Shown: piece by piece, positions 1 to 64,000 of the stretch | Numbering within the stretch: position 1 is the first letter of the stretch | How the letters are laid out: every line of letters starts with the position of its first letter | IMG/VR virus record: IMGVR_UViG_3300046170_000323 | DNA: 64,000 nt | Reading direction: 5' to 3' (one strand) | From: a virus | Lineage: Duplodnaviria > Caudoviricetes | Position numbers and translations under genes: made by a program | Notes under the pieces: model-generated | What the model saw: the letters and a program-made list of their open reading frames with translations, nothing else | Told to the model about the DNA's origin: nothing | The model's database searches: none

Positions 1-548
1 GGTTCAACTGTACCTGCCTTATACTGATACTTGTCAACACGGATTGTTTCACCTGCTTCGAATTCTTTTGCAGATACAGCTGTGTTCAAGTAACGAATAA
101 AGAAAGTGTTCAAATTAGGTGGACGAGTAACAAACCCACGTGATGCCGAGATCACCTGTGCGCTAACACCAGATGACTGACCCACAAGGACATACACCAC
201 GTCCACTTCTGTTTCAATCCCCCCTGTAGTCTCAGTCGTAGTGATACGAGTACTGACATATGCCTCTGGATCGAAATATGTTGTTCCGTCTGATTGTGCC
301 TCACGGTTTTCAACCTTCACGAACCTTAAATCATTAAGGTCTGTAAAAGTACAACCTTTAATAATACTACCTTCTTTAAATAGGTTGTCACCAAACTGTT
401 CGACTTGGTTCTGCAACATGGTTTGCAACTGAGTGAGTTCTCTTGCCTGAACTGCATAGCCAGGTTTGAACAACACCCGATAGTACTGGTTCTCCAGTTG
501 ATAATCGTCGAAGTATGGGGCAACATTTAAGTCTGTATTAATGGGCAT
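1..548 (-). CDS. DUF4815/VrlC-like tail-baseplate structural protein (runs off window edge)
   Basis: Manual translation from ATG at 548: MPINTDLNVAPYFDDYQLENQYYRVLFKPGYAVQARELTQLQTMLQNQVEQFG, the conserved N-terminus of T4-like marine phage DUF4815 proteins; open to position 1. Confidence 0.85.
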   Translation of the reverse strand, partial: MPINTDLNVAPYFDDYQLENQYYRVLFKPGYAVQARELTQLQTMLQNQVEQFGDNLFKEGSIIKGCTFTDLNDLRFVKVENREAQSDGTTYFDPEAYVSTRITTTETTGGIETEVDVVYVLVGQSSGVSAQVISASRGFVTRPPNLNTFFIRYLNTAVSAKEFEAGETIRVDKYQYKAGTVE

Positions 549-559
549 CTATCTTTTCC

Positions 560-2192
560 TTAAAATTCCATCACAAATTTGAATTCTTCTCTGGAGTTCT
601 CTGTTCTTGGTAGTGCAAAGAAGTCCTCTAAGAAATACATTTTTCCCGACCTTTGTGAGTAAGATGGAATTACTACGTTGTTCGCTATAGGTGTATTTAT
701 CCTAATTATCTGTCCTGTAGAATTTCTAAAGTTCAGATTTAAATCTAGTGAGTTACTTGAGTTAGCTTTTATTCTGATATGGCCCCATATATTCTGCGAG
801 GAACATTGTATTACTTGAGTAATCAATATCATGTACTTTTGCAGAAAATGTGGTTTCGTTTGCACCGTCAACCTGTGTAACAATTCCATTTATTGCAGCA
901 TATTCAATGTCATCTGTCGTAACCGCCATACGATTGTCAAATATTGACGGTGTATTGTTTGCATCAATAATACTATTGTTAGGATAGACGAATTCTGGAT
1001 TTTTTACGACCCCAACAGATGAGTAGGTGTTATTTGCACCAATTAAAAGATTGTCTTCTCCTGTTATATATGCATATATTCCAAAGTGTCTACAATAGAA
1101 CTCATCAATCAAGTTCGTACCATGCCCGTCTGGGGGTGAAAGAACAGCACGAAGTTCTGCACGTTCATCTGTACGAGTTGGATCATTTGGATTGAAGTCA
1201 TACAAAGGATCGACAACACGTGCGAGAAGATTATTATATCCTGTACCACGATCCAATAGAGTAACGGATGTGATCTGACCATCTGAGTTGAGGACTGGAA
1301 CTGCTTCAGCGTCCTGTCCATCACCTTCGATTTTAATTTTTGGAAGGATCTGCCATCTTGCATTTGCGGAAACACCTGCAAGTACTGGGTTCCTGTCAAC
1401 ACGAAACTCTACTTCACCTGTTGTTGTGTTGTAGTTATAGTATTCGATATCAAATAGGAATGACACACCATTGTTTTGGTTTGTCACGTAAAGTGTTTGT
1501 CCGTAATAGTAGAAGAAGATCTGAGCGATAGTATCATCGTCTGGTCTACCAAAGATTTGTCCGTTACCATATGGAGACTGGGAAAGAGAACCCTCTTTCT
1601 TTGTGTATCCTCTGTTTGCGATAGCATTCTCTACAAAGATATCAGAAACTTCACACCCACCAGTATTTGATACTGGGTCTGTGTCGAAGTCACCTATCAG
1701 TGGAACATAACCCAAAGAGTTATATGCATCAAACTCCAATGCAGTCATAGAGTATATGAACTTCCATAGGTAACCATCTGCAGTCTGGTAGATTTGAGTG
1801 GCGTTGTTCGCATTCCATGCAGGTGGCGCTTGAACTTTTGCCTCTTCATTATTGTAAAGACATTTGAATACTCTGTAGTCACCAGTATCGTTGTTGTTTG
1901 GTGAAACAACTGCATAGAAGTTCTTTTCTTCTAAATCGATTCTGTCATCGTACTGAGTATATACTTCATCTCTTTGCCAAGGATAATACTTGATCATGAA
2001 ATGGACATCGTCGTTGAATATTTTCTTGCCGAACAAAACTTTTTCTAAGAACTCATTCTTTGCATATCTTGAGTTCTCAGAATCGAGACGATCTATACCA
2101 GATGCCATTAGATAATAGTCATTGGTGAGGATGTCCTCTACGAACAACCTTGTGGAATCCGATTTAAAATTTGTGGTTAAGATCTCTGGCAT
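560..2192 (-). CDS. gp8: Baseplate wedge subunit gp8 (rejoined across 1-nt indel near 768)
   Basis: WQRDEVYTQYDD, VFKCLYNN, DGYLWKFIY, PPDGHG motifs; C-terminus RSGKMYFLED...REEFKFVMEF lies in the adjacent frame after an extra A in AATAAAAGC. Confidence 0.85.
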
Positions 2193-2228
2193 TATTTCTC
2201 TCTGCTCATTTCTAATATATTTATGGTG

Positions 2229-4097
2229 TTATCCAACAGCTATTTTTCTGCGAGGATATTGCACTCTAGTAGGCTCTCTACTTACATAATGATAATTTCT
2301 TTTTAATTCGCTTGACACTTGATTACTTGTGTTATATAACATGTAGGATGGTACATGAATACGTCTGGTTGTAGATCCGAAAAGATCTGAAACATCTACT
2401 CCACCATTCGCAGAATCACCAGAGACAATACTATTCACATTTGAAGATGAATAAAGTCTACTAGATGGATAGTTTGCAGCTGGTGGACTGTTGTCCCAAT
2501 CAATCAAACCTTCTGATTCCAAGGCAGGTTGTGAAGTTCTTCTTAAAATATCTAACAACTGATCATGGGATGGGTACTCACCATAAACGTCAAAGAACCA
2601 ACAAACATGCATAGTGGCAACACCTGCAGCGACTGGCCCTGCACAAGATGTACCTGAGAAGTATCCCCATTTACCGTCTTGATATGTGCTGGTGGGATAT
2701 GAAGTCCAAGTATATGCACCATTTGCCCAAAGGTCAATCATTGGGCCTCGTGCAGAATAATCATCTCCTAATGGATTTGCTTCTGAGTGTTGACACGCAC
2801 CGATGGTGTAATAATTGTCTCCACCGTTTTCATAAGAACGTACAGGGTATTTGTTCGTTTGGACAATCTGTGTTTCAGAACTAAAACTATATGTCCCGAA
2901 TGTACTGTTGTAATTGATTTCTGTATACGTAGTTCCTGCTTCAATAGTTATTCTATTATTATATTGCGGATCAGTCGGGCCTGCGCCCACGTATGAAGAA
3001 TTACCTGCACTCTTAAAATGATATATGCCTGGCGTACTTGCATAGTTACCAAGAGCGATATCAAAAGAAGTTGCACGAAATCCGTTTGGAACGCTGATCA
3101 TCCACTTTCTTGTGTTATCATCTGGATCTTCGATTACACGAGGAGCCATATTCGCATCGACAAATGGAGATAAGTCTGACAACCATCCACCAACTGGACG
3201 TGGAGTGGTAGTCTCGTTGCCGTTACTATCGTAAGAACGTATTTCAGTTATTGAGTCAACTGGATATGCATCCGTAAAGTCTACACCAGAATATCCCCAT
3301 GCACCAGTAGTGATTGTTGCATTACGTACACCAGTGACTGGGTTGACTGGTTTTGAAATATGCCAACTTCTTACGGCATCATACGCAGTAGTGACACCAT
3401 CAGAAAGATAGATGACTCTTAAAGAAGAAACTTTTGCAAATCCACAAACAAGTCCACCAGCTGCAGACAGAACACCAATTGCATGTGATGAAAAGTATTC
3501 TGTGTCGTTTGTTACTTGCCTATTACGATCAGATGATACACTACCATTGTGGTTATCCCAATCCATCTTTACGAATCTTGAATTACCTTGATCGTCTAAG
3601 AAGTCTGGATGTTGATCGTGCGAATCATTAGAAGAAACAGGCGTACCTGCTTCGATTGCAACGATATCTACAAACTCACCTGCATAATTTTGCGTTACAG
3701 GTTGATTAGCAATGGTGTTGTCTTCAAAACTTGGTGAACCATCAAACCAACCGACAGGGCCACTGTTTGCATTTAAAACCTGATTACTACTGAAGTGAAA
3801 CATAGTTGAATGATAGTCAGCACCATTACCACCAGTACTTGGTTGGTATTTTGTACGCATCTCTTTTGTAACAGTACGTGGAGTATATGCCATGTCTTCC
3901 ACTGGCAGTTCTAGTTCTACTGCCGTTATGTGAGCACATGCTTCAAGTTTCTCCGCTTCTTCTGAAGTCAACAATAGTGTTACAACACCATCTAGATTAT
4001 CAAGTGTATCATATACTTCCATATCACAACAATCATCCGACAGGACTTGATCCTGTAATGACGAGTCTGATAATACGATGTTATATCTTTGTTTCAT
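2229..4097 (-). CDS. Subtilisin-like S8 serine protease with N-terminal propeptide
   Basis: DIVAIEAG / SHAIGVLSAAGG / SAGNS / FSGTSCAGP match subtilase acid, His, oxyanion and Ser motifs. Confidence 0.8.
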   Translation of the reverse strand: MKQRYNIVLSDSSLQDQVLSDDCCDMEVYDTLDNLDGVVTLLLTSEEAEKLEACAHITAVELELPVEDMAYTPRTVTKEMRTKYQPSTGGNGADYHSTMFHFSSNQVLNANSGPVGWFDGSPSFEDNTIANQPVTQNYAGEFVDIVAIEAGTPVSSNDSHDQHPDFLDDQGNSRFVKMDWDNHNGSVSSDRNRQVTNDTEYFSSHAIGVLSAAGGLVCGFAKVSSLRVIYLSDGVTTAYDAVRSWHISKPVNPVTGVRNATITTGAWGYSGVDFTDAYPVDSITEIRSYDSNGNETTTPRPVGGWLSDLSPFVDANMAPRVIEDPDDNTRKWMISVPNGFRATSFDIALGNYASTPGIYHFKSAGNSSYVGAGPTDPQYNNRITIEAGTTYTEINYNSTFGTYSFSSETQIVQTNKYPVRSYENGGDNYYTIGACQHSEANPLGDDYSARGPMIDLWANGAYTWTSYPTSTYQDGKWGYFSGTSCAGPVAAGVATMHVCWFFDVYGEYPSHDQLLDILRRTSQPALESEGLIDWDNSPPAANYPSSRLYSSSNVNSIVSGDSANGGVDVSDLFGSTTRRIHVPSYMLYNTSNQVSSELKRNYHYVSREPTRVQYPRRKIAVG

Positions 4098-5131
4098 TAG
4101 AAGTTCTCTAATTTAAGTCCAGTAAGTGTTACCACGACAGTTGACGTTGAACCTGATATATTAGTTACTCTTACAGGCATTGTAGTTTCACCGCTATCAA
4201 TGAAACCAAACACTGCAGGGGATAACACGATAGTGTTTGCACTGTTTGAAACGTATTCTAAAATTACACCTGTACCTTCTGCAGGGTCTATACCCTGTGC
4301 ACGACTTGCGTCTGCAGTACGAGATGCAACATCTTTATAAACTCTTACTCTTGCAGCTCTGTCTACTGTCACACTATAAAGTGCGAAAGATGCACCAAGG
4401 TCTGCAAATGAAATATCAGTATCGAAACCATCTGGCAAGGATGAAGTTGTGACAGCTTGACTAACACGTGTTGGTGTAAAGCCAGGACTTGAGTTACCAC
4501 TACCACCACCTGTAGATGCAAACGTGATTCTGTCATTAGTCGCATCTGTAGTAATTGTCATGTTACTACCTGCAACCAAAGTCAATGTATCAGTGATCGA
4601 ATCTGCAACAACAGAGGTCTGACCAGATACAGCGAAAGAACTAAATGTGTTTGATGAACCACCACCACCTACAGATTGCTCTACCCAAGTGTACGTTCCA
4701 TCTGCATTTGTTGCGAGAACATAATCCGCTACTTCTGTATTTGTATGATTATTTGCATAGACCATATCAGTCAAAGGATCTACATATGCAGAGATTGATG
4801 TGTTTGCGTCTGAAAGGAGTCTATTCCAATTGACGTGAGCGTAATACATTGCCCCTGTTTCGTGCACATGAGCAATGCACCCATGATACGTACTTGCGCT
4901 CAGATTATTGAGTTCAGCGAGAGTGTCAATCTTGAATGAGATGGGGTTCCAAGTGTTCAATACTTGAATGGCGTTGTTAGAAACCATATTAAGTAGAGTC
5001 TGTGAACCGACACCACCGACTGCACGATAAACTTCACTGAAGTTATCATTAAGTTTGTCCATGGCGACACGTATCGGATCACCAGTACCATCGTTTGGCG
5101 CTTGACCTATGTCAACAACTTGCTTTGCCAT
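4097..5131 (-). CDS. Tail fibre/baseplate connector protein with gp9/gp10-like N-terminus
   Basis: N-terminal DIGQAPNDGTGDPIRVAMDKLNDNFSEVY motif; Ser/Thr/Gly-rich beta repeats. Confidence 0.7.
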   Translation of the reverse strand: MAKQVVDIGQAPNDGTGDPIRVAMDKLNDNFSEVYRAVGGVGSQTLLNMVSNNAIQVLNTWNPISFKIDTLAELNNLSASTYHGCIAHVHETGAMYYAHVNWNRLLSDANTSISAYVDPLTDMVYANNHTNTEVADYVLATNADGTYTWVEQSVGGGGSSNTFSSFAVSGQTSVVADSITDTLTLVAGSNMTITTDATNDRITFASTGGGSGNSSPGFTPTRVSQAVTTSSLPDGFDTDISFADLGASFALYSVTVDRAARVRVYKDVASRTADASRAQGIDPAEGTGVILEYVSNSANTIVLSPAVFGFIDSGETTMPVRVTNISGSTSTVVVTLTGLKLENF

Positions 5132-5161
5132 TTTAAACCTTCCTAAGTGTTTTTAAATTAT

Positions 5162-8117
5162 TTATGTTACTGTAATTGTGTTATTCATTGATCCATGTAC
5201 ACCACACTGATAATAGTAGACTCCAGTTCCACCTACAATCCACTGAAGTGTTGCGCCACCTTGACCTACAACACCAGAAATTTGATTTCCAGTTCCACTT
5301 CCTTGGACAGTTTTTAGATAGAATGGGTGACTTGTTTGTGTACTTGAATCGATATTAAATTGAACTTTATCACCGACACTAAATGTTAGTGCAGGTTGTG
5401 CTGCAGATGTTAGAGTACCACCACCATGCGTTCCGTTAAACACATAATCAAAGATTGGTGTAGTTACGTTGATAGTGTAATCGGGTGTAAATGTACCTTG
5501 ACTTGTATCATTAATTGTGATAGGGCCAACACTTGTCACTACTGGGCCTACTCCAGATCCAGTATGTAATGTGACGGTAAATGTTTCTGCACCTTCTGTC
5601 ACCCCATCTGCGAGAGGAGTCAACTGGAATGCACCTGAGTTGTTTGTCATGTTGACATTACCACTCTGGAACTGGAAGTCTCCAGTATTTGGAATAGACC
5701 AATATAGAGGCCCCATTCGGGAAGTTTGTTGTGGTGACGACAAACGTAAGTGAACTACCTTCATCCACACTCGTTGCACCACCCTGTACTTCTAGTTGGT
5801 AAGAGATTGTACCACCACCAGCAAATGACGAATCATTGTCTGAAGTGACTAGTTCTGTATCAACATAGATGTTAGTGAAGTCAGATGTGAGGTTTGTAGT
5901 GTTACCAATATCCAAGGGTGATGTTGACTCACCGTCATCATTAAAGATACGGATAAATCTCTGTTTAACACCAGTATCCGTTGGCCCAACTTCGAACTTA
6001 CGGTTGTATGCAAACTTACCAAACATCTTAGTACCTGCAGTGTGCATGGTATCTCTAAGGAAGTCTTCGTAAACTGGTTTTCCAAGCATACTACGAACTT
6101 CGTATGAATACTCTTGGAAGTAATCACTGTCTTGAACCTTCATAGAAGAGTCGAAGTAGTTATAGTTGTTAGCGGTATCAACACGATATCCATTCAAGTG
6201 TGAGTTGAAGTCCGCCCAATAACCTTCAGTTACACCCTGCGAGTCTGCAGTGATTGTACCCTTTGCATATAGGATGTTATTGTTTGCGAGGTATCCTGTT
6301 TCTCCAGTAGAATAACCTAGACCAGAGTTAAAGATCCTTGCAGTCTTAATCTTACCTGTTGCAAATTCAACCTCTGTATCAACGACTGCGTTCTCACCAA
6401 ATGACTGAGAGTTGTAATCTGTTTCAACGCCCAAGATTGTGAAAACGTCTGTGTTTTCTCTGGTAATATTGTTTGTACCTGAAAATCCATAATATGCATA
6501 TGGTGTAACAGTAATAGATCCAACCTGAGTATTAGATCCACGAACCTTACCGACGACTCCAGTATTCGCTTCGATAACTTTTTCACCAATGTTGAATGAA
6601 CCTGCAGCCGCAGGGTTCGACAATTGAATGATTTGATCTTTACGATCAAACTGTAACATTTGACTATCAAGTGGAAATGCAAACACATCGTTCGTGTAGT
6701 TAACGCCTGGATCGATATTCTTAAAGATATCAATTGCACCAATATTGAATGGTGTTAAGTCAAACGCTTGATTCAATGGTGTTGCAATCGTCACTGGGTT
6801 TGCAGTACCAGACATTGGTTGACCTGCAGGTGGAACATCATTATAGTTTGATGAATCGAGTGTGACAGCGAGGAATGGTGCAATAGGATCTGTGATTAAC
6901 GAGATGTTTTCAATATTGTTAATTACCGCCACAACCTGTGTGGTTGCATCTGGTGGTGTACCATCTGGGTATAGAGGGCCTGGCGAACTTGAGTTCTTGT
7001 TCGTAATATCAGTCCAGAAAATATCTGAGTTTGCAAAGTTTCTACGACGAAGTTGAGGAGATTGAGTTTCATCAAAATCCTGACCTGCATTCATCTTTAC
7101 ACCAATGGCGATTTCATTGAAACCTGTGAGTACACCTTCGTTACCGAATCTATCACCGATTGTTTCGCCGAGATCCCATTCAGTGTCACGTGACCCTGCG
7201 TCAAGAATGACCACTTGATCACTGACAAGAAGTCTTGCGTTTTCTACTGTGTAACCAAAACCACCATCGATATATTCGTATGCAATTGTACCAGTAATTT
7301 CATCAGATACTTCTGTGACGATTGCACGTCCACCGACACCAAATGTGCCTTGCACATCGAATATGTCACCGACTTGGTTTCCTGTGGTTGCAAGAGACCA
7401 CTTGTCATCGATATCAAGATCTACAAGTGAACCGTTGATCTTACCAAAAGAAACAGTCTCACCAGAAATCTGTGTGAGAACATCATCGTACTTAATGTAG
7501 TTGCCTTGTAAGTTATCGATGTATATAATAGGTGTGATAATACCGTTGAGAAGAATAAAGTTAATCTTGTTGACGGATGACTTCGCACCAGAAGTGGAAC
7601 CAGTAATGTTTCTACCTAACAGATCAAGATATGTGTACTTAACACCTGTCTTTGAGAAAAACTCATTGGTTGTTGGGAACATCTGCAAGAAGTTACCAGT
7701 TCGCCATTTAGATGACGAAGGTTTAAACATTTTTTGAGCGGGATAATATACTTCAATATCTTCTTTGTAGAAGAGTCTGAAGAAGAGTTCAATACCTTGT
7801 TCTGTACCTTTTGCACGATACAAGTCCATGATGTTTTTTATTACAAAAACAATTTGTTCTTCCTTGTATGGAAGATCTGCCATGAACATTCTTTGAAAGT
7901 GAATTATCATACTAGAGATCGTAGTAGATACATCACGATATTCGAAGATACGTCTTATATTGTAAACAGACTGATTTGTGTCTGTTTCCATGAACTCATA
8001 ATAGTCTCGCACAAGCTGAATCAACTCAGGCCCGAACTCTTTATAGAGAGCGGGGAACTGAGCATCTACGAAGAAAGAAACTTTCTTAAGAATTTCTGCT
8101 TGATTGTAATCGGCCAT
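5162..8117 (-). CDS. gp7: Baseplate wedge initiator gp7-like with C-terminal Calx-beta and cupredoxin-like domains (rejoined across indel near 5712)
   Basis: FIVKNIMDLYRAKGT-type motif (FVIKNIMDLYRAKGTEQGIELFFRLFY), VQDSDYFQEYSYEV, HTAGTKMFG; extra G at AATGGGGCC joins to the 5162..5782 ORF. Confidence 0.8.
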
Positions 8118-10072
8118 TAGTAACCCGAACCTCCGCCATAATCGGTATACCCACCACCAGCGCCACCTGATCGACCTGTACCTGCACCTGTCCCTGTAAT
8201 AAGGACATCAACTCCTGCTGGAACTGTTGGTGTGATGGAGTTCGTTGTTGTAGTGGTCAAGTTTGCTTTTACCCCATCGACATAAACGTTCACACGAACA
8301 TCTTCATCTTTAAGTATGAAGACTCTTCCGTTTGGTGCACGAATATCATCTGGTCTTGTATTTGCAAATATTTTAATAGAGGCGCCTGGGTAACTCTCTG
8401 TTTCAAAGTTAATTAGTTTTACCTCACCAGTTTCGTAGTTCACTGTACCAGCGGAAGGATTTACAACTTGTGGGTTTGCAATATCATCAGTGACAATCTG
8501 AATTTTGCCTTTACCATCGTCTTGGAAGAATACACAGATACCGTTTTGATCAAAGATAGAACTTACGATTGCAGGTTTGTAGTTAGCAAACCCTTCTGTT
8601 GTTGAATATGCGTATGGTTTAATAAGTTCAGTTCCAAATACGAAACGTGGATTAGTAACGATATTAATAGTAGGAGAGAACTCAATAATAGGTTTAGCAA
8701 TAATCGCATTCGATTGAATTGAAGTATCGATAGAATCTATTTCAGATGACAACTTAGATAGTCTTAGTACTGCATTAAACTTATTCAAGTTAGTTGAGGA
8801 ATGAAGTTTGATTTTATCACGAACCAATGATTCAATTTGATCTGCAGACTTTTCTGTTTCAGTAGTCGTATAGTAAACATTAATGCCAATGTCTGCATAG
8901 ATGAAATCAGTTTTCACAAAGAATGGTTCAATCGTCAATGGTGTTCTTTCTTTTAGGAAAGAAATATATGAGTTTGCAAGTGTTTGAGAAATCAACTGTG
9001 CATTGTCGTTTAAGTATACAGAGATTGCAACCTTACCAAACTGTGGCGGATCTAACTGATCACCACCATATGCAGAAACTGCAGAGATCTCTGGGAACTG
9101 TTGTTTAAGAAGAATCTCATAATCTTTGGTTGTAATCGCACGATCCTGAATCTGCAATGCTCTTGGCGCATTGAAACGAATGGACTCAATGCCTTCTCTT
9201 TCCGCACCACCCGCTGCAGGTTGAATAGTTGTTACAGTGATTTGAGTATCTGGTATAAACGATGTCGTGAATGCGTTCGCACCATTTGGTTCTTCTGCAG
9301 AACAAATTCTATAACGGACTTTAACATCTTCGAATGCAGTTGGTTGCAAACCAAAAATGTTGTTTCCAAAATAAATATTATATCGATTATCGAAGTATGG
9401 TTCTAGATAAAACACTTTATCCAGTGCACCCACTCCAAAGATATTTGTTCTATATGTAAATACGTTTTGATCTTCTGTCGCCTCTGCATCTACGAAACAA
9501 ACGATGGAGTCTGTGTCGACTTCTGCGTTTGATAGTGCGACACGTAGGACACCTTTGTCGTCAATCAAGAAACCTTCACGTTCAAATGATTGCAACATCT
9601 CACCTTCAAAGATTTCTATATTATCAGTTTCGAATACCCCAACATCAACTTTCTTAGCGATATATGTTTGATCTGTTACGAAGTTAAAAGACTGTCCCAA
9701 ATAAGAGGAAGTGAATTCGGTGTATGTTGGAATAACAACAGTTTGATCTTCGATAGTTTGTTGAGGATCGTCTATGCGTAGTCTGACAACAGCCTTTGCA
9801 GATTTACGAGAACGAGGAAGATAATTAAGTTCTTTTGAATGAGAGATGACAGAGTTACGCAACATTGCAGTGTCAAGGAACATCTCGTTGACTGCCATGT
9901 TGGTGTAGAAGTTATTATGATACGTGTTGTATGCAAGGACATCCAACATGACACTCATGTTCGAACCTTCAAAGTTGTAGTCTTTGAATTGGGTTTGAGA
10001 TCTTAGGTATGATTTTAACTGAGTTTTGACTGCCTCAAAATCCAGTTCTACGATTGGGGTTGGCGTTGCCAT
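8117..10072 (-). CDS. gp6: Baseplate wedge subunit gp6
   Basis: ELDFEAVKTQLKSYL, DYNFEGSNMSVMLDVLAYNT, NEMFLDTA, QDRAITTKDY. Confidence 0.95.
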   Translation of the reverse strand: MATPTPIVELDFEAVKTQLKSYLRSQTQFKDYNFEGSNMSVMLDVLAYNTYHNNFYTNMAVNEMFLDTAMLRNSVISHSKELNYLPRSRKSAKAVVRLRIDDPQQTIEDQTVVIPTYTEFTSSYLGQSFNFVTDQTYIAKKVDVGVFETDNIEIFEGEMLQSFEREGFLIDDKGVLRVALSNAEVDTDSIVCFVDAEATEDQNVFTYRTNIFGVGALDKVFYLEPYFDNRYNIYFGNNIFGLQPTAFEDVKVRYRICSAEEPNGANAFTTSFIPDTQITVTTIQPAAGGAEREGIESIRFNAPRALQIQDRAITTKDYEILLKQQFPEISAVSAYGGDQLDPPQFGKVAISVYLNDNAQLISQTLANSYISFLKERTPLTIEPFFVKTDFIYADIGINVYYTTTETEKSADQIESLVRDKIKLHSSTNLNKFNAVLRLSKLSSEIDSIDTSIQSNAIIAKPIIEFSPTINIVTNPRFVFGTELIKPYAYSTTEGFANYKPAIVSSIFDQNGICVFFQDDGKGKIQIVTDDIANPQVVNPSAGTVNYETGEVKLINFETESYPGASIKIFANTRPDDIRAPNGRVFILKDEDVRVNVYVDGVKANLTTTTTNSITPTVPAGVDVLITGTGAGTGRSGGAGGGYTDYGGGSGY

Positions 10073-10488
10073 TATCTTGTCCTCTCTAGTATCACATCTA
10101 ACGTGACTGGCTGTTCTCTATTACTGATGTAAAATCTCACAGTAACATAAACTTCGTTTTCGTCTAAAGAACCTGCAGCGACTACATCAATGATTTCTGC
10201 ACGAGGTTCGTAGAGTTCTAGTGTTGTTTTAACACGGTCTTTAATTAATTCTAGTGTAGCAGGCGTTAGGTTTTCAAAGAGTAGTTCTCTGAGTCCCGCC
10301 CCAAGGTTTGGTTGCATTAAACGTTCACCACGAGCGGTCATGATAAGATTGTACATTGCTTCCTTGACAGAATCTTCGTCCCTTGATATTGCAAGGTCAT
10401 CTGTCAAAAGATTCAATTCCAGATCTTTTCTAAAATCAGAATAAAGACTGATCTTTTTTTGTGTTGGTGTAAAGACGTTTAACGACAT
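10072..10488 (-). CDS. gp25: Baseplate wedge subunit gp25
   Basis: YSDF...DEDSVKEAMYNLIMTARGERLMQPNLG...LLFE...YEPR. Confidence 0.95.
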   Translation of the reverse strand: MSLNVFTPTQKKISLYSDFRKDLELNLLTDDLAISRDEDSVKEAMYNLIMTARGERLMQPNLGAGLRELLFENLTPATLELIKDRVKTTLELYEPRAEIIDVVAAGSLDENEVYVTVRFYISNREQPVTLDVILERTR

Positions 10489-12270
10489 TTAATTTCTCTC
10501 TAATAAATCCATGTGCATAAAACCACGTGAATTATAATGTTTAGTCCAATTGAATCCAGATGCAAGAGCATCCTTTTGGAATTGTGCCCTACTAACACCT
10601 GATGGGTAAACCACATCTACCGCATTACCTAACATGTGTTGAGATGAAAATGCAACTCCGTAGTTCCATCCTCTTCCCTTTACAAACGTGCCTTTGGATC
10701 TGCCCTCACGTTTGTATCTTTCTCTCAACCTATTCTGATACTGTTCACTTCTAAATCCACTATTCACTGTAAACTTTTTACCGACCTTCTTTTGCAATTT
10801 ATTCAAAGCGGCCTTTGTATCGGGAGACAGATCCGTCCAACCTCTTTGACCCATACCAGATGTAAACTTAAATCTTGGATGATTACCATCTTTGATTTCA
10901 TCCCACGTAGGAAAGTCGCCAACTTCTTTGGGTGTGGCAGCTGGTGGGTTGTTTGGCGGTTTACCTGTGGGTGTGTGATGTTTTGTTGGGTTTGATTCCA
11001 CAACACCTTCTCTAACACTCACAGTATCAGGCAGTTCTGGACGTGGTCTTGGTGTAGGTGTTACCTGATCGTCCTGTGTACCCGAAAGTAAATCGTTTAA
11101 TTGTTTATCTGATTCAAAATCTCCCAGTATCCTTTTAATTCCTGTGTTGTTCCCTCTATCGTCCAAATATGTGGTTTCAATCGGGCCTGTCCACTGTTTA
11201 ACTTGCTTATTTATTTGCTCTTTACGTTTCTCTGGTTCGATACGAACTGCACCTGCAGAAACCGCACGTGCAGTTGATAGTTTTGAGATTCTTTCTAGAC
11301 GACCAACAATGGTTTGATACTTGTATGCATAGTTGTCCATTGGTCTCTTAACATCTTTAATTAACGCTTCAATGTTTGAGGTCAATGCACAAAAACGTGC
11401 AATCAAGAATTGAATTTCTTCTAATGAGGGATTTGCAAAGAGACCCACTGCATAATCAAACAACGCCTTGATCTTGTCAGTGAGACCCTTCTTATTCTCG
11501 TCGTTAAGAATACTGGTCACTTCGTCTTTGATCTTTAGTGCCTTTTGAACTACATGCTGATCGATGTATGTTGCAATATCACCAATTGTTTGTTCTAAAT
11601 CAAAATTTTGTACTGCAGACTTTACACTCTCCCAAGTCTCTTCAACAACTGCAGTCATCTTTTCTTTGATTGCCTTTATAAGTGATGTAACTGTAACCTT
11701 TTCAATAATTGCTTTGATAGGATCTTCAAGGTTTTTTAGTTTAGTGAGGAATGATAATGCATCGTTAATCAAACCTGCAACGCTACCAATAATTGTAAAG
11801 AACCCACCAATCGCTGCAAATGCCTGAGGCATCATTTTACAGAACCCACCAAGAATACTTCCATTTGAATCTCTGTAGTAACTATTCAAATTAGGAAGAA
11901 CTGCACCACCACCTTTTTTAATTTTAGGTGGAGTGTAATTATAAGAACCAATAAAATCTGCATATTCAATTGCAGATATTGGCCCTGATTGATATCTTTG
12001 ATTTAATTCTGGATAATCGGATAACTGAGAACTATTCAAAAGTTTATTCAAGGATTCTAGTGAATTATAGAATTCATCCCCATACAACCCAACTGCAGTC
12101 TGCACAGGATCGAAAATAGAATCTTCTTGAATACCTTCAAGGAAATCATTCTTATATTGATCGACTGCATATATGTTTAATTCCCCATTGGGTTTCACAA
12201 TAGGGGCAGGAGTCAGTTTAGACCTTGTCTGTACTAATTGATTACTTAAGTCTATACACTTACTACTCAT
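10489..12270 (-). CDS. Baseplate-associated protein with C-terminal M15 (Zn D-Ala-D-Ala) peptidase domain
   Basis: C-terminal VNSGFRS...SQHMLGNAVDV...FMHMD (H-x6-D...H Zn ligands); helical N-terminal region; sits between gp5 and gp25. Confidence 0.75.
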   Translation of the reverse strand: MSSKCIDLSNQLVQTRSKLTPAPIVKPNGELNIYAVDQYKNDFLEGIQEDSIFDPVQTAVGLYGDEFYNSLESLNKLLNSSQLSDYPELNQRYQSGPISAIEYADFIGSYNYTPPKIKKGGGAVLPNLNSYYRDSNGSILGGFCKMMPQAFAAIGGFFTIIGSVAGLINDALSFLTKLKNLEDPIKAIIEKVTVTSLIKAIKEKMTAVVEETWESVKSAVQNFDLEQTIGDIATYIDQHVVQKALKIKDEVTSILNDENKKGLTDKIKALFDYAVGLFANPSLEEIQFLIARFCALTSNIEALIKDVKRPMDNYAYKYQTIVGRLERISKLSTARAVSAGAVRIEPEKRKEQINKQVKQWTGPIETTYLDDRGNNTGIKRILGDFESDKQLNDLLSGTQDDQVTPTPRPRPELPDTVSVREGVVESNPTKHHTPTGKPPNNPPAATPKEVGDFPTWDEIKDGNHPRFKFTSGMGQRGWTDLSPDTKAALNKLQKKVGKKFTVNSGFRSEQYQNRLRERYKREGRSKGTFVKGRGWNYGVAFSSQHMLGNAVDVVYPSGVSRAQFQKDALASGFNWTKHYNSRGFMHMDLLERN

Positions 12271-13676
12271 CGTGGGCCTCCGCCTGCGTCTTTAGAAGGA
12301 TCCGATGAGTCGTCAGTCGCCATCGTTCCTATACCGTTCATAGATGCAATTTCTCCATTTACAATCGATGTAGACTTCGCAGGTGGTTCAGGCATTTCTG
12401 TCTGATTTGCAACAACTGCATCAGTCGCTTCCGCTGGATCTACATCTTCACTTGAACCATTTGCAAGATCGATGATACCACCGACAGAATCTGCAAAGAT
12501 ATTATCACCCGCTTTCATTGATATATCTGCACCGCTTTGGAATCTAATTGTATCCGTACCTTTGAAGTTCATCCCAACATCGCCTTTTGCTTCTTGGAAT
12601 AAACCACCTTCACTTTCAAAACGAATAACTCCACCAGCTTTCATACTGTGGACTTGGGACTGTTGAGTAAACATTTTCTTAGACGATACGTTAATATCGA
12701 TATCAGATCTAATGTTAAGTTCTTTCTTTGCAAACAGTTCCATCGTAGACACGTTTGCATCTAACATTACATCTGCACCACGCATCTGTAACTGGTCACT
12801 TGCATTTACAAAGAACGATCCACCAACACCAAACTGCGCATTACCACGAACAATCATGTTGTAATCGCCTTCGATCTCTTCAGTCTTATTACCTTTCACA
12901 TAAACATATGCATCATTATCTATGGTAACTATACTAGGGCCTTTAATATAAACATGGTGTTGTCTATCATTTATTTCATATTTGTCACCAACAGACTTAT
13001 GAGTTGTCGTTCCCCTTGAGTCAATTTGGATGTAAGAACCTTCTTTATGTTTAACCATAATACGTTCTGCGCCTGGCGTATCGTCAAGTTCAATACTATG
13101 TGTCGCAGTCTCTATGACACGGTTATATGGATACTTTGTACCATATGCAGGGTTGGGTTCACTCCACGTTATTCTTTCGTCTTCAGGCACATCTGCCTGA
13201 CCTGCAATGTACACATCTTCAACACGGTTCATCTCTTGTTGTAGAACATACGTTTCTTCTAAGTTCTCACCACGTGCAAGTCGAGAGTTCTGTGGTTGAC
13301 CAAAATCTTTTGGTGCAGTTCCTCTTGCATTAATGTGACCATGAAACTGAGGATATACTCCCCACCCATTCTTCTCTGGATCGATTGGTTCCATGTACGG
13401 TGAAGGTATCAAACCAAGCAACATAGGGTGTTGTGCAGTTCTACCATCTAAGAACATTCCATAGACAAAAGAGTTCAAGGGTGGTGGCAGACCATTTGGA
13501 TCATAGTCACCCTTTACAACTGTTGCCCAAGGTAGATCTGGTGTGGGTACTTCTTTGTTGTCTCCATGTATAGAGAATGCACGAACCTGCACTCGTCCCT
13601 CTAGTTGAGGATCGATGTTGTTCTCCACTACTCCCACAAAAAATAGTGGGTTGGTTATACCAATACCTGATTCCAT
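12267..13676 (-). CDS. gp5: Baseplate hub/spike gp5 (OB-fold plus beta-helix, no lysozyme domain)
   Basis: FFVGVVENNIDPQLEGRVQVR, LPWA, YPYNRVIET..HSIELDDTPGAERI. Confidence 0.9.
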   Translation of the reverse strand: MESGIGITNPLFFVGVVENNIDPQLEGRVQVRAFSIHGDNKEVPTPDLPWATVVKGDYDPNGLPPPLNSFVYGMFLDGRTAQHPMLLGLIPSPYMEPIDPEKNGWGVYPQFHGHINARGTAPKDFGQPQNSRLARGENLEETYVLQQEMNRVEDVYIAGQADVPEDERITWSEPNPAYGTKYPYNRVIETATHSIELDDTPGAERIMVKHKEGSYIQIDSRGTTTHKSVGDKYEINDRQHHVYIKGPSIVTIDNDAYVYVKGNKTEEIEGDYNMIVRGNAQFGVGGSFFVNASDQLQMRGADVMLDANVSTMELFAKKELNIRSDIDINVSSKKMFTQQSQVHSMKAGGVIRFESEGGLFQEAKGDVGMNFKGTDTIRFQSGADISMKAGDNIFADSVGGIIDLANGSSEDVDPAEATDAVVANQTEMPEPPAKSTSIVNGEIASMNGIGTMATDDSSDPSKDAGGGPR

Positions 13677-15076
13677 TACGGTGCGACCTCCAATTCACGA
13701 AAATCCCCGCTCCAGTCGTACTTTGCGAGAACTATATTTGTATTCATAATATCATTTTTCAATTGATGACTTGTAGACAACACCAAATAATTACCAGACA
13801 ACTGTTGATTATATGGATCTTCTGGTGACTGTTCGATTGTAAACTTTGGAACCTTCACAGAAATCAACTTGCCAGGCGTAATATCTAATCTACCTACTAG
13901 ACTCGCTTGGACAACCGTTCTTCCAAGGTGTGCGCCATACACGGTTCTATTTACCAAGATCTCTTTGAAGTGTTGATCTGCACGTAACGTCTCACCATCT
14001 TCATCATAGTAATCTTTAAACACCAAGAAACGTCTTGCATTTTCTTCAGTGAATGTTTCATTAATAAATTCTTCTGTATGTGGACTTGTTCTGACCGTTG
14101 CTTTCTTACCAGACATATCAATGTAGTCTACATCTTTAACATAGTCGTAGTTAGTGACGTTAACTCTTCTTCTTGTAAAGTCCACTTCATACACTTTGTT
14201 TCGATATGCACCACCCACTAGATCACCCGCTGTATCAACACGTTGTCCCTGTGTGAATGAAGTAAGAGTGTTTGTCTGTATTTCTGTACCATCATTAGGA
14301 TCTTGACTGTTCATTGCATTGAATGCAAATACTTCTACATCCCTAGTGTTATCCATACCACGTTTAACAAGAAACTCATCAGTCACATAGAAAAAACCAT
14401 TGATAGTTTCAAAGAATCGATATGAACATGAAGGCGAGTTTTTACTGAAAGATCTCTGAGAAAGAAAGTTCATTGCATCACTAGGTGTCAAAGACGGCAT
14501 CACCGCTCGCATTCTGCCTTCTGATGGTTGTAAGTAGAAGTGTCTTCCTTTTGAGTTTCGAATCTCAAACTTTTTGGCATCGAAAGGAAGTTCTTCTCTT
14601 CTTTTGATCGTGGATGAACCAGAGGCAGATAACTTCGAATAGTATTTTTGAAATACCGTTCGTGCACACTCAGATGCTTTGATGTCTTTGAATGACTCAC
14701 GCACCCTTCTCTTACCAGCTTCGTAACTTAGTTTTGAAATGAAATTAAGTTGAAAGGCCAAACCTGTCAAGTTTTCTGTGGGAACAACATCAGTGACTGA
14801 TAACACATGACATTTAAGTTCGATTGGTTCTTCCAACTTTAAATCATATGTTTCTAACGTCAGTGTTAAGGTTTCCTCACCTCTTAATTTAAAAGTATTA
14901 TTTTCCAACATGCCTGTGGAGTCGACACACTTGATCATCCCCGACCACGAATCCGAATTGATACTCTGACTCAATTCAAACTGAGTAGTAATACCACTAA
15001 GGTCAAGGAGTTGATCCCCATTAAAGGATTCAATCTCCACCTTTGCGATTGCATATGAGGGGTTAAAGTCTGCCAT
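13676..15076 (-). CDS. Baseplate hub protein (gp27/phage protein D-like)
   Basis: Position next to gp5; YRFFETINGFFY, PGKLISV, LSGNYLVLSTSHQL motifs. Confidence 0.65.
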   Translation of the reverse strand: MADFNPSYAIAKVEIESFNGDQLLDLSGITTQFELSQSINSDSWSGMIKCVDSTGMLENNTFKLRGEETLTLTLETYDLKLEEPIELKCHVLSVTDVVPTENLTGLAFQLNFISKLSYEAGKRRVRESFKDIKASECARTVFQKYYSKLSASGSSTIKRREELPFDAKKFEIRNSKGRHFYLQPSEGRMRAVMPSLTPSDAMNFLSQRSFSKNSPSCSYRFFETINGFFYVTDEFLVKRGMDNTRDVEVFAFNAMNSQDPNDGTEIQTNTLTSFTQGQRVDTAGDLVGGAYRNKVYEVDFTRRRVNVTNYDYVKDVDYIDMSGKKATVRTSPHTEEFINETFTEENARRFLVFKDYYDEDGETLRADQHFKEILVNRTVYGAHLGRTVVQASLVGRLDITPGKLISVKVPKFTIEQSPEDPYNQQLSGNYLVLSTSHQLKNDIMNTNIVLAKYDWSGDFRELEVAP

Positions 15077-15339
15077 TAGGTTTCGTCAGCACGTATAGTT
15101 TCTTTGAACTCTCTCGTAATCTGAGGGAGAAATCTGTTATCAAAAAGAAATATTTCTTTCTTGGATTCGTTTCTGTCTTTTTCGTAATCGTAGATACGGT
15201 ATTCAATCCATTCTTCTGGAATGATACGTTTAATAATGATCTTACGACCCTGTTCTGTTAGGAGAATAACTCTGTCTTCTCTACGCAAGTAAATCGTTCT
15301 GAACGATTCTGGTGCAAGAATTACCTGATCAACTGCCAT
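15076..15339 (-). CDS. gp53 C-terminal-like small protein
   Basis: In frame with upstream gp53; IYDYEKDRNESKKEIFLFDNRFLPQITREF resembles gp53 C-terminus. Confidence 0.6.
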   Translation of the reverse strand: MAVDQVILAPESFRTIYLRREDRVILLTEQGRKIIIKRIIPEEWIEYRIYDYEKDRNESKKEIFLFDNRFLPQITREFKETIRADET

Positions 15340-15342
15340 CTG

Positions 15343-15720
15343 TTATACCTCTTTATAATAATAAACGATATTATCAGTGATAGTATCATCTTTAGTCCAG
15401 TCAACAACATCGTCGCCTGTTTCACCAGATAGTTCTTCATACTTGGCGATAAGATAGTTATTAAAGGTTTCTTCGTCCATTGGCCATTCATAGTACGGAT
15501 CAACAATTTGATTCGCCATGTACACCAACCAACTATAATCTACAGAACCATAATAGAACTGCGCAATATCTTCTGCACGTTCATTTTGTTTTACTGTATA
15601 TGGAAGAAACAACATTGGGTTAGTCGTGAGCGTTTTGACGAGTTGATTACGTCTTGTGATGTCACGCATAACTTTACCGTTGTATTCAACGATTGGAAAG
15701 TTTTCAAAATATTTTGCCAT
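15343..15720 (-). CDS. gp53: Baseplate wedge subunit gp53 (LysM-like)
   Basis: YFENFP, ERAEDIAQFYYGSVDYSWLVYMANQIVDPYYEWP. Confidence 0.9.
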   Translation of the reverse strand: MAKYFENFPIVEYNGKVMRDITRRNQLVKTLTTNPMLFLPYTVKQNERAEDIAQFYYGSVDYSWLVYMANQIVDPYYEWPMDEETFNNYLIAKYEELSGETGDDVVDWTKDDTITDNIVYYYKEV

Positions 15721-15735
15721 GTCTTTACCTTTTGT

Positions 15736-16836
15736 TTAGAAACTATCAGGCAACTGATTCGCTTGTGCATTGATTGCTGCACGATCAAGACTTTGATCTA
15801 CATCTTCTCTTGTGTGTGCAGACAATTCTGAGAATTCCATATTCAATGTTACAGAACCAGGCGCACCACCCTGCATGATAGGAACAGTACCTGCTGCATT
15901 TTCATAACTTACGTTTACTGCTTTAATCATACATGGTTTGAATTTAGGAAAGTACTGGTTGTTAGTTCCGATTAGTTTAATTTCTACGATAGATGGATAC
16001 TTCAAGAATGTACGTTCAAATACGCCTGGCACAAGATCCTTAACTTCTGGTAGGGCATTACGTTTACATGTCTTGATAATCTGATCGATTGTTTGTGTTT
16101 CAGTTGCATTAGAAGGATAGAGTTCCCATGAAAAACTATAGTTCTTCATATCAACACCTTCAAACGCAAGTGCTTCTTTAGGGTTGACAACATTACCTTG
16201 GACGAGATCAATAGTTCTTGCAACGTCTCCACCAAGTTTACTAACTACACCTCTCATTAAGTATGCAGCCGCAGATGTTGCCGCTTCACCTTCGATACCT
16301 GCTACTTTACCTAATACATTACTTACTGCATTGGTGAAAGTACCCATTGCATTTTTACGACCTTCCGCAGTCGCCATACTAGCCCCCGCCGATTGTATCG
16401 CACCTGCAATATCGCCTGCGGCGCCTGCGAGTCCTGATCCTATTGATCCCAGAGTTCCATCACCTATACCACCACCTGTACCTTTGTATATCGCATTGGT
16501 AACCGCTTCAGTGATTGCTTCTCTTTCAAATGCATTGAGTCTCACGGATGTATTGTCTTGTAACTGTTTTGGAAAAGGCAACTCGACAGAACCAAAAGAA
16601 CTAATGGACGTACTAATTGCTCGGTTTCGATCTGCAATAGATCTACCGACTCCACGTTGTCGTGTCTCAAAATATGATGCATTATTGTTTTGTCTTGTAT
16701 ACCCACTATAGTCGTATTCCTTGAAAACGAACATGATAGAATGTGCCGTTTTATTTTCTGGAAACGAGAATAGAGTAGGGTTACGTCTGTACGCATCTTT
16801 AAGACGTGCAACCTCTGGTCTGTAACTTCCTGCCAT
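15736..16836 (-). CDS. gp48: Baseplate tail-tube cap gp48
   Basis: NPKEALAFEGVDMKNYSFSWELYPSNATE, YPSIVEI, FKPCMIKAVNVSY. Confidence 0.85.
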   Translation of the reverse strand: MAGSYRPEVARLKDAYRRNPTLFSFPENKTAHSIMFVFKEYDYSGYTRQNNNASYFETRQRGVGRSIADRNRAISTSISSFGSVELPFPKQLQDNTSVRLNAFEREAITEAVTNAIYKGTGGGIGDGTLGSIGSGLAGAAGDIAGAIQSAGASMATAEGRKNAMGTFTNAVSNVLGKVAGIEGEAATSAAAYLMRGVVSKLGGDVARTIDLVQGNVVNPKEALAFEGVDMKNYSFSWELYPSNATETQTIDQIIKTCKRNALPEVKDLVPGVFERTFLKYPSIVEIKLIGTNNQYFPKFKPCMIKAVNVSYENAAGTVPIMQGGAPGSVTLNMEFSELSAHTREDVDQSLDRAAINAQANQLPDSF

Positions 16837-16849
16837 TTTGTTTAAACCT

Positions 16850-16878
16850 TATAAATACACTGTGTAAACCTATTTATA
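16850..16878. promoter_or_regulatory. Divergent pair of T4-type late promoters
   Basis: TATAAATA at 16850-16857 (+, upstream of gp4) and TATTTATA at 16871-16878 (-, upstream of gp48). Confidence 0.8.
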
Positions 16879-16898
16879 ACCAAAATGTGAAATTGAAA

Positions 16899-17360
16899 AT
16901 GGCATATAGTGGAAGATTCCGCCCGAAGAACCCTAGCAAGTACAAAGGCGACCCATCTAAGATTATTTATCGTAGTATGTGGGAAGTAAAATTCTTTAAG
17001 TGGTGTGACGAACATCCTGATACAATTTGGTGGCAATCTGAGGAATTGATGGTTCCTTACATGTCTCCATTAGACAATAAGATGCATCGATACTTTCCAG
17101 ATGTAATTGTAAAAATGAAACAACGTGAGGGTGCACCAAAGACGATCATGGTTGAAATAAAACCATACAAACAAACGAGACCACCAGATCCAAGGAAAAA
17201 GAATGCAACCCCTACTGGACGTGTCTCTCGTAGATATCTTAACGAGGTTAAGACTTGGGGTGTAAATGATGCGAAGTGGAAGGCAGCGAGAAGGTTCTGC
17301 CACCAACGTGGATGGGAATTTGTAATAATGACGGAGAAAGAACTCAACATCAAGTATTAG
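16899..17360 (+). CDS. gp4: Head completion nuclease gp4
   Basis: MAYSGRFRPKNPSKYKGDP, YRSMWE, WQSEE, HRYFPD, VEIKP. Confidence 0.95.
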   Translation: MAYSGRFRPKNPSKYKGDPSKIIYRSMWEVKFFKWCDEHPDTIWWQSEELMVPYMSPLDNKMHRYFPDVIVKMKQREGAPKTIMVEIKPYKQTRPPDPRKKNATPTGRVSRRYLNEVKTWGVNDAKWKAARRFCHQRGWEFVIMTEKELNIKY

Positions 17361-17368
17361 GAACGACC

Positions 17369-17791
17369 ATGAACAGGTGGCCAAGGTACACACTATATGA
17401 CGATAACGATAAAGTTGTGTTAATTACCACATACAAAGAAATATATAATGAATACAAGAAAAGAAACGCAAAGGCAGAAGACATGATCAGATTAACAAAG
17501 TTTATCGACGAGGGAGTCAAATTAAAACTCATTCGTGGAAAAGATCAGGATGTTCTGAAGATGTGGAACAAGGGAGATCGTAAGTGGGTTGAACTGAGAG
17601 GAAAGCCTGGATTCGAAAGAAAGTACGATCCAAAGGATCCACTCCATCGTGCAATTACTGCCTTAGGAAAATCCGCAAGTATATCAGACTTTGTGAATGG
17701 TACTGAGGTTAGTATAAACCCGAAACACCCAGATGGCAAGCGTGCATTAGATACAATAAAGAAATTAATGGACGAACATGCAATCAGATAA
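17369..17791 (+). CDS. Hypothetical protein
   Basis: Open frame between gp4 and gp2 with phage-like composition. Confidence 0.55.
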   Translation: MNRWPRYTLYDDNDKVVLITTYKEIYNEYKKRNAKAEDMIRLTKFIDEGVKLKLIRGKDQDVLKMWNKGDRKWVELRGKPGFERKYDPKDPLHRAITALGKSASISDFVNGTEVSINPKHPDGKRALDTIKKLMDEHAIR

Positions 17792-17897
17792 ACCCATTTG
17801 CACAACCTGTGGACACCCATGTCATCGTGGTAAAGATTGTCCCGATTGTATAAATGACGTTTGTTTTAAATGTAAATGTAAAGACTGTAAGGACTAG
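17778..17897 (+). CDS. 39-aa Cys/His-rich metallothionein-like peptide
   Basis: Manual translation MQSDKPICTTCGHPCHRGKDCPDCINDVCFKCKCKDCKD*; fills the gap up to the gp2 start. Confidence 0.65.
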   Translation: MQSDKPICTTCGHPCHRGKDCPDCINDVCFKCKCKDCKD

Positions 17898-17899
17898 AA

Positions 17900-18508
17900 A
17901 TGGCAGCATCATTATTTAATGATATACTTTTAAGAGGTATTCGTTCGGGACAAGTGCCTGCACGTACTGATGCCGCACGTAAGTGGTACAGAGATACTGC
18001 GCAGAAGTCTGTTAAGAATGGCCCGATAAATGCAGGTAGAGTAGAACGTGAATTAAAAGACAGAGGTGCAAACACATCTGCAGTAGGTAATATGTACTTC
18101 TTTGCGTATGAGGCAAAACATGCAAAGACATTACCTTACTACGATAAGTTCCCTCTGATATTCCCAATTGGCCCTGCACCAAAAGGATTCATGGGCATTA
18201 ACATGCACTATTTACCACCTATTTTACGTGCAAAGTTAATGGATGGTCTTTACGACACCATTACAAACGATAAGTATGATACGAGTACAAAATTAGATTT
18301 ATCATATAAACTTTTAAACAGTGCGTCTAAGTTCAGAGAATTTAAACCCACTATCAAACACTATCTGACTGCTCAGACAAGATCAAGGTTTTTTTATGTT
18401 AATCCTGTGGAGTGGGACATTGCATTGTTCCTACCAACTGCGAACTTCGTTGGTGCAAGTAAAAACAAAGTATACGCTGATAGTCGTAAAATCATAAGGA
18501 ACGGATAA
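17900..18508 (+). CDS. gp2: DNA end protector gp2
   Basis: YFFAYEAKHAKTLPYYDKFPLIFPI, GINMHYLPP, KPTIKHYL. Confidence 0.95.
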   Translation: MAASLFNDILLRGIRSGQVPARTDAARKWYRDTAQKSVKNGPINAGRVERELKDRGANTSAVGNMYFFAYEAKHAKTLPYYDKFPLIFPIGPAPKGFMGINMHYLPPILRAKLMDGLYDTITNDKYDTSTKLDLSYKLLNSASKFREFKPTIKHYLTAQTRSRFFYVNPVEWDIALFLPTANFVGASKNKVYADSRKIIRNG

Positions 18509-19288
18509 TGGCATTTCGCATATCGGAATTCAAATCAACATTTGATCAGTTTGGTGGCCCTGCACATGCGAACTTGTTTCAAGTTACTATAACAGGTTAC
18601 CCAAACAATGTCAACTCATTGTTGGGATCAAAAGAACTCACGTTCTTCTGTAAGACGGCACAGATCCCCTCTGTAAGTCTTAATGTTGCGAACTACGAGG
18701 CAGTTGCAAGTCTCCCTAAACAGTTCCCTATGTCTGTTCAGAATACACAAATCAATACAATTTTTATGATTGATAGTGATCATGAGATATTGAAGTTCTT
18801 CCACTCTTGGATGCAGAATGTAATCAATATCGGAACTGCAGGTGGCAACCTGTCTGAAGACAATGGTAAACTTCCGTATGAGATTGGATACAAAGATGAG
18901 TATTCATGTCGTCTAAGTATACGTCACTTCTCAACGGATCACGATCCAAGTAGATTCTATGAAGTCATACTAGACAAAGCATGGCCTTCTCAGATTGGTG
19001 ATCTGGATATGGCATGGGAAACAAACGATCAGTTCCTCACACTTCCAGTTGCATTTTCATATGATAGAATCGAATACTCTGGTTTGAGGACCAGGCTCAC
19101 CAACATCAAGACTAGGACGTGGTTCTGGTTTCTTTGATATCCTTGGTGCAGTTGCAGGTTTTGCTGGAGTGGTACAACAAACCGTTAATCAAGGGTTTTC
19201 TAATGTATCAAGTATACAAGATGCTGTGAACAGGTTCCAGCGTGTTAATAATTCCTTCGACAATTTGAGTCGGAGTATAGGTCTATAG
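18508..19288 (+). CDS. gp54: Tail-tube initiator gp54/gp19-like (rejoined across indel near 19088)
   Basis: ANLFQVTI, LTFFCKTAQIP, FFHSWMQ, AWPSQIGDLDMAWE; shifted frame continues GPGSPTSRLGRG...to TAG 19288. Confidence 0.75.
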
Positions 19289-19303
19289 TAAGGAGAATAT
19301 ATT

Positions 19304-20005
19304 ATGGCTTTACCTAAAATTGATCTACCACTTTTTGAATTGAAACTTCCTTCAACTGGTAGAAAAGTAAAATACAGACCGTTTACGGTCAAAGAAGAAA
19401 AGATTCTTTTGGTTGCACAAGAGTCAAATGACCGTGAACAAGAACTACTAGCGGCAAAACAAATTGTGAATAACTGTCTGGTTAAAACAGATATTTCTAA
19501 ACTCGCAATGTTTGATTTGGAATATGTACTTCTTGTGCTACGTTCAAGATCTGTAGATAACGCAATTAAGTTTACTATCGGAGATCCTGATACAAAAGAG
19601 AGAGTTGAGATGGAAATCAACATTGACGATGTTAAAATTGTCAAGGATAAAGAACATTCCAAACGTGTAAGAATTAATGATGAATATACTTTGTTTTTAA
19701 AGTATCCTACCATCGATCAGTTCACACAAATCATCACAATGGATGCAACTGACCCTCTTGTAAACTATTACATTATGACATCTTCGCTGGATCAAATTGC
19801 ATCTGAAGAAGAAACGCACAAGTTCTCTGACTATTCGCAAGAAGAGGTTGATGACTTTATGAACGATATGACGGCAGATGTGATGAAAGAAATTCAAAAG
19901 TTCTTTGAAACAATGCCTAAACTTCGTCATGAAATGAAGTATACCAATAGTGAAGGTACTGAAAAGACATTTGTAATAGAAGGAATGAGATCTTTTTTCG
20001 CCTAG
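19304..20005 (+). CDS. gp26: Baseplate hub assembly protein gp26
   Basis: MALPKIDLP, KVKYRPFTVKEEKILL, FDLEYVLL..RSRSV, KFFETMPKL. Confidence 0.95.
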   Translation: MALPKIDLPLFELKLPSTGRKVKYRPFTVKEEKILLVAQESNDREQELLAAKQIVNNCLVKTDISKLAMFDLEYVLLVLRSRSVDNAIKFTIGDPDTKERVEMEINIDDVKIVKDKEHSKRVRINDEYTLFLKYPTIDQFTQIITMDATDPLVNYYIMTSSLDQIASEEETHKFSDYSQEEVDDFMNDMTADVMKEIQKFFETMPKLRHEMKYTNSEGTEKTFVIEGMRSFFA

Positions 20006-20187
20006 TGCTGTGTCACATGAGTCTGAAAGAATATTATCAAATAGTCTTTTCATTGGTGCAGCATCATAAATACTCAATATCAGACGTAGAAAATTTATTA
20101 CCTTATGAACGTGACCTTTATTTTGCGATGTTAGTACAGTTTTTAGAAAAACAAAAAGAAGAACAACGAATGCAGTCGGGAAAGTAA
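20005..20187 (+). CDS. gp51: Baseplate hub assembly catalyst gp51
   Basis: YYQIVFSLVQHHKYSISDVENLLPYERDLY. Confidence 0.9.
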   Translation: MLCHMSLKEYYQIVFSLVQHHKYSISDVENLLPYERDLYFAMLVQFLEKQKEEQRMQSGK

Positions 20188-22040
20188 ATGGCAATAAGTG
20201 CAGAAACAGAAGCGATCATTGATCGTTTAAAAGCAGAAGGTCAGTTGACTCGCAATAGCGGTAGTCACTCTATTCGCTCTGTCAAAATACAACTCGAAAA
20301 GTTCGAAGGTGTATTCAATTCCATCTCTGGAAATATTGCGGAACAGACACAACTGTTGCGCAAACAGATGGGCATTCAAGAAGAAGCAATCGAAAGACAA
20401 CAGAGAAGAGACGACCTCAACGAGTTGCAACCACCAGTTCAACCCGAAATCGAAGAGCCTGAAACAGATACAACTATCACTGATAGTAATGGTAAGAAGT
20501 CAAAAGGTCTCATAGAAATGATTTCTGGATTTGGTGGAAGTCTTCTAGGAATGATGAAACCACTTCTTCTTGGTTCTGCAGGTTTGTTTGTTGCATATAA
20601 CTTTGCAAAAGGATTTATTGACGAGAAGACAGGTGGTGGATTCACTGCCTTTGAAACCTCAATGATCAAGACCTTTAAAGAAGTTGACTGGTCTGCACTT
20701 GGAACTTCTTTTGTAACCTTTGCAACCAAAATTCCAGAAGCAGTTACTGCAATCACTGATTTTATCTCAAGTCCATTAGGGATGATTCTTGCAGGCGCAG
20801 GTTTGACTGCCGCCGGTATCATGTCTGGATTTGCAGGCGGTGCACTTGCAAAAGGTGTTACTGCTGGTATTATTCAAGGTGTATTAGGTGCTGGCGGTGG
20901 TGGAGGGCCCTGCTGGACAAGGTGCGCCTGCAGGGTTGTTGAACCTAAGAAAAGTATTAAAGGTTTCTGCACTGGGTGCGTTAACTGGTGCACTTGTTTT
21001 CTATGGAGAAGATATCAGTAATTGGTTACAAACTCAAGGCATGTCAGAAGGATGGGCAGATTTCGCTGTTGATAGTGCGACTGCAATATCTGGAGCACTC
21101 ACACTTGGTGCAATGTTTGGGGCCGCCAGGGTTGCTTGTTGGTGCAGTAGCAGGTATTGCGTATGTTGCAGGGAAGACCTTATACAATTGGTTTAAGAGA
21201 AACCAAGCGGATGCAGAGAAAAAACTCGCAGACCGACTTGCACTTGCAGATATTCTAGAAGGTAATCTTGGATCATTAGAAAATTATGATGATGCTGTAT
21301 TAAGAGCTGCAAGAATGAAAAGACCAAATACAGAAGGCGTAGCTGGATCTGCAAGCGCAGACAAGTTTACCAAAACAACTGATGCAGAACAAATGGCAAT
21401 CGCTGCTAACTTGTACGACGACTTTGATGAAGTGCTTCAACAGGCTGCAGAAGGGGATAAAGCTGCTGTTAATGATGTAATCAAGATGTTAGATCAAGCG
21501 ACCATTCAAAGATTCATCGACAGATTTGGCCCCATGATGGCGGCACAAAGAGGTCAACTTACGATGTTGGGTGACAATCTAGGTGATGTTGAAGATGATG
21601 AGGCGTACAATAAATTCTTTAGTCAACTTGAAGAGTTGAATAAGTTTGTTGAACTGTCTGGTAACGATACGGCGATCCTAACCATGCGCAACGAATTGCG
21701 TAATGGTATACTGAGATCGTTCCAAGGCATTACGTCTACTTCTGAAGACTTCGAATTCCTAACAGATGATCAAAAGAGAATACTCAAAGCGCTGGAAGAA
21801 ATAATGAACGGCGGGCCTGCGGCACAAAAACTGAGTTCACTGGCAGGAAGTGCTGCTACACAACAGATGTTAGCAGATGCCGCCATGGGGAATAGTGGTA
21901 CAAACGTGGTGATTGGAAAAGTTGGTGGGGATACGATCCAAAATACTCAGATCACTAAAGGTGGTGCAGTAAATATTGCAGACGTTAAATCCTACAACCA
22001 GACTGGCAATCCAATGAGTCCTATGAAACTAAGTGGTTAA
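20188..22040 (+). CDS. Tape-measure/gp29-like long helical tail protein (two indels near 20905 and 21120)
   Basis: Three consecutive frames join into one Ala/Gly-rich helical protein downstream of gp51. Confidence 0.6.
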
Positions 22041-22222
22041 CCACCCACATAGGTTTTATTCTTTGGACGATACCAATTTTTTTGATGGTACATCTTGGCC
22101 AAAAGTTCGTTGATAACTTGTTTTTCTTTTGGGTCTGCTGCAAACATGCGAAAACGCAGAGCAGTTTCAATCTGCTCTACGTCACGAACGTTTAGTTTAA
22201 ATTTTTCATTGGGTTTATTCAT
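22037..22222 (-). CDS. Hypothetical protein
   Basis: 61-aa ORF ending WYRPKNKTYVGG with phage-like composition. Confidence 0.65.
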   Translation of the reverse strand: MNKPNEKFKLNVRDVEQIETALRFRMFAADPKEKQVINELLAKMYHQKNWYRPKNKTYVGG

Positions 22223-22227
22223 GAAAA

Positions 22228-22410
22228 TTATTTATATAGTTTTTTGATTTCCATCATACACGCTTTCGATTCCTCGTGCATACCCATCCTTGCGAGTTCC
22301 GAAGCCGCTCTGCTGTAACCCATCATCTGGGTATACCGATCTAAGGAAGACCACAATCCCGACAACGGTGAGAAAACATAGTTTGCTACTAATGTTGTCA
22401 TTAGACCCAC
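22228..22410 (-). CDS. Small hypothetical protein, possibly a divergent DUF1127 relative
   Basis: RAASELARMG helix motif; overlaps the DUF1127 stop. Confidence 0.6.
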   Translation of the reverse strand: MGLMTTLVANYVFSPLSGLWSSLDRYTQMMGYSRAASELARMGMHEESKACMMEIKKLYK

Positions 22411-22652
22411 CCTCTTAGATTTGTATTAACGCAGTGTTCGATTGTATCTTTTTTACGTGCGATAGAATAAATGTCGCCTCTTGAGATACCGATATCCATA
22501 AGATCTGCATCTGATAGTCTGCCGAGTGCTTTTTCAGTTTCTCGAATTGCTTTACGTTCAATTCTCCAATTTCTAAAGTCTCTGAAGGCGTTGATGATTA
22601 GTTCGATTGATCTGGTTGTATAACCATGTGCTGCTAGTATAGCTTGTGTCAT
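22401..22652 (-). CDS. DUF1127 (YjiS-like) small protein
   Basis: RETEKALGRLSDADLMDIGISRGDI is the DUF1127 signature; RBS GGAGA before ATG 22652. Confidence 0.85.
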   Translation of the reverse strand: MTQAILAAHGYTTRSIELIINAFRDFRNWRIERKAIRETEKALGRLSDADLMDIGISRGDIYSIARKKDTIEHCVNTNLRGWV

Positions 22653-22815
22653 TTTGTTCTCCAAATGTATGATAAATGTGTGTGTTAATCCGAGCGTAGG
22701 CGATCTACATTTTACTCCTTTTCCACACATTTATTTAGTACAGAAATAGGTAAATAACCCTTACCAATTTGGAATAGGCGTTATGCAAATTTGGAAAGTG
22801 TGACAACTTGTTCGC

Positions 22816-22842
22816 AAAAAAAAGGTCTCCGAAGAGACCTTT
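22816..22842 (-). terminator. Intrinsic terminator
   Basis: AAAGGTCTC-TTCG-GAGACCTTT followed by a T-run on the minus strand. Confidence 0.85.
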
Positions 22843-22845
22843 GAA

Positions 22846-23082
22846 TTATTCTTTTGTATCATCTCGTTTACTAACGAAACTGTACATCTCTTTTGCCTTC
22901 TCCATGAGGTCTTGTACAGAATACATTTCAGTTACTTTCTGAAACTCTTCCATCTGCATCTTGCCTTGATCCATCATTTTCTCAGCGAACTGTACGTTCA
23001 TATGATACTGTTGATCCATGTAGTCTTTTGCAAGTTGCAACATCTCAGAACGGATTTCGAATGGATTTTTATTAGACATCAC
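22846..23082 (-). CDS. Conserved hypothetical helical protein
   Basis: NKNPFEIRSEMLQLAKDY...AKEMYSFVSK; translationally coupled to the phasin-like gene. Confidence 0.75.
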   Translation of the reverse strand: MMSNKNPFEIRSEMLQLAKDYMDQQYHMNVQFAEKMMDQGKMQMEEFQKVTEMYSVQDLMEKAKEMYSFVSKRDDTKE

Positions 23083-23285
23083 TTCACCACCTTAGCGAGC
23101 ATCTCGCCTGTTGCATTAGAAAATTCATTGATTTGTTTAAAGGACGCTTTTGTAAATGCGGTTTGAGTGTCGATAAAATCATTCAAGGGTTTACTGAGTG
23201 TTTCATCTTTCACCCAAGTTGATACCCAACCTCGTTTTGCATTCTGGATTGCGTCAATCCACATATTAGACATGTATTCGTTCAT
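23079..23285 (-). CDS. Phasin-like small amphipathic protein
   Basis: WIDAIQNAK...LNDFIDTQTAFTK amphipathic pattern; RBS AGGAGA. Confidence 0.5.
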   Translation of the reverse strand: MNEYMSNMWIDAIQNAKRGWVSTWVKDETLSKPLNDFIDTQTAFTKASFKQINEFSNATGEMLAKVVK

Positions 23286-23344
23286 TTTATTCTCCTGTTT
23301 GTGTGTGTAAAAATGGGGGGAATAAATCCCCCCTGAGTCATTAT

Positions 23345-23794
23345 TTATTCTGTGAGAAGTTCTTCCTTCCCAGCAACTGAACCAATAGAGATCTTTCGAG
23401 GTTTCTTTTCCTCTGGGATCACATTTTCAAGTTCTACGTAAAGGATACCGTTTTGGTATTCAGCACCACGTACTACAATTGTATCCGACAAAGTAAACTT
23501 TCTACGGAACTGTCGTGCACTGATTCCTCTGTGTAGATATTGCGCTTCCGACTTTTCGTCTTTCTTACCCTCTACAGTAAGTACACCGTCCTTGACTTCA
23601 ACATCAAGTTCATCTTGGTTGAATCCGGCAAGTGCCAGTTCAATGACGTAATTATCGTCATCTACTTTGCGTATATTGTAGGGTGGGTAGTTTGGTTGAC
23701 TTGATCCTGTTTGATGCATACGATCTAGTACACGGTCAAACCCAATAAAAAATGGATCATTAAGTAAGTCGGCAGTCATTCTGCGAGTATTCAT
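23345..23794 (-). CDS. hsp20: Small heat-shock protein Hsp20
   Basis: FFIGFDR, YPPYNI, IELALAGF, YLHRGISARQFRRKFTL, NGIL. Confidence 0.95.
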   Translation of the reverse strand: MNTRRMTADLLNDPFFIGFDRVLDRMHQTGSSQPNYPPYNIRKVDDDNYVIELALAGFNQDELDVEVKDGVLTVEGKKDEKSEAQYLHRGISARQFRRKFTLSDTIVVRGAEYQNGILYVELENVIPEEKKPRKISIGSVAGKEELLTE

Positions 23795-23892
23795 TTGCTA
23801 TCTCCTTTATTAAGCAAGATTGATGTTATGTACCCGATAACGGCGTACAATGTTATTTATATCACAAATTGAAGGTCATGTCAACCAAAAAA

Positions 23893-24294
23893 TTACTTTC
23901 TTCCTATATTATATTTTACTGTAAGATCCCATTGATCTTTTTCTTTATAAGAAATGATCTTAATGTGATTTAATGGGGCAACTGGATCCTTGGTTTTTTC
24001 TTTATCAACGATCTTGAGTAGTTCCCACTCTTCTAGTAAATTTACAATAGTGTTTCGGCGTGCTTTGTCCTCGTCTGTGAAAGTATTCTGTTTACCATCT
24101 AGTATAAACAGTTCCTTAAAATGAAGGATTGCATATCTGCCTTTTTTGTGTAGGATGTGGCAAGACTGATACAGTCTTTTTTCTTTTCGTGAAGAAATAC
24201 CAATTCTTGTGAGCGTCTCTTTAATTTTTAAAAAACTATCATCAGAGGGTAATTCAATCTCGACACCAACTCCCTTAAAAATATCTTCGTTCAT
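23893..24294 (-). CDS. regA: Translational repressor RegA
   Basis: FLKIKETLTRIGISS, LYQSCHILHKKGRYAILHFKELF. Confidence 0.97.
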   Translation of the reverse strand: MNEDIFKGVGVEIELPSDDSFLKIKETLTRIGISSRKEKRLYQSCHILHKKGRYAILHFKELFILDGKQNTFTDEDKARRNTIVNLLEEWELLKIVDKEKTKDPVAPLNHIKIISYKEKDQWDLTVKYNIGRK

Positions 24295-24380
24295 AATACA
24301 TGTTCACCTTTTTTATAATTTATTGTTATGGGTGGTGTTGATCAACATAACCAACGAAAGTATTTATCAAAACGTGTTTT

Positions 24381-24791
24381 TTAACCACCAACAAATAACT
24401 TATCGTAAACATGTTCCATCTGGTCTTTACTTAGAACCTTGTAATATTGTTTTGCAACTGTTCTGTTACATTCATAAACCTTCTGGATGGCATCTAGATC
24501 TTCATTAGGTTCTGCCTTGTGCCACTTGGAGAACCGTTTGCGTTTGCGTAGTGATGCACGATAATAATCGAACTGTGCGCCTGCCATGTTGTCTAACATA
24601 GGCCAACGGATGTTCATCTCATTCGCATGAAGAATGGTATCTTCAAAGTAAGAGAACCCACGATTGACAACATAGGAATACGATGAGTATTCTTTCTCTG
24701 CAAGATCTGGGTTCTCTGCCTCACGAATGATATCCTTCTTAGAGTCTGATGCAGCATTCATGAAGTCAAAGGGCGAGAACTCTTTACTCAT
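24381..24791 (-). CDS. gp62: Clamp loader small subunit
   Basis: YVVNRGFSYFEDTILHANEMN, RKRKRFSKWHK. Confidence 0.9.
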   Translation of the reverse strand: MSKEFSPFDFMNAASDSKKDIIREAENPDLAEKEYSSYSYVVNRGFSYFEDTILHANEMNIRWPMLDNMAGAQFDYYRASLRKRKRFSKWHKAEPNEDLDAIQKVYECNRTVAKQYYKVLSKDQMEHVYDKLFVGG

Positions 24792-25008
24792 GAAGCATGT
24801 GCTCCTCATCATCTACCATTGCATCATACTGCATCTTCTCACGTTCATACGATCCAACGAATGTCAGTTCCTCGTCATAAGAAACTACATATCCAACTGC
24901 ACGTAAGAAGTCAGTGAATGAAGTAAGAACCTCATCAAGGTCTGCATCTTCATTTAATTTCATTTCAATTGATGAACCATCAATATTATGGGTGTGACTA
25001 AATTTCAT
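24784..25008 (-). CDS. Hypothetical protein
   Basis: LDEVLTSFTDFLRAVGY motif; RBS AGGAGG. Confidence 0.7.
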   Translation of the reverse strand: MKFSHTHNIDGSSIEMKLNEDADLDEVLTSFTDFLRAVGYVVSYDEELTFVGSYEREKMQYDAMVDDEEHMLHE

Positions 25009-25165
25009 TTTTCGCCTCCTCAATACCCTGTAAGATTAGATCAAACTCTTTTGCGCATGAAGGACAGACATCATAAGTTGCCTGTCCTTCTGCCATTTCT
25101 ACAGTCATCTTGAATGACTCTTCTTTATCGAATTGTTTTACGCAGTAGAAACATTCTGTCGACAT
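24998..25165 (-). CDS. 55-aa CxxC...CxxC zinc-ribbon protein
   Basis: Manual translation MSTECFYCVKQF...YDVCPSCAKEFDLIL...; TAATG coupling with gp44. Confidence 0.7.
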   Translation of the reverse strand: MSTECFYCVKQFDKEESFKMTVEMAEGQATYDVCPSCAKEFDLILQGIEEAKNEI

Positions 25166-26124
25166 TACTTGTATTCACTTTCAATCATAATTTCTGTCAA
25201 GTACGCCACCATGTTGATCTCACTATCAGAGGCGAAGTTTGCCTTGTACATGTAATCTGCAGTGGTGACTACAAATCCTGGCATACTACGGAACTCTACA
25301 CGTTCATCTGCAGCATCATAGATTGCACGAAACATCTCGTTCATATCCTGATCAGAATTACGTGCAACCCACTTGCGCATCTCAGTGAAGTTCTTAGACT
25401 TCAGATAAGAGAACAGTTCATCAACACTTTCTGCTTTCAGATTGACAAAGATACCTTCGTCGATTGAACCTGATGCAGCATAGGATTGAAGTTCGGTAAG
25501 TACACGACGAAAGTCTGGGAAGTATTTCTGTACAACCTTTGCAATGACTTTCTTGTCGTATGACACACCCTCTTGATCAAGGATTGCAAGAACACGTTTG
25601 TAGAACGCCCCTGCGAGTGCAGGTTTCTCTTCATTGTCAATAGAGAAGTCTATCTCAGAGAGACGTGACCTCAAAGGACTAATGATACGGTTCTTGAAGT
25701 TACAAGTAAAGATGAACCCACAATTCGAAGAGTACTCCTCAATGAAGTTACGAAGTGCAGGTTGAACATTAGTGGATGGTAGGTAGTCTGCCTCGTCAAA
25801 TATAACATATTTACGTCCACCTGTCAAGCTGACTGCAGAAGCAAATGTTGAGATATCGTAACGAACGGCATCGATGTTAACGTTGAGTGATCCATTCTTT
25901 ACGATGTAATCACAACCCATCTCTTCAAGCATTGCCTTTGCGACTGTAGTCTTACCTACGCCAGGCCCACCTGTCAAGAGAAGGTTTGGTACGTTCTCAT
26001 CCTTGATAAATTTTTGAAAGATTTCTTTTGTTTGTTGAGGAAGAATTGTATCTTCAATCAACTGAGGACGGTATCGTTCCACCCATAATACTTCGTTTAC
26101 TTTAGTAGTAAGACCTTCTTGCAT
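25165..26124 (-). CDS. gp44: Clamp loader large subunit
   Basis: LWVERYRP, Walker A GGPGVGKTT, IFDEAD, SRLS. Confidence 0.97.
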   Translation of the reverse strand: MQEGLTTKVNEVLWVERYRPQLIEDTILPQQTKEIFQKFIKDENVPNLLLTGGPGVGKTTVAKAMLEEMGCDYIVKNGSLNVNIDAVRYDISTFASAVSLTGGRKYVIFDEADYLPSTNVQPALRNFIEEYSSNCGFIFTCNFKNRIISPLRSRLSEIDFSIDNEEKPALAGAFYKRVLAILDQEGVSYDKKVIAKVVQKYFPDFRRVLTELQSYAASGSIDEGIFVNLKAESVDELFSYLKSKNFTEMRKWVARNSDQDMNEMFRAIYDAADERVEFRSMPGFVVTTADYMYKANFASDSEINMVAYLTEIMIESEYK

Positions 26125-26235
26125 ATTGCGCCACCATGTTCATATTATAAAAAAGACTTTGAGGGGCGGTCTAGAAACCCGCCCCCTCTGGGTATGTGAA
26201 ACATCGTTGAGTGGTTCTACCCTTCTTGGTATGGT

Positions 26236-26505
26236 TTACTGGACTTTATCAGCCAGTGGAGCATCTGGTGGGACATCGCCTTCGACGACATCTGCCTCTG
26301 CTGTTGGGTCTGGCACAGGTGTACGTTGGTTCACGTATGCCACAATTTTATTGCGGAGAGCGCCAACTCCCGCCAGTTCCTGACCCTCGAAACCGCCTCG
26401 TCGAGAGACCGCATCAATAATTTGAACTACAGTGGAAATGTCCTGTAGTGTAAGATCGACAGGCTGTTGTTGGCCCATCATTGCTGCTTGCTGTTGTTCG
26501 TTCAT
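26236..26505 (-). CDS. Conserved hypothetical protein
   Basis: VVQIIDAVSRRGGFEGQELAGVGALRNK. Confidence 0.75.
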   Translation of the reverse strand: MNEQQQAAMMGQQQPVDLTLQDISTVVQIIDAVSRRGGFEGQELAGVGALRNKIVAYVNQRTPVPDPTAEADVVEGDVPPDAPLADKVQ

Positions 26506-26513
26506 GGTATTTT

Positions 26514-27177
26514 TTACCCCTTTTTATAAGTCGACTTAGAATCAATTGCCACAAAATAAGTGACATCGTCACCTTCAAACTTAGAGATACCTTTTGAAGC
26601 AAAGCGTAACTCTATAGTCTTGCGGCAGTAACTTAAGATTATCGGTCTTGATGATAATCTTAAACTCATCGGCAGTATCACCAATTTCGACACCGTAGTC
26701 ATCGGCCCCTTCATTAGTACTATCGATTGCTTTGAGATAACATGTGCCGTTTGAACCGACAAATGCGATCTCACTGAACTGAAGAACTCCTGCAGCCTTC
26801 AATACAGATTGCATGTCATCCCATGAGACATCGACTTCTACATCCTTAGAAGGGATTTTGACATCCTTCTCAGGTGCTGCGTGAATCATAGAAACGTCTG
26901 CGAATAGGTATTTAGTTCTGCGTTTGCCTTCAGAAATAATAAAGTATTTATCATGAAACTCCACATCGGCATCTGCATAAAGCGATAAAATCGACAAAAA
27001 ACGTGATAAATCGTAGATACAGGCGTCAGATGGAATCTCATCTGGAATGGTTGCGCTAGCAATCAACGTCCGTTCGGGAGTGATTGTCTTGAGGACATTC
27101 CCTTCCTTCATCTGGATAGACTTGTTGATTGTAGCAAAACTCTTAAGAATCGTAAGAGTGCGTTCACTGAATTTCAT
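26514..27177 (-). CDS. gp45: Sliding clamp (rejoined across indel near 26603)
   Basis: MKFSERTLTILKSFATINKSI, IYDLSRFL, NLKLLPQDY; C-terminus ASKGISKF...YFVAID in shifted frame. Confidence 0.92.
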
Positions 27178-27207
27178 TATATACATATCTCCTTGTGAGT
27201 ATTCAAA

Positions 27208-28077
27208 CTATACTATACCCCAAAACTCATCCTTTGTCAAGTCTTTTCGGCGAATTCTTTGATTATATTTTATCGCCTCCTCAATTAATGAGAAACTTGA
27301 TTCGAATTGTTTTGCAGTATGTAATAGGGCTTGTGTGTCTTTGGGGAGACAGTGTCCACCCCAACCACGTTCATCTGTGACAAAACTATGATCATCTCCA
27401 ATACGTTCATCTAAACATAGGTGATACCTGACCTCATTGAAGTCAATGTTTGCTTTATTGCAGAAATCATATAGTTGGTTGAAGTAACCTACCTTCAGTG
27501 CAAGGAATGCATTCTCTGCATACTTGACGGCAATAGCTTCTTCATTCGTGCAGTGGTGGATGCGAATCCGTTTAAAACGTTTTATAAACAAATTTGACCA
27601 GAATGAATCTGATGTATCATTACCAAGAATCATATACTTCTGGTTTTCGAAATCATACAATGCAGTTTCCGCACGAAGGAACTCTGGACTGAATGAAATC
27701 TGTTTGTCTGGAAAAGCGGTTTTAATTTGTTCCCAACCCTCAAGACTAATAGTAGACTTAATAAGGATAGGAACGTCTGGTGAGTCATCAATAACACTTA
27801 CCACGTTGGTAATGTCACAAGAACCATCAGACGATTTTGGAGTGGATACACAGACGATGACACCGTCTGAATCCTGTTTAATAGGGAAGTTCCATTCACG
27901 ATACTGTGGATCCACAATATCATACTTCACTGACTTCACCTGAGAAAAAGCATTAACAACTGCCTTACCCACGTAACCATACCCTGCTACTGTTATGTTT
28001 GTAGTCTTTTTCTTTTGGGATGGGGTTCGGTTTACCGCTTCAAAAGAAGGGTAACCTTTTTCAAATACTGGTTCCAT
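27208..28077 (-). CDS. UDP-glucose/GDP-mannose 6-dehydrogenase family protein
   Basis: GYGYVG, IVCVSTP, IKSTI, FSPEFL, KYAENAFLA, GWGGHCLPKD. Confidence 0.9.
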   Translation of the reverse strand: MEPVFEKGYPSFEAVNRTPSQKKKTTNITVAGYGYVGKAVVNAFSQVKSVKYDIVDPQYREWNFPIKQDSDGVIVCVSTPKSSDGSCDITNVVSVIDDSPDVPILIKSTISLEGWEQIKTAFPDKQISFSPEFLRAETALYDFENQKYMILGNDTSDSFWSNLFIKRFKRIRIHHCTNEEAIAVKYAENAFLALKVGYFNQLYDFCNKANIDFNEVRYHLCLDERIGDDHSFVTDERGWGGHCLPKDTQALLHTAKQFESSFSLIEEAIKYNQRIRRKDLTKDEFWGIV

Positions 28078-28079
28078 GT

Positions 28080-28487
28080 TTACCTCTCACATACTCTTTT
28101 ACGTAAATCGGACGAAGAGAATCTATGGTCACGTTTGTTGTAGTACAATTCGATCCCACGTTTCTTACAAGTTTCATAACCAGTAAAGTTCTTCTCTTTG
28201 TATTCTACGCCTAGGATTCTTACGTCGATTTGATACATGGACAGTATATCATCTAAGTCCGCCTCTGTCAAGTACGGAATGATCTCATCTACGTAACTAA
28301 TTGCTTTTAGTTGCGTGTATCTCTCAACAACGGTTTGGATGGGAGAGTTCTTGGACGGACGATCAATCATAGGATCAATCTGAAGTCCACATATCAAATA
28401 GTCGCATTGATCCTTTGCTTCACGTAACATCTGAACGTGTCCAGCGTGAAGCAAATCAAATGCAGATGCAGTAAAACCCACTTTCAT
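28080..28487 (-). CDS. Glycerol-3-phosphate cytidylyltransferase-like (TagD family)
   Basis: FDLLHAGH (HxGH), ERYTQL, YVDEI, RDHRFSSS. Confidence 0.88.
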   Translation of the reverse strand: MKVGFTASAFDLLHAGHVQMLREAKDQCDYLICGLQIDPMIDRPSKNSPIQTVVERYTQLKAISYVDEIIPYLTEADLDDILSMYQIDVRILGVEYKEKNFTGYETCKKRGIELYYNKRDHRFSSSDLRKRVCER

Positions 28488-28678
28488 TTTACTTGCCTTT
28501 TCAGTAATTCATAGACTACGTATAACTCGTCTATACATTTATCCAATATCATGTGAGCAGTTTCATCATCGTTTTTCTCACGTTCATCACGTAACATTTT
28601 TATGCGTACCTGTAAGTACTTCAAAGGGTTCGCAGGGGAAAGAACTTCCCCCATTGGATGAATCGATCTACGTCTCAC
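28484..28678 (-). CDS. Hypothetical protein
   Basis: 64-aa ORF with overlapping start/stop junctions. Confidence 0.65.
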   Translation of the reverse strand: MRRRSIHPMGEVLSPANPLKYLQVRIKMLRDEREKNDDETAHMILDKCIDELYVVYELLKRQVK

Positions 28679-29142
28679 TTCACAAAACGAACCTTGTACT
28701 TCTTACCCTTTTCAGAAAAGGTAATTACAGAATGAGAATAAACTTCTTTGGTTGTGTTCTCATATGTGGTTTCATTACGACAACGAGTTTCTTGTTTGTA
28801 ACCAACGATCTGATCTTTTCCTCGTTTGTTATCTGCAGCGATCATGCCACCAAGAACCGCACCTGCAGCTGCACCTTGATCATTACCAGATACACCTTTA
28901 CCAAGGATACCACCGATAATCAAACCACCAAGGACATCGCCTGCGGAGGCGCCCCCGCCCGTACGCCCGTAGATAGGAACATCTACATCCATACATCTTC
29001 GTACGGTAGTGGGGATACTTTCTGTAACTGTGCGATAGTGGTCAACCACTGATCCTTTAACTTTGACTGCATACATCGAATCGTTTGCAAATGCAGTTGT
29101 TGCACATAATGTTAGGGCGGTTGCTAGACAGAAATGTTTCAT
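28675..29142 (-). CDS. Secreted glycine-zipper 2TM protein
   Basis: Signal peptide; GGLIIGGILG...AAAGAVLGGMIAA. Confidence 0.8.
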   Translation of the reverse strand: MKHFCLATALTLCATTAFANDSMYAVKVKGSVVDHYRTVTESIPTTVRRCMDVDVPIYGRTGGGASAGDVLGGLIIGGILGKGVSGNDQGAAAGAVLGGMIAADNKRGKDQIVGYKQETRCRNETTYENTTKEVYSHSVITFSEKGKKYKVRFVK

Positions 29143-29402
29143 TTCTTTTCTCCATTGTCTTTTTCATTTAACAGTTTGGTGTTATCGTTTTGGATCATCC
29201 CTTCTTTGATGTCGTAAACCATATCACCCTTAATCATACCTATGATCGTATTCGTTAAATCCACCTCTCGCCTCAGAAACCCGATTTTAGTTTCGAGTTT
29301 CTCGATTTGTTTGAGGTAGAATTCTAATTCTTGTTCTTTACGTAATTTCTGTTCGATGAAATCACTAATAAGGATTATACGCTGTTCTTCACTCATTGGC
29401 AA
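29139..29402 (-). CDS. Coiled-coil hypothetical protein
   Basis: Heptad-rich 87-aa ORF in operon. Confidence 0.7.
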   Translation of the reverse strand: MPMSEEQRIILISDFIEQKLRKEQELEFYLKQIEKLETKIGFLRREVDLTNTIIGMIKGDMVYDIKEGMIQNDNTKLLNEKDNGEKK

Positions 29403-30276
29403 CTATTTTCTTTTCGATTTCTTTTTATAGTTCTTTGGGCGAGACCTTGCGTCTGCTGTGGCAGATACACCAAGAGATCCGATTGCACCCATGTTACCCT
29501 TGAAGATATGCATACCAATATGGTTTAGTTGCATCCAAGGACACATCCATACACGAAGATCTGCTTTACGTGCCTGTTGACAGAAGAAATAATCTTCCGA
29601 CAAATAACGTCTTGATACAGGATCAATGATGCAGTCAAAGAAGGCAGTGATATTACGTTCACCGTCAAAGTTCTCAGTACGTACATGATCTGGTTTGTAA
29701 CTATATTCTGGATATGTATCACGGTACTTCTCAAGAACCTCACGTGGAATCAACATGAATCCAGTACCTGCTTCAGATACTTCGATTGGTTCACTCAATT
29801 TGAATTGACCTTTCATTCCCTGCACTGGGTTGAATACGAAGTCTGATGTGTAGTTCTCCAACTGGAATGGGTTTTCGTCACCCTTACCTTGTCGTGCAGC
29901 TTCTGCAACCTTTTCCCACGCAATAGTTTTCTTGGGATAGGGGCCAGTCATGATGTGATACTTTTCTTTATCATGTACCGCAAGACCAAGCAACGCAAGT
30001 ACATCTTTTGCATTGAAGTGGATATCAGAGTCAATGAACATCAAGTGAGAACATTCAGATCGAAGGAATTCGTCTACGACATAGTTACGTGCACGTTGTA
30101 CCAAACTCTCGTTGAAGAGATAGTAGAAACGAATTGGTATACCTGCTTGGGTACACAACATCGCCAGATCGTTACAAGATTTTGTGAAAAGTCCAGAACA
30201 GTTTCCACCGTACATGGGGGTTCCGACAAAAATCGAATATCCCCTTTAGTTGTTCTGTTGTAATTTTAATGTCCAT
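29403..30276 (-). CDS. Glycosyltransferase family A-like protein (indel near 30241)
   Basis: SIFVGTPMYGG, SLVQRARN, LMFIDSDI (DxD), AGTGFMLI, LSEDYFFC. Confidence 0.75.
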
Positions 30277-30286
30277 TATATCTCCA

Positions 30287-31658
30287 TTATACTTTTAAAG
30301 GGTTTCCGCCCAACTTCAGATTATCTTCTGCAGTTTGAATCACGCCATTTTCGATGGTAGTCTCTCCACCATCCTTGTGTGGATCAACATGTCCACCGTG
30401 GTATTTATTCGTATGCAGCTTCAGACATTTCTATCTCTTTACCTTCAGGCGTCATGAAACCAGAGTTAACTGCAAGAACCATTTTGTCTTGTGTACTGTA
30501 TGTACGTTTCTTGTCTAACTTTGTTGTGACAGAATCGATGTCGAACACTTCCATGATCAGTTGGTTACGAAGGACGTTATTTGTCTTCTGTAATCCACCA
30601 ACCATCGTGCCAAATGATTTTGGATCTTTGAAATCATCGTGTTCGTAATATTGACCATTTGTTAGAAGTGTAACAACTGCAGTCATGTACTGTTGAAGGA
30701 ATGAACGATTGTCATCAATCTTCATCTTCTTGTCTTTCATTGCACAGTAGATAACAAACAAGTCAAAGACTGAGTTACGATTTGCAATTGCATATGCATC
30801 CTCAGACATCACATCTTTCATGAAGGCGTTGAATGTTGTACGGAATTTGTTGATCTGAACTTCACCATCAGAACCATCACGATAGAAGTTTTCCATATTT
30901 GTTTTGGAAATAGATTTCTTGATATCATAACAAAATAGGAATGCCAAGTTTGCAATGAACTGATCAATACCACGACGATTGATGTTGGAGTTTGAAAACC
31001 ACTTGCCTTGTGTTACAAAGTAATCACCATGTTTATCTGCAAGTTCACGTACAGTATTCGCAACTGTAGTGGTGTAAGAGTTAAGAATCTCAGGGTGCGT
31101 CAAAGGTTTACCATCGTTCACGTTACGGAACAATTCAGATAGTTCTTCACGTGTCGCATCTGTATAAACAGAGATGGTAACAATAGCTTCGTGGAATGCA
31201 TCTGCAAGTACAGGATCAAGAGTATCGTAAGTATCGTTATCTTCATCAACCGCCACAGTTGCACCTTGGATATCATACTTACCATGAACAAGACGTATCT
31301 TGTTGTTCATGAAATCTACGATAACATTGTTACGGTTGTTAGAGTCGACGTTGATATACTTGATACCACGATCTACTTTCTCTTGGAAGTATTTGATATC
31401 GCCCTTGTCGCCACGTTCAACTGCAGCTGCAAGACATTCGTCTGCGTCTGCAAAGATAAACTTGGAAGGTGCTTTACCTAAGATGACAGATCCGATATAT
31501 GCAGACTTCTGCCACCATTCCCAACGAGAATACTTGTTTGCTTGGAATGCAAGGTCTGCTTCTTGGAACTTACCGATTTGATCACGATAAGCATTCATTG
31601 TGAAGACCGCATCTTTGTAGGACATTTGACGGAAGTAATTCATAATATAATCTCTCAT
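30287..31658 (-). CDS. DUF262/ParB-like plus C-terminal HNH-like protein (GmrSD-like; indel near 30423)
   Basis: SVILGKAPS, INVDSNNR, FRNVNDGKPL; shifted C-terminus GGHVDPHKDGGETTIENGVIQTAEDNLKLG. Confidence 0.65.
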
Positions 31659-31671
31659 TAGTTACAGATAC

Positions 31672-31700
31672 AATATAATACATCTACAACGAAATGTCAA
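31672..31700 (-). promoter_or_regulatory. Sigma70-type early promoter
   Basis: GGCTTGACA-N17-TATATT with upstream A-tracts. Confidence 0.75.
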
Positions 31701-31760
31701 GCCCTTTTTTGAAATAAAAACGTTTTTTATTTGTAACGATACTGAGACCACTGAAGTTCA

Positions 31761-31982
31761 TCATATGGAACCTTCATAATGTTTCAACCATTCTAAGGTT
31801 ACATCCATGTCTGTGTTGATGTCACGATTTGTTTCTATAATAATTTTATGACCATCTTGTTTCCAAGCGTTCAACTTTTCTATCATAAACACCGCTGGTT
31901 GGGCGTCATGAATTCCATACTGTTCTTGTGCATGTTCTGCTTTAAATGCCACATCATCAAGTTGTACTTTCACTACATTCAT
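31761..31982 (-). CDS. Small HAD-phosphatase-like protein, possibly degenerate
   Basis: QP..MIEKLNAW..DGHKIIIETNR...TLEWL resembles capsule-biosynthesis phosphatases. Confidence 0.45.
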   Translation of the reverse strand: MNVVKVQLDDVAFKAEHAQEQYGIHDAQPAVFMIEKLNAWKQDGHKIIIETNRDINTDMDVTLEWLKHYEGSI

Positions 31983-32752
31983 GTAAATAAACCTTCCACA
32001 TCAAAATCTTCTACTACAGGTTCGCCCTTCTTCCAGTCGAACACATGGTTATATTTCTTATAGGGTTGTGTTGCAAAGAAGTCTTCCATGCACACCACCT
32101 CAACATTATCAAGTTGTTTGTGTAATTCTGCCATCCTTAGATAGTTCAGTTTCAACTGACCTGCAAGGTTTTCAACATATTGACTTTCTGGTTCCACATC
32201 CAACGTTCTCACTACCGCTTCATCATAGTAATCTTCTGCGACATGCATGTTCCAATGAAAATCAACCAGTCGAGGATTACCACTCTTACGACTATGTCTT
32301 AGACCATTCCTACCAAACTCACCGTTAGTTCTTAGTGCAACCCAAGACAAGACCTGCGCCTTCCAGTCACGACGATAGAGTAAGATTACCTTATCTACAG
32401 ACTTAACAATTTCTAAATCAACCTCTCCATGCGGCCAAGGTTTACGTCTCCAAGGTTCGATGACATGATCAGGCATCAACTTAAAACATGTCTGTTCCCC
32501 ATTCTTCAAGGCCTTGATATAGTCCTCACGAAATGGGCGTCCCTGTACAAAAGTAGGGATGAGGGGATTGTCTGGATCATCACGTCCCATCTCTAGTTCT
32601 TGCCAAAATGCTAAATGTCCACCATACGCCCAAGGACGTTCGTGACTGAATAATTCTCCCATGTAAGGAAGATCATATTCTTTTGATTTTAAAAGGGTGA
32701 AAGCAGTACTACCTGCACGAAAGTTCGTTAGTACACAAACTGTATTGACCAT
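31979..32752 (-). CDS. Stf0/NodH-like sulfotransferase
   Basis: NFRAGST (5'-PSB loop), GELF, FKLM, LYRRDWKAQVLSW (3'-PB). Confidence 0.7.
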   Translation of the reverse strand: MVNTVCVLTNFRAGSTAFTLLKSKEYDLPYMGELFSHERPWAYGGHLAFWQELEMGRDDPDNPLIPTFVQGRPFREDYIKALKNGEQTCFKLMPDHVIEPWRRKPWPHGEVDLEIVKSVDKVILLYRRDWKAQVLSWVALRTNGEFGRNGLRHSRKSGNPRLVDFHWNMHVAEDYYDEAVVRTLDVEPESQYVENLAGQLKLNYLRMAELHKQLDNVEVVCMEDFFATQPYKKYNHVFDWKKGEPVVEDFDVEGLFT

Positions 32753-32762
32753 CTCAACTCCA

Positions 32763-33869
32763 TTATCTGATAATATCGATATTACTATCTTCAGTCCAAA
32801 TTTCCAGATCGTTTCTTAGACGATCCTCTTCGTTTAGTTTATTGTATCTTTTGGTTGCGAGTTTACGCCACCATTCGATCACATTTTTCTGATAGTATTT
32901 ATCCCAGTTTGGAGCCTTAACAATTTGATCAGTCTTACCGTTTACAATGTCAACAAAGTTTTCTACACCGTAGTTTGAGACATAGTAACGTTTCTGTTCT
33001 GTCAATGCCTTGGCATCTTCAATAGTTTTCTTGAACCTGTTGAGTTCATCACCTTTCAGTGATTTCTTTATCAAACCAATAATCGCATTTGTATATTTCA
33101 ACTTACGACTTGAAGCACCCTCTTTTACAAGCACACCTCTACCAACAATGTTTTCCACATATGCAACTAAATCCAAGAATGGTTTACCATGCATCATAGG
33201 AATGAAGTCTGACATTGTGTTACCTTTGTAACGCAGTAATGGTTTCATACCATCGTACATCGACGCACCTTTTGTATTTCCATACAAGGATGTGGTCTCG
33301 AACATTACGAGGTTCATACCGTATTTCTTGTTGAGTTTTTCTCTGACTTCGTGTGAACAACACAATGATGCCAGTAGTTTACCACCAAGGTAGTTGTAAC
33401 CAAATGGTTGACATGGGACAATAACAAATCCCATAATCGCAGTTCTGTTAAACGTAGACAGTTCTGGTACGTTACCAAGGAGTTGATTGCGAGGCGCACA
33501 GTTGATCACTGGCGAACCAAATCGCATGAACCCCACAAACTGTCCAGTGTTTTTCTCACGCACTGCCAGTTTAAGGGCCTTGCCTGGGATTGAAACCATA
33601 TTACTATGACTACTAATCATATTCAAACAGGTATCCCAAGTCATATTGTCAAGTTCGATGACCTCTAGATCCATGTCCTGTGGGGAAATGGAGAAGTCAT
33701 CAAACATGTCTGTATCAAAACCAAAGCCAGGCAAAGTTTGAGGTAGTGAACGAATCTGTGCCATCTTCTGATCACGCATGTATTCATCAATTCTATCGAA
33801 CTGACCGAAGTAATTATTGAAGATGTTTGCACAGTGCAATGCCTGATCATTGTTTAGATTGTTAGTCAA
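32763..33869 (-). CDS. DUF4338 (DruA-like) domain protein
   Basis: MRFGSP, VPCQPFGYNYLGGKLLA, FETTSLYG...SMYDG. Confidence 0.6.
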   Translation of the reverse strand: MTNNLNNDQALHCANIFNNYFGQFDRIDEYMRDQKMAQIRSLPQTLPGFGFDTDMFDDFSISPQDMDLEVIELDNMTWDTCLNMISSHSNMVSIPGKALKLAVREKNTGQFVGFMRFGSPVINCAPRNQLLGNVPELSTFNRTAIMGFVIVPCQPFGYNYLGGKLLASLCCSHEVREKLNKKYGMNLVMFETTSLYGNTKGASMYDGMKPLLRYKGNTMSDFIPMMHGKPFLDLVAYVENIVGRGVLVKEGASSRKLKYTNAIIGLIKKSLKGDELNRFKKTIEDAKALTEQKRYYVSNYGVENFVDIVNGKTDQIVKAPNWDKYYQKNVIEWWRKLATKRYNKLNEEDRLRNDLEIWTEDSNIDIIR

Positions 33870-34122
33870 GAGTCAAGTTGCTCCATTTTTTAAGTTTCTC
33901 ACGTTTTGCGTCTGCACATGCATCCACATTATTCCAACTAATCAAATCCCATTCGTGTAGTAAGTTCAACATACACATAAGATCACCGACTTCTGACTCC
34001 AACTTCTGATTGTTGTCATATCCAAATCGGATCATCTTTGCAGCTTCGATTGCAACCTCTGAACATTCTTCCATAAGAATAACCATCAGTTCATCACGCT
34101 CTGAAATTTTATCATTACCCAT
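33862..34122 (-). CDS. MazG-like nucleotide pyrophosphohydrolase
   Basis: LMEECSEV...LESEVGDL. Confidence 0.8.
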   Translation of the reverse strand: MGNDKISERDELMVILMEECSEVAIEAAKMIRFGYDNNQKLESEVGDLMCMLNLLHEWDLISWNNVDACADAKREKLKKWSNLTLD

Positions 34123-34126
34123 TATA

Positions 34127-34492
34127 TCACTCCCCTAAGAATTTGTCAAGCCTTGGTGGTTCCCACCCTTCTGGTTTTAGAACTTTTCCATCTTCACGTT
34201 TGCGAACCTTACCAGTATCTGGATCAATCTTCGCAAAATTTGTTTTCATAACTTCATCCCATGCACCTTGTCCATCCATACCAGCTGCACGAATTGCACC
34301 AATAGTTACAACAAGAATGTCAATCAGTGCATCTAGTTGTTCAACCCTATCGTTTAACATCACTGCGTCTTTAAGTTCACCGAATTCTTCTTCGATTAGA
34401 TCAAGATACAGTGCATAGTTTTCTGGTGACGGTTCTTGGTCACACGCATTACCAAACTTATTGATATCATCAAACAGTGACATTATATACAC
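34127..34492 (-). CDS. PRA-PH/MazG-like NTP pyrophosphatase
   Basis: LIEEEFGEL, DALIDILVV, EVMKTNFAK, DGKVLKP. Confidence 0.88.
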   Translation of the reverse strand: MYIMSLFDDINKFGNACDQEPSPENYALYLDLIEEEFGELKDAVMLNDRVEQLDALIDILVVTIGAIRAAGMDGQGAWDEVMKTNFAKIDPDTGKVRKREDGKVLKPEGWEPPRLDKFLGE

Positions 34493-34763
34493 CTTTCGTT
34501 GTCATGATATATTGTGAGTTAACCGAACGAAGTCGATCCTTACGGAAACTGCGCCAACCATTGGACTCAACATCCCAAACGACAACGACTTCCTCACTCT
34601 TTTTGCGATTACGATTGATCTCTTCATCAGTTGCCACTGGTGTTGGAAGAACGGACGGATCCAGTGTCGCTTTCATCTGGCGTACAGTACCATCTGCTTT
34701 CACAAATTCAATATCAACAACTTCAGTTGCAAGTTGTTCCTTTAGTAAGTCAAAATCATACAT
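34470..34763 (-). CDS. DUF2693/WYL_2 Sm-like domain protein
   Basis: IEFVKADGTVRQMKATL...VWDVESNGWRSFR. Confidence 0.85.
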   Translation of the reverse strand: MYDFDLLKEQLATEVVDIEFVKADGTVRQMKATLDPSVLPTPVATDEEINRNRKKSEEVVVVWDVESNGWRSFRKDRLRSVNSQYIMTTKGVYNVTV

Positions 34764-34936
34764 TGACAGGTCTCCTTCAAAGTTGTTATCATATCTTTAA
34801 TTCTAAGTTTTTCTTTCTTTGCCTTACTGATGTGTTGATCTGGTGCTTTCTCAGCAATCAACGCTTCTACGATGGCATGTTGATGTTTGTGTGCATCTTC
34901 AAGATGTTTCAGTCGGCGTTCTATCTTATCGGTCAT
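34742..34936 (-). CDS. DUF465 (YdcH-like) small protein
   Basis: LKHLEDAH...KKEKLRIKD. Confidence 0.75.
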   Translation of the reverse strand: MTDKIERRLKHLEDAHKHQHAIVEALIAEKAPDQHISKAKKEKLRIKDMITTLKETCQCMILTY

Positions 34937-37470
34937 ACAAAGAAATCCTCTAATGTGTTTACTTTTTCTGGTGCCCACCCGAGCGCCTCTAAGATTGGTT
35001 CGATAGGGCCAAGAAAGACCTTCTCGAACTGTTTCTGGTAATCGATGTAATCATCCAGTCCGAACTCTTTTGGTAGGACGCCTGGGAATGAGATCATGTT
35101 CTCTTTCACAGGGTTTGGTTGTTTGAGATATAGGAACTTGATCTTGTCACCAGACTGAATCCCTTCAAACTTCTTGTCCAACTTCTTAGTCTTCAGAAAC
35201 TGATTGAAGAGAATACACCCACGAACATGCATAGGACAACCCTTCTTGTATCCACCCCTCTCCATGTACTTCTCAATGTTGTCAGTACCAGAGTTCTTGG
35301 CGATATCTTCTGGGGGTAGAGACGTGAACTCGTCTTTGAACTTTGCAATAAATTCTTGTGTGTCTTCTTCAGTACCTTCCATAATAACTTTGAAAGCGTC
35401 CTTGAGTTTATCACGACAGATCTGAGGAGTAGATGACCGTACGGATTCCAGACCAGTAACACTGATCTTGGGAGTTTCGTAGTGGACACCCTCAGAGTTC
35501 AGTGTATTCATAATGTAACGTTTCTTCGCAATAAACACTGACTTGTCTGTGATCTTCTCACGTTTCATGAACATCGCTTGACGGTATGCACCCATCTTCT
35601 TAGCGAGTTCCTCATATCCTTTCTCAAGGACGCCTTCAATCTTTGTACCACACACCTGATCAAGGAACTTCTCGCCTTGTTCTCTTGTAATGTCAACAGT
35701 CCCGAATACTTCTTCGATCAGTGGGCCAAAGTTTACATAGATGGAGTCAGTATCGATATACACGATATAGTCTTCACCTTCTGTCTTCAATAGTTTGTTC
35801 AAGTACCCATTCACAGACTTCTGTGCATAACGAATGGACAATTGACCAGAAGTGGTAATTGCCTCTGCGAATTCCATAATGTAATACAGGAAGTAGATGT
35901 TCGCAGTCGCACCATACAATGAGTTCATAGAAATCTTGATAGACATCTGTGCATTGTGAAGTTGGGTTGCCTTGGATTTTAGTTTTGCTTTCTTACGTGG
36001 ATCTGTCTCGTCTTCCAGAGCCTGTTCCACCTTCAACATCTCTTTCTTAATCAGAGAACGTTTGTTGTAGTACTCGTCAATGATATCTGGAATGATACCA
36101 CGTCTCTCATTTGAGAAACATACACCGTTTGCAGCGACTGACACAGTCTTATCATTGTTTTGATAGTTGTCTTCCAGAACCATCTCCTGAGAGATAGATT
36201 CGAGACGTTGAGGAATGTATGTCTCTGGTGACATGTTGTATTGCAACATGAGGTGTGGGTACAGAGAGTTCAAGTCAAAGGACACCACCCAAGGATGCAT
36301 CCCGACTTTAGGATCTTTCACGTAACCACCAACCAGTTCATCACCACGTTGGCCAGGCCCGTGTTTGAGTGGGGGAACAATATTGTCTTTGATCAGACGA
36401 CGATAGATAGTGGTCTCCCAATATCCCACCGTACCAAATGCATCACGACAGTTCACACCACCAGTGTACGCAAGAGTCATAACCAATGACATCAACGCTA
36501 CCTCGTCTTCAAGACGTTGAATCAACCAAGTGTCTTTGAGGTTATAGTCCAAGTAGAGTTGAGGGTTCTGTTCATAAAGAGTAGTAAGGTTACCGTACTC
36601 AGAGTAGTCAAGTTTCTTCTCACCCAACACAACGTGTGCAATGTGATCCAACTTGTATGTCTCTTGTGTACCGTACTTGTACGCAAACTTCTTGAACGTA
36701 TCAAGATAGTCAACGACACTGATACCAGATATCATGTAGGTGTATTGAGTCTTACCGAACATGTTAGCGGTGTGTTGTTTGAGGGATCTCCAAGGAGAAA
36801 GTTCTTTCGCCTTCTCTTCACCAAACAAACGGATGATACGAGTGACGAGATATTGCACGTCAAAGAACTCTACGTTCCAACCAGTAACGATGTCGGGGAA
36901 GTCATTCGCCCAGATCTTGATGAAACGGAGTAAGAGTGCATGTTCTGTATCGAACTTCATGAACGCAATGTCATCTGGATCGATCTCAGTTGTAGTAGCG
37001 TATTTGTCGAAGTCCTTACGTCCTAGTAGATGATAGGTGTTGGACTTGGAAGACTTGTATGCGATAGAGGTAATCTCTTTGTCTGCAGTCTCAATGTTAG
37101 CGTAACCATCAGAGATGTCAACCTCAATATCAAACGAACAGATGTTGATCTGATCCATGTCATACTTGATGTCGTTGGGGTAATTCTCTTGGATGAACTG
37201 TGCAACGTAACTCTGAGTACCACAGATACCAAAGTTAGAAACATCCCTGTAGTCTTCGATGAATTGTTTTGCCTCTGACATAGAGTCAAACTGTTTACGA
37301 TGAAGTGGGTTGTTACCATGCAGAGAACGGAACTCTCCACCAGACTTCTGAGTCTGTAAGAATAGAGAGGGTTTGAAGTCAACTTTGCGAGAGAACCGTT
37401 TACCGTTCTTGTAGCCTCGGTGAAGGATCTTGTTACCGTATCGTTCAACCGATGTGTAGAACTCTGCCAC
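34933..37470 (-). CDS. gp43: DNA polymerase (family B)
   Basis: FDIEV exonuclease, SFDLNSLYP, KISMNSLYG, YIDTDSIY; no intron or intein evident. Confidence 0.99.
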   Translation of the reverse strand: MAEFYTSVERYGNKILHRGYKNGKRFSRKVDFKPSLFLQTQKSGGEFRSLHGNNPLHRKQFDSMSEAKQFIEDYRDVSNFGICGTQSYVAQFIQENYPNDIKYDMDQINICSFDIEVDISDGYANIETADKEITSIAYKSSKSNTYHLLGRKDFDKYATTTEIDPDDIAFMKFDTEHALLLRFIKIWANDFPDIVTGWNVEFFDVQYLVTRIIRLFGEEKAKELSPWRSLKQHTANMFGKTQYTYMISGISVVDYLDTFKKFAYKYGTQETYKLDHIAHVVLGEKKLDYSEYGNLTTLYEQNPQLYLDYNLKDTWLIQRLEDEVALMSLVMTLAYTGGVNCRDAFGTVGYWETTIYRRLIKDNIVPPLKHGPGQRGDELVGGYVKDPKVGMHPWVVSFDLNSLYPHLMLQYNMSPETYIPQRLESISQEMVLEDNYQNNDKTVSVAANGVCFSNERRGIIPDIIDEYYNKRSLIKKEMLKVEQALEDETDPRKKAKLKSKATQLHNAQMSIKISMNSLYGATANIYFLYYIMEFAEAITTSGQLSIRYAQKSVNGYLNKLLKTEGEDYIVYIDTDSIYVNFGPLIEEVFGTVDITREQGEKFLDQVCGTKIEGVLEKGYEELAKKMGAYRQAMFMKREKITDKSVFIAKKRYIMNTLNSEGVHYETPKISVTGLESVRSSTPQICRDKLKDAFKVIMEGTEEDTQEFIAKFKDEFTSLPPEDIAKNSGTDNIEKYMERGGYKKGCPMHVRGCILFNQFLKTKKLDKKFEGIQSGDKIKFLYLKQPNPVKENMISFPGVLPKEFGLDDYIDYQKQFEKVFLGPIEPILEALGWAPEKVNTLEDFFV

Positions 37471-37754
37471 TATACTTGTTCTCCCATGTTCTGTGTAATT
37501 TCTGTCATCTTAAGAAGTATATCAGAAACTTCGTTCTCTGTCAAGAACCCTTTTACACTATCATAATCTTCAGTCACCCCATCCAATGGGGTCTGTTCGC
37601 CGTGTTTAAACACTGCAATCTCATAGAGTCCACTCATTGTGCCATAGGAAACGGAGTTGCGAACAATGGAAAGTTCGTACTCACCGAAGTTTACTACTGA
37701 CTGAATGCCTTTTGGGATGTTTGTGTTTTGAAATTCTAGATCACTGAATTGCAT
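37470..37754 (-). CDS. Hypothetical protein
   Basis: NFGEYELSIV...GLYEIAV...GFLTENEV. Confidence 0.75.
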   Translation of the reverse strand: MQFSDLEFQNTNIPKGIQSVVNFGEYELSIVRNSVSYGTMSGLYEIAVFKHGEQTPLDGVTEDYDSVKGFLTENEVSDILLKMTEITQNMGEQV

Positions 37755-37798
37755 AGTATAGTCCTATAATTTTTCACTTAGGATACATTATACAACTT

Positions 37799-37993
37799 TT
37801 ATGGTTGGTTGTCAACCTCTTTCTTCAGTTTATTTTCCCACGCTTCTTCGAAACCATCTAGGTGGTAAACTGTTTCGTGGTTACCCCACATTCTTCTGAA
37901 GTAACCATCATAACAATCGAACACCGTTTTTTCGTCAGCACCTAAATGGCCCTTGACTATCCAAAACATCCGATAGGCTTCTTTTCGTGTCAT
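37799..37993 (-). CDS. Hypothetical protein
   Basis: 64-aa ORF overlapping the gp46 stop. Confidence 0.7.
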   Translation of the reverse strand: MTRKEAYRMFWIVKGHLGADEKTVFDCYDGYFRRMWGNHETVYHLDGFEEAWENKLKKEVDNQP

Positions 37994-39699
37994 GCAATCT
38001 CACTGAAGTTCTTTACCTTGTCAAATTTGATGTGTGATGTGAACTTCTCTGCAAACTGATCACCACGGTGTGAGATCACAAAGATGTTGTCGTCTGTGTT
38101 TAGATTATGTAATGTTTCGATTAAGTTCTCAATACCCGAACCATCCAACGCACCGTCAAGTGTTTCATCTAACAACAATAAGTTGGTACTGACACTGTTA
38201 CGCAGTTTTGCAACAGAACGCCATGCCAACATGATAGACAATGTGATGCGGAGTTTCTCACCCTCAGAGAATGAGGCGTAAGAGAATGCATCACGAAACC
38301 TTGATTTGATAACTTCATTAAAGTTTTCGTCGAGTTGGAAGTCCACGAATAGATCAAACGCTCCAAGGTATTTATTGATTAGTTTGTTCATTACAGGAAT
38401 GTATTGAGAAATAATTCTCGCTTTAATACCACCGTCCTTTAATATAGTCGAAAGGACACCTAGAACAGACTGATGATCAAGTAACTCTTTGCGTTCTTCT
38501 GTGTAGACAGATAATTCGTTTTGAAAAGATTCTAACTTAGAAGTGTCAACTTCTTCGACAAGTTGTTCCGCAGCATCCAGTTCATTCTTGTATGACAACA
38601 ATGCATTCTTTGCAATCTTAATCTCACCACGAAGTTCTGAGATACCCAAAGTCTGGTTCTGGATGTCTTCTTCTACTTCGCTGATTTCTGCAATTCTGGT
38701 TTCGTATCCTGAGATCTTTCCATCGATTTCAACCATACCCGCTTCAATTTGGATTTTCTTGTCTTCTTTTTCTTTGATAACTGAGTCTTTAAAGTCATGT
38801 TCAATTCCCTGTTTGCATGTAGGACAACTATCATTGTCATGATAAAATTTTAGATCTTTCAAGAAGTTGCGCAAGTTTGTATTCATATCCTTACGAATAT
38901 CAGATGCAGTAGCATACTTGTTTGTAACATTCTTCTTGTCAGAGATGGTTGTGTAGAGATTTTCGATGGACTCTTGAATGCCATCAATCTCTGTTTTGCA
39001 ACCTTCTATCTTGTCGAGATGAACCTGCATACGTTCACGGATCTTCTCTACCTCAGTCTCACGTATTTTGCGAATACTGTCGTTGTGTTCCTGTGCACTC
39101 TCAATACGTTGTTTGACCATTTCTGTATTATAGTCATTGTCTGTAAGAGATTGACGATTGTCAGAAATACGATCCTTCGCAAGAAGATTCATAGTACTGA
39201 ACACTTGAATATCAAGTAGATCTTCAATGATGTCACGTCTTGTGCTTGCAGGGAGTTCCATAAAAGGAACATAGGTTGCACTACCAAGGACTACGATCTG
39301 ATTGAAAGACTTGTAGTTAATACCCAGAATAAATTCTTCTAGATATGACTGATAGTCTTTTACAGCCGCAGATTGATCAACGAGTTGACCGTCCTTGATT
39401 ATTTCAAATAGGTTTGGTTTGATTCCACGACGAATGGTATATGAACTACCGCCCACACTGAAATCAATTTCTACCAACAAATCTTTTTTGTTGATACTGT
39501 TAAGCAACTGTCCTTTATTGATCTTACGAAAAGGTTTACCATATAACCCAAATGTCAGTGCGTCCAGTAAGGTAGATTTACCACTACCGTTTGAACCACT
39601 GATTAGAGTTGTAGGTTTTCTATCTAGATCAATTTTTGTGAATAGGTTGCCAGTTGAAAGTATGTTCTTATAGCGAACTTGCTTAAACTGTATTCTCAT
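37990..39699 (-). CDS. gp46: Recombination endonuclease ATPase subunit (SbcC/Rad50-like)
   Basis: GSNGSGKST, CPTC hook, FSEGEK, LLDETLD, ISH. Confidence 0.97.
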   Translation of the reverse strand: MRIQFKQVRYKNILSTGNLFTKIDLDRKPTTLISGSNGSGKSTLLDALTFGLYGKPFRKINKGQLLNSINKKDLLVEIDFSVGGSSYTIRRGIKPNLFEIIKDGQLVDQSAAVKDYQSYLEEFILGINYKSFNQIVVLGSATYVPFMELPASTRRDIIEDLLDIQVFSTMNLLAKDRISDNRQSLTDNDYNTEMVKQRIESAQEHNDSIRKIRETEVEKIRERMQVHLDKIEGCKTEIDGIQESIENLYTTISDKKNVTNKYATASDIRKDMNTNLRNFLKDLKFYHDNDSCPTCKQGIEHDFKDSVIKEKEDKKIQIEAGMVEIDGKISGYETRIAEISEVEEDIQNQTLGISELRGEIKIAKNALLSYKNELDAAEQLVEEVDTSKLESFQNELSVYTEERKELLDHQSVLGVLSTILKDGGIKARIISQYIPVMNKLINKYLGAFDLFVDFQLDENFNEVIKSRFRDAFSYASFSEGEKLRITLSIMLAWRSVAKLRNSVSTNLLLLDETLDGALDGSGIENLIETLHNLNTDDNIFVISHRGDQFAEKFTSHIKFDKVKNFSEIA

Positions 39700-40762
39700 C
39701 CAAGATTCATAGCCTCAATATATAATTCATTCACCAACGTCTTCACCTTTTGTTTGTCGACTTTCGTATCCAGTCCATCGATATACTGATGCAAGATTTC
39801 TTTGGTATCTTTGGTCTCATCCATAATTTCTTCTGCGCCGACACTTTCTAAGTTCATTGCATCGTCAATTGACTTGATGTCAACTGCGCCACTCTCTGAC
39901 AACTTGTTCATGAACAGATCGTACAGATAGTGGTTAGTCCGATTTTTTCACAATGACTTTGACATATGCATTTTCCTAAAGCACTAGTATCAAGGTCTTG
40001 AATCTGATCGACAGTCAAGTCTTCGTCATCGTAATCAATCTTATGGAACATTCTATACGGATTTGCCACCTTTGTCAAGTCTTTTGTTTCAGTGTCAAAA
40101 ATATGGAATCCACGGTCACCATTATGATCAGACCATGTCATCTCATAAGGCGCACCAAGATACTTGATATTTGAATGTTGTGAGGGGTGGTGGAAATGTC
40201 CAGACCAGACATGTTCAAAGTTAGAGAATCGTTTCATCTCTAAACCATGTGTACATACGTGTCCACGCATCATCTCGAAACCTTTGACTTCAAGGTGACC
40301 ACATAGAACATCTGCATCTGACATATCAATAGACGCCATAACTGAGTCGTAGTTCGACTTGGTAATCCAAGGAACCATAAGGAACTTCGTAGAACCTTTG
40401 GTCAACTCAACAGCATCATGTTGGTACAGAGTAAAATTACTATACTCTTGCAACAACAGGTTCATACTGTTTACGTCATTTGTATTTGTGTAGTACGTTG
40501 TGTGGTTACCCACCAAAGCATGATATTCGATATTTCGTTTTGCAAGTTCATCGAAAAAGAACTCCTTACCTCTCTTGAGGCTTTGATAATTGATGTACTT
40601 CCGCCGATCAAATGTATCTCCTAGATCAAATACGGTTGTGATGTCGTTATTGTCTAGGTAGGGGAAGAAAACGTTTTTAAAAAATGTTTCCTGATGATCA
40701 AGAAATACTTGACTATCCCCTCGCACACCAATGTGCATATCTGTAATTATTGCTATCTTCAT
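39696..40762 (-). CDS. gp47: Recombination endonuclease nuclease subunit (SbcD/Mre11-like; indels near 39950-39980)
   Basis: TDMH, LGDTFDRRK, VGNH, GHLE, SGHFH. Confidence 0.95.
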
Positions 40763-41181
40763 TCAAGTTGCCCTGTTTCCCTCATGGACTTTCGTATCTT
40801 AGTTGCGCTGATCTCATGAATCTCTTTACCAAGATCATGTTCAGTAAAAGTATACCCCACACCACGTCCATAACTGATGTCTACGATGTTTGGAACTTTC
40901 ATTATAACATACTCTCTACCATATGTAAAGCCCTCTTGTATAAGAGACATTTCTATTTCGTCGTAGACTTTGTCGAAATCAAATGGATTGTCATCTTGAG
41001 TTGCAGTACGTCCAGCGCCTACATCCTCACCAACGATACCACCCACATCACGAATCATGATAACTACTTGACCTGTGATTGCAAGTGCACGTTTAAATAA
41101 TTCTTGATGTCCTTTGTGCCAAGGTTGCCACCTGCCTAACATCTGTACAGTTGGTTTGTTCCAATCGAAACCGATACTCAT
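40759..41181 (-). CDS. HxGH nucleotidyltransferase-like protein
   Basis: GRWQPWHKGH, NPF, YGRGVGY, ISATKIR. Confidence 0.85.
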   Translation of the reverse strand: MSIGFDWNKPTVQMLGRWQPWHKGHQELFKRALAITGQVVIMIRDVGGIVGEDVGAGRTATQDDNPFDFDKVYDEIEMSLIQEGFTYGREYVIMKVPNIVDISYGRGVGYTFTEHDLGKEIHEISATKIRKSMRETGQLE

Positions 41182-41190
41182 TACTACTCC

Positions 41191-41625
41191 TTATCGACAA
41201 TAATCTAAGTCGAGATATTTTTCTAAAACTTCAGCTAATTGTTGATGAGTGTCATTGAACCACTTACACACGTGATAATCATACTCATCGATATGAGGTT
41301 GTTCAAATATTTTATTTGTATCCTCAAACCTTCCCTCTTGAATTGTATCCATCCATACTGCAAAATCTGCATTGAAGAATATACGGGCTTCAGCGGTAGG
41401 ACAGATGAAGTCTGCAACTGCAACCTTACCTGCCTTCACTACACCATCTGCTAAGAACTTCATACGCATCGCTTGACGCATACGTCCCTCTGGTGTGAAG
41501 TCCCAGTCATTGTACTCTTCACGTACCCTGTCTGCGTTTAAATGAACACCGTTGACGAGTTTCGCCAACGGCTCTGCAAGAGTTGATTTGCCAGATCCTG
41601 GCAAACCATATACTAGAATTTTCAT
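41191..41625 (-). CDS. Adenylylsulfate kinase-like P-loop kinase
   Basis: GLPGSGKST, LNADRVR, ADFICPT, RFEDTN..FE.P. Confidence 0.8.
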   Translation of the reverse strand: MKILVYGLPGSGKSTLAEPLAKLVNGVHLNADRVREEYNDWDFTPEGRMRQAMRMKFLADGVVKAGKVAVADFICPTAEARIFFNADFAVWMDTIQEGRFEDTNKIFEQPHIDEYDYHVCKWFNDTHQQLAEVLEKYLDLDYCR

Positions 41626-42266
41626 TTATTGCTCCTCGTCAAAAACCTTTCCGTTTTCATCGCAAGGTTTTAATGTTATTGGACAATTGATATAGAATTC
41701 ACAACCGACATCTAAGAAGTCCAAGTTTTCGACTGATTCGTAACCGTCTTCATCCCAAGCTTCTTCTACATTTTCTAAGTATGCATTCATTTCATCTTCA
41801 TCAAGATATCCATCGGCATCGTCTGCCGCAAATTGACGGATTGACCAGTCTTCCCAACATCCATCCCATGTTTCGATCATCTCCGCATCATAATCACTAA
41901 CCTCATGGAAGGTACAAGCTTCAGAAGGTATCTGGCGTGAACAGCGTCGATGAGTTCGATTATCTGTTCATCTGATTCTTCACAGTCTCCAGACACATAA
42001 TCGTCATACACCTCTTGAATGTTTTTATAATATGGTTCTTCCTGTGCATCGCCGCCAAATCGTCTGTTAGCGAATGTCATGATTTCTTCTTCTGTCTCTG
42101 GAATAGTGACTAACCAAGATCCCCATCTCCAACCAACTTCAAGGGTTGCCCATAGAGAGTTTTTATATTGAGAGTCACTTTGCCATCCACCATCAATATC
42201 TTTTTTAAATACTGTCTCTTCCGCAATCGACTTTTTATAAGTCGGTTCCATAACAAAATACTTCAT
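41626..42266 (-). CDS. Acidic hypothetical protein (two ORFs joined across indel near 41920)
   Basis: GWRWGSW...IETWDGCWED; frames abut with continuous composition. Confidence 0.6.
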
Positions 42267-42761
42267 CTACGATTGTTCCTTCTTCGCTTTGAGTTTACCT
42301 TCAAACTCTTCTATAAAATCATTGATATATTCTGGGGGTTCGGACATTTGAATTCCGTTACCCATTCCATCCATTGCACCCATACTTGTCATTGCTTTCT
42401 GAGATGACTTGAATCGGATGTAAAGTTGTTTCTTTTCTTTCTGGATCCTTCTTAGAAATGCATACCATATAATCTGTGTGAAATATGCAAAAGGGTTCTT
42501 TGATTTTTCTGGATCAAAATTGTGAATGTATTGTAAACAGTTTTCAATCCCATCTGAAATCATATCATCTTTATAGGAATATCCAGAGAAGTTTGGTTTC
42601 GTCGCAAGACGATTCGCAATCTTGAAGATGCACTCTCCCACATAATTTGGTACTCGTGGAATCTCTTCCCCTGCATCTTCCGCTTCCTTGCACTCTTCCT
42701 TATATTGAATAAGTGCCTCCAGAAGGTCTTTGTTGTTTACGTAGTTTCTTTTCTTAGCCAC
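42267..42761 (-). CDS. gp55: Late-transcription sigma factor
   Basis: NYVNNK, KPNFSGYSYKDDMISDGIENC, NPFAYFTQI. Confidence 0.97.
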   Translation of the reverse strand: MAKKRNYVNNKDLLEALIQYKEECKEAEDAGEEIPRVPNYVGECIFKIANRLATKPNFSGYSYKDDMISDGIENCLQYIHNFDPEKSKNPFAYFTQIIWYAFLRRIQKEKKQLYIRFKSSQKAMTSMGAMDGMGNGIQMSEPPEYINDFIEEFEGKLKAKKEQS

Positions 42762-42796
42762 ATGTAGGTTCCCTCTGTTGTGTTGAAATTAGGTCT

Positions 42797-42825
42797 ATTG
42801 TACACTATGTTGATAGGGTTGTCAA
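42797..42825 (-). promoter_or_regulatory. Sigma70-type promoter for gp55
   Basis: TTGACA-N17-TACAAT. Confidence 0.8.
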
Positions 42826-42861
42826 GCAGATAATTTTTTTCATCTTTTTTGAAAATAGTTC

Positions 42862-42890
42862 TTGCCTTTCCTGATCAACGTTGTTATAAT
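42862..42890 (+). promoter_or_regulatory. Sigma70-type promoter with no downstream sense ORF (faces uvsW 3' end)
   Basis: TTGCCT-N17-TATAAT with AT-rich upstream tract. Confidence 0.6.
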
Positions 42891-42926
42891 CGATTTATCG
42901 CTTTAAAAGATACCTTTATGGCTGCT

Positions 42927-44417
42927 TTAGATGTCAACCGTGTACACCTTAAATGGGAACTCTTGCGCCCCATAGATCTCAATTCTCTTTCTAAAATGTT
43001 TTAATGTATAATTTTGGAACGATCCTGTAGAGAGATCGTCAGCGATATCATACAGCGTAGCGTGATCGGCATCGTTTCCTTTTCTTAGGGTTCTTCCGAT
43101 TGACTGGAGAACCTTGATCTCAGACTTTGAACCAGAGGCGAAAATCACATTGTCCAACTTCTGTAGGTTAACCCCTGTTGAAAAGACTCCATAGGATGCA
43201 AGGATATCATGTCTCTTGTCTTTATCCTCTTCCACCATGTGTCTGATCGCCTCACGTTCATCTCCCTTTGTACCACCATAAATGAAATGCAAGACTCTGT
43301 CTTCCTTGCGAAGCAAGGGTTCTAGGATCTTTCCGTGTTTCTCAACCAGATCAAAAAGGATCAGATTGTTCTGACCTTCCAGTGACCAGACGAGATTACG
43401 GATGAACATATTTCTCTTCTCGTGGTTCGTCAAGAACTCACGTTCTGCCGGATACTTTTTCTGAGGCGCATCAATCTTCTTGAATGCATCCTTGAAAGAT
43501 TTCTTTGTCTCTTTATTATAGTTGAGTACAATTGCTTTGACGTTGAAGTCTGCAACTGTCCCTGCGTCAATAAGGTTCTTAGTTGTGACTGCACGTTTGA
43601 CAGATCCGAAACAACCTTCCAAAACCATACGGTGTGTCTTCGACTCCGAAGACTTTAGGGTTCCAGTGAATCCATGTCTATACTTACAGTCAGATAATTT
43701 TTCTAGGATAGTAGTAAGTGACTTCGCAGCAAACAGGTGCGCCTCGTCTCCAAGTACAACATCAAACTGATCGAACCATGCTTTGGGTTGTTTGATGAGT
43801 GACTGCCATGTCGATATTACAACAGGCGCCTTGGTGTGTTTGTCAACACCACCTTGAATTTTGTAGATCTCTTCCTTACATCCATAGTCAACAAAGTCAC
43901 CTGCCATCTGATGGACAAGACCAATCGTCGGGACAATAATCAATGTCCTGTGATCGAACGTGTGCCAATAGTGTTGTTGAAGTAGGTAGATGATAAGAGA
44001 CTTACCTGACGAAGTAGGAGATACACTGAGTGTTCTGTTATTCGCAATCGCATTACAGATATATTCTGACTGATAATCACGTGGTGTGTATTTACAGTTA
44101 ATATGTTCTGCAAGCGCAGTTGGATAATCATCCACACATACATCCGAATCATATTCTTTTGTTTCTATATTAAGTTCGTATTCCCTAACGTCACAAAATT
44201 CTTTTAACTTACCCAACAACCCAACATAGAGTTTAGGTCTCATAGGTTGATAAAGTCTAATGACTCCATCCCACATACGAGTTTTTACCTTTGGGTGATA
44301 TTGCCACCCTTCTGGTTTAAAAGAAAAGAAATCTGAGATCTCTTGTCGTGTCGATGGTTCTGCAAGAACTTTCATATGAACATGATCAAGAAATTCAACT
44401 GTTACAGTATCTGTCAT
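42927..44417 (-). CDS. uvsW: SF2 helicase UvsW
   Basis: PRDYQ, SPTSSGKS, GDEAH, GFTGTL, QSIGR. Confidence 0.97.
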   Translation of the reverse strand: MTDTVTVEFLDHVHMKVLAEPSTRQEISDFFSFKPEGWQYHPKVKTRMWDGVIRLYQPMRPKLYVGLLGKLKEFCDVREYELNIETKEYDSDVCVDDYPTALAEHINCKYTPRDYQSEYICNAIANNRTLSVSPTSSGKSLIIYLLQQHYWHTFDHRTLIIVPTIGLVHQMAGDFVDYGCKEEIYKIQGGVDKHTKAPVVISTWQSLIKQPKAWFDQFDVVLGDEAHLFAAKSLTTILEKLSDCKYRHGFTGTLKSSESKTHRMVLEGCFGSVKRAVTTKNLIDAGTVADFNVKAIVLNYNKETKKSFKDAFKKIDAPQKKYPAEREFLTNHEKRNMFIRNLVWSLEGQNNLILFDLVEKHGKILEPLLRKEDRVLHFIYGGTKGDEREAIRHMVEEDKDKRHDILASYGVFSTGVNLQKLDNVIFASGSKSEIKVLQSIGRTLRKGNDADHATLYDIADDLSTGSFQNYTLKHFRKRIEIYGAQEFPFKVYTVDI

Positions 44418-44632
44418 GTTTGAATATCCACATTAGACCCGACAGGTTTTGGAGAGTCTACTAATTCACCGTTTCTATTGTATAGAGTATATCCCAATTC
44501 AGAAACACGTATTGCGCCGTTCACCATTTGGTGTTCGACGTGAGTTGTAACCAAGTCCTCGCCCACGTAAGCGGTGCGAGTGTAGTTACTTACAATTTGT
44601 GTTGGAAGGATGGGTGGGATAGACTCTACCAT
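44414..44632 (-). CDS. Hypothetical protein
   Basis: 72-aa ORF between uvsY and uvsW. Confidence 0.7.
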   Translation of the reverse strand: MVESIPPILPTQIVSNYTRTAYVGEDLVTTHVEHQMVNGAIRVSELGYTLYNRNGELVDSPKPVGSNVDIQT

Positions 44633-44634
44633 AA

Positions 44635-45069
44635 TTAATAATCACCTGCTTGGAACTTCATAACATCGATCATTGATTTGATTACGAAGTTACGAGAGTG
44701 TATTGTTTTGATAATATCCTCAAGATAACTTGCACGTTCTTTGTGATAATCTATCTTGAGAGACAACCTGATAATATCTTTATCGCTCTGTATGTATTTA
44801 TCTACATCGTTGCGAAGAACTTTTAACTGGAATGGTTTCCATCCCTTTTCTTTCATTGTCTGTTCGTCTAAGTGACCAGTATAGTATTCCAGTTTATCTC
44901 TTTTTAATTCTGCGAGTACTGCAAGGTTTTTCTTCACAGTCAATGCTTCTTTATAGTACATACCATAATATTTACTATGCAATTGTGGTATGCGTTTACT
45001 TTCATTTACCAAATTGGTTTCATCGATGGGAGCGTCTTTCGCCCACATCTCATTAATATCATCATTCAT
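44635..45069 (-). CDS. uvsY: Recombination mediator UvsY
   Basis: WAKDAPID, IPQLHSKY, YYTG, PFQLKVL, DKYIQSD. Confidence 0.95.
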   Translation of the reverse strand: MNDDINEMWAKDAPIDETNLVNESKRIPQLHSKYYGMYYKEALTVKKNLAVLAELKRDKLEYYTGHLDEQTMKEKGWKPFQLKVLRNDVDKYIQSDKDIIRLSLKIDYHKERASYLEDIIKTIHSRNFVIKSMIDVMKFQAGDY

Positions 45070-45076
45070 TTTATAG

Positions 45077-45664
45077 TTACCTTATTGGTATAATGTCACA
45101 GTTAAAGGAAAAGATTGTCCTTGGTACTTTTGTTTTGTTAGGCATAGAGTAATGTAATAGAAGACTAGGAAAGAATATAATCTCACCTTCTTTCATATCT
45201 GGTGTATGTCTGTAGTCCATCCTATCTAACATATTTTTAAATGGAGCGAAGAACTCAGTTGGGGTATGGTGTCTTGTAAACTCTGCATATAGAACTGCAG
45301 AATACCCAGTCGATTCATGTGTATGTGGTTCCATAGACATGTCTTTCCAATACTTTTGTGCCCAGAGTGTTTGGATCCTCATAGTACATTCTTTTTGAAT
45401 TCTATTGAGAGGTGATTTCTCCATCTTACTGACAAACGCATTTAATTCTGGTTTCAACAACTGTTTAAAATCTTCGATGTATTTTGGTCTATTATCTTCG
45501 TTTTTAAATTGCAAATAGTAGTCAGTAAAATATTCATTGAACATACAATCTTTATTTTTCCAATCAACCATTCCCAATAGTTTTGGTTTTTTCTCTTCCC
45601 AGTTTTGTACTGGTACTTTGAAGAAAGGAAGTAGAAACGGATTCGTCTCTTGCACATTTATCAT
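45077..45664 (-). CDS. 2OG-Fe(II) oxygenase (TIGR02466-like)
   Basis: EPHTH...YSAVLY...FPSLLLHY...PRTIFSFN. Confidence 0.85.
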   Translation of the reverse strand: MINVQETNPFLLPFFKVPVQNWEEKKPKLLGMVDWKNKDCMFNEYFTDYYLQFKNEDNRPKYIEDFKQLLKPELNAFVSKMEKSPLNRIQKECTMRIQTLWAQKYWKDMSMEPHTHESTGYSAVLYAEFTRHHTPTEFFAPFKNMLDRMDYRHTPDMKEGEIIFFPSLLLHYSMPNKTKVPRTIFSFNCDIIPIR

Positions 45665-45864
45665 TTACTAAAATCCCTATCTAAGTCAATAAGTCCTCTT
45701 TCGATATCACGGGCGAGTGCTCTTATGTCGTCTACCATATATCGACATTGTTCTTTATCGTATGTACCTTGCACACGATAACGTTCACGATGAAGTTCAA
45801 TACCTTTATCGTGCAGTACTTTAATTTTTGAGTATAGTTCTTCTACCGAATGTGTCATTACCAC
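45661..45864 (-). CDS. Hypothetical protein
   Basis: 67-aa helical ORF in operon. Confidence 0.65.
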   Translation of the reverse strand: MVMTHSVEELYSKIKVLHDKGIELHRERYRVQGTYDKEQCRYMVDDIRALARDIERGLIDLDRDFSK

Positions 45865-45907
45865 CCTCTCATTGTCTACAATTCATAATGTTCCCATTAT
45901 AACAGAT

Positions 45908-46396
45908 TTACGTGTACGTGTCAACCGTAAAGTTTGTATAACGGAATGCCACAGTCGCTTCTACGTAGTTCGTATCAGTCGCAGTGATGTCCAGTGGTAC
46001 TGAGGAGATGGAGATGGGGAAACAATCTTTGAAATTAAATTTGATGTTTGGGTTCTTGTGATTGTTGTTGAGTACAATCGTTATATCTGATTGCGTTCCT
46101 CTCTCACTCTCTTTGAGATTCTTGTATTGAGTTTGATTTTCTGGAGCGCCCATACCTTCCATCCAGTTCAGAATCTCCAAATAGTTTTTCATATCCTCAT
46201 CGACGATAAATGACATGTCGAGATCTGAATAGACCAATTGGCTTGGAGTATCATATAAGATCCCAAGTGGTGAGTTCAACTGTTGTGGGTTCCCCGACAC
46301 ATCTGGTATTGTCACTTTCTGTGTAAAGAATTCCACATTCGGAAGTCTATCGATAGAAACAAAGAATGACGTTGGAGATAAATAGTTAGTGATCAT
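45908..46396 (-). CDS. gp3: Tail completion/sheath stabiliser gp3-like
   Basis: NYLSPTSF, PNVEFFTQKVTIP, FIVDEDMKNY.EI.NW, FKDCFP; late promoter TATAAATA at 46429-46436 (-). Confidence 0.85.
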   Translation of the reverse strand: MITNYLSPTSFFVSIDRLPNVEFFTQKVTIPDVSGNPQQLNSPLGILYDTPSQLVYSDLDMSFIVDEDMKNYLEILNWMEGMGAPENQTQYKNLKESERGTQSDITIVLNNNHKNPNIKFNFKDCFPISISSVPLDITATDTNYVEATVAFRYTNFTVDTYT

Positions 46397-46435
46397 TGAA
46401 GTGATTACCTTTCAAACTTAATAATAACTATTTAT

Positions 46436-46657
46436 ATGGAGAATGATATGCGTGACATCCTACTAGATGCACTTAGAAAACATGCTGAAGGTCATGTTGC
46501 AAAACATAAAGCAAATGTAGAAGTTTACTTGCACTCAACAACAGGTATTGGTGAACACCCTGACATCGTAGAAGCGATGGAAGCGGAACTAATGGAAATC
46601 GCAAAATACGATGATGTTTTGGAGATGATTGACAAATACTTTGGTAGTGCAGGGTAA
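46436..46657 (+). CDS. Conserved hypothetical protein
   Basis: KHKANVEVYL...GIGEHPDIVEA. Confidence 0.8.
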   Translation: MENDMRDILLDALRKHAEGHVAKHKANVEVYLHSTTGIGEHPDIVEAMEAELMEIAKYDDVLEMIDKYFGSAG

Positions 46658-46659
46658 AT

Positions 46660-47373
46660 ATGAATCATAAATCTTTAGATCCCCACAAGATCAGTACCGA
46701 TGGAATTGATCTCTCTCAGGCTGCGACTCTCTATAGAGAGTTCTTTATCAACTGTGATTATAACTGGTGGTACGAGGTACTCCCAGATGATATTGTCGTG
46801 GATGTCGGTGCTTGTGTGGGGTTCTTCTCTGCACTGGCATTAGATAAAGGTGCAGAACGTGTATACATGATTGAACCGAATCGTAATCTTTTAAAAACTG
46901 CAATAAACAATGTTGCAGATTATATAATCGACGATCCTTCAAAAGTTATACCTGTTCATGGTGCAGTCTCAGAAGATTCAAATGACACATTACATGTGTT
47001 CGAAGATGATGGATCAGCCTTCCCGAAATTTAGTTTTATTGATTTTATTCATAAACATGAAATCAGTAATATCGATTTCTTAAAAGTAGATTGTGAGGGA
47101 GCGGAATACAATATCTTCAAGAAAGAACAGATTGGTTTCTTTGAGAATAATGTTCGACACATGGCAATAGAATGTCACCTTCGAGCCGCAGACGACTCAC
47201 CTGAAAAGTTTATTTCATTCAGAGACAACTTTCTGAAACACTTTATCAACGCTGGTAAGGTGAAAGTTCAGAACAAGACGGTACTAGATGCGATAAACAA
47301 TGACTGGTCAATTAAGAACAGAGACTTTAGGTCTGTACCTGCAGAGTTCATGATCTACATCACTAATTGGTAA
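46660..47373 (+). CDS. FkbM-family methyltransferase
   Basis: VVDVGACVGFF, IEPN, FLKVDCEGAEY. Confidence 0.9.
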   Translation: MNHKSLDPHKISTDGIDLSQAATLYREFFINCDYNWWYEVLPDDIVVDVGACVGFFSALALDKGAERVYMIEPNRNLLKTAINNVADYIIDDPSKVIPVHGAVSEDSNDTLHVFEDDGSAFPKFSFIDFIHKHEISNIDFLKVDCEGAEYNIFKKEQIGFFENNVRHMAIECHLRAADDSPEKFISFRDNFLKHFINAGKVKVQNKTVLDAINNDWSIKNRDFRSVPAEFMIYITNW

Positions 47374-48070
47374 TATAAACCATAAACGAAGAACCCCAAC
47401 CGATAGGCCAATCACCTAACAGTTTCTCTTCGTTATATGCCAGTGCATGATCCTCATGTTTCAAGAACCTAAGTTGAGATAGGTCAAACTGTGGTGCGAT
47501 GTTGTCCCTGAAATTAATCCACTCATAAGGTGCTTCCCTGAATGCATCCAAGTGAAATTCTACAGAGATGTGTTTGACATGATGTTTTAAAAACAACATA
47601 TTTTCTTCTGAGAATACATCAAACTCTGCACCTTCGATGTCGATCTTGAGATAATCTACCCAGTGGATTTGATACTCGTACATCAGTTCCATAAAAGTTT
47701 TACGAGGAGCGGATGTATCATCACCATAGTAGTTTAGTGCATATCGATCATCTTTACCGATTGCAGCGTGGATAGGAATTACTGGTGATTCTTTGTGGTC
47801 GATCCAATGATCTGCGACATTGTAACAAAGTGTCTTGAGGTGGTTGCGGTTTGCTTCGACTGCATAGACTTTCTTTGCGCCGTGGTCGAGTGCGTGACAT
47901 GTGAAGAAACCAACACATGCACCTAGATCAACAACGACATCATCTGGTTGAACTTTATACCACCACTCATAGTCTTTCCTTTGAAAGAACTCTTCCAACA
48001 TAGCATTTGTGTCTAATAGATTTAATCCATCAGTACGCAAATCATAGTGTAGATATTTGGTCACGTTCAA
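47363..48070 (-). CDS. FkbM-family methyltransferase (paralog)
   Basis: VVDLGACVGFF, VEAN, YLKIDIEGAEF. Confidence 0.9.
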   Translation of the reverse strand: MNVTKYLHYDLRTDGLNLLDTNAMLEEFFQRKDYEWWYKVQPDDVVVDLGACVGFFTCHALDHGAKKVYAVEANRNHLKTLCYNVADHWIDHKESPVIPIHAAIGKDDRYALNYYGDDTSAPRKTFMELMYEYQIHWVDYLKIDIEGAEFDVFSEENMLFLKHHVKHISVEFHLDAFREAPYEWINFRDNIAPQFDLSQLRFLKHEDHALAYNEEKLLGDWPIGWGSSFMVYITN

Positions 48071-48078
48071 CTCCTCAT

Positions 48079-48107
48079 GATAAATACATGTAACTTAACT
48101 ATTTATA
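48079..48107. promoter_or_regulatory. Divergent late promoters
   Basis: GATAAATA (+) at 48079-48086 and TATTTATA (-) at 48100-48107. Confidence 0.65.
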
Positions 48108-48118
48108 GGATGTAATAA

Positions 48119-48742
48119 ATGTCAGATGAATTCTTCTCACGACGAGGCGTGAATTTAGATTCTACACACAGGTGTCCTCTGATGTGTCCTAACTGTGCCC
48201 GACAGACCTACTATAATGATAGAGGTCAGAAAGTCCCAGGCTGGGATATAACTTTAGAAAATTTCACAAAGGTTGCAAAGTTTTTCGAAACGATAAACTT
48301 CGAAGGACAATACTCTGATCCCGCCCACCATCCAAAATTCATAGACATGTTAAAGATCGCTTACGATAATGTAAGAACGGTATATGTTCAACATGCTGCG
48401 AATAAAAAGAAAAACGTGGATTGGTATAGGAGAGCATGGGATGCACATCCATACGCAAGGTGGAGATTTTCTATTGATGGGTTACCGAAAGATAGTCACA
48501 AATATAGAATAAACCAAGATGGAAAATTTCTTTTCAAAATGATGATCAAATCAAAATTCCATCTTCATAATAAACCAATGTGGCAATATATTGTTTTCAA
48601 ATACAATCAAGATGATATAGACGAGGCAGTTGAGTTAGCGGCGAAACATGATATTGAATTCTACCTGATCCATAGTGGTCGTTGGAAAAGTATAGATGAT
48701 CCTTTGATGCCACGTAAAGAATTTAGAATGAGGACTAGTTAA
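48119..48742 (+). CDS. Radical SAM domain protein
   Basis: CPLMCPNC (CxxxCxxC), FEGQYSDP, FSIDG, WQYIVFKYNQ. Confidence 0.88.
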   Translation: MSDEFFSRRGVNLDSTHRCPLMCPNCARQTYYNDRGQKVPGWDITLENFTKVAKFFETINFEGQYSDPAHHPKFIDMLKIAYDNVRTVYVQHAANKKKNVDWYRRAWDAHPYARWRFSIDGLPKDSHKYRINQDGKFLFKMMIKSKFHLHNKPMWQYIVFKYNQDDIDEAVELAAKHDIEFYLIHSGRWKSIDDPLMPRKEFRMRTS

Positions 48743-49161
48743 TGTCAATAGAAGAGGCAATGGAAAAACTCAATCAGATTGGTGAAGAATCACAAGGACA
48801 ACCATTAGATCCTATGTGTTTCAAAGGGTTTCCATTTGCAGTCACCAATCAGAATATTCTGTTACCGTGTTGTTACTTGGATACATTAGGAAACATGCAA
48901 CACGAATCTATGCAAGATCTTATTGCGGTTAGTAACATAGATGATTATGAAACTATAGACGAAATACTTCTGACCGAACCGTGGCAAAAGTTTTATAAAG
49001 ACTTAAAGAATAATTATGGCCCACCTGCATGTCATCATACATGTTCCCGAAAGAGTGGCCCAGTAAGACAAGATGTCCATATTGACCCCAAGGACAAAAG
49101 TAAAAAGAAAACAGTAAATTTTGGTGATGAATCGTACAATGAACGTGTCAAAGACGAATAA
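48742..49161 (+). CDS. Stand-alone SPASM/Twitch Fe-S domain protein
   Basis: PMC...LLPCCY...ACHHTC; TAATG coupled to the radical SAM gene. Confidence 0.75.
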   Translation: MSIEEAMEKLNQIGEESQGQPLDPMCFKGFPFAVTNQNILLPCCYLDTLGNMQHESMQDLIAVSNIDDYETIDEILLTEPWQKFYKDLKNNYGPPACHHTCSRKSGPVRQDVHIDPKDKSKKKTVNFGDESYNERVKDE

Positions 49162-49855
49162 CTATAGAAACTATGAATACACCTTGCAAACTAAAACGAG
49201 AGTTATGGTATGGCACAGACAAGCCATTTACGATACGTTTAAAGTTTTTAAGAATTCAGATTTGGTCATTTGTGATCACCTCGAATATTTCAAGATGGCG
49301 TTGATCGCATATCGACACTTTATAGATGACGATCACGAAATAACATTAGAACCATATCAAGAATTCTTTGGAGAAGATAGAGATGTCTTTAAAGAAGTTG
49401 CACGTGCAAAGTTTAATTCGTTTTGGAAATCTAAAAAAGATGATCCGTTCGAGGACATCAAAGCATCCCCCAGAAAAAGAAAAGGTATCGTTACTTCTCT
49501 CATAGAAAGAAAGTATTGGCACGATGTACCAGAAGATCTGGAGTCAAAAGGATTCCAAGATCCTGATGCAACATTACTTGAGTCAATGTTATCCACACAC
49601 CCAGACTTCTATAATCTAGGTGACTCACGTTCCTTTGAGAACGCAGACGAACTAATCAACAAAATGCAAATCGCAAGAGATGCGAGAATGTACATTGGAT
49701 CTTGTTGCGCATGGTCAAACTGGACTGCAGAGAATGGTGTCCCTACGTACATCACATTTAATGCCCTTACTGGTTGTGAACATCATAGTGATACGTTAGT
49801 GAAACAAATTCTACCCCACCTCAGAAAGGGATATGTCCAACCCATTCTCAAATGA
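49121..49855 (+). CDS. Glycosyltransferase-like (GT-B) protein
   Basis: ARMYIGSCCAWSNWTAENGVPT resembles the GT9 C-terminal motif. Confidence 0.45.
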   Translation: MVMNRTMNVSKTNNYRNYEYTLQTKTRVMVWHRQAIYDTFKVFKNSDLVICDHLEYFKMALIAYRHFIDDDHEITLEPYQEFFGEDRDVFKEVARAKFNSFWKSKKDDPFEDIKASPRKRKGIVTSLIERKYWHDVPEDLESKGFQDPDATLLESMLSTHPDFYNLGDSRSFENADELINKMQIARDARMYIGSCCAWSNWTAENGVPTYITFNALTGCEHHSDTLVKQILPHLRKGYVQPILK

Positions 49856-50542
49856 GTCTAATGCACTGAACCATTCTTTTGCATAGAGTCCATTTTTGTG
49901 TTGGGGAAACCAAGGCCCACCATCTGTATAATGTAAGATCTTTGGAGATCCATCACGAGGTTCTTCGTGTACATTAATCAACCAGTTCCATTCGATATCG
50001 AATTCACCGATCTCCCATTCACACAACCACTGGAACTGGTGAAACCAAATCCCATTATAATCTAAGTTGTTTACTAAGTCTGGTGTGAGAACACGATTTG
50101 ACGGATGTGCGCAATTGAACATAATCAAACTAGACCAGTTCTTTCTCGTTGTGCCGTCTGGTAACATTGGATATCTGAATTTCTTCTGACCATCCATCTT
50201 GAGTCCCTCTTCAAAATCATAATTAGGTTTTGCAACCATGATTGCATAATCATCATCTGCCTGATCTAGAAGGGGATTGATATCTGTCAACATCAACATG
50301 TCACTATCGATGAATGTTGCCCATCCCTTATAGTCGTGCAAGTAAGGTACTAGATATCTTGTGAAGGTAAATTCAGTAGCACTCAAAGGATCATCTGGTC
50401 TGGTGTAAATACCCCGACTCCTGAGATCATTGATTTTAAGTGGTAAGACGTTTATGTCTTTACTGTGATTGTAGAGACTCCACTCCATCACATCATAGGC
50501 GAGTGATTGTCTGGAATCCCATCCCATATATAAATTTCTCAT
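49811..50542 (-). CDS. Glycosyltransferase (GT8-like)
   Basis: GWDSR, TEFTFTRYLVP, FIDSDM (DxD), RKNWSSLIMFN, LHYTDGGPWF. Confidence 0.85.
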   Translation of the reverse strand: MRNLYMGWDSRQSLAYDVMEWSLYNHSKDINVLPLKINDLRSRGIYTRPDDPLSATEFTFTRYLVPYLHDYKGWATFIDSDMLMLTDINPLLDQADDDYAIMVAKPNYDFEEGLKMDGQKKFRYPMLPDGTTRKNWSSLIMFNCAHPSNRVLTPDLVNNLDYNGIWFHQFQWLCEWEIGEFDIEWNWLINVHEEPRDGSPKILHYTDGGPWFPQHKNGLYAKEWFSALDSFENGLDISLSEVG

Positions 50543-50554
50543 TCAATTCTCCAT

Positions 50555-50581
50555 AAAAAAAGGGCGGCACGAATGCCGCCC
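50555..50581 (-). terminator. Intrinsic terminator
   Basis: GGGCGGCA-TTCG-TGCCGCCC followed by T7. Confidence 0.9.
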
Positions 50582-50603
50582 GTGACCGCCTATATTTAGG
50601 TGA

Positions 50604-51014
50604 TTAGAAGTTGAACGAGACGCCCACTTCTACTTCGCCACGATCTTCTGAATCGAAGTTCCATGACGTTTCACCATATGCAGTAACACCGCCACCTAGT
50701 GCGATATCTGCACCCAACTCTAGAGTTGGTTTTGTTCCATCTTCCCAAACATTCTGAATGGCAAAAGTCTGAACCTGATGCGTGTCCAGTTTCGTACACT
50801 GTCAATGGTACTTCTGCCCAAACTGACAGAGGCCCAGCCGCTGGTGTATAACGCAGTTCTGGTTCGATTGTGACGTGATTAGTTTCCGCTTCCACTTTGT
50901 GGAATGCTTTTAACTTCTGTGTTGAGTTCCAAACCAGGCACTGGTAGGTCTAGCGCCCATAGCGGATGTTGAACAACAGATCCCCATGACAAGTGAAGTA
51001 ATGATCATACGCAT
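50604..51014 (-). CDS. Putative outer-membrane beta-barrel protein (several homopolymer indels)
   Basis: Reconstructed: signal peptide, alternating beta-strands, C-terminus EVEVGVSFNF* (terminal Phe); RBS GAAAGGA. Confidence 0.55.
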
Positions 51015-51043
51015 TTAAATTCCTTTCTTATAACATGCATAAC

Positions 51044-51073
51044 AAAAAAAGAGGAAGAGACGAATCTCTTCCT
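51044..51073 (-). terminator. Intrinsic terminator-like hairpin directly upstream of the OMP gene
   Basis: AGGAAGAGA-TTCG-TCTCTTCCT followed by CT7. Confidence 0.75.
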
Positions 51074-51220
51074 TCTGATACTATTATTTAGGGTTTTTTC
51101 TGCGATGCAGAAGACTCTTTCGGAAAATCAAAATATCTTGTGGTATATTTGTCACTTAAACTTTTTTCAAATTATTTTATAAGTACTTGTTTTCCTTAGA
51201 TTCTTTTTTTCGTGCCGGGC

Positions 51221-51252
51221 TTGACATTTGTGCCCTTTTCGTGTTAGTATAA
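51221..51252 (+). promoter_or_regulatory. Early promoter
   Basis: GGCTTGACATTT...TAGTATAAT. Confidence 0.7.
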
Positions 51253-51281
51253 TCTTGAAGTTAATAGAGAGAGGTACAAAT

Positions 51282-51917
51282 ATGCTTTGTTATCCAACAT
51301 CAATGTCTGACCAAGTTGACCAGTGGCGTAACGCAGGTTACGAAACCAAACTGATCCAAGGTTATCTTGACTATCTGCAAAAGCAGAAGATGAGTCAGAA
51401 TAAAGGTACTTACGGTAAAGATTCCGAAAAGACCAAAACCTACAAATGTGAGTGGGCGTTCCAACGTGAGTATCAAGTAAAAGAGTTTGACACTATCCGT
51501 CAAGCGCAGAAACGTTGTGACCAAATCACCAAGTCTGCCTTGTGGGCAAAGTTGCGTGACGAAAAAGGTCGTGACATAATGCCTGTTTCAGTAAATTCGA
51601 AACAACGTAACACTGGTCGTCACACTGCAGGTTGGGCACGTGGTAACACGATTACTCTTGACCTGATCGTTGGTCTTGACGAATACACACTGATCCATGA
51701 GATGGCTCACTGTCTAGGTAACTGGCATCATGGTCGTCAGTTTCGTCGTGATCTGTTGAAACTGGTTTCACGTTTCATGGGTGCTGAACCTGCAAAGATC
51801 TTGAAGTCCAAGTTCAAGGAAAAGAAACTTGCGTGTGGCGAACAACGTAAACCTTTGGCTTTCGAGAAATGGATCGAAGCAAAAGAACGTATGACTAAAA
51901 TGAGGAGTGCACAATAA
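51282..51917 (+). CDS. HExxH zinc metalloprotease-like protein
   Basis: TLIHEMAHCL...HGRQF. Confidence 0.75.
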   Translation: MLCYPTSMSDQVDQWRNAGYETKLIQGYLDYLQKQKMSQNKGTYGKDSEKTKTYKCEWAFQREYQVKEFDTIRQAQKRCDQITKSALWAKLRDEKGRDIMPVSVNSKQRNTGRHTAGWARGNTITLDLIVGLDEYTLIHEMAHCLGNWHHGRQFRRDLLKLVSRFMGAEPAKILKSKFKEKKLACGEQRKPLAFEKWIEAKERMTKMRSAQ

Positions 51918-52330
51918 TGAACTACGTTTACGCAGAAGGTTCGACAAAACTAAAACGTTCGATTGCAGAACAGGTGGTCAGGTTCTGCATTGACGAACTG
52001 ATGCCTCGTATGCGCACGTTAGAGATTGATGTGATCTTGAATAACAAACTGGAATCACATCAATACGGTTACTGTTGCGCAATCGATACTCGTGAGTTCG
52101 AACTTGAAGTAAACGCAAACCTCTCCCTCTCTAAACTGGTTACGACGATCTGTCATGAGATGGTTCACGTGATGCAGTACGCACGTAAGACATTAGATAT
52201 AACGAATCAGTCTGATCATTCGACATATGACGAATATCTGGATCTCTGGTACGAAGTCGAAGCAAGAAAATTTGAGAAAATTTTGACGAAAAAGTTTAAG
52301 TCATTGAAAACATTAGGAAAGAAAATTTAA
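51917..52330 (+). CDS. HExxH (SprT-like) protein
   Basis: TICHEMVHVMQY...WYEVEAR. Confidence 0.8.
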   Translation: MNYVYAEGSTKLKRSIAEQVVRFCIDELMPRMRTLEIDVILNNKLESHQYGYCCAIDTREFELEVNANLSLSKLVTTICHEMVHVMQYARKTLDITNQSDHSTYDEYLDLWYEVEARKFEKILTKKFKSLKTLGKKI

Positions 52331-52348
52331 AATAATTACAAAAAAGGC

Positions 52349-52377
52349 TTGCCTTTTCCTTGTTTATACCCTATATT
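52349..52377 (+). promoter_or_regulatory. Early promoter
   Basis: TTGCCT-N17-TATATT, followed by leader GTAAGTTGATCGAAAGGA. Confidence 0.8.
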
Positions 52378-52405
52378 ATAAGAGTAAGTTGATCGAAAGG
52401 ACGAA

Positions 52406-52612
52406 ATGATGTTTGAAGTTGGTATGGGATTTTTGCGCCAGTATCGTGACTACACTGCAAAAGGCGAGATCACATCGATCTCAACAGACGCAGATGATGA
52501 GACACTGATCACTGTGATGTACACAGACGGTGCGGTAAAAACCTACACAGAAAACTGTGTCGAACAAAACTTAGGTCGTCGCATGATCGTAACAGAGGAA
52601 GTAATATGGTAA
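52406..52612 (+). CDS. Early hypothetical protein
   Basis: Promoter and GAAAGGA RBS upstream. Confidence 0.75.
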   Translation: MMFEVGMGFLRQYRDYTAKGEITSISTDADDETLITVMYTDGAVKTYTENCVEQNLGRRMIVTEEVIW

Positions 52613-52788
52613 ATTTTATGAATGATGTCTGGACATGTCAGACTATTGCAGGCGCACCAGTTGTGGAACGCCGTGTGTGTTACGGTTCGGAACCTGATTT
52701 CGAATTCGTTACCCAACTTCCCAATGGTGAATATAACTTCTATTCTGCCTTTGACATGTATGAAAACAAAACGGAGTATTCGCAATGA
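52606..52788 (+). CDS. Early hypothetical protein
   Basis: Coupled ORF. Confidence 0.65.
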   Translation: MVNFMNDVWTCQTIAGAPVVERRVCYGSEPDFEFVTQLPNGEYNFYSAFDMYENKTEYSQ

Positions 52789-53021
52789 TCGTATATAAGA
52801 ATTACACACAAGAAAAAATCGCAGAAGGTTTCGATCTTCTAGTAGAGGGCATGAGTAACTGGAAGATGCCTATTAAGACGACAATCAAGTCTGAAGATTT
52901 CCAGTGGGCATCAGATGCCTGTGCATACTTCACAGGATCTGTTCTTGAAAAACAAGTTGAAACATTTGAAGGCGACATCGTCGTCTATGCAGATGGTTAC
53001 TATAACACGATTGGAGCTTAA
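52785..53021 (+). CDS. Early hypothetical protein
   Basis: NWKMPI...ACAYFTGS...ADGYY; coupled ORF. Confidence 0.75.
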   Translation: MIVYKNYTQEKIAEGFDLLVEGMSNWKMPIKTTIKSEDFQWASDACAYFTGSVLEKQVETFEGDIVVYADGYYNTIGA

Positions 53022-53023
53022 TC

Positions 53024-53354
53024 ATGGGACTTAATGTATCAGTATATCGCAACTCAGAATTTGGGGAATACGATTGCACAAATGGTGGAATCAGTTCTAC
53101 AAACAATCGTTTGAATGTCGTCAACTGTGACGGCCCTTTTGATCCGACTGATGATCGCCCTGCAGTGATGGTCGTGGATGATCGTCCTTGTGGTAGTCCT
53201 TATCCTAAACTGGTTCCCGCCGTGTTCGATCGAAATCACTGAGACTTGGGAACGTGCAAAGGGTTGGTTTATGTTTGGTGGAAACTATGGTGGATGTTCA
53301 GACAGTCGTTTTGAATACAACATTCTTCCTATCCATGATCGTACGGAGGCTTAA
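53024..53354 (+). CDS. Early hypothetical protein (indel near 53238)
   Basis: DCTNGGISS...MFGGNY...SDSRF...PIHDRTEA. Confidence 0.7.
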
Positions 53355-53356
53355 TT

Positions 53357-53725
53357 ATGTGGAATCCTAATAATGCAGTCTGGGGATGTACTCCAGAAAC
53401 TCGTGAACTTTCAGACAAGTTGAGTAACCTTGATAACTTCCCTTCAGTTGGTGAAGTATCGAACAAGAAAAAGAATCCTTCGCTTGAGAAGTTTCGCAAG
53501 GCGCAGAATGTCGTTTACGATATCTTTAACAACGGTCTTGGTAATCGTGGTCGTGAACTTCGTGTTCTGGGTTTGAAGAAACATCAACTTGCACTTGAAG
53601 AATGGTGTCGTTACTCAGGACGCACGATCCGTGAATCCAACTGGGATCAAATCAACGAGATTGTTGAGGGTGCATTTACCCCGATTGTGATGGACGCTTC
53701 AAGGGAACAGGGGCTGATCTCCTAA
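53357..53725 (+). CDS. Early hypothetical protein
   Basis: LEKFRKAQNVVYDIFNNGLGNRG; RBS GGAGG. Confidence 0.75.
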   Translation: MWNPNNAVWGCTPETRELSDKLSNLDNFPSVGEVSNKKKNPSLEKFRKAQNVVYDIFNNGLGNRGRELRVLGLKKHQLALEEWCRYSGRTIRESNWDQINEIVEGAFTPIVMDASREQGLIS

Positions 53726-54179
53726 TAGAGAGGGCTTTATAAGCAGGGTAGAGTTCATAACCTACCTTGTTCTTTTGATTACCACCAAGGATGACATAAT
53801 AATCTATCCCATCTATTATTCTTGTTTCAATGTAGAAACCGACATGTCCTTTCCATGCAGCATCGCCTCTTGGAAAGACGACGATGTCTCCAATCCTTGG
53901 TTCCCAAACATCAATCCCCCAAAACAAAAAACTTCGTGCCATCAGAGGATATTCATTGACGGACTCTGAACCAGCCACGTTATTTAATTTTAGGATAGAG
54001 TTCACGAAAGCCGCACACCATTCTGTGTGGACTGGATCTACTCCTGTAAGGTCTTTGATCTTTGACCTATCTTTCTTTTCGTGGAGGCCGATGAAACCAT
54101 GTGCTGCCTTCACGAATGCATAATCATTGTGTTTGTATGGTGATTGATAATTGAATATCGGATCAGATTGAGGGTCCAC
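53676..54179 (-). CDS. TIGR02594-family NlpC/P60-like cell-wall amidase
   Basis: EWCAAFVN, ARSFL, GDIVVFPRG, GHVGFY, LGGNQ. Confidence 0.88.
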   Translation of the reverse strand: MDPQSDPIFNYQSPYKHNDYAFVKAAHGFIGLHEKKDRSKIKDLTGVDPVHTEWCAAFVNSILKLNNVAGSESVNEYPLMARSFLFWGIDVWEPRIGDIVVFPRGDAAWKGHVGFYIETRIIDGIDYYVILGGNQKNKVGYELYPAYKALSIRRSAPVPLKRPSQSG

Positions 54180-54290
54180 AAGCGGATAAAAAGTAACCTA
54201 CCACAACGAAAAAAATTATTTTTTTCATAGAAACTCGCTAAGTGATTGTTTTTGTTGGAAAAGAAAATTTGAAATAATTACAAAAAAGGC

Positions 54291-54319
54291 TTGACATTTG
54301 ATGTAAAAAGTACTATATT
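54291..54319 (+). promoter_or_regulatory. Early promoter
   Basis: TTGACA-N17-TATATT, followed by leader GTAAGTTGAGAGAAAGTGAG. Confidence 0.85.
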
Positions 54320-54351
54320 ATATAGGTAAGTTGAGAGAAAGTGAGAAACGA

Positions 54352-54607
54352 ATGTTTAGAATTCCTAATTTTTATGAGATGTCCATATCCTTTGACGAGG
54401 CATGGAAAACTATCCAGAACCTTGGTAATGGTGACTGTCTTGAAGGCATGAACGTTATGAACAGTGAATGGGATGCGTATGTCCGTGGTGACAACGATGA
54501 CATTTTCGATTGTGACGATGACTGGTGGGACAACTGGGCATATGAAGCAAACGCCTTTAACGTTGTATACGAAGGCATGAGTCAATTATTTGGAGAGGGC
54601 TGCATAA
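54352..54607 (+). CDS. Early acidic hypothetical protein (indel near 54598)
   Basis: WAYEANAFNVVYEGM...FGEAA*. Confidence 0.7.
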
Positions 54608-54608
54608 C

Positions 54609-55043
54609 ATGGCATATATTTCACAACAAGAGAAAAAAGAACTCGCACCTGCAATCAAAGCAGTATTGAAAAAATACGGTGTGAAAGGTTCTATCGCAAT
54701 CAACCATCACAGTTCTTTGGTTGTAAATATTAAATCTGGTGTTCTGGATTTTCTAGGTGCGTCTCAGAAGTACAATGATCGTCGTGCAGAGATGCGTGGT
54801 GAGGCACCTTACAATGTTGGTGGTTATCTTCAAGTGAACACTAGCTGGTGTGAACAGTGGATGGAAGAGATTGGTGAAACCAAGATCGCAAAGTTCTATG
54901 GTGACCTGATCAAAGCGATGAAAGGTACACGTTGGTACAACAACTCTGACATCATGACAGATTATTTTGATTACGCATACTACATTGATATCAATGTCGG
55001 TAAATGGGACAAAGATTACGTTCTGGAAAATAATTCAAAATAA
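54609..55043 (+). CDS. Early hypothetical protein
   Basis: MAYISQQEKKELAPAIKAVLKKYGVKG...YYIDINVGKWDK. Confidence 0.8.
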   Translation: MAYISQQEKKELAPAIKAVLKKYGVKGSIAINHHSSLVVNIKSGVLDFLGASQKYNDRRAEMRGEAPYNVGGYLQVNTSWCEQWMEEIGETKIAKFYGDLIKAMKGTRWYNNSDIMTDYFDYAYYIDINVGKWDKDYVLENNSK

Positions 55044-55067
55044 TTGAAAAAAAGTTGCCCCAAGGGC

Positions 55068-55096
55068 TTGACATTTGGGGCAAAAGGTATTATATT
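55068..55096 (+). promoter_or_regulatory. Early promoter
   Basis: TTGACA-N17-TATATT, followed by leader GTAAGTGAGACAAAGGA. Confidence 0.85.
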
Positions 55097-55125
55097 AATA
55101 AGGTAAGTGAGACAAAGGAAACGAT

Positions 55126-55312
55126 ATGCAAATAGTTGGTGGAATGATAGTTTTTTCTGGTTTGATGATTATGGCTGGATCTGCAGGTGACTGTGATGGT
55201 CAATGTATGGAACTGGCAAATTCAACAGGCGAGATGATTCAAAGCCCTCGTTATGGGTGGTGCTCTTACCGCTATCGGTGCGTTTTTGATGTCAATGAAA
55301 GGAAACCTCTAA
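55126..55312 (+). CDS. Small membrane protein (indel near 55245)
   Basis: Two hydrophobic segments flanking GDCDGQC. Confidence 0.6.
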
Positions 55313-55325
55313 GATGGAGATCGTT

Positions 55326-55490
55326 ATGAATGAGTTGGTGAAGGACATACAGGTTCTTGAAGATGCAGTAATTAATCTTACTGAAGGTGCAAGTGATGAG
55401 AGACGTATGGCAATATACACTCTCGAACGTTTGATTGCAGAAAAGTCTGCAATTGTAGATCAATTTGAAATGGAGAATGCATATGCCTAA
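55326..55490 (+). CDS. Small hypothetical protein
   Basis: Manual translation MNELVKDIQVLEDAVINLTEGASDERRMAI... Confidence 0.7.
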   Translation: MNELVKDIQVLEDAVINLTEGASDERRMAIYTLERLIAEKSAIVDQFEMENAYA

Positions 55491-55701
55491 ATCAAAAGCA
55501 ATGAAAATCGAAGACATGTTCGATGATGAAACACTGGACGCAATGGATGACGCCGCAGGCGTTGACCGTTTGACCAAAGACGGAGACTTCAGTCTTTACT
55601 ACGATCTGGGCCCTGATGCCCGTGGTTGGACTGAACCAAGTCTAGAAGACTACGGTCTTGACAGTCACGCCTTCTCAACAGGTGGTCTGGACTTCGACTA
55701 A
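55483..55701 (+). CDS. Acidic hypothetical protein
   Basis: Coupled ORF MPKSKAMKIEDMFDD... Confidence 0.65.
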   Translation: MPKSKAMKIEDMFDDETLDAMDDAAGVDRLTKDGDFSLYYDLGPDARGWTEPSLEDYGLDSHAFSTGGLDFD

Positions 55702-55706
55702 ATATT

Positions 55707-55868
55707 ATGGAATGGATTATGGCCTTTGGATTCATCTTCTTTTTGATGATCCTCTGTTTTTCCTTACTGCGTTTCGCAATAGGTTTTTTATCATGGTCTT
55801 GGCGTAATTCATTCCTAATACTTGCCAGCATTATAATCTTAATACTCCTCTTAGCTCAGCTGGATTAG
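55707..55868 (+). CDS. 53-aa two-TM membrane peptide overlapping tRNA-Arg
   Basis: Manual translation MEWIMAFGFIFFLMILCFSLLRFAIGFLSWSWRNSFLILASIIILILLLAQLD*. Confidence 0.55.
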   Translation: MEWIMAFGFIFFLMILCFSLLRFAIGFLSWSWRNSFLILASIIILILLLAQLD

Positions 55869-55922
55869 AGCATCTGCCTTCTAAGCAGAGGGTCGTAGGT
55901 TCGAGTCCTACAGAGGAGGCCA
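55845..55922 (+). tRNA. tRNA-Arg(TCT)
   Basis: Full cloverleaf, anticodon loop CTTCTAA, GTTCGAGT T-loop, encoded CCA. Confidence 0.95.
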
Positions 55923-55942
55923 ATATAAGGAAAAACAAACTC

Positions 55943-56818
55943 ATGAGTTTTGAATTCGACTTTACCAAGGAACACCTTGGGGAAATTATTTCTGCAGATG
56001 CAGATGATTGGTATGACGCACTTTGCGAACTTCTTCCAAAGTACGGTATTACAACTGAACGCAGAGTTGCACACTTCCTATCTCAGTGCGCACATGAATC
56101 TGCAGGTTTTAAGAGACTAGAAGAAAATTTAAACTACTCTGCAAAGGCTCTACGTGCCGTCTTTGGTAGATACTTCGGCGCATCTCCAAAACGTGATGCA
56201 GACGAGTATCACAGACAACCAGAGATGATTGCAAATTATGTGTACATGGACGAGTTCCGTAAATACAAAATGGGCAATGTCAACGAGGGTGACGGATGGT
56301 TATTCAGAGGCCGAGGCTTGAAACAGTTGACTGGCCGTGAGAACTATACACGCTTTGGTAAAACTGTAGATATGACTGCAGAAGAAGCGGCAGTGTACGT
56401 TGCAACACCAGCGGGTGCAATTGAAAGCGCATGTTGGTTCTGGGACGCAAATAATCTAAACGATATTGCCGATGGTGATGACGTTAAGAAAATGACGAAA
56501 AAAATTAATGGTGGATCTATTGGCTTGGATGATCGTAAGAAACGTTACATGCACGCTATGGAAGTTCTAGGAATGGACGCAGAAGATCTCGCTGCAGATG
56601 ATGATGACATCGAAGATATCATTGACGATATTGGTGTACTACGTAAAGGTGCAAAAGGCGATGGAGTCAAACTGATGCAAGAAGCATTGGGTATTGGTGC
56701 AGACGGAGACTTTGGGCCAGGCACAGAACGTGCATTGAAAAAATGGCAGTCAGACAATGGATTGACTGCTGATGGTATCGCAGGGCCAGCAACCCTTGCA
56801 AAACTGTTTGACGACTAG
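55943..56818 (+). CDS. GH19 endolysin with C-terminal peptidoglycan-binding domain
   Basis: FLSQCAHESAGF, ENLNYS, FRGRGLKQLTGRENY, INGG; LQ...ADGDFGPGTE..LKKWQ...L.ADGIAGP. Confidence 0.92.
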   Translation: MSFEFDFTKEHLGEIISADADDWYDALCELLPKYGITTERRVAHFLSQCAHESAGFKRLEENLNYSAKALRAVFGRYFGASPKRDADEYHRQPEMIANYVYMDEFRKYKMGNVNEGDGWLFRGRGLKQLTGRENYTRFGKTVDMTAEEAAVYVATPAGAIESACWFWDANNLNDIADGDDVKKMTKKINGGSIGLDDRKKRYMHAMEVLGMDAEDLAADDDDIEDIIDDIGVLRKGAKGDGVKLMQEALGIGADGDFGPGTERALKKWQSDNGLTADGIAGPATLAKLFDD

Positions 56819-56825
56819 TCGTCAA

Positions 56826-56873
56826 GAAGGGGCGACATCTCCTTTCTCTTACAACTTACAATGTCGCCCCTTC
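56826..56873 (+). ncRNA. 13-bp hairpin with 22-nt CU-rich loop; candidate antisense sRNA
   Basis: GAAGGGGCGACAT / ATGTCGCCCCTTC perfect stem; loop CTCCTTTCTCTTACAACTTACA complements early-gene leaders. Confidence 0.55.
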
Positions 56874-56879
56874 ACTTTA

Positions 56880-56956
56880 CTCAGTGTAGGTCAGTCTGGT
56901 AGACCGCTACGTTTGGGACGTAGATGTCGTTGGTTCAAATCCAGCCACTGAGACCA
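56880..56956 (+). tRNA. tRNA-Pro(TGG)
   Basis: Cloverleaf, anticodon loop TTTGGGA, CCA end. Confidence 0.95.
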
Positions 56957-56958
56957 AT

Positions 56959-57032
56959 AGGAGTGAAGTGTTATGGAAGCACGTTGGATTCCAAATCCAA
57001 AAGCTGGGGTTCGACTCCCTGCACTCCTGCCA
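56959..57032 (+). tRNA. tRNA-Trp(CCA)
   Basis: Cloverleaf, anticodon loop TTCCAAA, CCA end. Confidence 0.93.
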
Positions 57033-57051
57033 GATTTAATGAATAAATAGT

Positions 57052-57195
57052 ATGACAACAGATCACGAAATTACAATGTTTCTACATTTCTGGGCAAGAA
57101 GGGGAATACCTCTCCCAGATCCAACCCACTACCCTAATTCTTTTATGTGGTATGTGAAGATGTATAGGTACTATCAAAATGACAAAGTTAAGTGA
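57052..57195 (+). CDS. 47-aa hypothetical protein
   Basis: LPDPTHYPNSFMWYVKMYRYY; late-type AATAAATA at about 57042 upstream. Confidence 0.65.
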   Translation: MTTDHEITMFLHFWARRGIPLPDPTHYPNSFMWYVKMYRYYQNDKVK

Positions 57196-58150
57196 CGAAG
57201 AACTCGCACATGTAAGAAAATATGGCCCACCATTGGAAGATCCAGTAATAGAGAATTACTTGGATAAGACAGGTCTCAGTAATCCAGACGAAGAGACACG
57301 TGAGACAAAAGTAAAACATCTGCAGTATGGTCTTGACATGGATCAAGAAGTAATACGCAGGGCACAAAAGTGCCAGAGAAATTGGAATTACACCAGAGAC
57401 ATCAATTCATCAGTACGAGATCATCTCCTATGGATTGCACAAAATGCACCTTCGAAACAACACGAAGGTTTTTATGACGTTTACTGGTCAGAAGATAGGG
57501 ACACAATTCAAGAGATGTCCCGATACACTTGGGGATGTACTCACAGTAGAACCCCACCATCAACTTGGAGAAACGCACAAGCAAATGCAAACATGTATAT
57601 TTTGTTTGTTGCGAAAGAACCGTCAGGACAAGAAAACTGTCATGTGGATGGATCCTTAAAAGAAAACAATCGCCCAGAACGTTGGGAAAATGCATATGTC
57701 TCTATTGGTATTGCCATGGGGATGATCTTGTTTACTGCGAACCAATTAGGTCTACAGACTGGGTGTAATAAAAGTCACGGTGATTTTGATGGTGATGATT
57801 ATTTTGAAAACAAACTTGGTATCCTTGAGGATGTCAGAGCTGGTAAGAAAAGAATTGCGTATGGGATGGGTATCGGTTATGGTCAAGATGGTAGACCAAG
57901 ATACGAAACAGATGAAACAGAGATTGCGCTTGGGGCGGGAAATGGTGACACACTCACTGAATATCCAGACATGGGAACTCATCCAACAACAGGCAAAGAG
58001 TTCAGACGTGTTAAGGTTGTAGATACCACAGAAATGGGTGGACAGGAAGTAACTGATCACTACGGTAACGTGCACACCGTTCCACACGACTCTAACATAA
58101 AGATTAACACGATGCGCCCACGTGACATCAAGATTATTGAAATAGAATGA
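57179..58150 (+). CDS. Nitroreductase-fold protein
   Basis: RRAQKCQRNW, NAPSKQ, SIGIAMG...ANQLGLQTGC. Confidence 0.8.
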   Translation: MTKLSDEELAHVRKYGPPLEDPVIENYLDKTGLSNPDEETRETKVKHLQYGLDMDQEVIRRAQKCQRNWNYTRDINSSVRDHLLWIAQNAPSKQHEGFYDVYWSEDRDTIQEMSRYTWGCTHSRTPPSTWRNAQANANMYILFVAKEPSGQENCHVDGSLKENNRPERWENAYVSIGIAMGMILFTANQLGLQTGCNKSHGDFDGDDYFENKLGILEDVRAGKKRIAYGMGIGYGQDGRPRYETDETEIALGAGNGDTLTEYPDMGTHPTTGKEFRRVKVVDTTEMGGQEVTDHYGNVHTVPHDSNIKINTMRPRDIKIIEIE

Positions 58151-58758
58151 CAGATATAAAAAGCATTGTAGACAGAAGTCAGATATGTACTAGGAACTGG
58201 GATCACTCAAAGACGATTCCAGAAGAACATATTGATATCTTTTTACACGCATTGCAGAACTGTCCAAGTAAACAGAACTTCGCCTTCTATAAAATTCATC
58301 TGATTACAGATAAAGAGATGCAGGCGCAGATCTTAGAAGAGACAAGGATCTTCACATTACCAAATGGTGTGACTGTTACTAATAGTCAAAACATGGCAAA
58401 TATTCTTATTGTGTTTGAGAAACCAAACTACAGTGATACCATGTTGAAGAGGAATGAAAAGTATACTTGGTTCAACACCCAACCAGAGTGGGAACTCGAC
58501 AGAGATTCGTGGATGAACATTGGTGTTGCGGCTGGATACTTGAATTACATTGCACATTCCCTTGGTTATGAAACAGGGTATTGTGCAGGTCTGCATCAAG
58601 AGAATGTTAAAAATATAATTGGTTGTGAAAACAATATTGAACTCATGATGGGAATAGGTTTTAGGGATATGGAACTGGATCAAAGAGATCATCACTTTGG
58701 TGAAGGCAGGTTCCCCCACTACAGAAAAGAACCTATCATCGTAGAACGACATGAGTGA
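58147..58758 (+). CDS. Nitroreductase-fold protein (paralog)
   Basis: RSQICTRNWD, NCPSKQN, IGVAAGYL...AHSLGYETGYC. Confidence 0.85.
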   Translation: MTDIKSIVDRSQICTRNWDHSKTIPEEHIDIFLHALQNCPSKQNFAFYKIHLITDKEMQAQILEETRIFTLPNGVTVTNSQNMANILIVFEKPNYSDTMLKRNEKYTWFNTQPEWELDRDSWMNIGVAAGYLNYIAHSLGYETGYCAGLHQENVKNIIGCENNIELMMGIGFRDMELDQRDHHFGEGRFPHYRKEPIIVERHE

Positions 58759-59477
58759 TTATGTTCACGTTAGGGAAGGACACGATGTCTATCCGTTCTT
58801 CAAAGAACTTTTCCCTGACTATCAACCCACAGAAAAGGTTTTAGACTTTGGCGGTAATAGGGGAAATTTACTTTATCACTCTAGTGGTGGAATTACAGAC
58901 CATAATTATACATCTATTGACGTAAGTACTACGGCGCTCGAATTGGGCAAACAGGACTTTCCAAACGCAACATTTATTCATAACAATAAATGGAACTGGA
59001 TGTACAATCCAAAAGGTGTTGAGTTACCTCACTACTGGCCTCTACAGAAGAAGTTTCCAGAGGTTGATTATAAACAGGACTACATCTTTGCATACAGTGT
59101 ATTCACTCATACTGATCTAACTGAGTTTGTTGAGACTTTAGAGTGGTTAAATTGGTTTGATTTCAAAAAACTGGCAGTGAGTGTCTTAGACATCAACAGG
59201 GATGAGATCCACAAATTCTTTTACGATAAAAGGGATAGAGGATTACGGGCATTGTGTTGACCTATCAGAGATGAAAGGTAAAAACATTGCATACCTCTAC
59301 AACAACGAGACAATCTTATACGACAAGATTAGTGCATACAAATTAGATGTTCAACACTTCTTGTCACTATATAACATAGACTTTTTGGTGGAGACGTTGG
59401 GTGAGTATGGATTCAATGTTACAATCGAAAAGCCAGGCAAAGGAATCATTCCTTTTGTCTGCATGGAAAAAAAATAA
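58751..59477 (+). CDS. Class I SAM-dependent methyltransferase (indel near 59240)
   Basis: KVLDFGGNRG, SIDVS, DYIFAYSVFTH. Confidence 0.85.
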
Positions 59478-59497
59478 AAAAAGTTTAATTTAACGCT

Positions 59498-59525
59498 TGC
59501 CTTTTGAGGCAACAAGTGTTATATT
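59498..59525 (+). promoter_or_regulatory. Early-type promoter driving the ncRNA/tRNA block
   Basis: TTGCCT-N16-TATATT, followed by GGTAAG like the other early leaders. Confidence 0.7.
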
Positions 59526-59530
59526 AACAA

Positions 59531-59772
59531 GGTAAGACACAGTGAGTGGTTGTCGACTCCCCCATGCTGAAGTATGGAAAACGACTTTAAGAGATCTGTT
59601 GTCTGTGGTAGCCTGTGCCACGTTAGAAAATAAGACGGGCCGATATTAAAGCAGTACCAAGAGATAGTGAGTTGCTGAACAGAAGTTGACTGTAAAAGAT
59701 TGCAGAAGGTCAACTACTCAACTTGAGGGTCACTCTAATTTACTGCACGTTTGATCGTGGTGTTGATCAAAC
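59531..59772 (+). ncRNA. Unassigned multi-stem structured RNA upstream of tRNA-Gly
   Basis: No ORF; nested stems GCAGTA/TACTGC, AGTGA/TCACT, AGTTGAC/GTCAACT, GTGGTA/TGCCAC, TTTGATC/GATCAAA. Confidence 0.55.
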
Positions 59773-59776
59773 ACAT

Positions 59777-59850
59777 GCGGATGTCGTATAGTGGCATTAC
59801 CTCAGATTTCCAATCTGATGATGAGGGTTCGATTCCTTCCGTCCGCTCCA
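59777..59850 (+). tRNA. tRNA-Gly(TCC)
   Basis: Cloverleaf GCGGATG..., anticodon loop TTTCCAA, CCA end. Confidence 0.95.
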
Positions 59851-59862
59851 AATTTTTAGTTT

Positions 59863-60031
59863 TCACTCGACGGAGTGGGATCGTGGTGACTGAATAATGG
59901 GTGGACGTGCCCATAAAGTACTTCTGAAGATGGTTAGCGCCATGTCTTAGCGGATGCAAGAAGGTTCGAAAGCGAGTTTGACAGGAGCGTCCTGTGCGAG
60001 TAGATGTCGGTAATCCTTAATCCGGCCCACA
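59863..60031 (+). ncRNA. Structured RNA downstream of tRNA-Gly (possibly manA-motif-like)
   Basis: Closing GTGGG/CCCAC; hairpins CACTC/GAGTG, ATGGG/CCCAT, ACAGGA/TCCTGT; no RBS-supported ORF. Confidence 0.55.
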
Positions 60032-60051
60032 CCTTATACTATGGAGTTGTA

Positions 60052-60483
60052 ATGAAAGCATATATTACAGGAACTCGTAGGGGCCTTGGATATGAACTAT
60101 CCAAGGTTTTTGAAACCTGCGACTCTCTTGAAGAGTGTAATGTATTCATCAACTGCAAACATGATGGCGTAGAACAAGTCCGCCAACTCTACCAAGCGGT
60201 AGATCTAGGAGTGAATAAGATCATCAATATTGGGTCGAATTCACCAGACTGTTTTCATCCCGAACCAAAACCCTATGCAGTTATGAAGGCGGCACTTGAC
60301 CATGCCAACGATCAGTTGTTTCAATTAGGTCATGACACTACTATTATTCGTTATGGGTATTTTGACTCCGAAAGAACTGCCCACATAGATGCGCCCAAAA
60401 TGGAAATAGACTACGCAGTTTATATGGTGAAGTGGGTTTTACACCAACCTTACAGAGTAAAGGAAGTAACTGTATGCGTGTAG
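60052..60483 (+). CDS. Short SDR-like oxidoreductase
   Basis: ITGTRRGLG, IINIGS, YAVMKAAL (YxxxK). Confidence 0.8.
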   Translation: MKAYITGTRRGLGYELSKVFETCDSLEECNVFINCKHDGVEQVRQLYQAVDLGVNKIINIGSNSPDCFHPEPKPYAVMKAALDHANDQLFQLGHDTTIIRYGYFDSERTAHIDAPKMEIDYAVYMVKWVLHQPYRVKEVTVCV

Positions 60484-60942
60484 ATATTGAAAGAATTCTT
60501 TTTGAAATAGAAAGTCTCCCTAAGTTTAAAGAACAGATCATGTTGCAGAGTGTAGAACCTGGCGATGATCCTTTCTATGGAACAGGACGAGTGACTGAGA
60601 TCTCTCATAAAGAATACGAGTTCGTCCATCCTACCTTTGATCACATTCCATATCTAAATTCTATTATAGAAAAACTTGGTTTAAAAAGAACTCGTCTTAT
60701 GAACCTATCTCCAAGAACGTGTTACACGTATCATATGGATTATACGCCTAGAGTTCACATTCCCCTAATCACAAACGAACGCTTGTTTCCTAGTCCTCGA
60801 CGACGAAGTACAATACATGCCTGCAGATGGTACTGTGTATCTGGTCGACACTAGACTAAAACACACTGCCATCAATGCTTCTAAAGAGGATAGAATACAC
60901 CTTGTTGGTATCGTCCCTGCTGACTATGTTCTGCCTGAATAA
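60474..60942 (+). CDS. Asp/Asn beta-hydroxylase-like 2OG-Fe(II) oxygenase (indel near 60785)
   Basis: RTRLM, YHMD...RVHIPL; shifted frame ...KHTAINAS..DRIHLV. Confidence 0.8.
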
Positions 60943-60990
60943 ATAGATTTAACCCTTCTGGGTTTCTTTTATTATTAACAGGAGAATATA

Positions 60991-61167
60991 ATGACACTAC
61001 ATGAACAAATCGAACAGGCGTTCGCAGACTACGTGAAAGAGACTGAGTCTTTTGAAGAGAAGGGTGTGAAAGCATCCGCTGCACGTGCAAGGAAAGCACT
61101 ATCAGAAATCACAAAACTCGCAAAAGACAGGCGAGCGGAAATTCAGAACGCAAAGAATGCGGCATAA
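60991..61167 (+). CDS. Hc1 (histone H1-like) family small basic protein
   Basis: Manual translation ...EKGVKASAARARKALSEITKLAKDRRAEI...; RBS AGGAGA; late-type AATAAATA at 60938-60945. Confidence 0.7.
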   Translation: MTLHEQIEQAFADYVKETESFEEKGVKASAARARKALSEITKLAKDRRAEIQNAKNAA

Positions 61168-61193
61168 AAAAAGGGGATCTTAGGATCCCCTTT
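61166..61193. terminator. Bidirectional terminator between convergent genes
   Basis: A-run, GGGGATC-TTAG-GATCCCC, TTT. Confidence 0.8.
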
Positions 61194-61225
61194 CTCGTTT
61201 AGAGTACCGTTTCTACTCTTCTATA

Positions 61226-62198
61226 TTATAATCCGCTTGGAACAATAATATAATGTATCATCAGAACAAGTGCAACTGATGCACCAAGTCCTACCATCAT
61301 CTTACCAAAGTCTTTGGCAACCAATGGGAATACTGATTTAGTTTTCTTCTTACCGAAGTACGTTGCCATTGCAAGTTCACGCCCTGCAAGCAAACCAACG
61401 AACACCCATGTTGTACTCATAGGAATATCATTCAATTCCTTAAAGAAGTACAGACACAACCAATAGAACAAGTCAATCAGTGTTGCAGATCTCACGTAAC
61501 GAGTGTTGTGTTTCTCTAATACGATCTTCTGAATCTTACCACCCTTTTCTCTGAACATAAAGAACAGTCCAGCGACAAATACAAATGATATGAATATCAT
61601 CAGATCAACTGGTACTTGACGTGGTAAGAATACTGCAATGTTTGCCATGTCGTGTGACAACCATGTCCACCACAGACCACCTGTTGCAACCCACTGTGCG
61701 ATGCGCCAGAACTTCTTATTACTTTCGGTGACTGGTTGAGTCTCATCAAACCACTTACCTGTATACTTGTGTATTGCGAACCAGATTGCATATGCAAATG
61801 CGGCTGCAACACCATATCCCATGATAGACTTCATCAACATCTTCTCAAGAACAAATGTACTTGCAAAGACTGACAATACTAGGAATGAAGTTGATACTGG
61901 TACACCTATTCTCGTTAGTAATACGAGGATTGCAGGTGCGGCTGCATGATACCATTGAACCTCTTGCCAAGGTATTTTGTTTAGTCGTTCGTAACTGATG
62001 TCTCCACCATTTACACTCCACCCATACCACAGGGTTGCAAGTAACACTGCACTTGCGGCTGCCCATAGTGTTCTGTAGTGGAATCTCTCATTGTTTGATG
62101 CCATCCATGTGCCGAGAGTTTGCACTGAATCGTTTGCGATAACGGCATACGCCGCCAGTAGGAACCCAATGAGGGCTCCACATAGTAAGTAGTTCCAT
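61226..62198 (-). CDS. PiT/PHO4-like multi-TM transporter (indel near 62175)
   Basis: Reconstructed N-terminus AYAVIANDSVQTLG and repeat HDMANIAV; GVPVSTS and IPMSTTWVFVG repeats; about 9-10 TM segments. Confidence 0.65.
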
Positions 62199-62204
62199 TT
62201 CTTT

Positions 62205-62268
62205 CTCCTTATGCTTGCAGGCTTTACCCCTGCGCTCGCTTGGATGACAAGCGAAACGGACTTGTCGG
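62205..62268 (-). promoter_or_regulatory. Structured leader upstream of the transporter RBS
   Basis: Hairpins TCGCTTG/CAAGCGA and GCAGG/CCTGC; alternative GACAAG/CTTGTC; CTAAATA at 62272-62278. Confidence 0.5.
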
Positions 62269-62280
62269 GAATATTTAGGC

Positions 62281-62309
62281 TTGACTTATGAAATAACAGG
62301 GTGTATAAT
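62281..62309 (+). promoter_or_regulatory. Sigma70-type promoter
   Basis: TTGACT-N17-TATAAT. Confidence 0.8.
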
Positions 62310-62339
62310 TGTTCTACAAATGATCAATAGAATCAACAA

Positions 62340-62868
62340 ATGAGAGCAGAAATGAAAAAATTAGTTATGGCTGCAGTAGCGGCATCAATGATGTTATCTG
62401 GTGCAGTACCTGCATCTGAGTCTTCTACCGATGTAGATTGGGAAGAGATGAAATGTCTCGCATTGAACGTATACTATGAGACACGTTCAGATAGTCTCGC
62501 TGGTCAATACGCAGTGAGTGATGTTGTGTTGAATCGTGTGGCGAGTGATCGTTATCCAAACACTGTCTGTGAAGTTGTACACCAAGGAAAACAAAAACCC
62601 TCTTGGAAAGATCCAAGTAAAATGGTTATGGTTCGCAACATGTGTCAGTTCTCTTGGTACTGTGACGGTAAGGCAGACAAACCAACAGACGAACAATCTT
62701 GGTCAAGCGCCCCAAATGGTCGCCTTTTCTATTATGATATATGGGAAGTATAGAGGGTTGACCGAAGGTGCAACACATTATCATGCGAAGTATGTCACAC
62801 CTTCATGGTCTAAAGATTTATATCAGATAGGTCGTATTGGTCAACATATCTTCTATAGGTATTACTGA
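62340..62868 (+). CDS. SleB/Hydrolase_2 cell-wall hydrolase (indel near 62705)
   Basis: CLALNVYYETR, VVLNRV...YPNTVCEVVHQ, CQFSWYCDG, GATHYHA.YV.PSW, IGQHIFY. Confidence 0.92.
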
Positions 62869-63195
62869 TTACTTTTTACGGAGAGCGTCTGCTCCAAAGA
62901 ATGCAGCAACCAATGCAGAGATAGCAACAAAATATGTTGGAGCAATATCACCAACAATACCTGCGGCTGTCTCTAGTCCAAAGTACGCAGTAAGTACGAT
63001 GGCGAATGGATACAACAGCATTCCGAAAAGGGCGAACCAAGTCATATTACGCATTGCATCACGCTGTGCGTCTTGGTCTTCTAGCGCTTTTCTTTTAAAT
63101 TCTAGGTACATGGCTTTTTCTTCTTCGTCTACCGAACCATCACCGTTTACGTCTGCAGGGTGGTAACCTGCTTTCTTCATATCTTCTTCAGACAT
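62869..63195 (-). CDS. EF-hand-like plus two-TM small membrane protein (holin-like)
   Basis: DVNGDGSVDEEE; two hydrophobic helices; basic C-terminus. Confidence 0.6.
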   Translation of the reverse strand: MSEEDMKKAGYHPADVNGDGSVDEEEKAMYLEFKRKALEDQDAQRDAMRNMTWFALFGMLLYPFAIVLTAYFGLETAAGIVGDIAPTYFVAISALVAAFFGADALRKK

Positions 63196-63245
63196 AGGAA
63201 ACTCCTTGGATAATTAAAGATGCATGCCGAAGAATTCACTTACAT

Positions 63246-63257
63246 TATTTATAAATA
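63246..63257. promoter_or_regulatory. Palindromic bidirectional late promoter
   Basis: TATTTATAAATA contains TATAAATA on both strands. Confidence 0.6.
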
Positions 63258-63270
63258 GTCTTATTGGGTA

Positions 63271-63299
63271 TTGACAAGTATAAAAAAATGTCGTATAAT
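63271..63299 (+). promoter_or_regulatory. Sigma70-type promoter upstream of the tmRNA operon
   Basis: TTGACA-N17-TATAAT perfect consensus. Confidence 0.85.
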
Positions 63300-63330
63300 A
63301 ATGATGTAAAAACAAAATTGGAAATGAAAT

Positions 63331-63504
63331 ATGTGGTTGTTAACACTAATTGCACTCGAACCTGTGGATGGTCATGTTTTGAATCCACATAAGATTTTAG
63401 GTTTCAAAGATGAAGAATCTTGTAAGGCTGTTTCCTCTATGGATGCAGTCTATGTAGACGGTGTTTACTGGAAGGTAGACGCACCCTGTTTAGATGTTTC
63501 ATAG
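63331..63504 (+). CDS. 57-aa hypothetical protein
   Basis: Manual translation MWLLTLIALEPVDG...EESC...APCLDVS*. Confidence 0.55.
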   Translation: MWLLTLIALEPVDGHVLNPHKILGFKDEESCKAVSSMDAVYVDGVYWKVDAPCLDVS

Positions 63505-63516
63505 AAGGAAGATTAG

Positions 63517-63705
63517 ATGCAGAGAAATAGTAGACTACCAAGAAAACCTATGAACTCTGGTGATGAGTGGGATGTGTTAACTGACGCACGTGAGTTCTAC
63601 TGTTATACACAAAGATCTAAAGTTTGCAAAAAGATCAAGAAAGCGTATAACAAAAAAGAACGCAAATGGTTAAACAAAGAATTCTTAGTCGTGGACATGG
63701 ACTAA
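63517..63705 (+). CDS. Hypothetical protein
   Basis: SGDEWDVLT..R...KKIKKAYNKKER. Confidence 0.75.
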   Translation: MQRNSRLPRKPMNSGDEWDVLTDAREFYCYTQRSKVCKKIKKAYNKKERKWLNKEFLVVDMD

Positions 63706-63974
63706 GTAAAGATGTAATTGTTGAAGCAAAGCGAATACGAACTGGACTGGGGGGCAGTACCCCACAGCTCCACCACAAACACATTTACTGAGTGTGTTTT
63801 TGATGGGGGCTGAACTAGGATCGACAGGCGGGCTAGTTGAGTGGAGATTACCGTGGTGACCTACGTTATTCGGTCAAAAACTATAAGTGCAAATGATAAT
63901 TTCGCACCATCTGAGTTACGCCTAGCAGCGTAGCCGCAGGGGGTATGGGTTCCACCTAGCAACAGAAAGGGCCC
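63706..63974 (+). ncRNA. ssrA: Circularly permuted (two-piece) tmRNA
   Basis: Acceptor piece ...GGGGGCAGTACCCCACAGCTCCACCA (ends 63775); hairpin spacer; coding piece GGGGCTG (63806); tag frame 63889-63933 ANDNFAPSELRLAA*. Confidence 0.93.
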
Positions 63975-64000
63975 GTTTTACGTTTGGCATAAATATTTTG

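Follow-up and report, generated by a model that had tools for sequence, protein, structure and literature searches.

A covarying small-RNA family predicted in marine T4-like phages, with a divergent copy between an endolysin and a tRNA-Pro gene

What a strong hairpin does in the few nucleotides between a lysis gene and a tRNA gene is the question raised by positions 56826-56873 of the 64,000-nt stretch of phage DNA analysed here (the window). An earlier note, made from the letters of this DNA, had described a perfect, GC-rich 13-bp stem between the endolysin stop codon and tRNA-Pro, and had proposed that its loop is antisense to the leaders of the phage's own early genes. The hairpin itself was borne out in full: the endolysin stop lies at 56816-56818, the stem starts 7 nt further on, and the 22-nt loop is CU-rich, with a 5' half (CUCCUUUCUCU) that resembles an anti-Shine-Dalgarno (anti-SD) sequence and a 3' half (CAACUUACA) that is complementary to the leader start GUAAGUUG (Table 1). 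Folded together with the 18-nt palindrome that precedes it, the main hairpin reaches -30.7 kcal/mol, a value equalled by none of 200 shuffled sequences (z = -6.05).

Table 1. Coordinates of the hairpin locus and of the candidate target leaders in the window
Feature	Position	Strand	Evidence or remark
Second promoter-leader copy, GTAAGTTGATCGAAAGGA	52349..52405	+	68-aa gene; predicted pairing with the loop -17.8 kcal/mol
Sigma70-type promoter TTGACA-17-TATATT with 26-nt leader GTAAGTTGAGAGAAAGTGAG...	54291..54351	+	105-aa ORFan, ATG at 54352
Third promoter-leader copy, GTAAGTGAGACAAAGGA	55068..55125	+	67-aa ORFan; predicted pairing with the loop -15.8 kcal/mol
Endolysin, 291 aa, GH19/chitinase-like domain and peptidoglycan-binding domain	55943..56818	+	The hairpin is its 3' UTR
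Perfect 18-nt palindrome TTGACGACTAGTCGTCAA	56808..56825	+	Contains the endolysin stop codon; small second hairpin immediately 5' of the main hairpin
Hairpin 5' arm GAAGGGGCGACAT	56826..56838	+	Aligns with the 5' arm of family model R1, 22.2 bits
22-nt CU-rich loop CTCCTTTCTCTTACAACTTACA	56839..56860	+	Sequence
Hairpin 3' arm ATGTCGCCCCTTC	56861..56873	+	Sequence, fold
6-nt spacer ACTTTA between stem and tRNA-Pro 5' end	56874..56879	+	Putative RNase P cut site; no U-tract
tRNA-Pro(UGG) (start 56880), then tRNA-Trp(CCA)	56880..57032	+	Directly after the hairpin

The transcript on which this hairpin would be carried can be narrowed down from its surroundings. We rejected the simplest reading, that of an intrinsic (rho-independent) terminator, as the loop is 22 nt long, the tail (ACUUUACUCAG) lacks a U-tract and the downstream tRNAs need read-through; the sole entry of a terminator scan near the hairpin was a weaker alternative pairing at 56818-56836. 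The minus strand, read as a leader followed by a 7-codon ORF, was also discarded, since its SD abuts the ATG and it has no promoter. A sequence scan from the endolysin stop to the stem found no promoter-like site, and no late promoter of the TATAAATA type is present on the + strand from 52 to 57 kb. Because the tRNAs have no promoter of their own, and none lies between the hairpin and tRNA-Pro, the hairpin must be on the tRNA precursor; with tRNA-Pro 6 nt downstream, we can soundly infer a 3' end made by RNase P. Cleavage at 56879/56880 would leave a hairpin that forms the 3' terminus of the endolysin message or of a processed fragment. The promoter at 55068 is the probable driver of the endolysin, the hairpin and the tRNAs, as no convincing terminator lies between it and the hairpin, and the hairpin and the 55103 leader probably share one transcript. 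A metatranscriptome contig from a relative (~95% identical) covers 56221-56958, including the 3' half of the endolysin, the hairpin and tRNA-Pro; as an assembled contig, it is uninformative on ends, strand and abundance.

Searches among described phages and RNAs returned little that resembles the locus. In INPHARED (megablast and blastn) no relative of the region was found, tRNA-Pro alone being matched; the DNA polymerase (gp43) is ~45% identical to cyanophage gp43, there is no close cultured phage, and relatives number in the hundreds in IMG/VR. The element matched no Rfam family when positions 50000-64000 of the window and five relatives were scanned with cmscan at E <= 1, its best match, to suhB/mmgR (E = 0.71), reaching 23.9 bits where the gathering score is 41; on the same sequences and at the same threshold, neither the AbcR and CcsR covariance models nor the Rfam C4 model gave a match. 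A literature search on the loop string found no paper, and the RNAs listed in the paper on cyanophage S-CREM1 are all Rfam-derived. In the GTDB genomes (185,579 species, 596 Gb), a 19-nt core of the loop had 7 matches, in unrelated soil, groundwater and archaeal MAGs and at chance level; with these matches, and with no sign of a host copy or perfect host target, we rejected the idea of a host-derived sRNA captured by the phage. A stem-based pattern search of IMG/VR yielded, beyond the window's own phage, four unrelated chance hairpins. A metagenome scan for the window-type loop, with the 1-nt deletion from the RNA contig allowed, found the same phage species only.

With regard to the host, the window encodes at 63644-63977 (+) a two-piece (permuted) tmRNA of the alphaproteobacterial type (RF04321, 115 bits; RF01849, 103 bits), with a TTGACA-N17-TATAAT promoter at 63271-63299. 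This type of tmRNA points to an alphaproteobacterial host.

The identity of the hairpin becomes clearer from the uncultured relatives. In IMG/VR, about 60 contigs from marine T4-like phages related to that of the window have this element, once per contig, in the form of a small gene in which a sigma70-type promoter is followed by a 5'-terminal hairpin and then by a rho-independent terminator or tRNA-Gly. The promoter, TTGACT/A-N17-TAnTAT, lies 5-9 nt before a stem of 12-17 bp that closes a CU-rich loop of 22-36 nt; downstream there is either a GC hairpin with a T-run, or tRNA-Gly(UCC) and then a terminator, the tRNA-Gly being 5-10 nt off in many cases. Among the 78 IMG/VR loci with an endolysin 80-92% identical to that of the window, 18 have a homologous hairpin directly after it, and an IMG/VR search with the loop core gave about 50 further loci of the same anatomy.

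Two samples of relatives were used for covariation analysis, one (A2) anchored on the loop and the other (A4) anchored on a neighbouring gene, and hence unbiased for the loop. The anchor of A4 is a conserved downstream gene for a 137-aa HExxH protein, and the hairpin was present upstream of it in 64 of 80 loci; four more loci (L250-253) have a hairpin variant that the model missed. Double changes were found in all 11 pairs of the A4 stem, with 92% paired as against 36-60% when the partner was slid, and in 10 of the 14 pairs of the A2 stem, with 93% paired; in neither sample did any of 500 shuffles equal the real alignment. Conservation of the stem in relatives, which the earlier note had proposed looking for, is accompanied by strong covariation in both samples. 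G-U pairs are frequent in the stem and the model scores 64-78 bits on the sense strand versus 16-24 bits on the opposite strand, indicating that the structure is that of an RNA transcribed from the promoter strand. Changes in the stem sequence are tolerated so long as it remains paired; the loop is constrained, and stays almost the same between phages with diverged stems. Its canonical form, ACCUCUCUCUCAACUCUCUCUC, starts with CACCUC and contains an internal repeat, two CUCUCUC blocks around AA. Variants in relatives include CCUUUCUCUCUCAAC..., CUCCUCUCUUUUCUCACUUUAAAUA and UACCUCUCUUUCUCUCAUUACUCACU, with considerable variation in the 3' half, and the window loop (CUCCUUUCUCUUACAACUUACA) falls within this range.

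Several features near the small-RNA genes deserve mention in their own right. The most constant neighbour of the small RNA (L189-L268) is the 137-aa protein, which has an invariant HEMVH motif and is encoded at 51917-52327 (+) in the window; it has a match in PHROG 10499 and a weak one in PHROG 87, a metalloprotease, and has relatives at 438 IMG/VR loci. In a number of phages (e.g. L090, L093, L099, L101 and L020) there is an inverted repeat within the 17-nt promoter spacer that extends with its 3' arm into the -10 element, and whose arms co-vary between phages (AGTAAC..GTTACT, GATAC..GTATC, AATACC..GGTATT, AGTGTCC..GGATACT and ATGATACT..AGTATCAT), which suggests a hairpin or a symmetric operator that may control the small-RNA promoter. 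The position of this repeat is taken in the window by the palindrome at 56808-56825. The window has an orthologue of the relatives' hairpin-adjoining tRNA, a tRNA-Gly(UCC) at 59777-59850, with a 245-nt leader from a fourth GTAAG-type promoter (59497); this leader has no CU-loop hairpin, and its fold is not significant (z = -1.27). Directly after this tRNA, at 59863-60036 (+), lies a manA-like RNA whose score of 44.2 bits (E = 9e-9) falls short of the gathering score, 55.2.

Judged by this comparison of sequences, the hairpin in the window is a divergent copy of a previously undescribed small-RNA family of marine T4-like phages. It is the most divergent and lowest-scoring family member (about 22 bits with model R1). 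A segment of ~45 nt that holds the promoter in relatives is missing from it, and the palindrome at 56808-56825 occupies the place of that promoter. Since the stem is a perfect 13 bp even though its sequence is unlike that of every relative, selection appears to have continued, which argues against decay. As a member of a family whose stem covaries strongly, and which in relatives has a dedicated promoter and terminator, the window hairpin is very likely a functional RNA. The earlier note had cast it as a later-expressed RNA, a view that we do not uphold: the promoter in the relatives is of the early sigma70 type, and the window copy is probably co-transcribed with an early leader.

The second part of the earlier proposal concerned what the loop might bind. 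The matches that it had quoted to three leaders are exact, comprising 8+8 nt (54326-54345), 8+7 nt (52384-52401) and 6+6 nt (55103-55119). Each leader lies ~7 nt after the -10 element of a TTGAC-N17-TATATT promoter, and GTAAG is probably the very 5' end of the mRNA, so that the match would span the region from +1 to the SD. The leader at 54326 is the loop's best predicted partner (8+8+3 bp, -23.7 kcal/mol) and, self-antisense aside, its top duplex partner on both strands of the 64 kb. When the window was extended by 65 kb, to 129 kb, from a nearly identical IMG/VR contig (G001), the three leaders ranked 1, 3 and 4 among those of 75 sigma70-like promoters, and the added 65 kb held no leader comparable to them. 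Shuffled loops reached -23.7 kcal/mol at the 54326 leader in 1 of 200 dinucleotide and 0 of 200 mononucleotide shuffles, and none of 400 reached the summed pairing over the three leaders; anywhere in the window, 5-8% of shuffles reach -23.7 kcal/mol. Summed over these leaders, the window's own loop attains -57.3 kcal/mol, versus -45 to -53 kcal/mol for canonical loops. The complementarity between loop and early leaders in the window is non-random. As copies of a single promoter-leader module, however, the three leaders together supply about one event of moderate significance, not three. The suggestion that a whole class of early mRNAs could be silenced must be trimmed accordingly, as three leaders do match the loop but all are copies of a single module within 3 kb.

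A comparison with PHROGs assigned no function to any of the three candidate targets; the 68-aa gene is orthologous to a gene of a relative (L099) with the leader GTAAGTTGAGAGAAAGAGG. Near-identical A-rich blocks (aaaatttRaaataattacaaaaaaGGCTTGMC) lie upstream of the promoters, at 52300-52377, 54240-54319 and 55020-55096. An RNA-library contig from a relative joins 54296 to 52372, a junction that suggests recombination between promoter copies in the population.

Beyond the window, two relatives show matches of a similar kind. In one (L209), the leader of the next gene is matched at its GUAAUGA start by the 3' half of the loop, UCAUUAC, and at its SD by the 5' half (-22.5 kcal/mol, 0 of 500 shuffles). 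In the other (G002, a 52-kb contig), loop and ribosome-binding site (RBS) share 20 nt of perfect complementarity at a gene for a 138-aa secreted protein 13 kb away (-42.3 kcal/mol, 0 of 60 shuffles), and the next three best loop partners are also RBSs. Neither the window nor its 65-kb extension contains a homologue of the target gene of G002, and the complementary leader is absent from that gene's distant homologues. The four best predicted partners of the G002 loop are the RBSs, of the (GA)n type, of an operon (L161, G002:28132-31150) for four small proteins, each with a signal peptide or an N-terminal membrane anchor, located just upstream of a gp5-like baseplate hub/lysozyme gene.

Across the family as a whole, a different picture emerged. 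Phages with the hairpin use long, GA-rich RBSs, such as GAGAAAGAGGU, and in nine long contigs the best partner of the loop fell within an RBS window in 3 of 9 cases, and the best five in 14 of 45, with such windows making up 7% of the sequence. This enrichment of ~4x was nonetheless equal for shuffled loops (14 of 45 versus 11.7 ± 2.6). On 149 promoter-proximal leaders, real loops performed no better than dinucleotide shuffles (mean z = 0.03), so the excess of pairing over shuffled loops, which the earlier note had made a test of its proposal, is found in the window, L209 and G002 but not family-wide. Neither was loop/leader covariation, also looked for among the relatives, observed: on its own downstream leader, a phage's loop had no advantage over foreign loops (permutation p = 0.81), and the variant of L250-253 gave no signal with the next leader (134-205 of 500 shuffles equal). 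From one phage to another, the genes that pair best are not orthologous, and the conservation of the loop exceeds that of any identified target. The general tendency to pair is mostly compositional, a CU-rich loop meeting GA-rich RBSs; the three cases of the window, L209 and G002 suggest lineage-specific tuning of the loop.

These tests bear on whether the window copy, taken by itself, is still at work. If it were a decaying remnant that had lost its promoter and whose loop had drifted, the match to the leaders would be a lucky hit in a set of GA-rich leaders, brought out by post hoc selection. Such a history would be in keeping with the missing promoter, the lowest score in the family (22 bits), the confinement of the window variant to this phage species and the share of shuffled loops that attain the same energy somewhere in the window. 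Drift would not, however, be expected to preserve 13 perfect base pairs in a stem unlike that of all relatives, whose changes must have been compensated; the match falls at a prespecified kind of site, where 0-1 of 200 shuffles equal it, and L209, an independent variant, has the same correspondence between the 3' half of the loop and the 5' end of a leader. Transcription of the hairpin together with the tRNAs is, moreover, unavoidable. We therefore consider decay improbable.

A more serious alternative is that the loop binds a protein and not a message. A CU-rich loop could offer a high-affinity site to a single-strand pyrimidine-binding protein and act as its decoy or sponge, with the complementarity to leaders arising as a by-product of composition; candidates are ribosomal protein S1, Hfq, a cold-shock protein and an RNA-binding protein of the phage. 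An RNA expressed early, and strongly, from its promoter would titrate such a protein, which could favour phage mRNAs with very strong SDs over those of the host. That loops and leaders do not co-vary, in either the 149-leader shuffle test or the own-versus-foreign permutation, and that shuffled CU-rich loops find RBSs equally well would both follow from this proposal, as would a loop that is nearly invariant while stems diverge and that is built as an internal repeat. In addition, the gene has a strong early promoter, and a 5'-terminal stem should stabilise the RNA. Composition does not, on the other hand, account for the matches outside the SD, namely CAACUUAC:GUAAGUUG in the window, UCAUUAC:GUAAUGA in L209 and the 20 nt in G002, and a variable 3' half would be odd for a fixed protein site. 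On balance, we see protein titration as somewhat unlikely.

The location of the element at transcript ends raises a further possibility, in which it is a purely cis-acting RNA end element that has no target in trans and whose loop is kept for processing or folding. In relatives, the stem-loop at the 5' terminus would guard a short tRNA transcript against 5'-end-dependent decay; the one at the 3' end in the window would guard the endolysin mRNA once RNase P has removed the tRNAs. The stem in relatives does lie within a few nt of the predicted +1, a tRNA often follows, and the window hairpin is placed exactly at the mRNA/tRNA junction. A stabiliser, though, needs no conserved loop of 22-36 nt, whereas here it is the stem that is free and the loop that is constrained, and in many relatives only a terminator follows the hairpin, leaving nothing else to protect. 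Nor is the hairpin a regular companion of the tRNA: L041/L042 have tRNA-Pro 8 nt after the endolysin stop and lack the hairpin, L170-L173 have an identical tRNA-Pro behind an unrelated AT-rich region, and a search anchored on tRNA-Pro returned relatives with the same tRNA and no upstream hairpin. We regard a role confined to the transcript's own ends as unlikely. These loci also illustrate how strongly mosaic the arrangement of genes is near the endolysin and tRNA-Pro.

The reading that we favour, tentatively and at slightly less than an even chance, is that the element is a base-pairing, anti-RBS small RNA that occludes the SD of phage messages; the sequences show the structure with its conservation and covariation, the anatomy of the gene in relatives and the complementarity, and transcription, processing, pairing in vivo and repression are here what we infer. 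In relatives, a strong early sigma70-type promoter would start the transcript a few bases before the stem, and the transcript would end at the rho-independent terminator or at the 5' end of the co-transcribed tRNA-Gly. The 5' half of the loop (ACCUCUCUCUC, CCUUUCUCUC or CUCCUUUCUCU) has the anti-SD sense and would complement GA-rich leaders, so that the loop could pair with phage mRNA leaders, either in trans or on read-through transcripts, and cover the SD. The outcome would be lower translation or altered mRNA stability. In the window, the promoter would have been lost, leaving the hairpin in the endolysin 3' UTR and tRNA-Pro leader with a 3' end set by RNase P, and the loop would have diverged in its 3' half such that it additionally matches the GUAAGUUG start of the local early leaders; the pairing would then cover nearly the entire 26-nt 5' UTR from +1.

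A broader version of the anti-RBS role can be envisaged, in which the family is a phage-made mimic of the 3' tail of 16S rRNA that reprograms translation globally during infection. The CUCCUUUCU of the window loop equals the last nine bases of what we take to be the usual 16S tail, ...CACCUCCUUUCU-3', which may not be that of the host. Such an RNA, in effect an RNA equivalent of T4 RegA and RegB, might soak up the extended GA-rich SDs of early messages and so time the early-to-late switch, or it might titrate S1, with the loop retuned in each phage lineage to its own set of leaders, as in the window, L209 and G002. We consider global mimicry quite doubtful.

Anti-RBS pairing by a phage RNA would have its closest precedent, in mode of action, in the c4 antisense RNA of phages P1 and P7, which is encoded by the phage, is processed by RNase P, and blocks translation through loops that pair with the phage's own RBS region; its specificity shifts through matched changes in loop and target. 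The element described here is likewise a small structured phage RNA with an exposed loop complementary to a leader/RBS, and in the window it too would be released by RNase P. It has no sequence or covariance-model similarity to c4, however, and consists of a single hairpin with one large CU-rich loop, whereas c4 has a tRNA-like fold with two target boxes. It is also found in lytic marine phages of the T4-like type, in most cases with a promoter and terminator of its own, and its targets are candidates only.

In shape, the element is nearer to AbcR1/2, the CcsR 'cuckoo' RNAs and MmgR/suhB of the Alphaproteobacteria, with which it shares a stable hairpin, an exposed C/U-rich anti-SD sequence (CUCC/CCUC), a rho-independent terminator and a presumed occlusion of the SD. 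Unlike these, it is encoded by phages, lacks an Rfam match and has a longer loop (22-36 nt) of CU repeats, so that the likeness to AbcR and CcsR drawn in the earlier note extends to an anti-SD-like loop on a stable hairpin but not to membership of their covariance models. Small RNAs derived from 3' UTRs and tRNA precursors offer another comparison, among them the CpxQ and SroC types, the sRNAs from tRNA spacers and leaders, and RNAs C and D, small stable RNAs yielded by the tRNA region of T4. The window hairpin resembles them in its position at an mRNA end on a tRNA precursor, from which it would be released by processing; it departs from them in that most relatives would make the RNA as a primary transcript, and in that the 3' end in the window would be set by RNase P and not by a terminator. 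T4 itself shuts off early mRNAs at their SD/initiation regions by means of RegB, an endonuclease that cuts GGAG, and RegA, a translational repressor. What is proposed here for a T4-like phage, the post-transcriptional inactivation of a set of early messages at the ribosome-binding site, would be of the same sort, but RegA and RegB are proteins and the putative effector here is an RNA.

In conclusion, the main value of this locus is that it led to a widespread, covarying small-RNA gene, for which an anti-RBS role is plausible. The element is a new family of a known kind of RNA, near to c4 by mechanism and to AbcR, CcsR and MmgR by shape. Little is known about regulatory small RNAs in lytic phages, and this uncultured lineage of marine T4-like phages is not known to have a described one. 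The family should be easy to study, as it consists of a single hairpin, is abundant, shows clear stem covariation and comes with natural loop variants, some of which track the leader in the same genome; it merits a covariance model, with which it could be annotated in marine viromes. If the anti-RBS role is true, the family would represent an RNA solution to the shut-off of early messages that T4 achieves with RegA and RegB, and would be the second phage antisense RNA released by RNase P after c4 of P1.

Follow-up and report, generated by a model that had tools for sequence, protein, structure and literature searches.

6S RNA forms a rod of about 180 nt whose large bubble in the middle mimics an open promoter. 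The put RNAs of the lambdoid phage HK022, which bring about processive antitermination, consist of two simple stem-loops and always act on downstream genes. In phage T4, the small stable non-coding RNAs rnaC and rnaD are found among the tRNA genes, adjacent to a tRNA (T4 record annotation); such small RNAs of T4-type tRNA clusters have been known for decades, and their function is still obscure. Marine T4-like phages also carry a further RNA element, the manA RNA motif (RF01745; PMC2864571).

The locus described here occupies the same niche as rnaC and rnaD. It lies in a 64,000-nt stretch of viral DNA, referred to below as the window, that carries four tRNAs (at 55845, 56880, 56959 and 59777) and a permuted two-piece tmRNA. 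Since a nitroreductase-fold protein encoded upstream shares 50% identity with a protein of Pelagibacter phage Mosig (Kyanoviridae), no cultured phage matched the window at the DNA level and two IMG/VR contigs were 99.5% identical to it over the region, the source is, as judged from sequence, an uncultured marine T4-like myophage. For the intergenic gap between a small ORF and tRNA-Gly(UCC) (59478-59776), the original prediction was a single structured RNA of about 240 nt under its own early promoter. Comparison with related contigs instead resolves 59534-59776, within the tRNA island of the phage, into two separable cassettes of non-coding RNA: a structured small RNA of 111 nt (59534-59644), here called module A, and cassette B (59649-59776), made up of a rod and a hairpin. 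The tRNA-Gly that follows (59777-59850) has an encoded CCA and a 5′ end at the expected RNase P site, and directly after it comes a manA-like RNA (59863-60036; RF01745, 44.2 bits, E 6e-10, below the gathering score of 55.2), which precedes a short-chain dehydrogenase-like (SDR-like) gene (60052-60483). The promoter, both cassettes with all their helices, tRNA-Gly and the manA-like RNA are on the plus strand. Inside the region, three near-identical genomes differ at just two places, both in loops: a substitution at 59569 and an indel of 1 nt after 59693.

Some features of the neighbourhood are recorded here in their own right. At 59228-59236 the window has one extra base (AAAAGGGATAG) relative to all seven near-identical contig copies and an RNA-library contig; without it the ORFs 58751-59260 and 59202-59477 merge into one methyltransferase-like gene of ∼241 aa, and the extra base represents either a frameshift in the window or a homopolymer error of its assembly. 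The permuted two-piece tmRNA gene (63644-63977; RF04321 115 bits, RF01849 103 bits) is also found close to module A in two relatives, L017 and L021. The same two contigs repeat the pairing of tRNA-Gly with a manA-like RNA, of which L042 retains only the first hairpin of the motif. More than 450 relatives of the downstream SDR-like protein were found, and the contigs fetched by the synteny of its gene showed flanking protein genes without any RNA or tRNA. No recurring partner protein was found next to module A; the proteins encoded nearby include a SleB-like hydrolase, virion-type proteins and a thermonuclease, none of them RNA-related.

Module A is built from four helices and two candidate pseudoknots, with long invariant single-stranded stretches between them. 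The outer helix P1 (59535-59542 with 59596-59604) starts 2-3 nt past the predicted transcription start and contains one bulged U at 59600; across the alignment it is 99.6% paired, and seven of its nine pairs have changed on both sides. P2 (59552-59555 with 59582-59585) is 96% paired, with changes on both sides in two of four pairs. It encloses the P3 hairpin (59562-59567 with 59572-59577; 84% paired, four of six pairs changed on both sides), whose loop is UGAA in the window and YRAA in all variants and which is followed by an invariant AAAA (59578-59581). The P4 hairpin (59605-59609 with 59617-59621) is paired in every sequence and has a nearly invariant 7-nt loop; two of its five pairs have changed on both sides, with U-A to A-U and G-C to C-G flips in 13 of 26 sequences. 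The candidate pseudoknot PK1, of 3 bp (59546-59548 with 59559-59561), would cross P2 and so form an H-type knot. Its covariation is weak: one pair changes from G-C to A-U in two sequences, and at one position A-U replaces U.C in the variants that have diverged most. PK2 would join the P4 loop (59611-59615) to 59636-59640; the two strands are complementary in all sequences and, since both are invariant, show no covariation.

Over the 26-sequence alignment, 93% of helix cells hold standard pairs, compared with 30-42% for slid partners. Changes on both sides occurred in 16 of the 32 pairs tested, and none of 500 shuffles reached the observed covariation. G.U pairs are retained on the plus strand only, which argues that module A is an RNA rather than a DNA signal. 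The helices originally proposed for the 5′ part (GTCG/CGAC, CCATGC/GTATGG and GTGGT/GCCAC) are thereby backed by covariation among 26 homologues, whereas the 8-9 bp outer helix P1 was missing from that list. The expectation that the region would fold better than shuffled sequence was not borne out, as z was -1.14 for the whole 242 nt, -0.64 for module A and -0.96 for the rod. Since neither the whole nor these parts are more stable than shuffles, the support for the structure is comparative, not energetic.

The lead to relatives was an RNA-library contig that holds 59549-59634 nearly unchanged and then continues into a different tRNA-like start; an exact pattern from the 3′ part of tRNA-Gly matched only the two near-identical contigs in IMG/VR. 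A structure-aware pattern on the first hairpins gave five new IMG/VR contigs, a pattern on the P4 hairpin region 12 more, and a combined pattern 29 JGI metagenome contigs. The pattern scans found 47 loci with module A, comprising 26 distinct sequences. Scanning with the 5′ half alone added only one variant (27 in total), the rest being chance matches, which indicates that the 5′ and 3′ halves of module A always travel together. The 27 variants, from ∼30-45 IMG/VR and JGI contigs, are nearly fixed in length at 111-113 nt. A covariance model (R1) built from 11 sequences scored every copy at 97-135 bits; the window copy scored 116.7 bits (E 4e-23) and covers model positions 1-112 with pairs that fit the consensus. 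The alignment is free of gaps over ∼112 columns in all but two copies, mean nucleotide identity is 84% and ∼55 columns, mostly unpaired, are invariant. Searches of whole records found a single copy per genome in three phages, one of these genomes being complete (201 kb, with terminal repeats), and neither the window nor the near-identical genome G002 showed a second copy or paralogue.

Outside these uncultured phages the module was not recovered. The whole-record search of Mosig found none, and R1 had no match in Melnitz, HTVC008M, C48C1 or DLP_6; these five are cultured relatives, of which Mosig, Melnitz and HTVC008M are the nearest. For KVP40 and A511, R1 gave E values of 0.6-3.8 per genome, which is chance level, and one of these matches fell within nrdA. 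Comparison by blastn with 50,697 phage records returned no match to module A, the T4-type matches covering tRNA-Gly only, and a strict module A pattern was absent from 185,579 prokaryote genomes. The original prediction had called the RNA unassigned, which is what cmscan of 59300-60200 against Rfam upheld: nothing matched on 59531-59772 even at E≤10, and no 6S family appeared at gathering scores either. For the relatives L017-L021, L027 and L034, Rfam 15 gave no family on module A and only terminator-driven noise, and neither they nor the window copy matched its riboswitch or self-cleaving ribozyme classes. No tRNA-like fold was called in 59531-59772 by ARAGORN or RF00005, the sole call being the tRNA at 59777-59850. 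Of six strings specific to the module, the first 200 of the 438 supplementary files to Weinberg 2010 contained only one, an 11-mer occurring once, by chance, in a contig from soil. These comparisons establish module A as a well-supported structured-RNA family absent from Rfam 15, from the cultured phages searched and from the literature searched. It may already be an unnamed entry in the catalogue of 8,495 motifs from IMG/VR (PMC10690425).

A putative early (σ70-type) promoter lies just upstream of module A (59497-59525), with a -35 box TTGCCT (59497-59502), a 17-nt spacer and an extended -10 box (TGtTATATT, the hexamer TATATT at 59520-59525); an A-rich tract precedes it and the predicted start is near 59532. 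A promoter scan by itself performed at chance level, with three sites found and 3.7 expected. The same -35/-10 arrangement, however, stands at the same distance before the homologous RNA in many unrelated contigs, bearing out the early promoter of the original prediction. An automatic pattern found a TTGACA-like/TATATT-like pair ending 1-14 nt 5′ of module A in 17 of 31 distinct contexts, further contexts show such a pair by eye, the diverged relative L042 has kept it, and its position is conserved across lineages. This spacing would place P1 at the extreme 5′ end of the primary transcript. The claim that no protein ORF follows the promoter was likewise sustained. The sole ORF in the gap has 35 aa and a GTG start, and it is not conserved, being stopped after ∼15 codons in L017, L023 and most other relatives; the 1-nt indel at 59693 also falls in this gap.

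Four metatranscriptome assemblies were aligned to the locus, as assembled contigs, which show neither ends, strand nor level. A 489-nt contig of library X2 covers 59562-60026, bridging most of module A, cassette B, tRNA-Gly and the manA-like RNA. Library X1 has contigs on 59617-59846 and 59882-60026, and library X5 has one in which 59549-59634 is joined to a module-tRNA junction of the L017 type. The stretch 59310-59552 was without cover in the four runs. Adaptor letters were present at the X2 contig end at 59562 and in X1 at 60026, an end common to the X1 and X2 contigs. Contig depth was 48.8, compared with 3-7 on flanking genes, although contigs are not a measure of level. The RNA family was thus seen, as assembled contigs, in seawater RNA libraries of several studies, for which DNA carry-over is possible; salt-marsh metatranscriptomes, too, contain the locus. 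The view of a non-coding RNA behind an early-type promoter and contiguous with tRNA-Gly is consistent with these contigs, which bridge the RNA and the tRNA.

Cassette B has a much narrower distribution than module A, being found in three lineages only: the window, L042 and L068. Its rod (59649-59748) has a closing helix (59651-59656 with 59741-59746), in which an A-U pair has changed to G-C, and an apex helix (59684-59690 with 59709-59715), in which pairing is kept through a C-G to G-C swap. The trailing hairpin (59749-59772) has a stem of 8-9 bp and a GUGGUG-type loop, and ends 4 nt before the tRNA. Its fold gives z = -3.0 against shuffles, and four of its eight pairs have changed on both sides among the three sequences, all remaining paired; together with the closing helix it is 100% paired in the three sequences, with five pairs changed on both sides. 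The rod comparison is a poor alignment of three sequences with an ambiguous indel. The closing helix and AGTTGAC/GTCAACT, both proposed originally, are supported by compensatory changes in two relatives, TGTAA/TTGCA is not conserved, and AGTGA/TCACT and GTTG/CAAC never vary. In the hairpin proposed directly before the tRNA, the stem is largely rewritten in L068 and the loop is retained. L042, a diverged relative, shares promoter, module A, rod, hairpin and tRNA-Gly with the window, while L068 has rod and hairpin before a different tRNA, at a contig end that stops short of the upstream region. No counterpart of rod and hairpin was found in most module A contigs. L017 has no cassette B, and L021 and L037 have an unrelated insert of ∼160 nt at the same junction, from which it follows that the region is composite and that the junction just before the tRNA is a site of cassette exchange.

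The explanation that we favor for these observations, with confidence somewhat above even, is that an early precursor containing cassettes A and B is processed and that the released module A is a trans-acting RNA. Host RNA polymerase would start near 59532 early in infection and would produce a single precursor running from A through B and tRNA-Gly to the manA-like RNA. Sequence ahead of a tRNA is ordinarily cut off by RNase P at the tRNA 5′ end; here a cut at 59776/59777 would free the 3′ end of the upstream RNA, and a probable endonuclease cut between A and B would leave module A as a stable RNA of ∼115-125 nt with its 5′ end locked in P1. The loops and junctions that never vary would give it a specific surface, through which it may bind a host or phage macromolecule in trans, as a decoy or as a subunit of a ribonucleoprotein during takeover, rather than regulate the gene that follows. 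What points to a trans-acting binding RNA is that its unpaired blocks are invariant, that its length is fixed and that one copy, described below, stands alone.

The genomic contexts of module A bear on this proposal and on its main alternative, namely that module A stays on the early transcript as a cis leader, either providing put-like antitermination, by altering the transcribing RNA polymerase so as to let it pass the hairpin-rich tRNA/RNA island, or protecting the 5′ end of the transcript from decay. The constant promoter-proximal position keeps such a role alive, although we regard it as unlikely. In most lineages module A begins 1-14 nt after the -10 box, with P1 at the very 5′ end; it is single-copy, stands at the head of or within a tRNA island, and precedes genes of different kinds. 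tRNA-Asn(GUU) lies ∼13 nt 3′ of it in eight lineages, tRNA-Gly follows it directly in L017, and other contexts have non-coding cassettes and then tRNAs. In L020, L023, L047, L050, L056 and L062 unrelated acidic ORFs of 54-92 aa follow, with ordinary ribosome-binding sites 20-45 nt downstream. Other contexts are hard to reconcile with a leader. In L027, module A has its own promoter and its own plus-strand terminator and sits between two minus-strand late genes, one tail-tube-like and the other the gp23 capsid gene (73-78% identical to Melnitz and C48C1). Given this terminator and the neighbours on the opposite strand, module A cannot be a leader there, as there is nothing to regulate. In L029 and L044 it lies behind an ORF and has no promoter, and in L018-L020 and L025 other RNA motifs intervene between promoter and module A. 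In addition, a mere 5′ stabiliser would have no need of such extreme loop conservation. By its contexts module A thus behaves as an independent small-RNA gene, with the qualification that it is a clear stand-alone unit in only one of ∼31 contexts and is in most of them the 5′ leader of something.

Further recurrent elements were observed around module A. Motif B, a conserved element of 49 nt (L025 14316-14364; also L028, L033, L034, L024 and L041), starts with AUCUGGUGAAUAUACC and ends with a complementary CCAGAU; in several phages it adjoins module A on one side or the other, in variable order. Both GAGGAAAACCCG and GGUAAGAAC occur in motif C, a conserved hairpin-like element of 44 nt (L018 5904-5947; also L019, L020, L038, L041 and L034). 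It separates the promoter from module A, or in L034 follows the module, and has no Rfam match, the RNase P models included. The insert of ∼160 nt between module A and tRNA-Gly (L021 about 315-482, L037 and L057) has an 11-bp terminal helix and is missing from the otherwise near-identical L017, a second case of exchange at that junction. Directly 3′ of module A, L029 (about 5000-5050), L044, L048 and L055 have a second hairpin with a P4-like loop (UAGCCUGG); next come a complementary CCAGG tail and tRNA-Leu. The hairpin and tail are a paralogous unit with the topology of the proposed PK2 and a different sequence. Finally, L017, L030, L039 and L045 share a structured stretch located 5-90 nt past the first tRNA (tRNA-Asn or tRNA-Gly) that follows module A; it ends GACCGUA-(A/G)-G...AACGGUG and may be another cassette.

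The compact fold of module A is fixed in length, nests its helices, may include two pseudoknots and keeps ∼55 loop and junction positions invariant, traits reminiscent of small ribozymes and riboswitch aptamers. It could also be that of a catalytic or ligand-binding RNA of a new class, either a self-cleaving trimmer at the module boundary, which would part cassettes or alter the chemistry of the 5′ end, or a metabolite aptamer. This knotted, aptamer-like look, together with a location exactly at the cassette boundaries of tRNA islands, keeps the idea alive, but we consider it quite improbable. No Rfam ribozyme or riboswitch matched even at E≤10, and an expression platform is lacking, with neither a conserved downstream terminator nor sequestration of a ribosome site. 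Moreover, the downstream genes share no function, and processing beside tRNAs is already accounted for by RNase P.

The reading of the region as one multi-domain RNA of ∼240 nt, whose long bulged rod was originally suggested to mimic 6S RNA or to act as a protein decoy, now appears very improbable. Its parts are contiguous on one RNA-library contig and the terminal and apex helices of the rod are kept in three lineages; 24 of the 27 variants of module A, however, have no rod, module A being autonomous elsewhere, where it abuts a tRNA, precedes ORFs or stands alone, and the rod of L068 sits before a different tRNA (on the contig that ends before the upstream region). As a 6S mimic the rod fails on several counts, having no Rfam 6S match at E≤10, a length of 96 nt, half that of 6S RNA, a stability no greater than that of shuffles and no counterpart in most carriers. 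That the module has no RNA function at all, being a DNA-level element (a recombination or homing site, or an origin) or a recently spread neutral spacer, would fit the 84% identity between phages with unrelated flanks and the position at junctions where cassettes swap, but is the least credible reading, as substitutions concentrate in helices and are compensatory while slid controls collapse, G.U pairs are kept on one strand only, the orientation relative to the promoter is always the same, and module A is found in RNA libraries.

Two specific candidates were also rejected. Pairing with rRNA was examined by searching for complements in E. coli 16S, 23S and 5S rRNA; the longest, of 9 nt, was equalled by 306 of 500 shuffles. 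Short strings in motif C and module A that resemble conserved regions of RNase P had suggested a fragmented RNase P RNA; cmscan of the A-B-C region of L034 gave no RNase P match at E≤10, and the order of the cassettes differs between phages.

In these marine T4-like phages the intergenic RNA is modular, with cassettes swapped at tRNA boundaries, and this modularity alters how gaps are annotated and how covariance models are built for such regions. Against the long-standing obscurity of small RNAs from T4-type tRNA clusters, module A offers an unusually clean comparative case and lends itself directly to structure probing, partner pull-downs and cleavage assays. A bolder view, to which we give little credence, is that it founds a functionally new class of phage RNA, ribozyme- or aptamer-like or a subunit or decoy in host takeover. 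On this view marine T4-like phages, which are abundant, would make it within minutes of infecting a cell, and their tRNA islands would be arrays of exchangeable functional RNA cassettes, including module A, the rod, motifs B and C and manA-like RNAs.

Among described systems, 6S RNA offers an analogy in that it is likewise a phage- or host-encoded non-coding RNA able to titrate a protein; RF00013 and its relatives gave no family match in the region, however, and the conserved part has no long central-bubble rod, the rod of cassette B being optional. The manA motif is present as a sub-threshold copy 86 nt downstream, beyond tRNA-Gly, whereas 59531-59772 itself has no manA match and a different structure. 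Like module A, the put RNAs of HK022 are structured, lie immediately 3′ of early promoters and have no protein product. They differ from module A, which has multiple helices and is probably knotted, and one member of which (L027) is a terminated stand-alone gene; co-oriented genes and terminators, which always lie downstream of put-type elements, do not follow that copy, with its own terminator and convergent genes. With rnaC and rnaD of T4, module A shares, besides its place, a presumed maturation from a tRNA precursor transcript, but no detectable similarity in sequence or structure. With filters off, R1 found nothing on either of these RNAs, the best match in the 6-kb region (6.3 bits) lying elsewhere. 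Module A is of a kind already known, that of the small stable RNAs of T4-type tRNA clusters, and its family is new.

Follow-up and report, generated by a model that had tools for sequence, protein, structure and literature searches.

A complete circularly permuted tmRNA gene of the alpha type occupies positions 63713-63977 (+) of the window, that is, of the whole 64-kb stretch of viral DNA that was analysed. tmRNA frees ribosomes that have stalled and tags the incomplete protein for degradation. Upstream of the gene lie two small open reading frames and a sigma-70-type promoter. The features of the locus are listed below, with their basis in brackets; G001 is the nearest related contig.

63250-63257 (+): TATAAATA, a box resembling T4-type late promoters, just upstream of the sigma-70-type promoter (tentative)
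63271-63299 (+): perfect sigma-70-type promoter TTGACA-17 nt-TATAAT, 12 of 12 consensus positions, identical in G001
63331-63504 (+): small ORF of 57 amino acids, no family match
63517-63705 (+): small basic ORF of 62 amino acids, its end 8 nt upstream of the tmRNA gene; Pfam and PHROG gave no match
63713-63775 (+): acceptor piece (Rfam alignment and pair list)
63714-63718, 63738-63740 and 63742-63744 (+): 3' strands of P2 (Rfam alignment and pair list)
63748-63764 (+): T-arm, 63748-63752 paired with 63760-63764, 5 bp (pair list)
63765-63771 (+): 3' strand of the acceptor stem (pair list)
63772 and 63773-63775 (+): discriminator A, then the encoded CCA (pair list)
63776-63805 (+): intervening segment of 30 nt, no ORF inside (sequence reading and pair list)
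63777-63783 and 63793-63799 (+): spacer hairpin AAACACA/UGUGUUU (pair list)
63806-63977 (+): coding piece, the RF01849 alignment extending to 63977
63806-63812 (+): 5' strand of the acceptor stem, GGGGCUG
63813-63824 (+): single-stranded AACUAGGAUCGA
63825-63830 and 63847-63851 (+): 5' strands of P2
63852-63876 (+): pseudoknot PK1, stem 1 CGUG/UACG, stem 2 UGACC/GGUCA
63889-63933 (+): tag frame, GCA resume codon, ANDNFAPSELRLAA encoded by 63889-63930, stop codon UAG at 63931-63933
63915-63934 (+): predicted P5 hairpin enclosing the stop codon (minimum-energy fold only)
63941-63974 (+): 3' pseudoknot, GGGU/ACCU and GGGUUC/GGGCCC around the conserved AGCAACAGAA loop

The order of the elements is permuted: the CCA end at 63775 is followed by the spacer (63776-63805), by GGGGCUG starting at 63806 and then by the tag frame. 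The acceptor stem comprises seven base pairs, 63765-63771 with 63806-63812, and contains G63808:U63769, which corresponds to G3:U70. The G3:U70 pair and an A discriminator constitute the alanine identity. The T-loop is the 7-nt sequence GGCAGUA (63753-63759). A UUGAUG leader lies between the spacer hairpin and G1, and spacers of this kind, a stem plus UGAU, recur among alpha-type genes, in many viral and in some bacterial ones. Within P2, the P2a helix CUG/CAG is formed by 63742-63744 and 63825-63827, and the outer helix GUAAU/AUUAC by 63714-63718 and 63847-63851. The middle part, P2b, is weak, with a mismatch of A63740 and G63828 and two non-standard pairs in the next helix of the Rfam model. 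Stem 2 of PK1 ends 12 nt upstream of the GCA resume codon. The tag, read directly and by script, is the same in G001. About 45 positions of the RF01849 model that follow the stop codon are absent from the gene.

A sequence-only reading of this region had proposed a phage-encoded circularly permuted tmRNA with an intact degron tag, and all the elements it listed are indeed present. The acceptor piece ends in CUCCACCA with its last base at 63775, the spacer contains the hairpin AAACACA/UGUGUUU, the coding piece begins with GGGGCTG, and the tag, ANDNFAPSELRLAA followed by the UAG stop codon, is of the ANDN...LAA type. The T-loop is also there; however, it had been given as GCAGTAC, one base off register.

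The identity of the gene is established by covariance models. In Infernal searches with Rfam 15, the gene matched the tmRNA_permuted model RF04321 with 115.2 bits (gathering threshold 47, E-value 9e-22, model positions 1-213 of 213) and the alpha_tmRNA model RF01849 with 103.2 bits (gathering threshold 50, E-value 4.5e-27, model positions 1-355 of 355). Both matches are full length and not truncated, and both scores are far beyond chance. ARAGORN, the other program proposed for checking the gene, gave a mixed result: at default thresholds it missed the gene, whereas at lowered thresholds it called it "permuted" but mis-parsed the tag. The identification is therefore based on Infernal. Since ARAGORN misses the gene by default, surveys based on this program undercount such genes.

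A motif scan of IMG/VR yielded at least 120 viral contigs with alpha-type permuted tmRNA, at least 75 of them with readable ANDN...AA tags. Pairing was counted by script in the window and its 40 nearest viral relatives among the matches listed (41 rows), the MAFFT alignment being poor over the P5 hairpin and stem 1 of PK1. All 41 rows have standard pairs in the T-arm, in P2a and at those acceptor positions that are correctly aligned, and a single position shows up to four pair types. Three positions of the T-arm show two to four pair types, P2a covaries, and G3:U70 is invariant (41/41). In the outer P2 helix GUAAU/AUUAC, 33-38 of 38 rows show standard pairs at four positions, with three to six pair types. 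Stem 2 of PK1 forms at equal spacing in the relatives as UGACC/GGUCA, UGAUC/GAUCA, UGGUC/GACCA, UGACU/GGUCA and UGAAC/GUUCA; the stem has four compensatory variants and covaries across the relatives.

The tmRNA genes of the window (63713-63977) and G001 are 98% identical. Five of the nine differences fall inside the 30-nt spacer, which indicates that the spacer is under relaxed constraint. The sole change in the acceptor stem is compensatory: C5:G of the window is replaced by A5:U in G001, so that GGGGCUG/CAGCUCC becomes GGGGAUG/CAUCUCC. In the 3' helix GGGCCC becomes GGGCCU, a C-to-U change that preserves pairing as G-U. This pair of strains provides the most direct evidence of selection on the structure.

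The viral genes differ from the cellular ones. With RF01849 the cellular gene was detected in 149 of the 151 alphaproteobacterial genomes sampled (the tally includes one unpublished genome, G043, whose sequence was not used and on which the comparison does not rest), and nearly all full-length cellular matches in these genomes score 160-313 bits. In contrast, the phage copies, namely those of the window (63644-63977), of G001, of phage Melnitz and of the Sinorhizobium phage Phosso, score 103-108 bits. An unrooted maximum-likelihood tree was constructed from 160 rows, which were picked by motif and similarity. In this tree 59 of the 60 bacterial rows fall into one group together with only two viral contigs (support 91/56). 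The sixtieth, on a long branch, is probably a bad extraction. About 95 viral rows lie outside the bacterial group, and the window is among them, in a viral radiation with little internal resolution. Its closest neighbour shifts between trees: Phosso (99/95), the group of L013 and L024, or Phosso with L008 and L056 (80/88). A sister relationship of the window and Phosso was considered but is not claimed, as the placement moved once rows had been added. Thus the comparison with cellular tmRNAs suggested by the sequence-only reading places the window gene among viral rows and outside the bacterial group, but the nearest neighbour is unstable.

The low RF01849 score raises the possibility that the tmRNA gene was once captured and is now decaying, with no function left. 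The missing block past the stop codon and the imperfect pairing of the middle part of P2 would agree with decay, as would the rejection by ARAGORN at default settings and the patchy distribution of the gene, the phage nearest by DNA polymerase being devoid of it. On the other hand, the copies of Melnitz and Phosso score alike, at about 107 bits, and therefore the low score is a trait of the family rather than a sign of decay. All identity elements and the tag frame are intact, the helices covary across a large viral family with the same reduced architecture, and, between two strains, the acceptor stem has changed in a compensatory way whereas the spacer is free to vary. Decay is thus a very unlikely explanation, and from its sequence the window tmRNA looks functional.

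The window encodes T4-type proteins, including baseplate wedge and hub proteins (gp6- and gp5-type), a gp43-type DNA polymerase, a gp46-type SbcC-like nuclease subunit and a gp41-type helicase, as well as an endolysin and four tRNAs. The tRNA genes (Arg-TCT, Pro-TGG, Trp-CCA and Gly-TCC) are located at 55845-59850 (+), a few kb upstream of the tmRNA gene, and are interleaved with the endolysin gene (55943-56818). No near-identical phages were found in GenBank, and the closest DNA polymerase, that of C48C1, is only about 45% identical. No alpha_tmRNA match was found in C48C1. The phage is an uncultured T4-like myophage, with an inferred genome size of roughly 210 kb.

G001 (IMGVR_UViG_3300006990_000013) is an independent T4-like contig from IMG/VR, 117,770 bp in length. 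Its tmRNA gene is internal, at about 52.3-52.7 kb, with phage-type genes on both sides. On the 3' side, genes for radical-SAM, carbamoyltransferase, aminotransferase and cytidylyltransferase proteins are followed by nrdA/nrdB; the sugar-metabolism genes here are auxiliary. A long block of genes modifying sugars and nucleotide sugars spans 57-112 kb of G001, after the tmRNA region and before nrdAB (L002 12121-18228; L161; L162). It contains two radical-SAM genes, at least two genes of Nol-like carbamoyltransferases, an aminotransferase gene and a gene for a 1351-aa protein with a cytidylyltransferase domain. Among the matches listed, the nearest relatives of the tmRNA gene also reside in T4-like or other phage contexts: the copy in L069 adjoins the gp43 and gp44 clamp loader genes, and L024 carries a virion protein gene. 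The position of the tmRNA gene varies among the genomes of the relatives, and it is an accessory gene with a patchy distribution.

This context bears on whether the stretch could be host DNA, that is, an assembly chimera at the contig end, which the sequence-only reading had named as a concern, a prophage flank, or an attP fragment left by integration into ssrA. The feature does lie at the extreme end of the 64-kb window, and many temperate elements integrate into ssrA, carrying fragments of it (PMC9004378, PMC11915505). However, the end of the window is not the end of the contig, and the corresponding locus of G001, 98% identical, is internal. The gene is complete and not a fragment, no tyrosine integrase was found in G001, and the G+C content is even over the region, at about 0.40-0.43. 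Given the internal copy, the phage contexts, the even composition and the lack of an integrase in G001, the chimeric origin fails. The tag points the same way: the pattern formed by its first ten residues, ANDNFAPSEL, had no matches in 185,579 species-representative genomes. In BLAST searches against 401 evenly sampled Alphaproteobacteria only short patches of the tRNA-like domain were matched, with at most 57 bits, as against 178 bits for the best non-identical viral contig among the matches listed. An origin of the stretch from host DNA is extremely unlikely, and the gene is a resident of the phage genome.

A relaxed pattern, ANDNFAP-x(2-4)-RLAA, matched only three metagenome-assembled genomes. 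One of these matches is on a 19-kb contig binned as Verrucomicrobiales and carrying a phage-type tmRNA. On this contig, NYWG01000075.1 (L124 / L126), the short phage-type alpha tmRNA scores 88 bits and has the tag ANDNFAPEMRLAA; the promoter is located directly upstream of the tmRNA, and the spacer hairpin is the one seen in a large number of viral contigs. Mis-binning of a phage contig is the probable explanation.

The alpha-type tmRNA had been taken to point to an alphaproteobacterial host. This is plausible, and such a host is favoured because an alpha-type tmRNA must suit the AlaRS, SmpB, RNase P and proteases of the host. However, it is only a lead, since Melnitz, which has an alpha-type two-piece ssrA, infects OM43, a host outside the Alphaproteobacteria (PMC9004378). 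In addition, no close bacterial tmRNA was found among those sampled. Two genes of the host-physiology type, encoding a DUF1127 protein (27.6 bits, cut-off 23.3) and an Hsp20 protein (76.6 bits), were observed in the window at 22401-22730 (-) and 23345-23794 (-), respectively. DUF1127 is common in Alpha- and Gammaproteobacteria, and the two genes hint at a proteobacterial host. Overall, we consider an alphaproteobacterial host of the phage moderately probable.

The perfect sigma-70-type promoter noted in the sequence-only reading is real, matching the consensus in all 12 positions, but 413 nt separate its end (63299) from the start of the RNA (63713), a stretch that holds the two small ORFs. 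No better promoter was found between 63299 and the RNA. Since two ORFs intervene and there is no better promoter nearer to the gene, processing of the RNA out of a longer early transcript is probable, and the site at 63271-63299 is the probable early promoter of a unit consisting of the 57-aa ORF, the 62-aa ORF and the tmRNA. Perfect TTGACA-N17-TATAAT sites occur four times in the 64-kb window, compared to 0.08 expected, at 34121-34149 (-), 37787-37815 (-), 45896-45924 (-) and 63271-63299 (+). Such a number is in keeping with the strong early promoters that T4-like phages have, and the phage thus appears to use consensus-strength sigma-70-type early promoters. The TATAAATA box could be a late promoter; it has eight copies in the window versus 3.4 expected, a weak enrichment, as one of 100 shuffles reaches eight.

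The 62-aa ORF is likely a real gene, as a count by hand shows five of its seven changes relative to G001 to be synonymous. A linked gene for an RNA-binding partner was considered and dropped: the flanking ORFs belong to no Pfam or PHROG family, and no relatives of them were seen next to other viral tmRNAs. The sequence-only reading had proposed to look for smpB in the rest of the genome; a search of the 118 kb of G001 found none, and therefore the RNA presumably works with the SmpB of the host, with which it would have to be compatible to function.

Two-piece tmRNAs in marine T4-like phages have already been published, and the window gene is a further, divergent example. The ssrA of Melnitz and of related marine myophages is in two pieces and lies behind an early promoter (Buchholz et al. 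2022, PMC9004378); we examined the Melnitz record and verified a two-piece ssrA of the alpha type. Among 18,146 phage genomes, the authors identified 402 phages with a total of 133 unique tmRNAs; 53 of these were two-piece, and marine or aquatic phages accounted for 50 of the 53. Within the Melnitz cluster, 17 of 47 contigs carried one (PMC9004378). The tmRNA database of 2025, which is the source of the RF04321 model, contains 79 unique phage tmRNAs (PMC11915505). Phages of Bradyrhizobium elkanii have tmRNA genes too (PMC12656738).

The window shares with Melnitz and pelagimyophages a T4-like (Kyanoviridae-type) myophage context, a tag of the ANDN...LAA type and an upstream sigma-70-type promoter. 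The RF04321 and RF01849 scores are similar (113 and 107 bits in Melnitz, 115 and 103 bits in the window), the spacer is closed by a stem and ends in ...UGAU before G1, and in both cases the gene is accessory and patchy. On the other hand, the two genes are only about 73% identical, over 145 nt, the genome neighbourhood is different, and in the window two small ORFs intervene between promoter and RNA. The Melnitz gene is followed by a glutamine riboswitch (52.8 bits), whereas no match to RF01739 with an E-value of 1 or below was found in the 1.3 kb downstream of the tmRNA in G001; the riboswitch does not define the Melnitz group, in which it is not universal (PMC9004378). The Melnitz spacer is about 145 nt long (L158 1370-1510), versus 30 nt without an ORF in the window. 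It seems to hold an ORF that starts with ATG and runs into the coding piece.

The best DNA match in an isolated phage is to Phosso, a jumbo phage of Sinorhizobium (PV764938.1), with 76% identity over two pieces. The sequences of the T-arm and acceptor and of the 3' pseudoknot are nearly identical, the scores are 113 and 108 bits, and Phosso groups near the window in trees, with unstable support (99/95 and 80/88; apart in a third tree). However, Phosso is a 469-kb soil jumbo phage that is not T4-like, its tag is different, and its spacer is about 400 nt (L159 1533-1940) compared to 30 nt in the window. The Phosso tmRNA lacks annotation in the GenBank record.

Cellular two-piece tmRNA was reportedly described in Caulobacter by Keiler, Shapiro and Williams in 2000. 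The window gene agrees with the cellular alpha tmRNAs (RF01849) in the permutation, the tRNA-like domain with a GGCnGUA T-loop, the UAGGAUCGAC motif, PK1, the tag start ANDN and the GCAACAGAA motif in the 3' pseudoknot. Unlike them, it is encoded by a virus with no smpB in the 118 kb of G001, lacks the post-stop segment of about 45 model positions and scores 103 bits versus 160-313. The one-piece tmRNAs of mycobacteriophages (cluster C, DS6A) and of other phages in the database are also phage-borne and rely on the host SmpB, but their gene order is not permuted, they originate from another bacterial lineage, and their tags are different.

We consider it very probable that the window gene is a genuine two-piece alpha-type tmRNA of an uncultured T4-like myophage, which is processed and works with host factors in ribosome rescue. 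Under this reading, a single precursor would be transcribed, likely from the early promoter at 63271-63299, through the two small ORFs. RNase P would cleave before G63806, the 3' end of the acceptor piece would be trimmed to the encoded CCA at 63775, and the 30-nt spacer would be lost. The two resulting RNAs would be held together by the acceptor stem and the P2 helices. The host AlaRS would charge the molecule via G3:U70 and the A discriminator, and the host SmpB and EF-Tu would deliver it to ribosomes stalled on broken mRNAs. Translation would then resume at GCA 63889 and add ANDNFAPSELRLAA, whose C-terminal LAA would direct the product to ClpXP-type proteolysis. The most likely gain for the phage would be that rescue capacity and amino-acid recycling are sustained during degradation of host RNA and transcription shut-off. 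The roles proposed earlier for phage tmRNAs are upkeep of the hijacked translation machinery and tagging of proteins for amino-acid recycling (PMC9004378).

A functional RNA could, instead of simply adding rescue capacity, compete with or replace the host tmRNA, re-routing or re-tagging its substrates, or it could counteract nucleases that cut tmRNA, tRNA or mRNA. In the searches, no species-representative bacterial genome matched the middle of the tag, PSELR, and the consensus-strength sigma-70-type promoter suggests early and strong expression. Further, a passage of the tmRNA database paper reports that a tmRNA of mycobacteriophage DS6A devoid of a coding sequence inhibits the endogenous tmRNA in E. 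coli (PMC11915505). However, the tag conforms to the standard alpha pattern both where it starts (ANDNFA) and where it ends (LAA), and the locus has neither a nuclease inhibitor nor smpB, so that nothing in it points to a specialised role. In Caulobacter these tag ends are the regions contacted by SspB-alpha and ClpX. Such competition or counter-defence is quite improbable as the main function, and the counter-defence motive is pure speculation. Rescue of stalled ribosomes with the aid of host factors is thus the preferred role.

For the annotation of this phage the gain is a real structured RNA gene. Both the phenomenon and the speculative roles proposed for it have been published before, and no new question is opened. 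As the tag is distinct from the sampled host tags, proteomics could separate tagging driven by the phage from that driven by the host, provided that a host has been cultured. The separation of phage and cellular genes in both score and tree is the one point that goes slightly past the literature, and it is suggestive. Possibly, although we lean somewhat against it, the phage alpha-type tmRNAs represent one or a few old phage-resident lineages with a reduced architecture that were passed among unrelated phages, and not repeated captures from hosts. These phages may include marine T4-like myophages, the soil jumbo phage of Sinorhizobium and others. If this were true, an alpha-type ssrA would tell little about the present host of a phage. 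With the gene described here, one more divergent lineage supports the view that large marine phages possess a ribosome-rescue RNA of their own.
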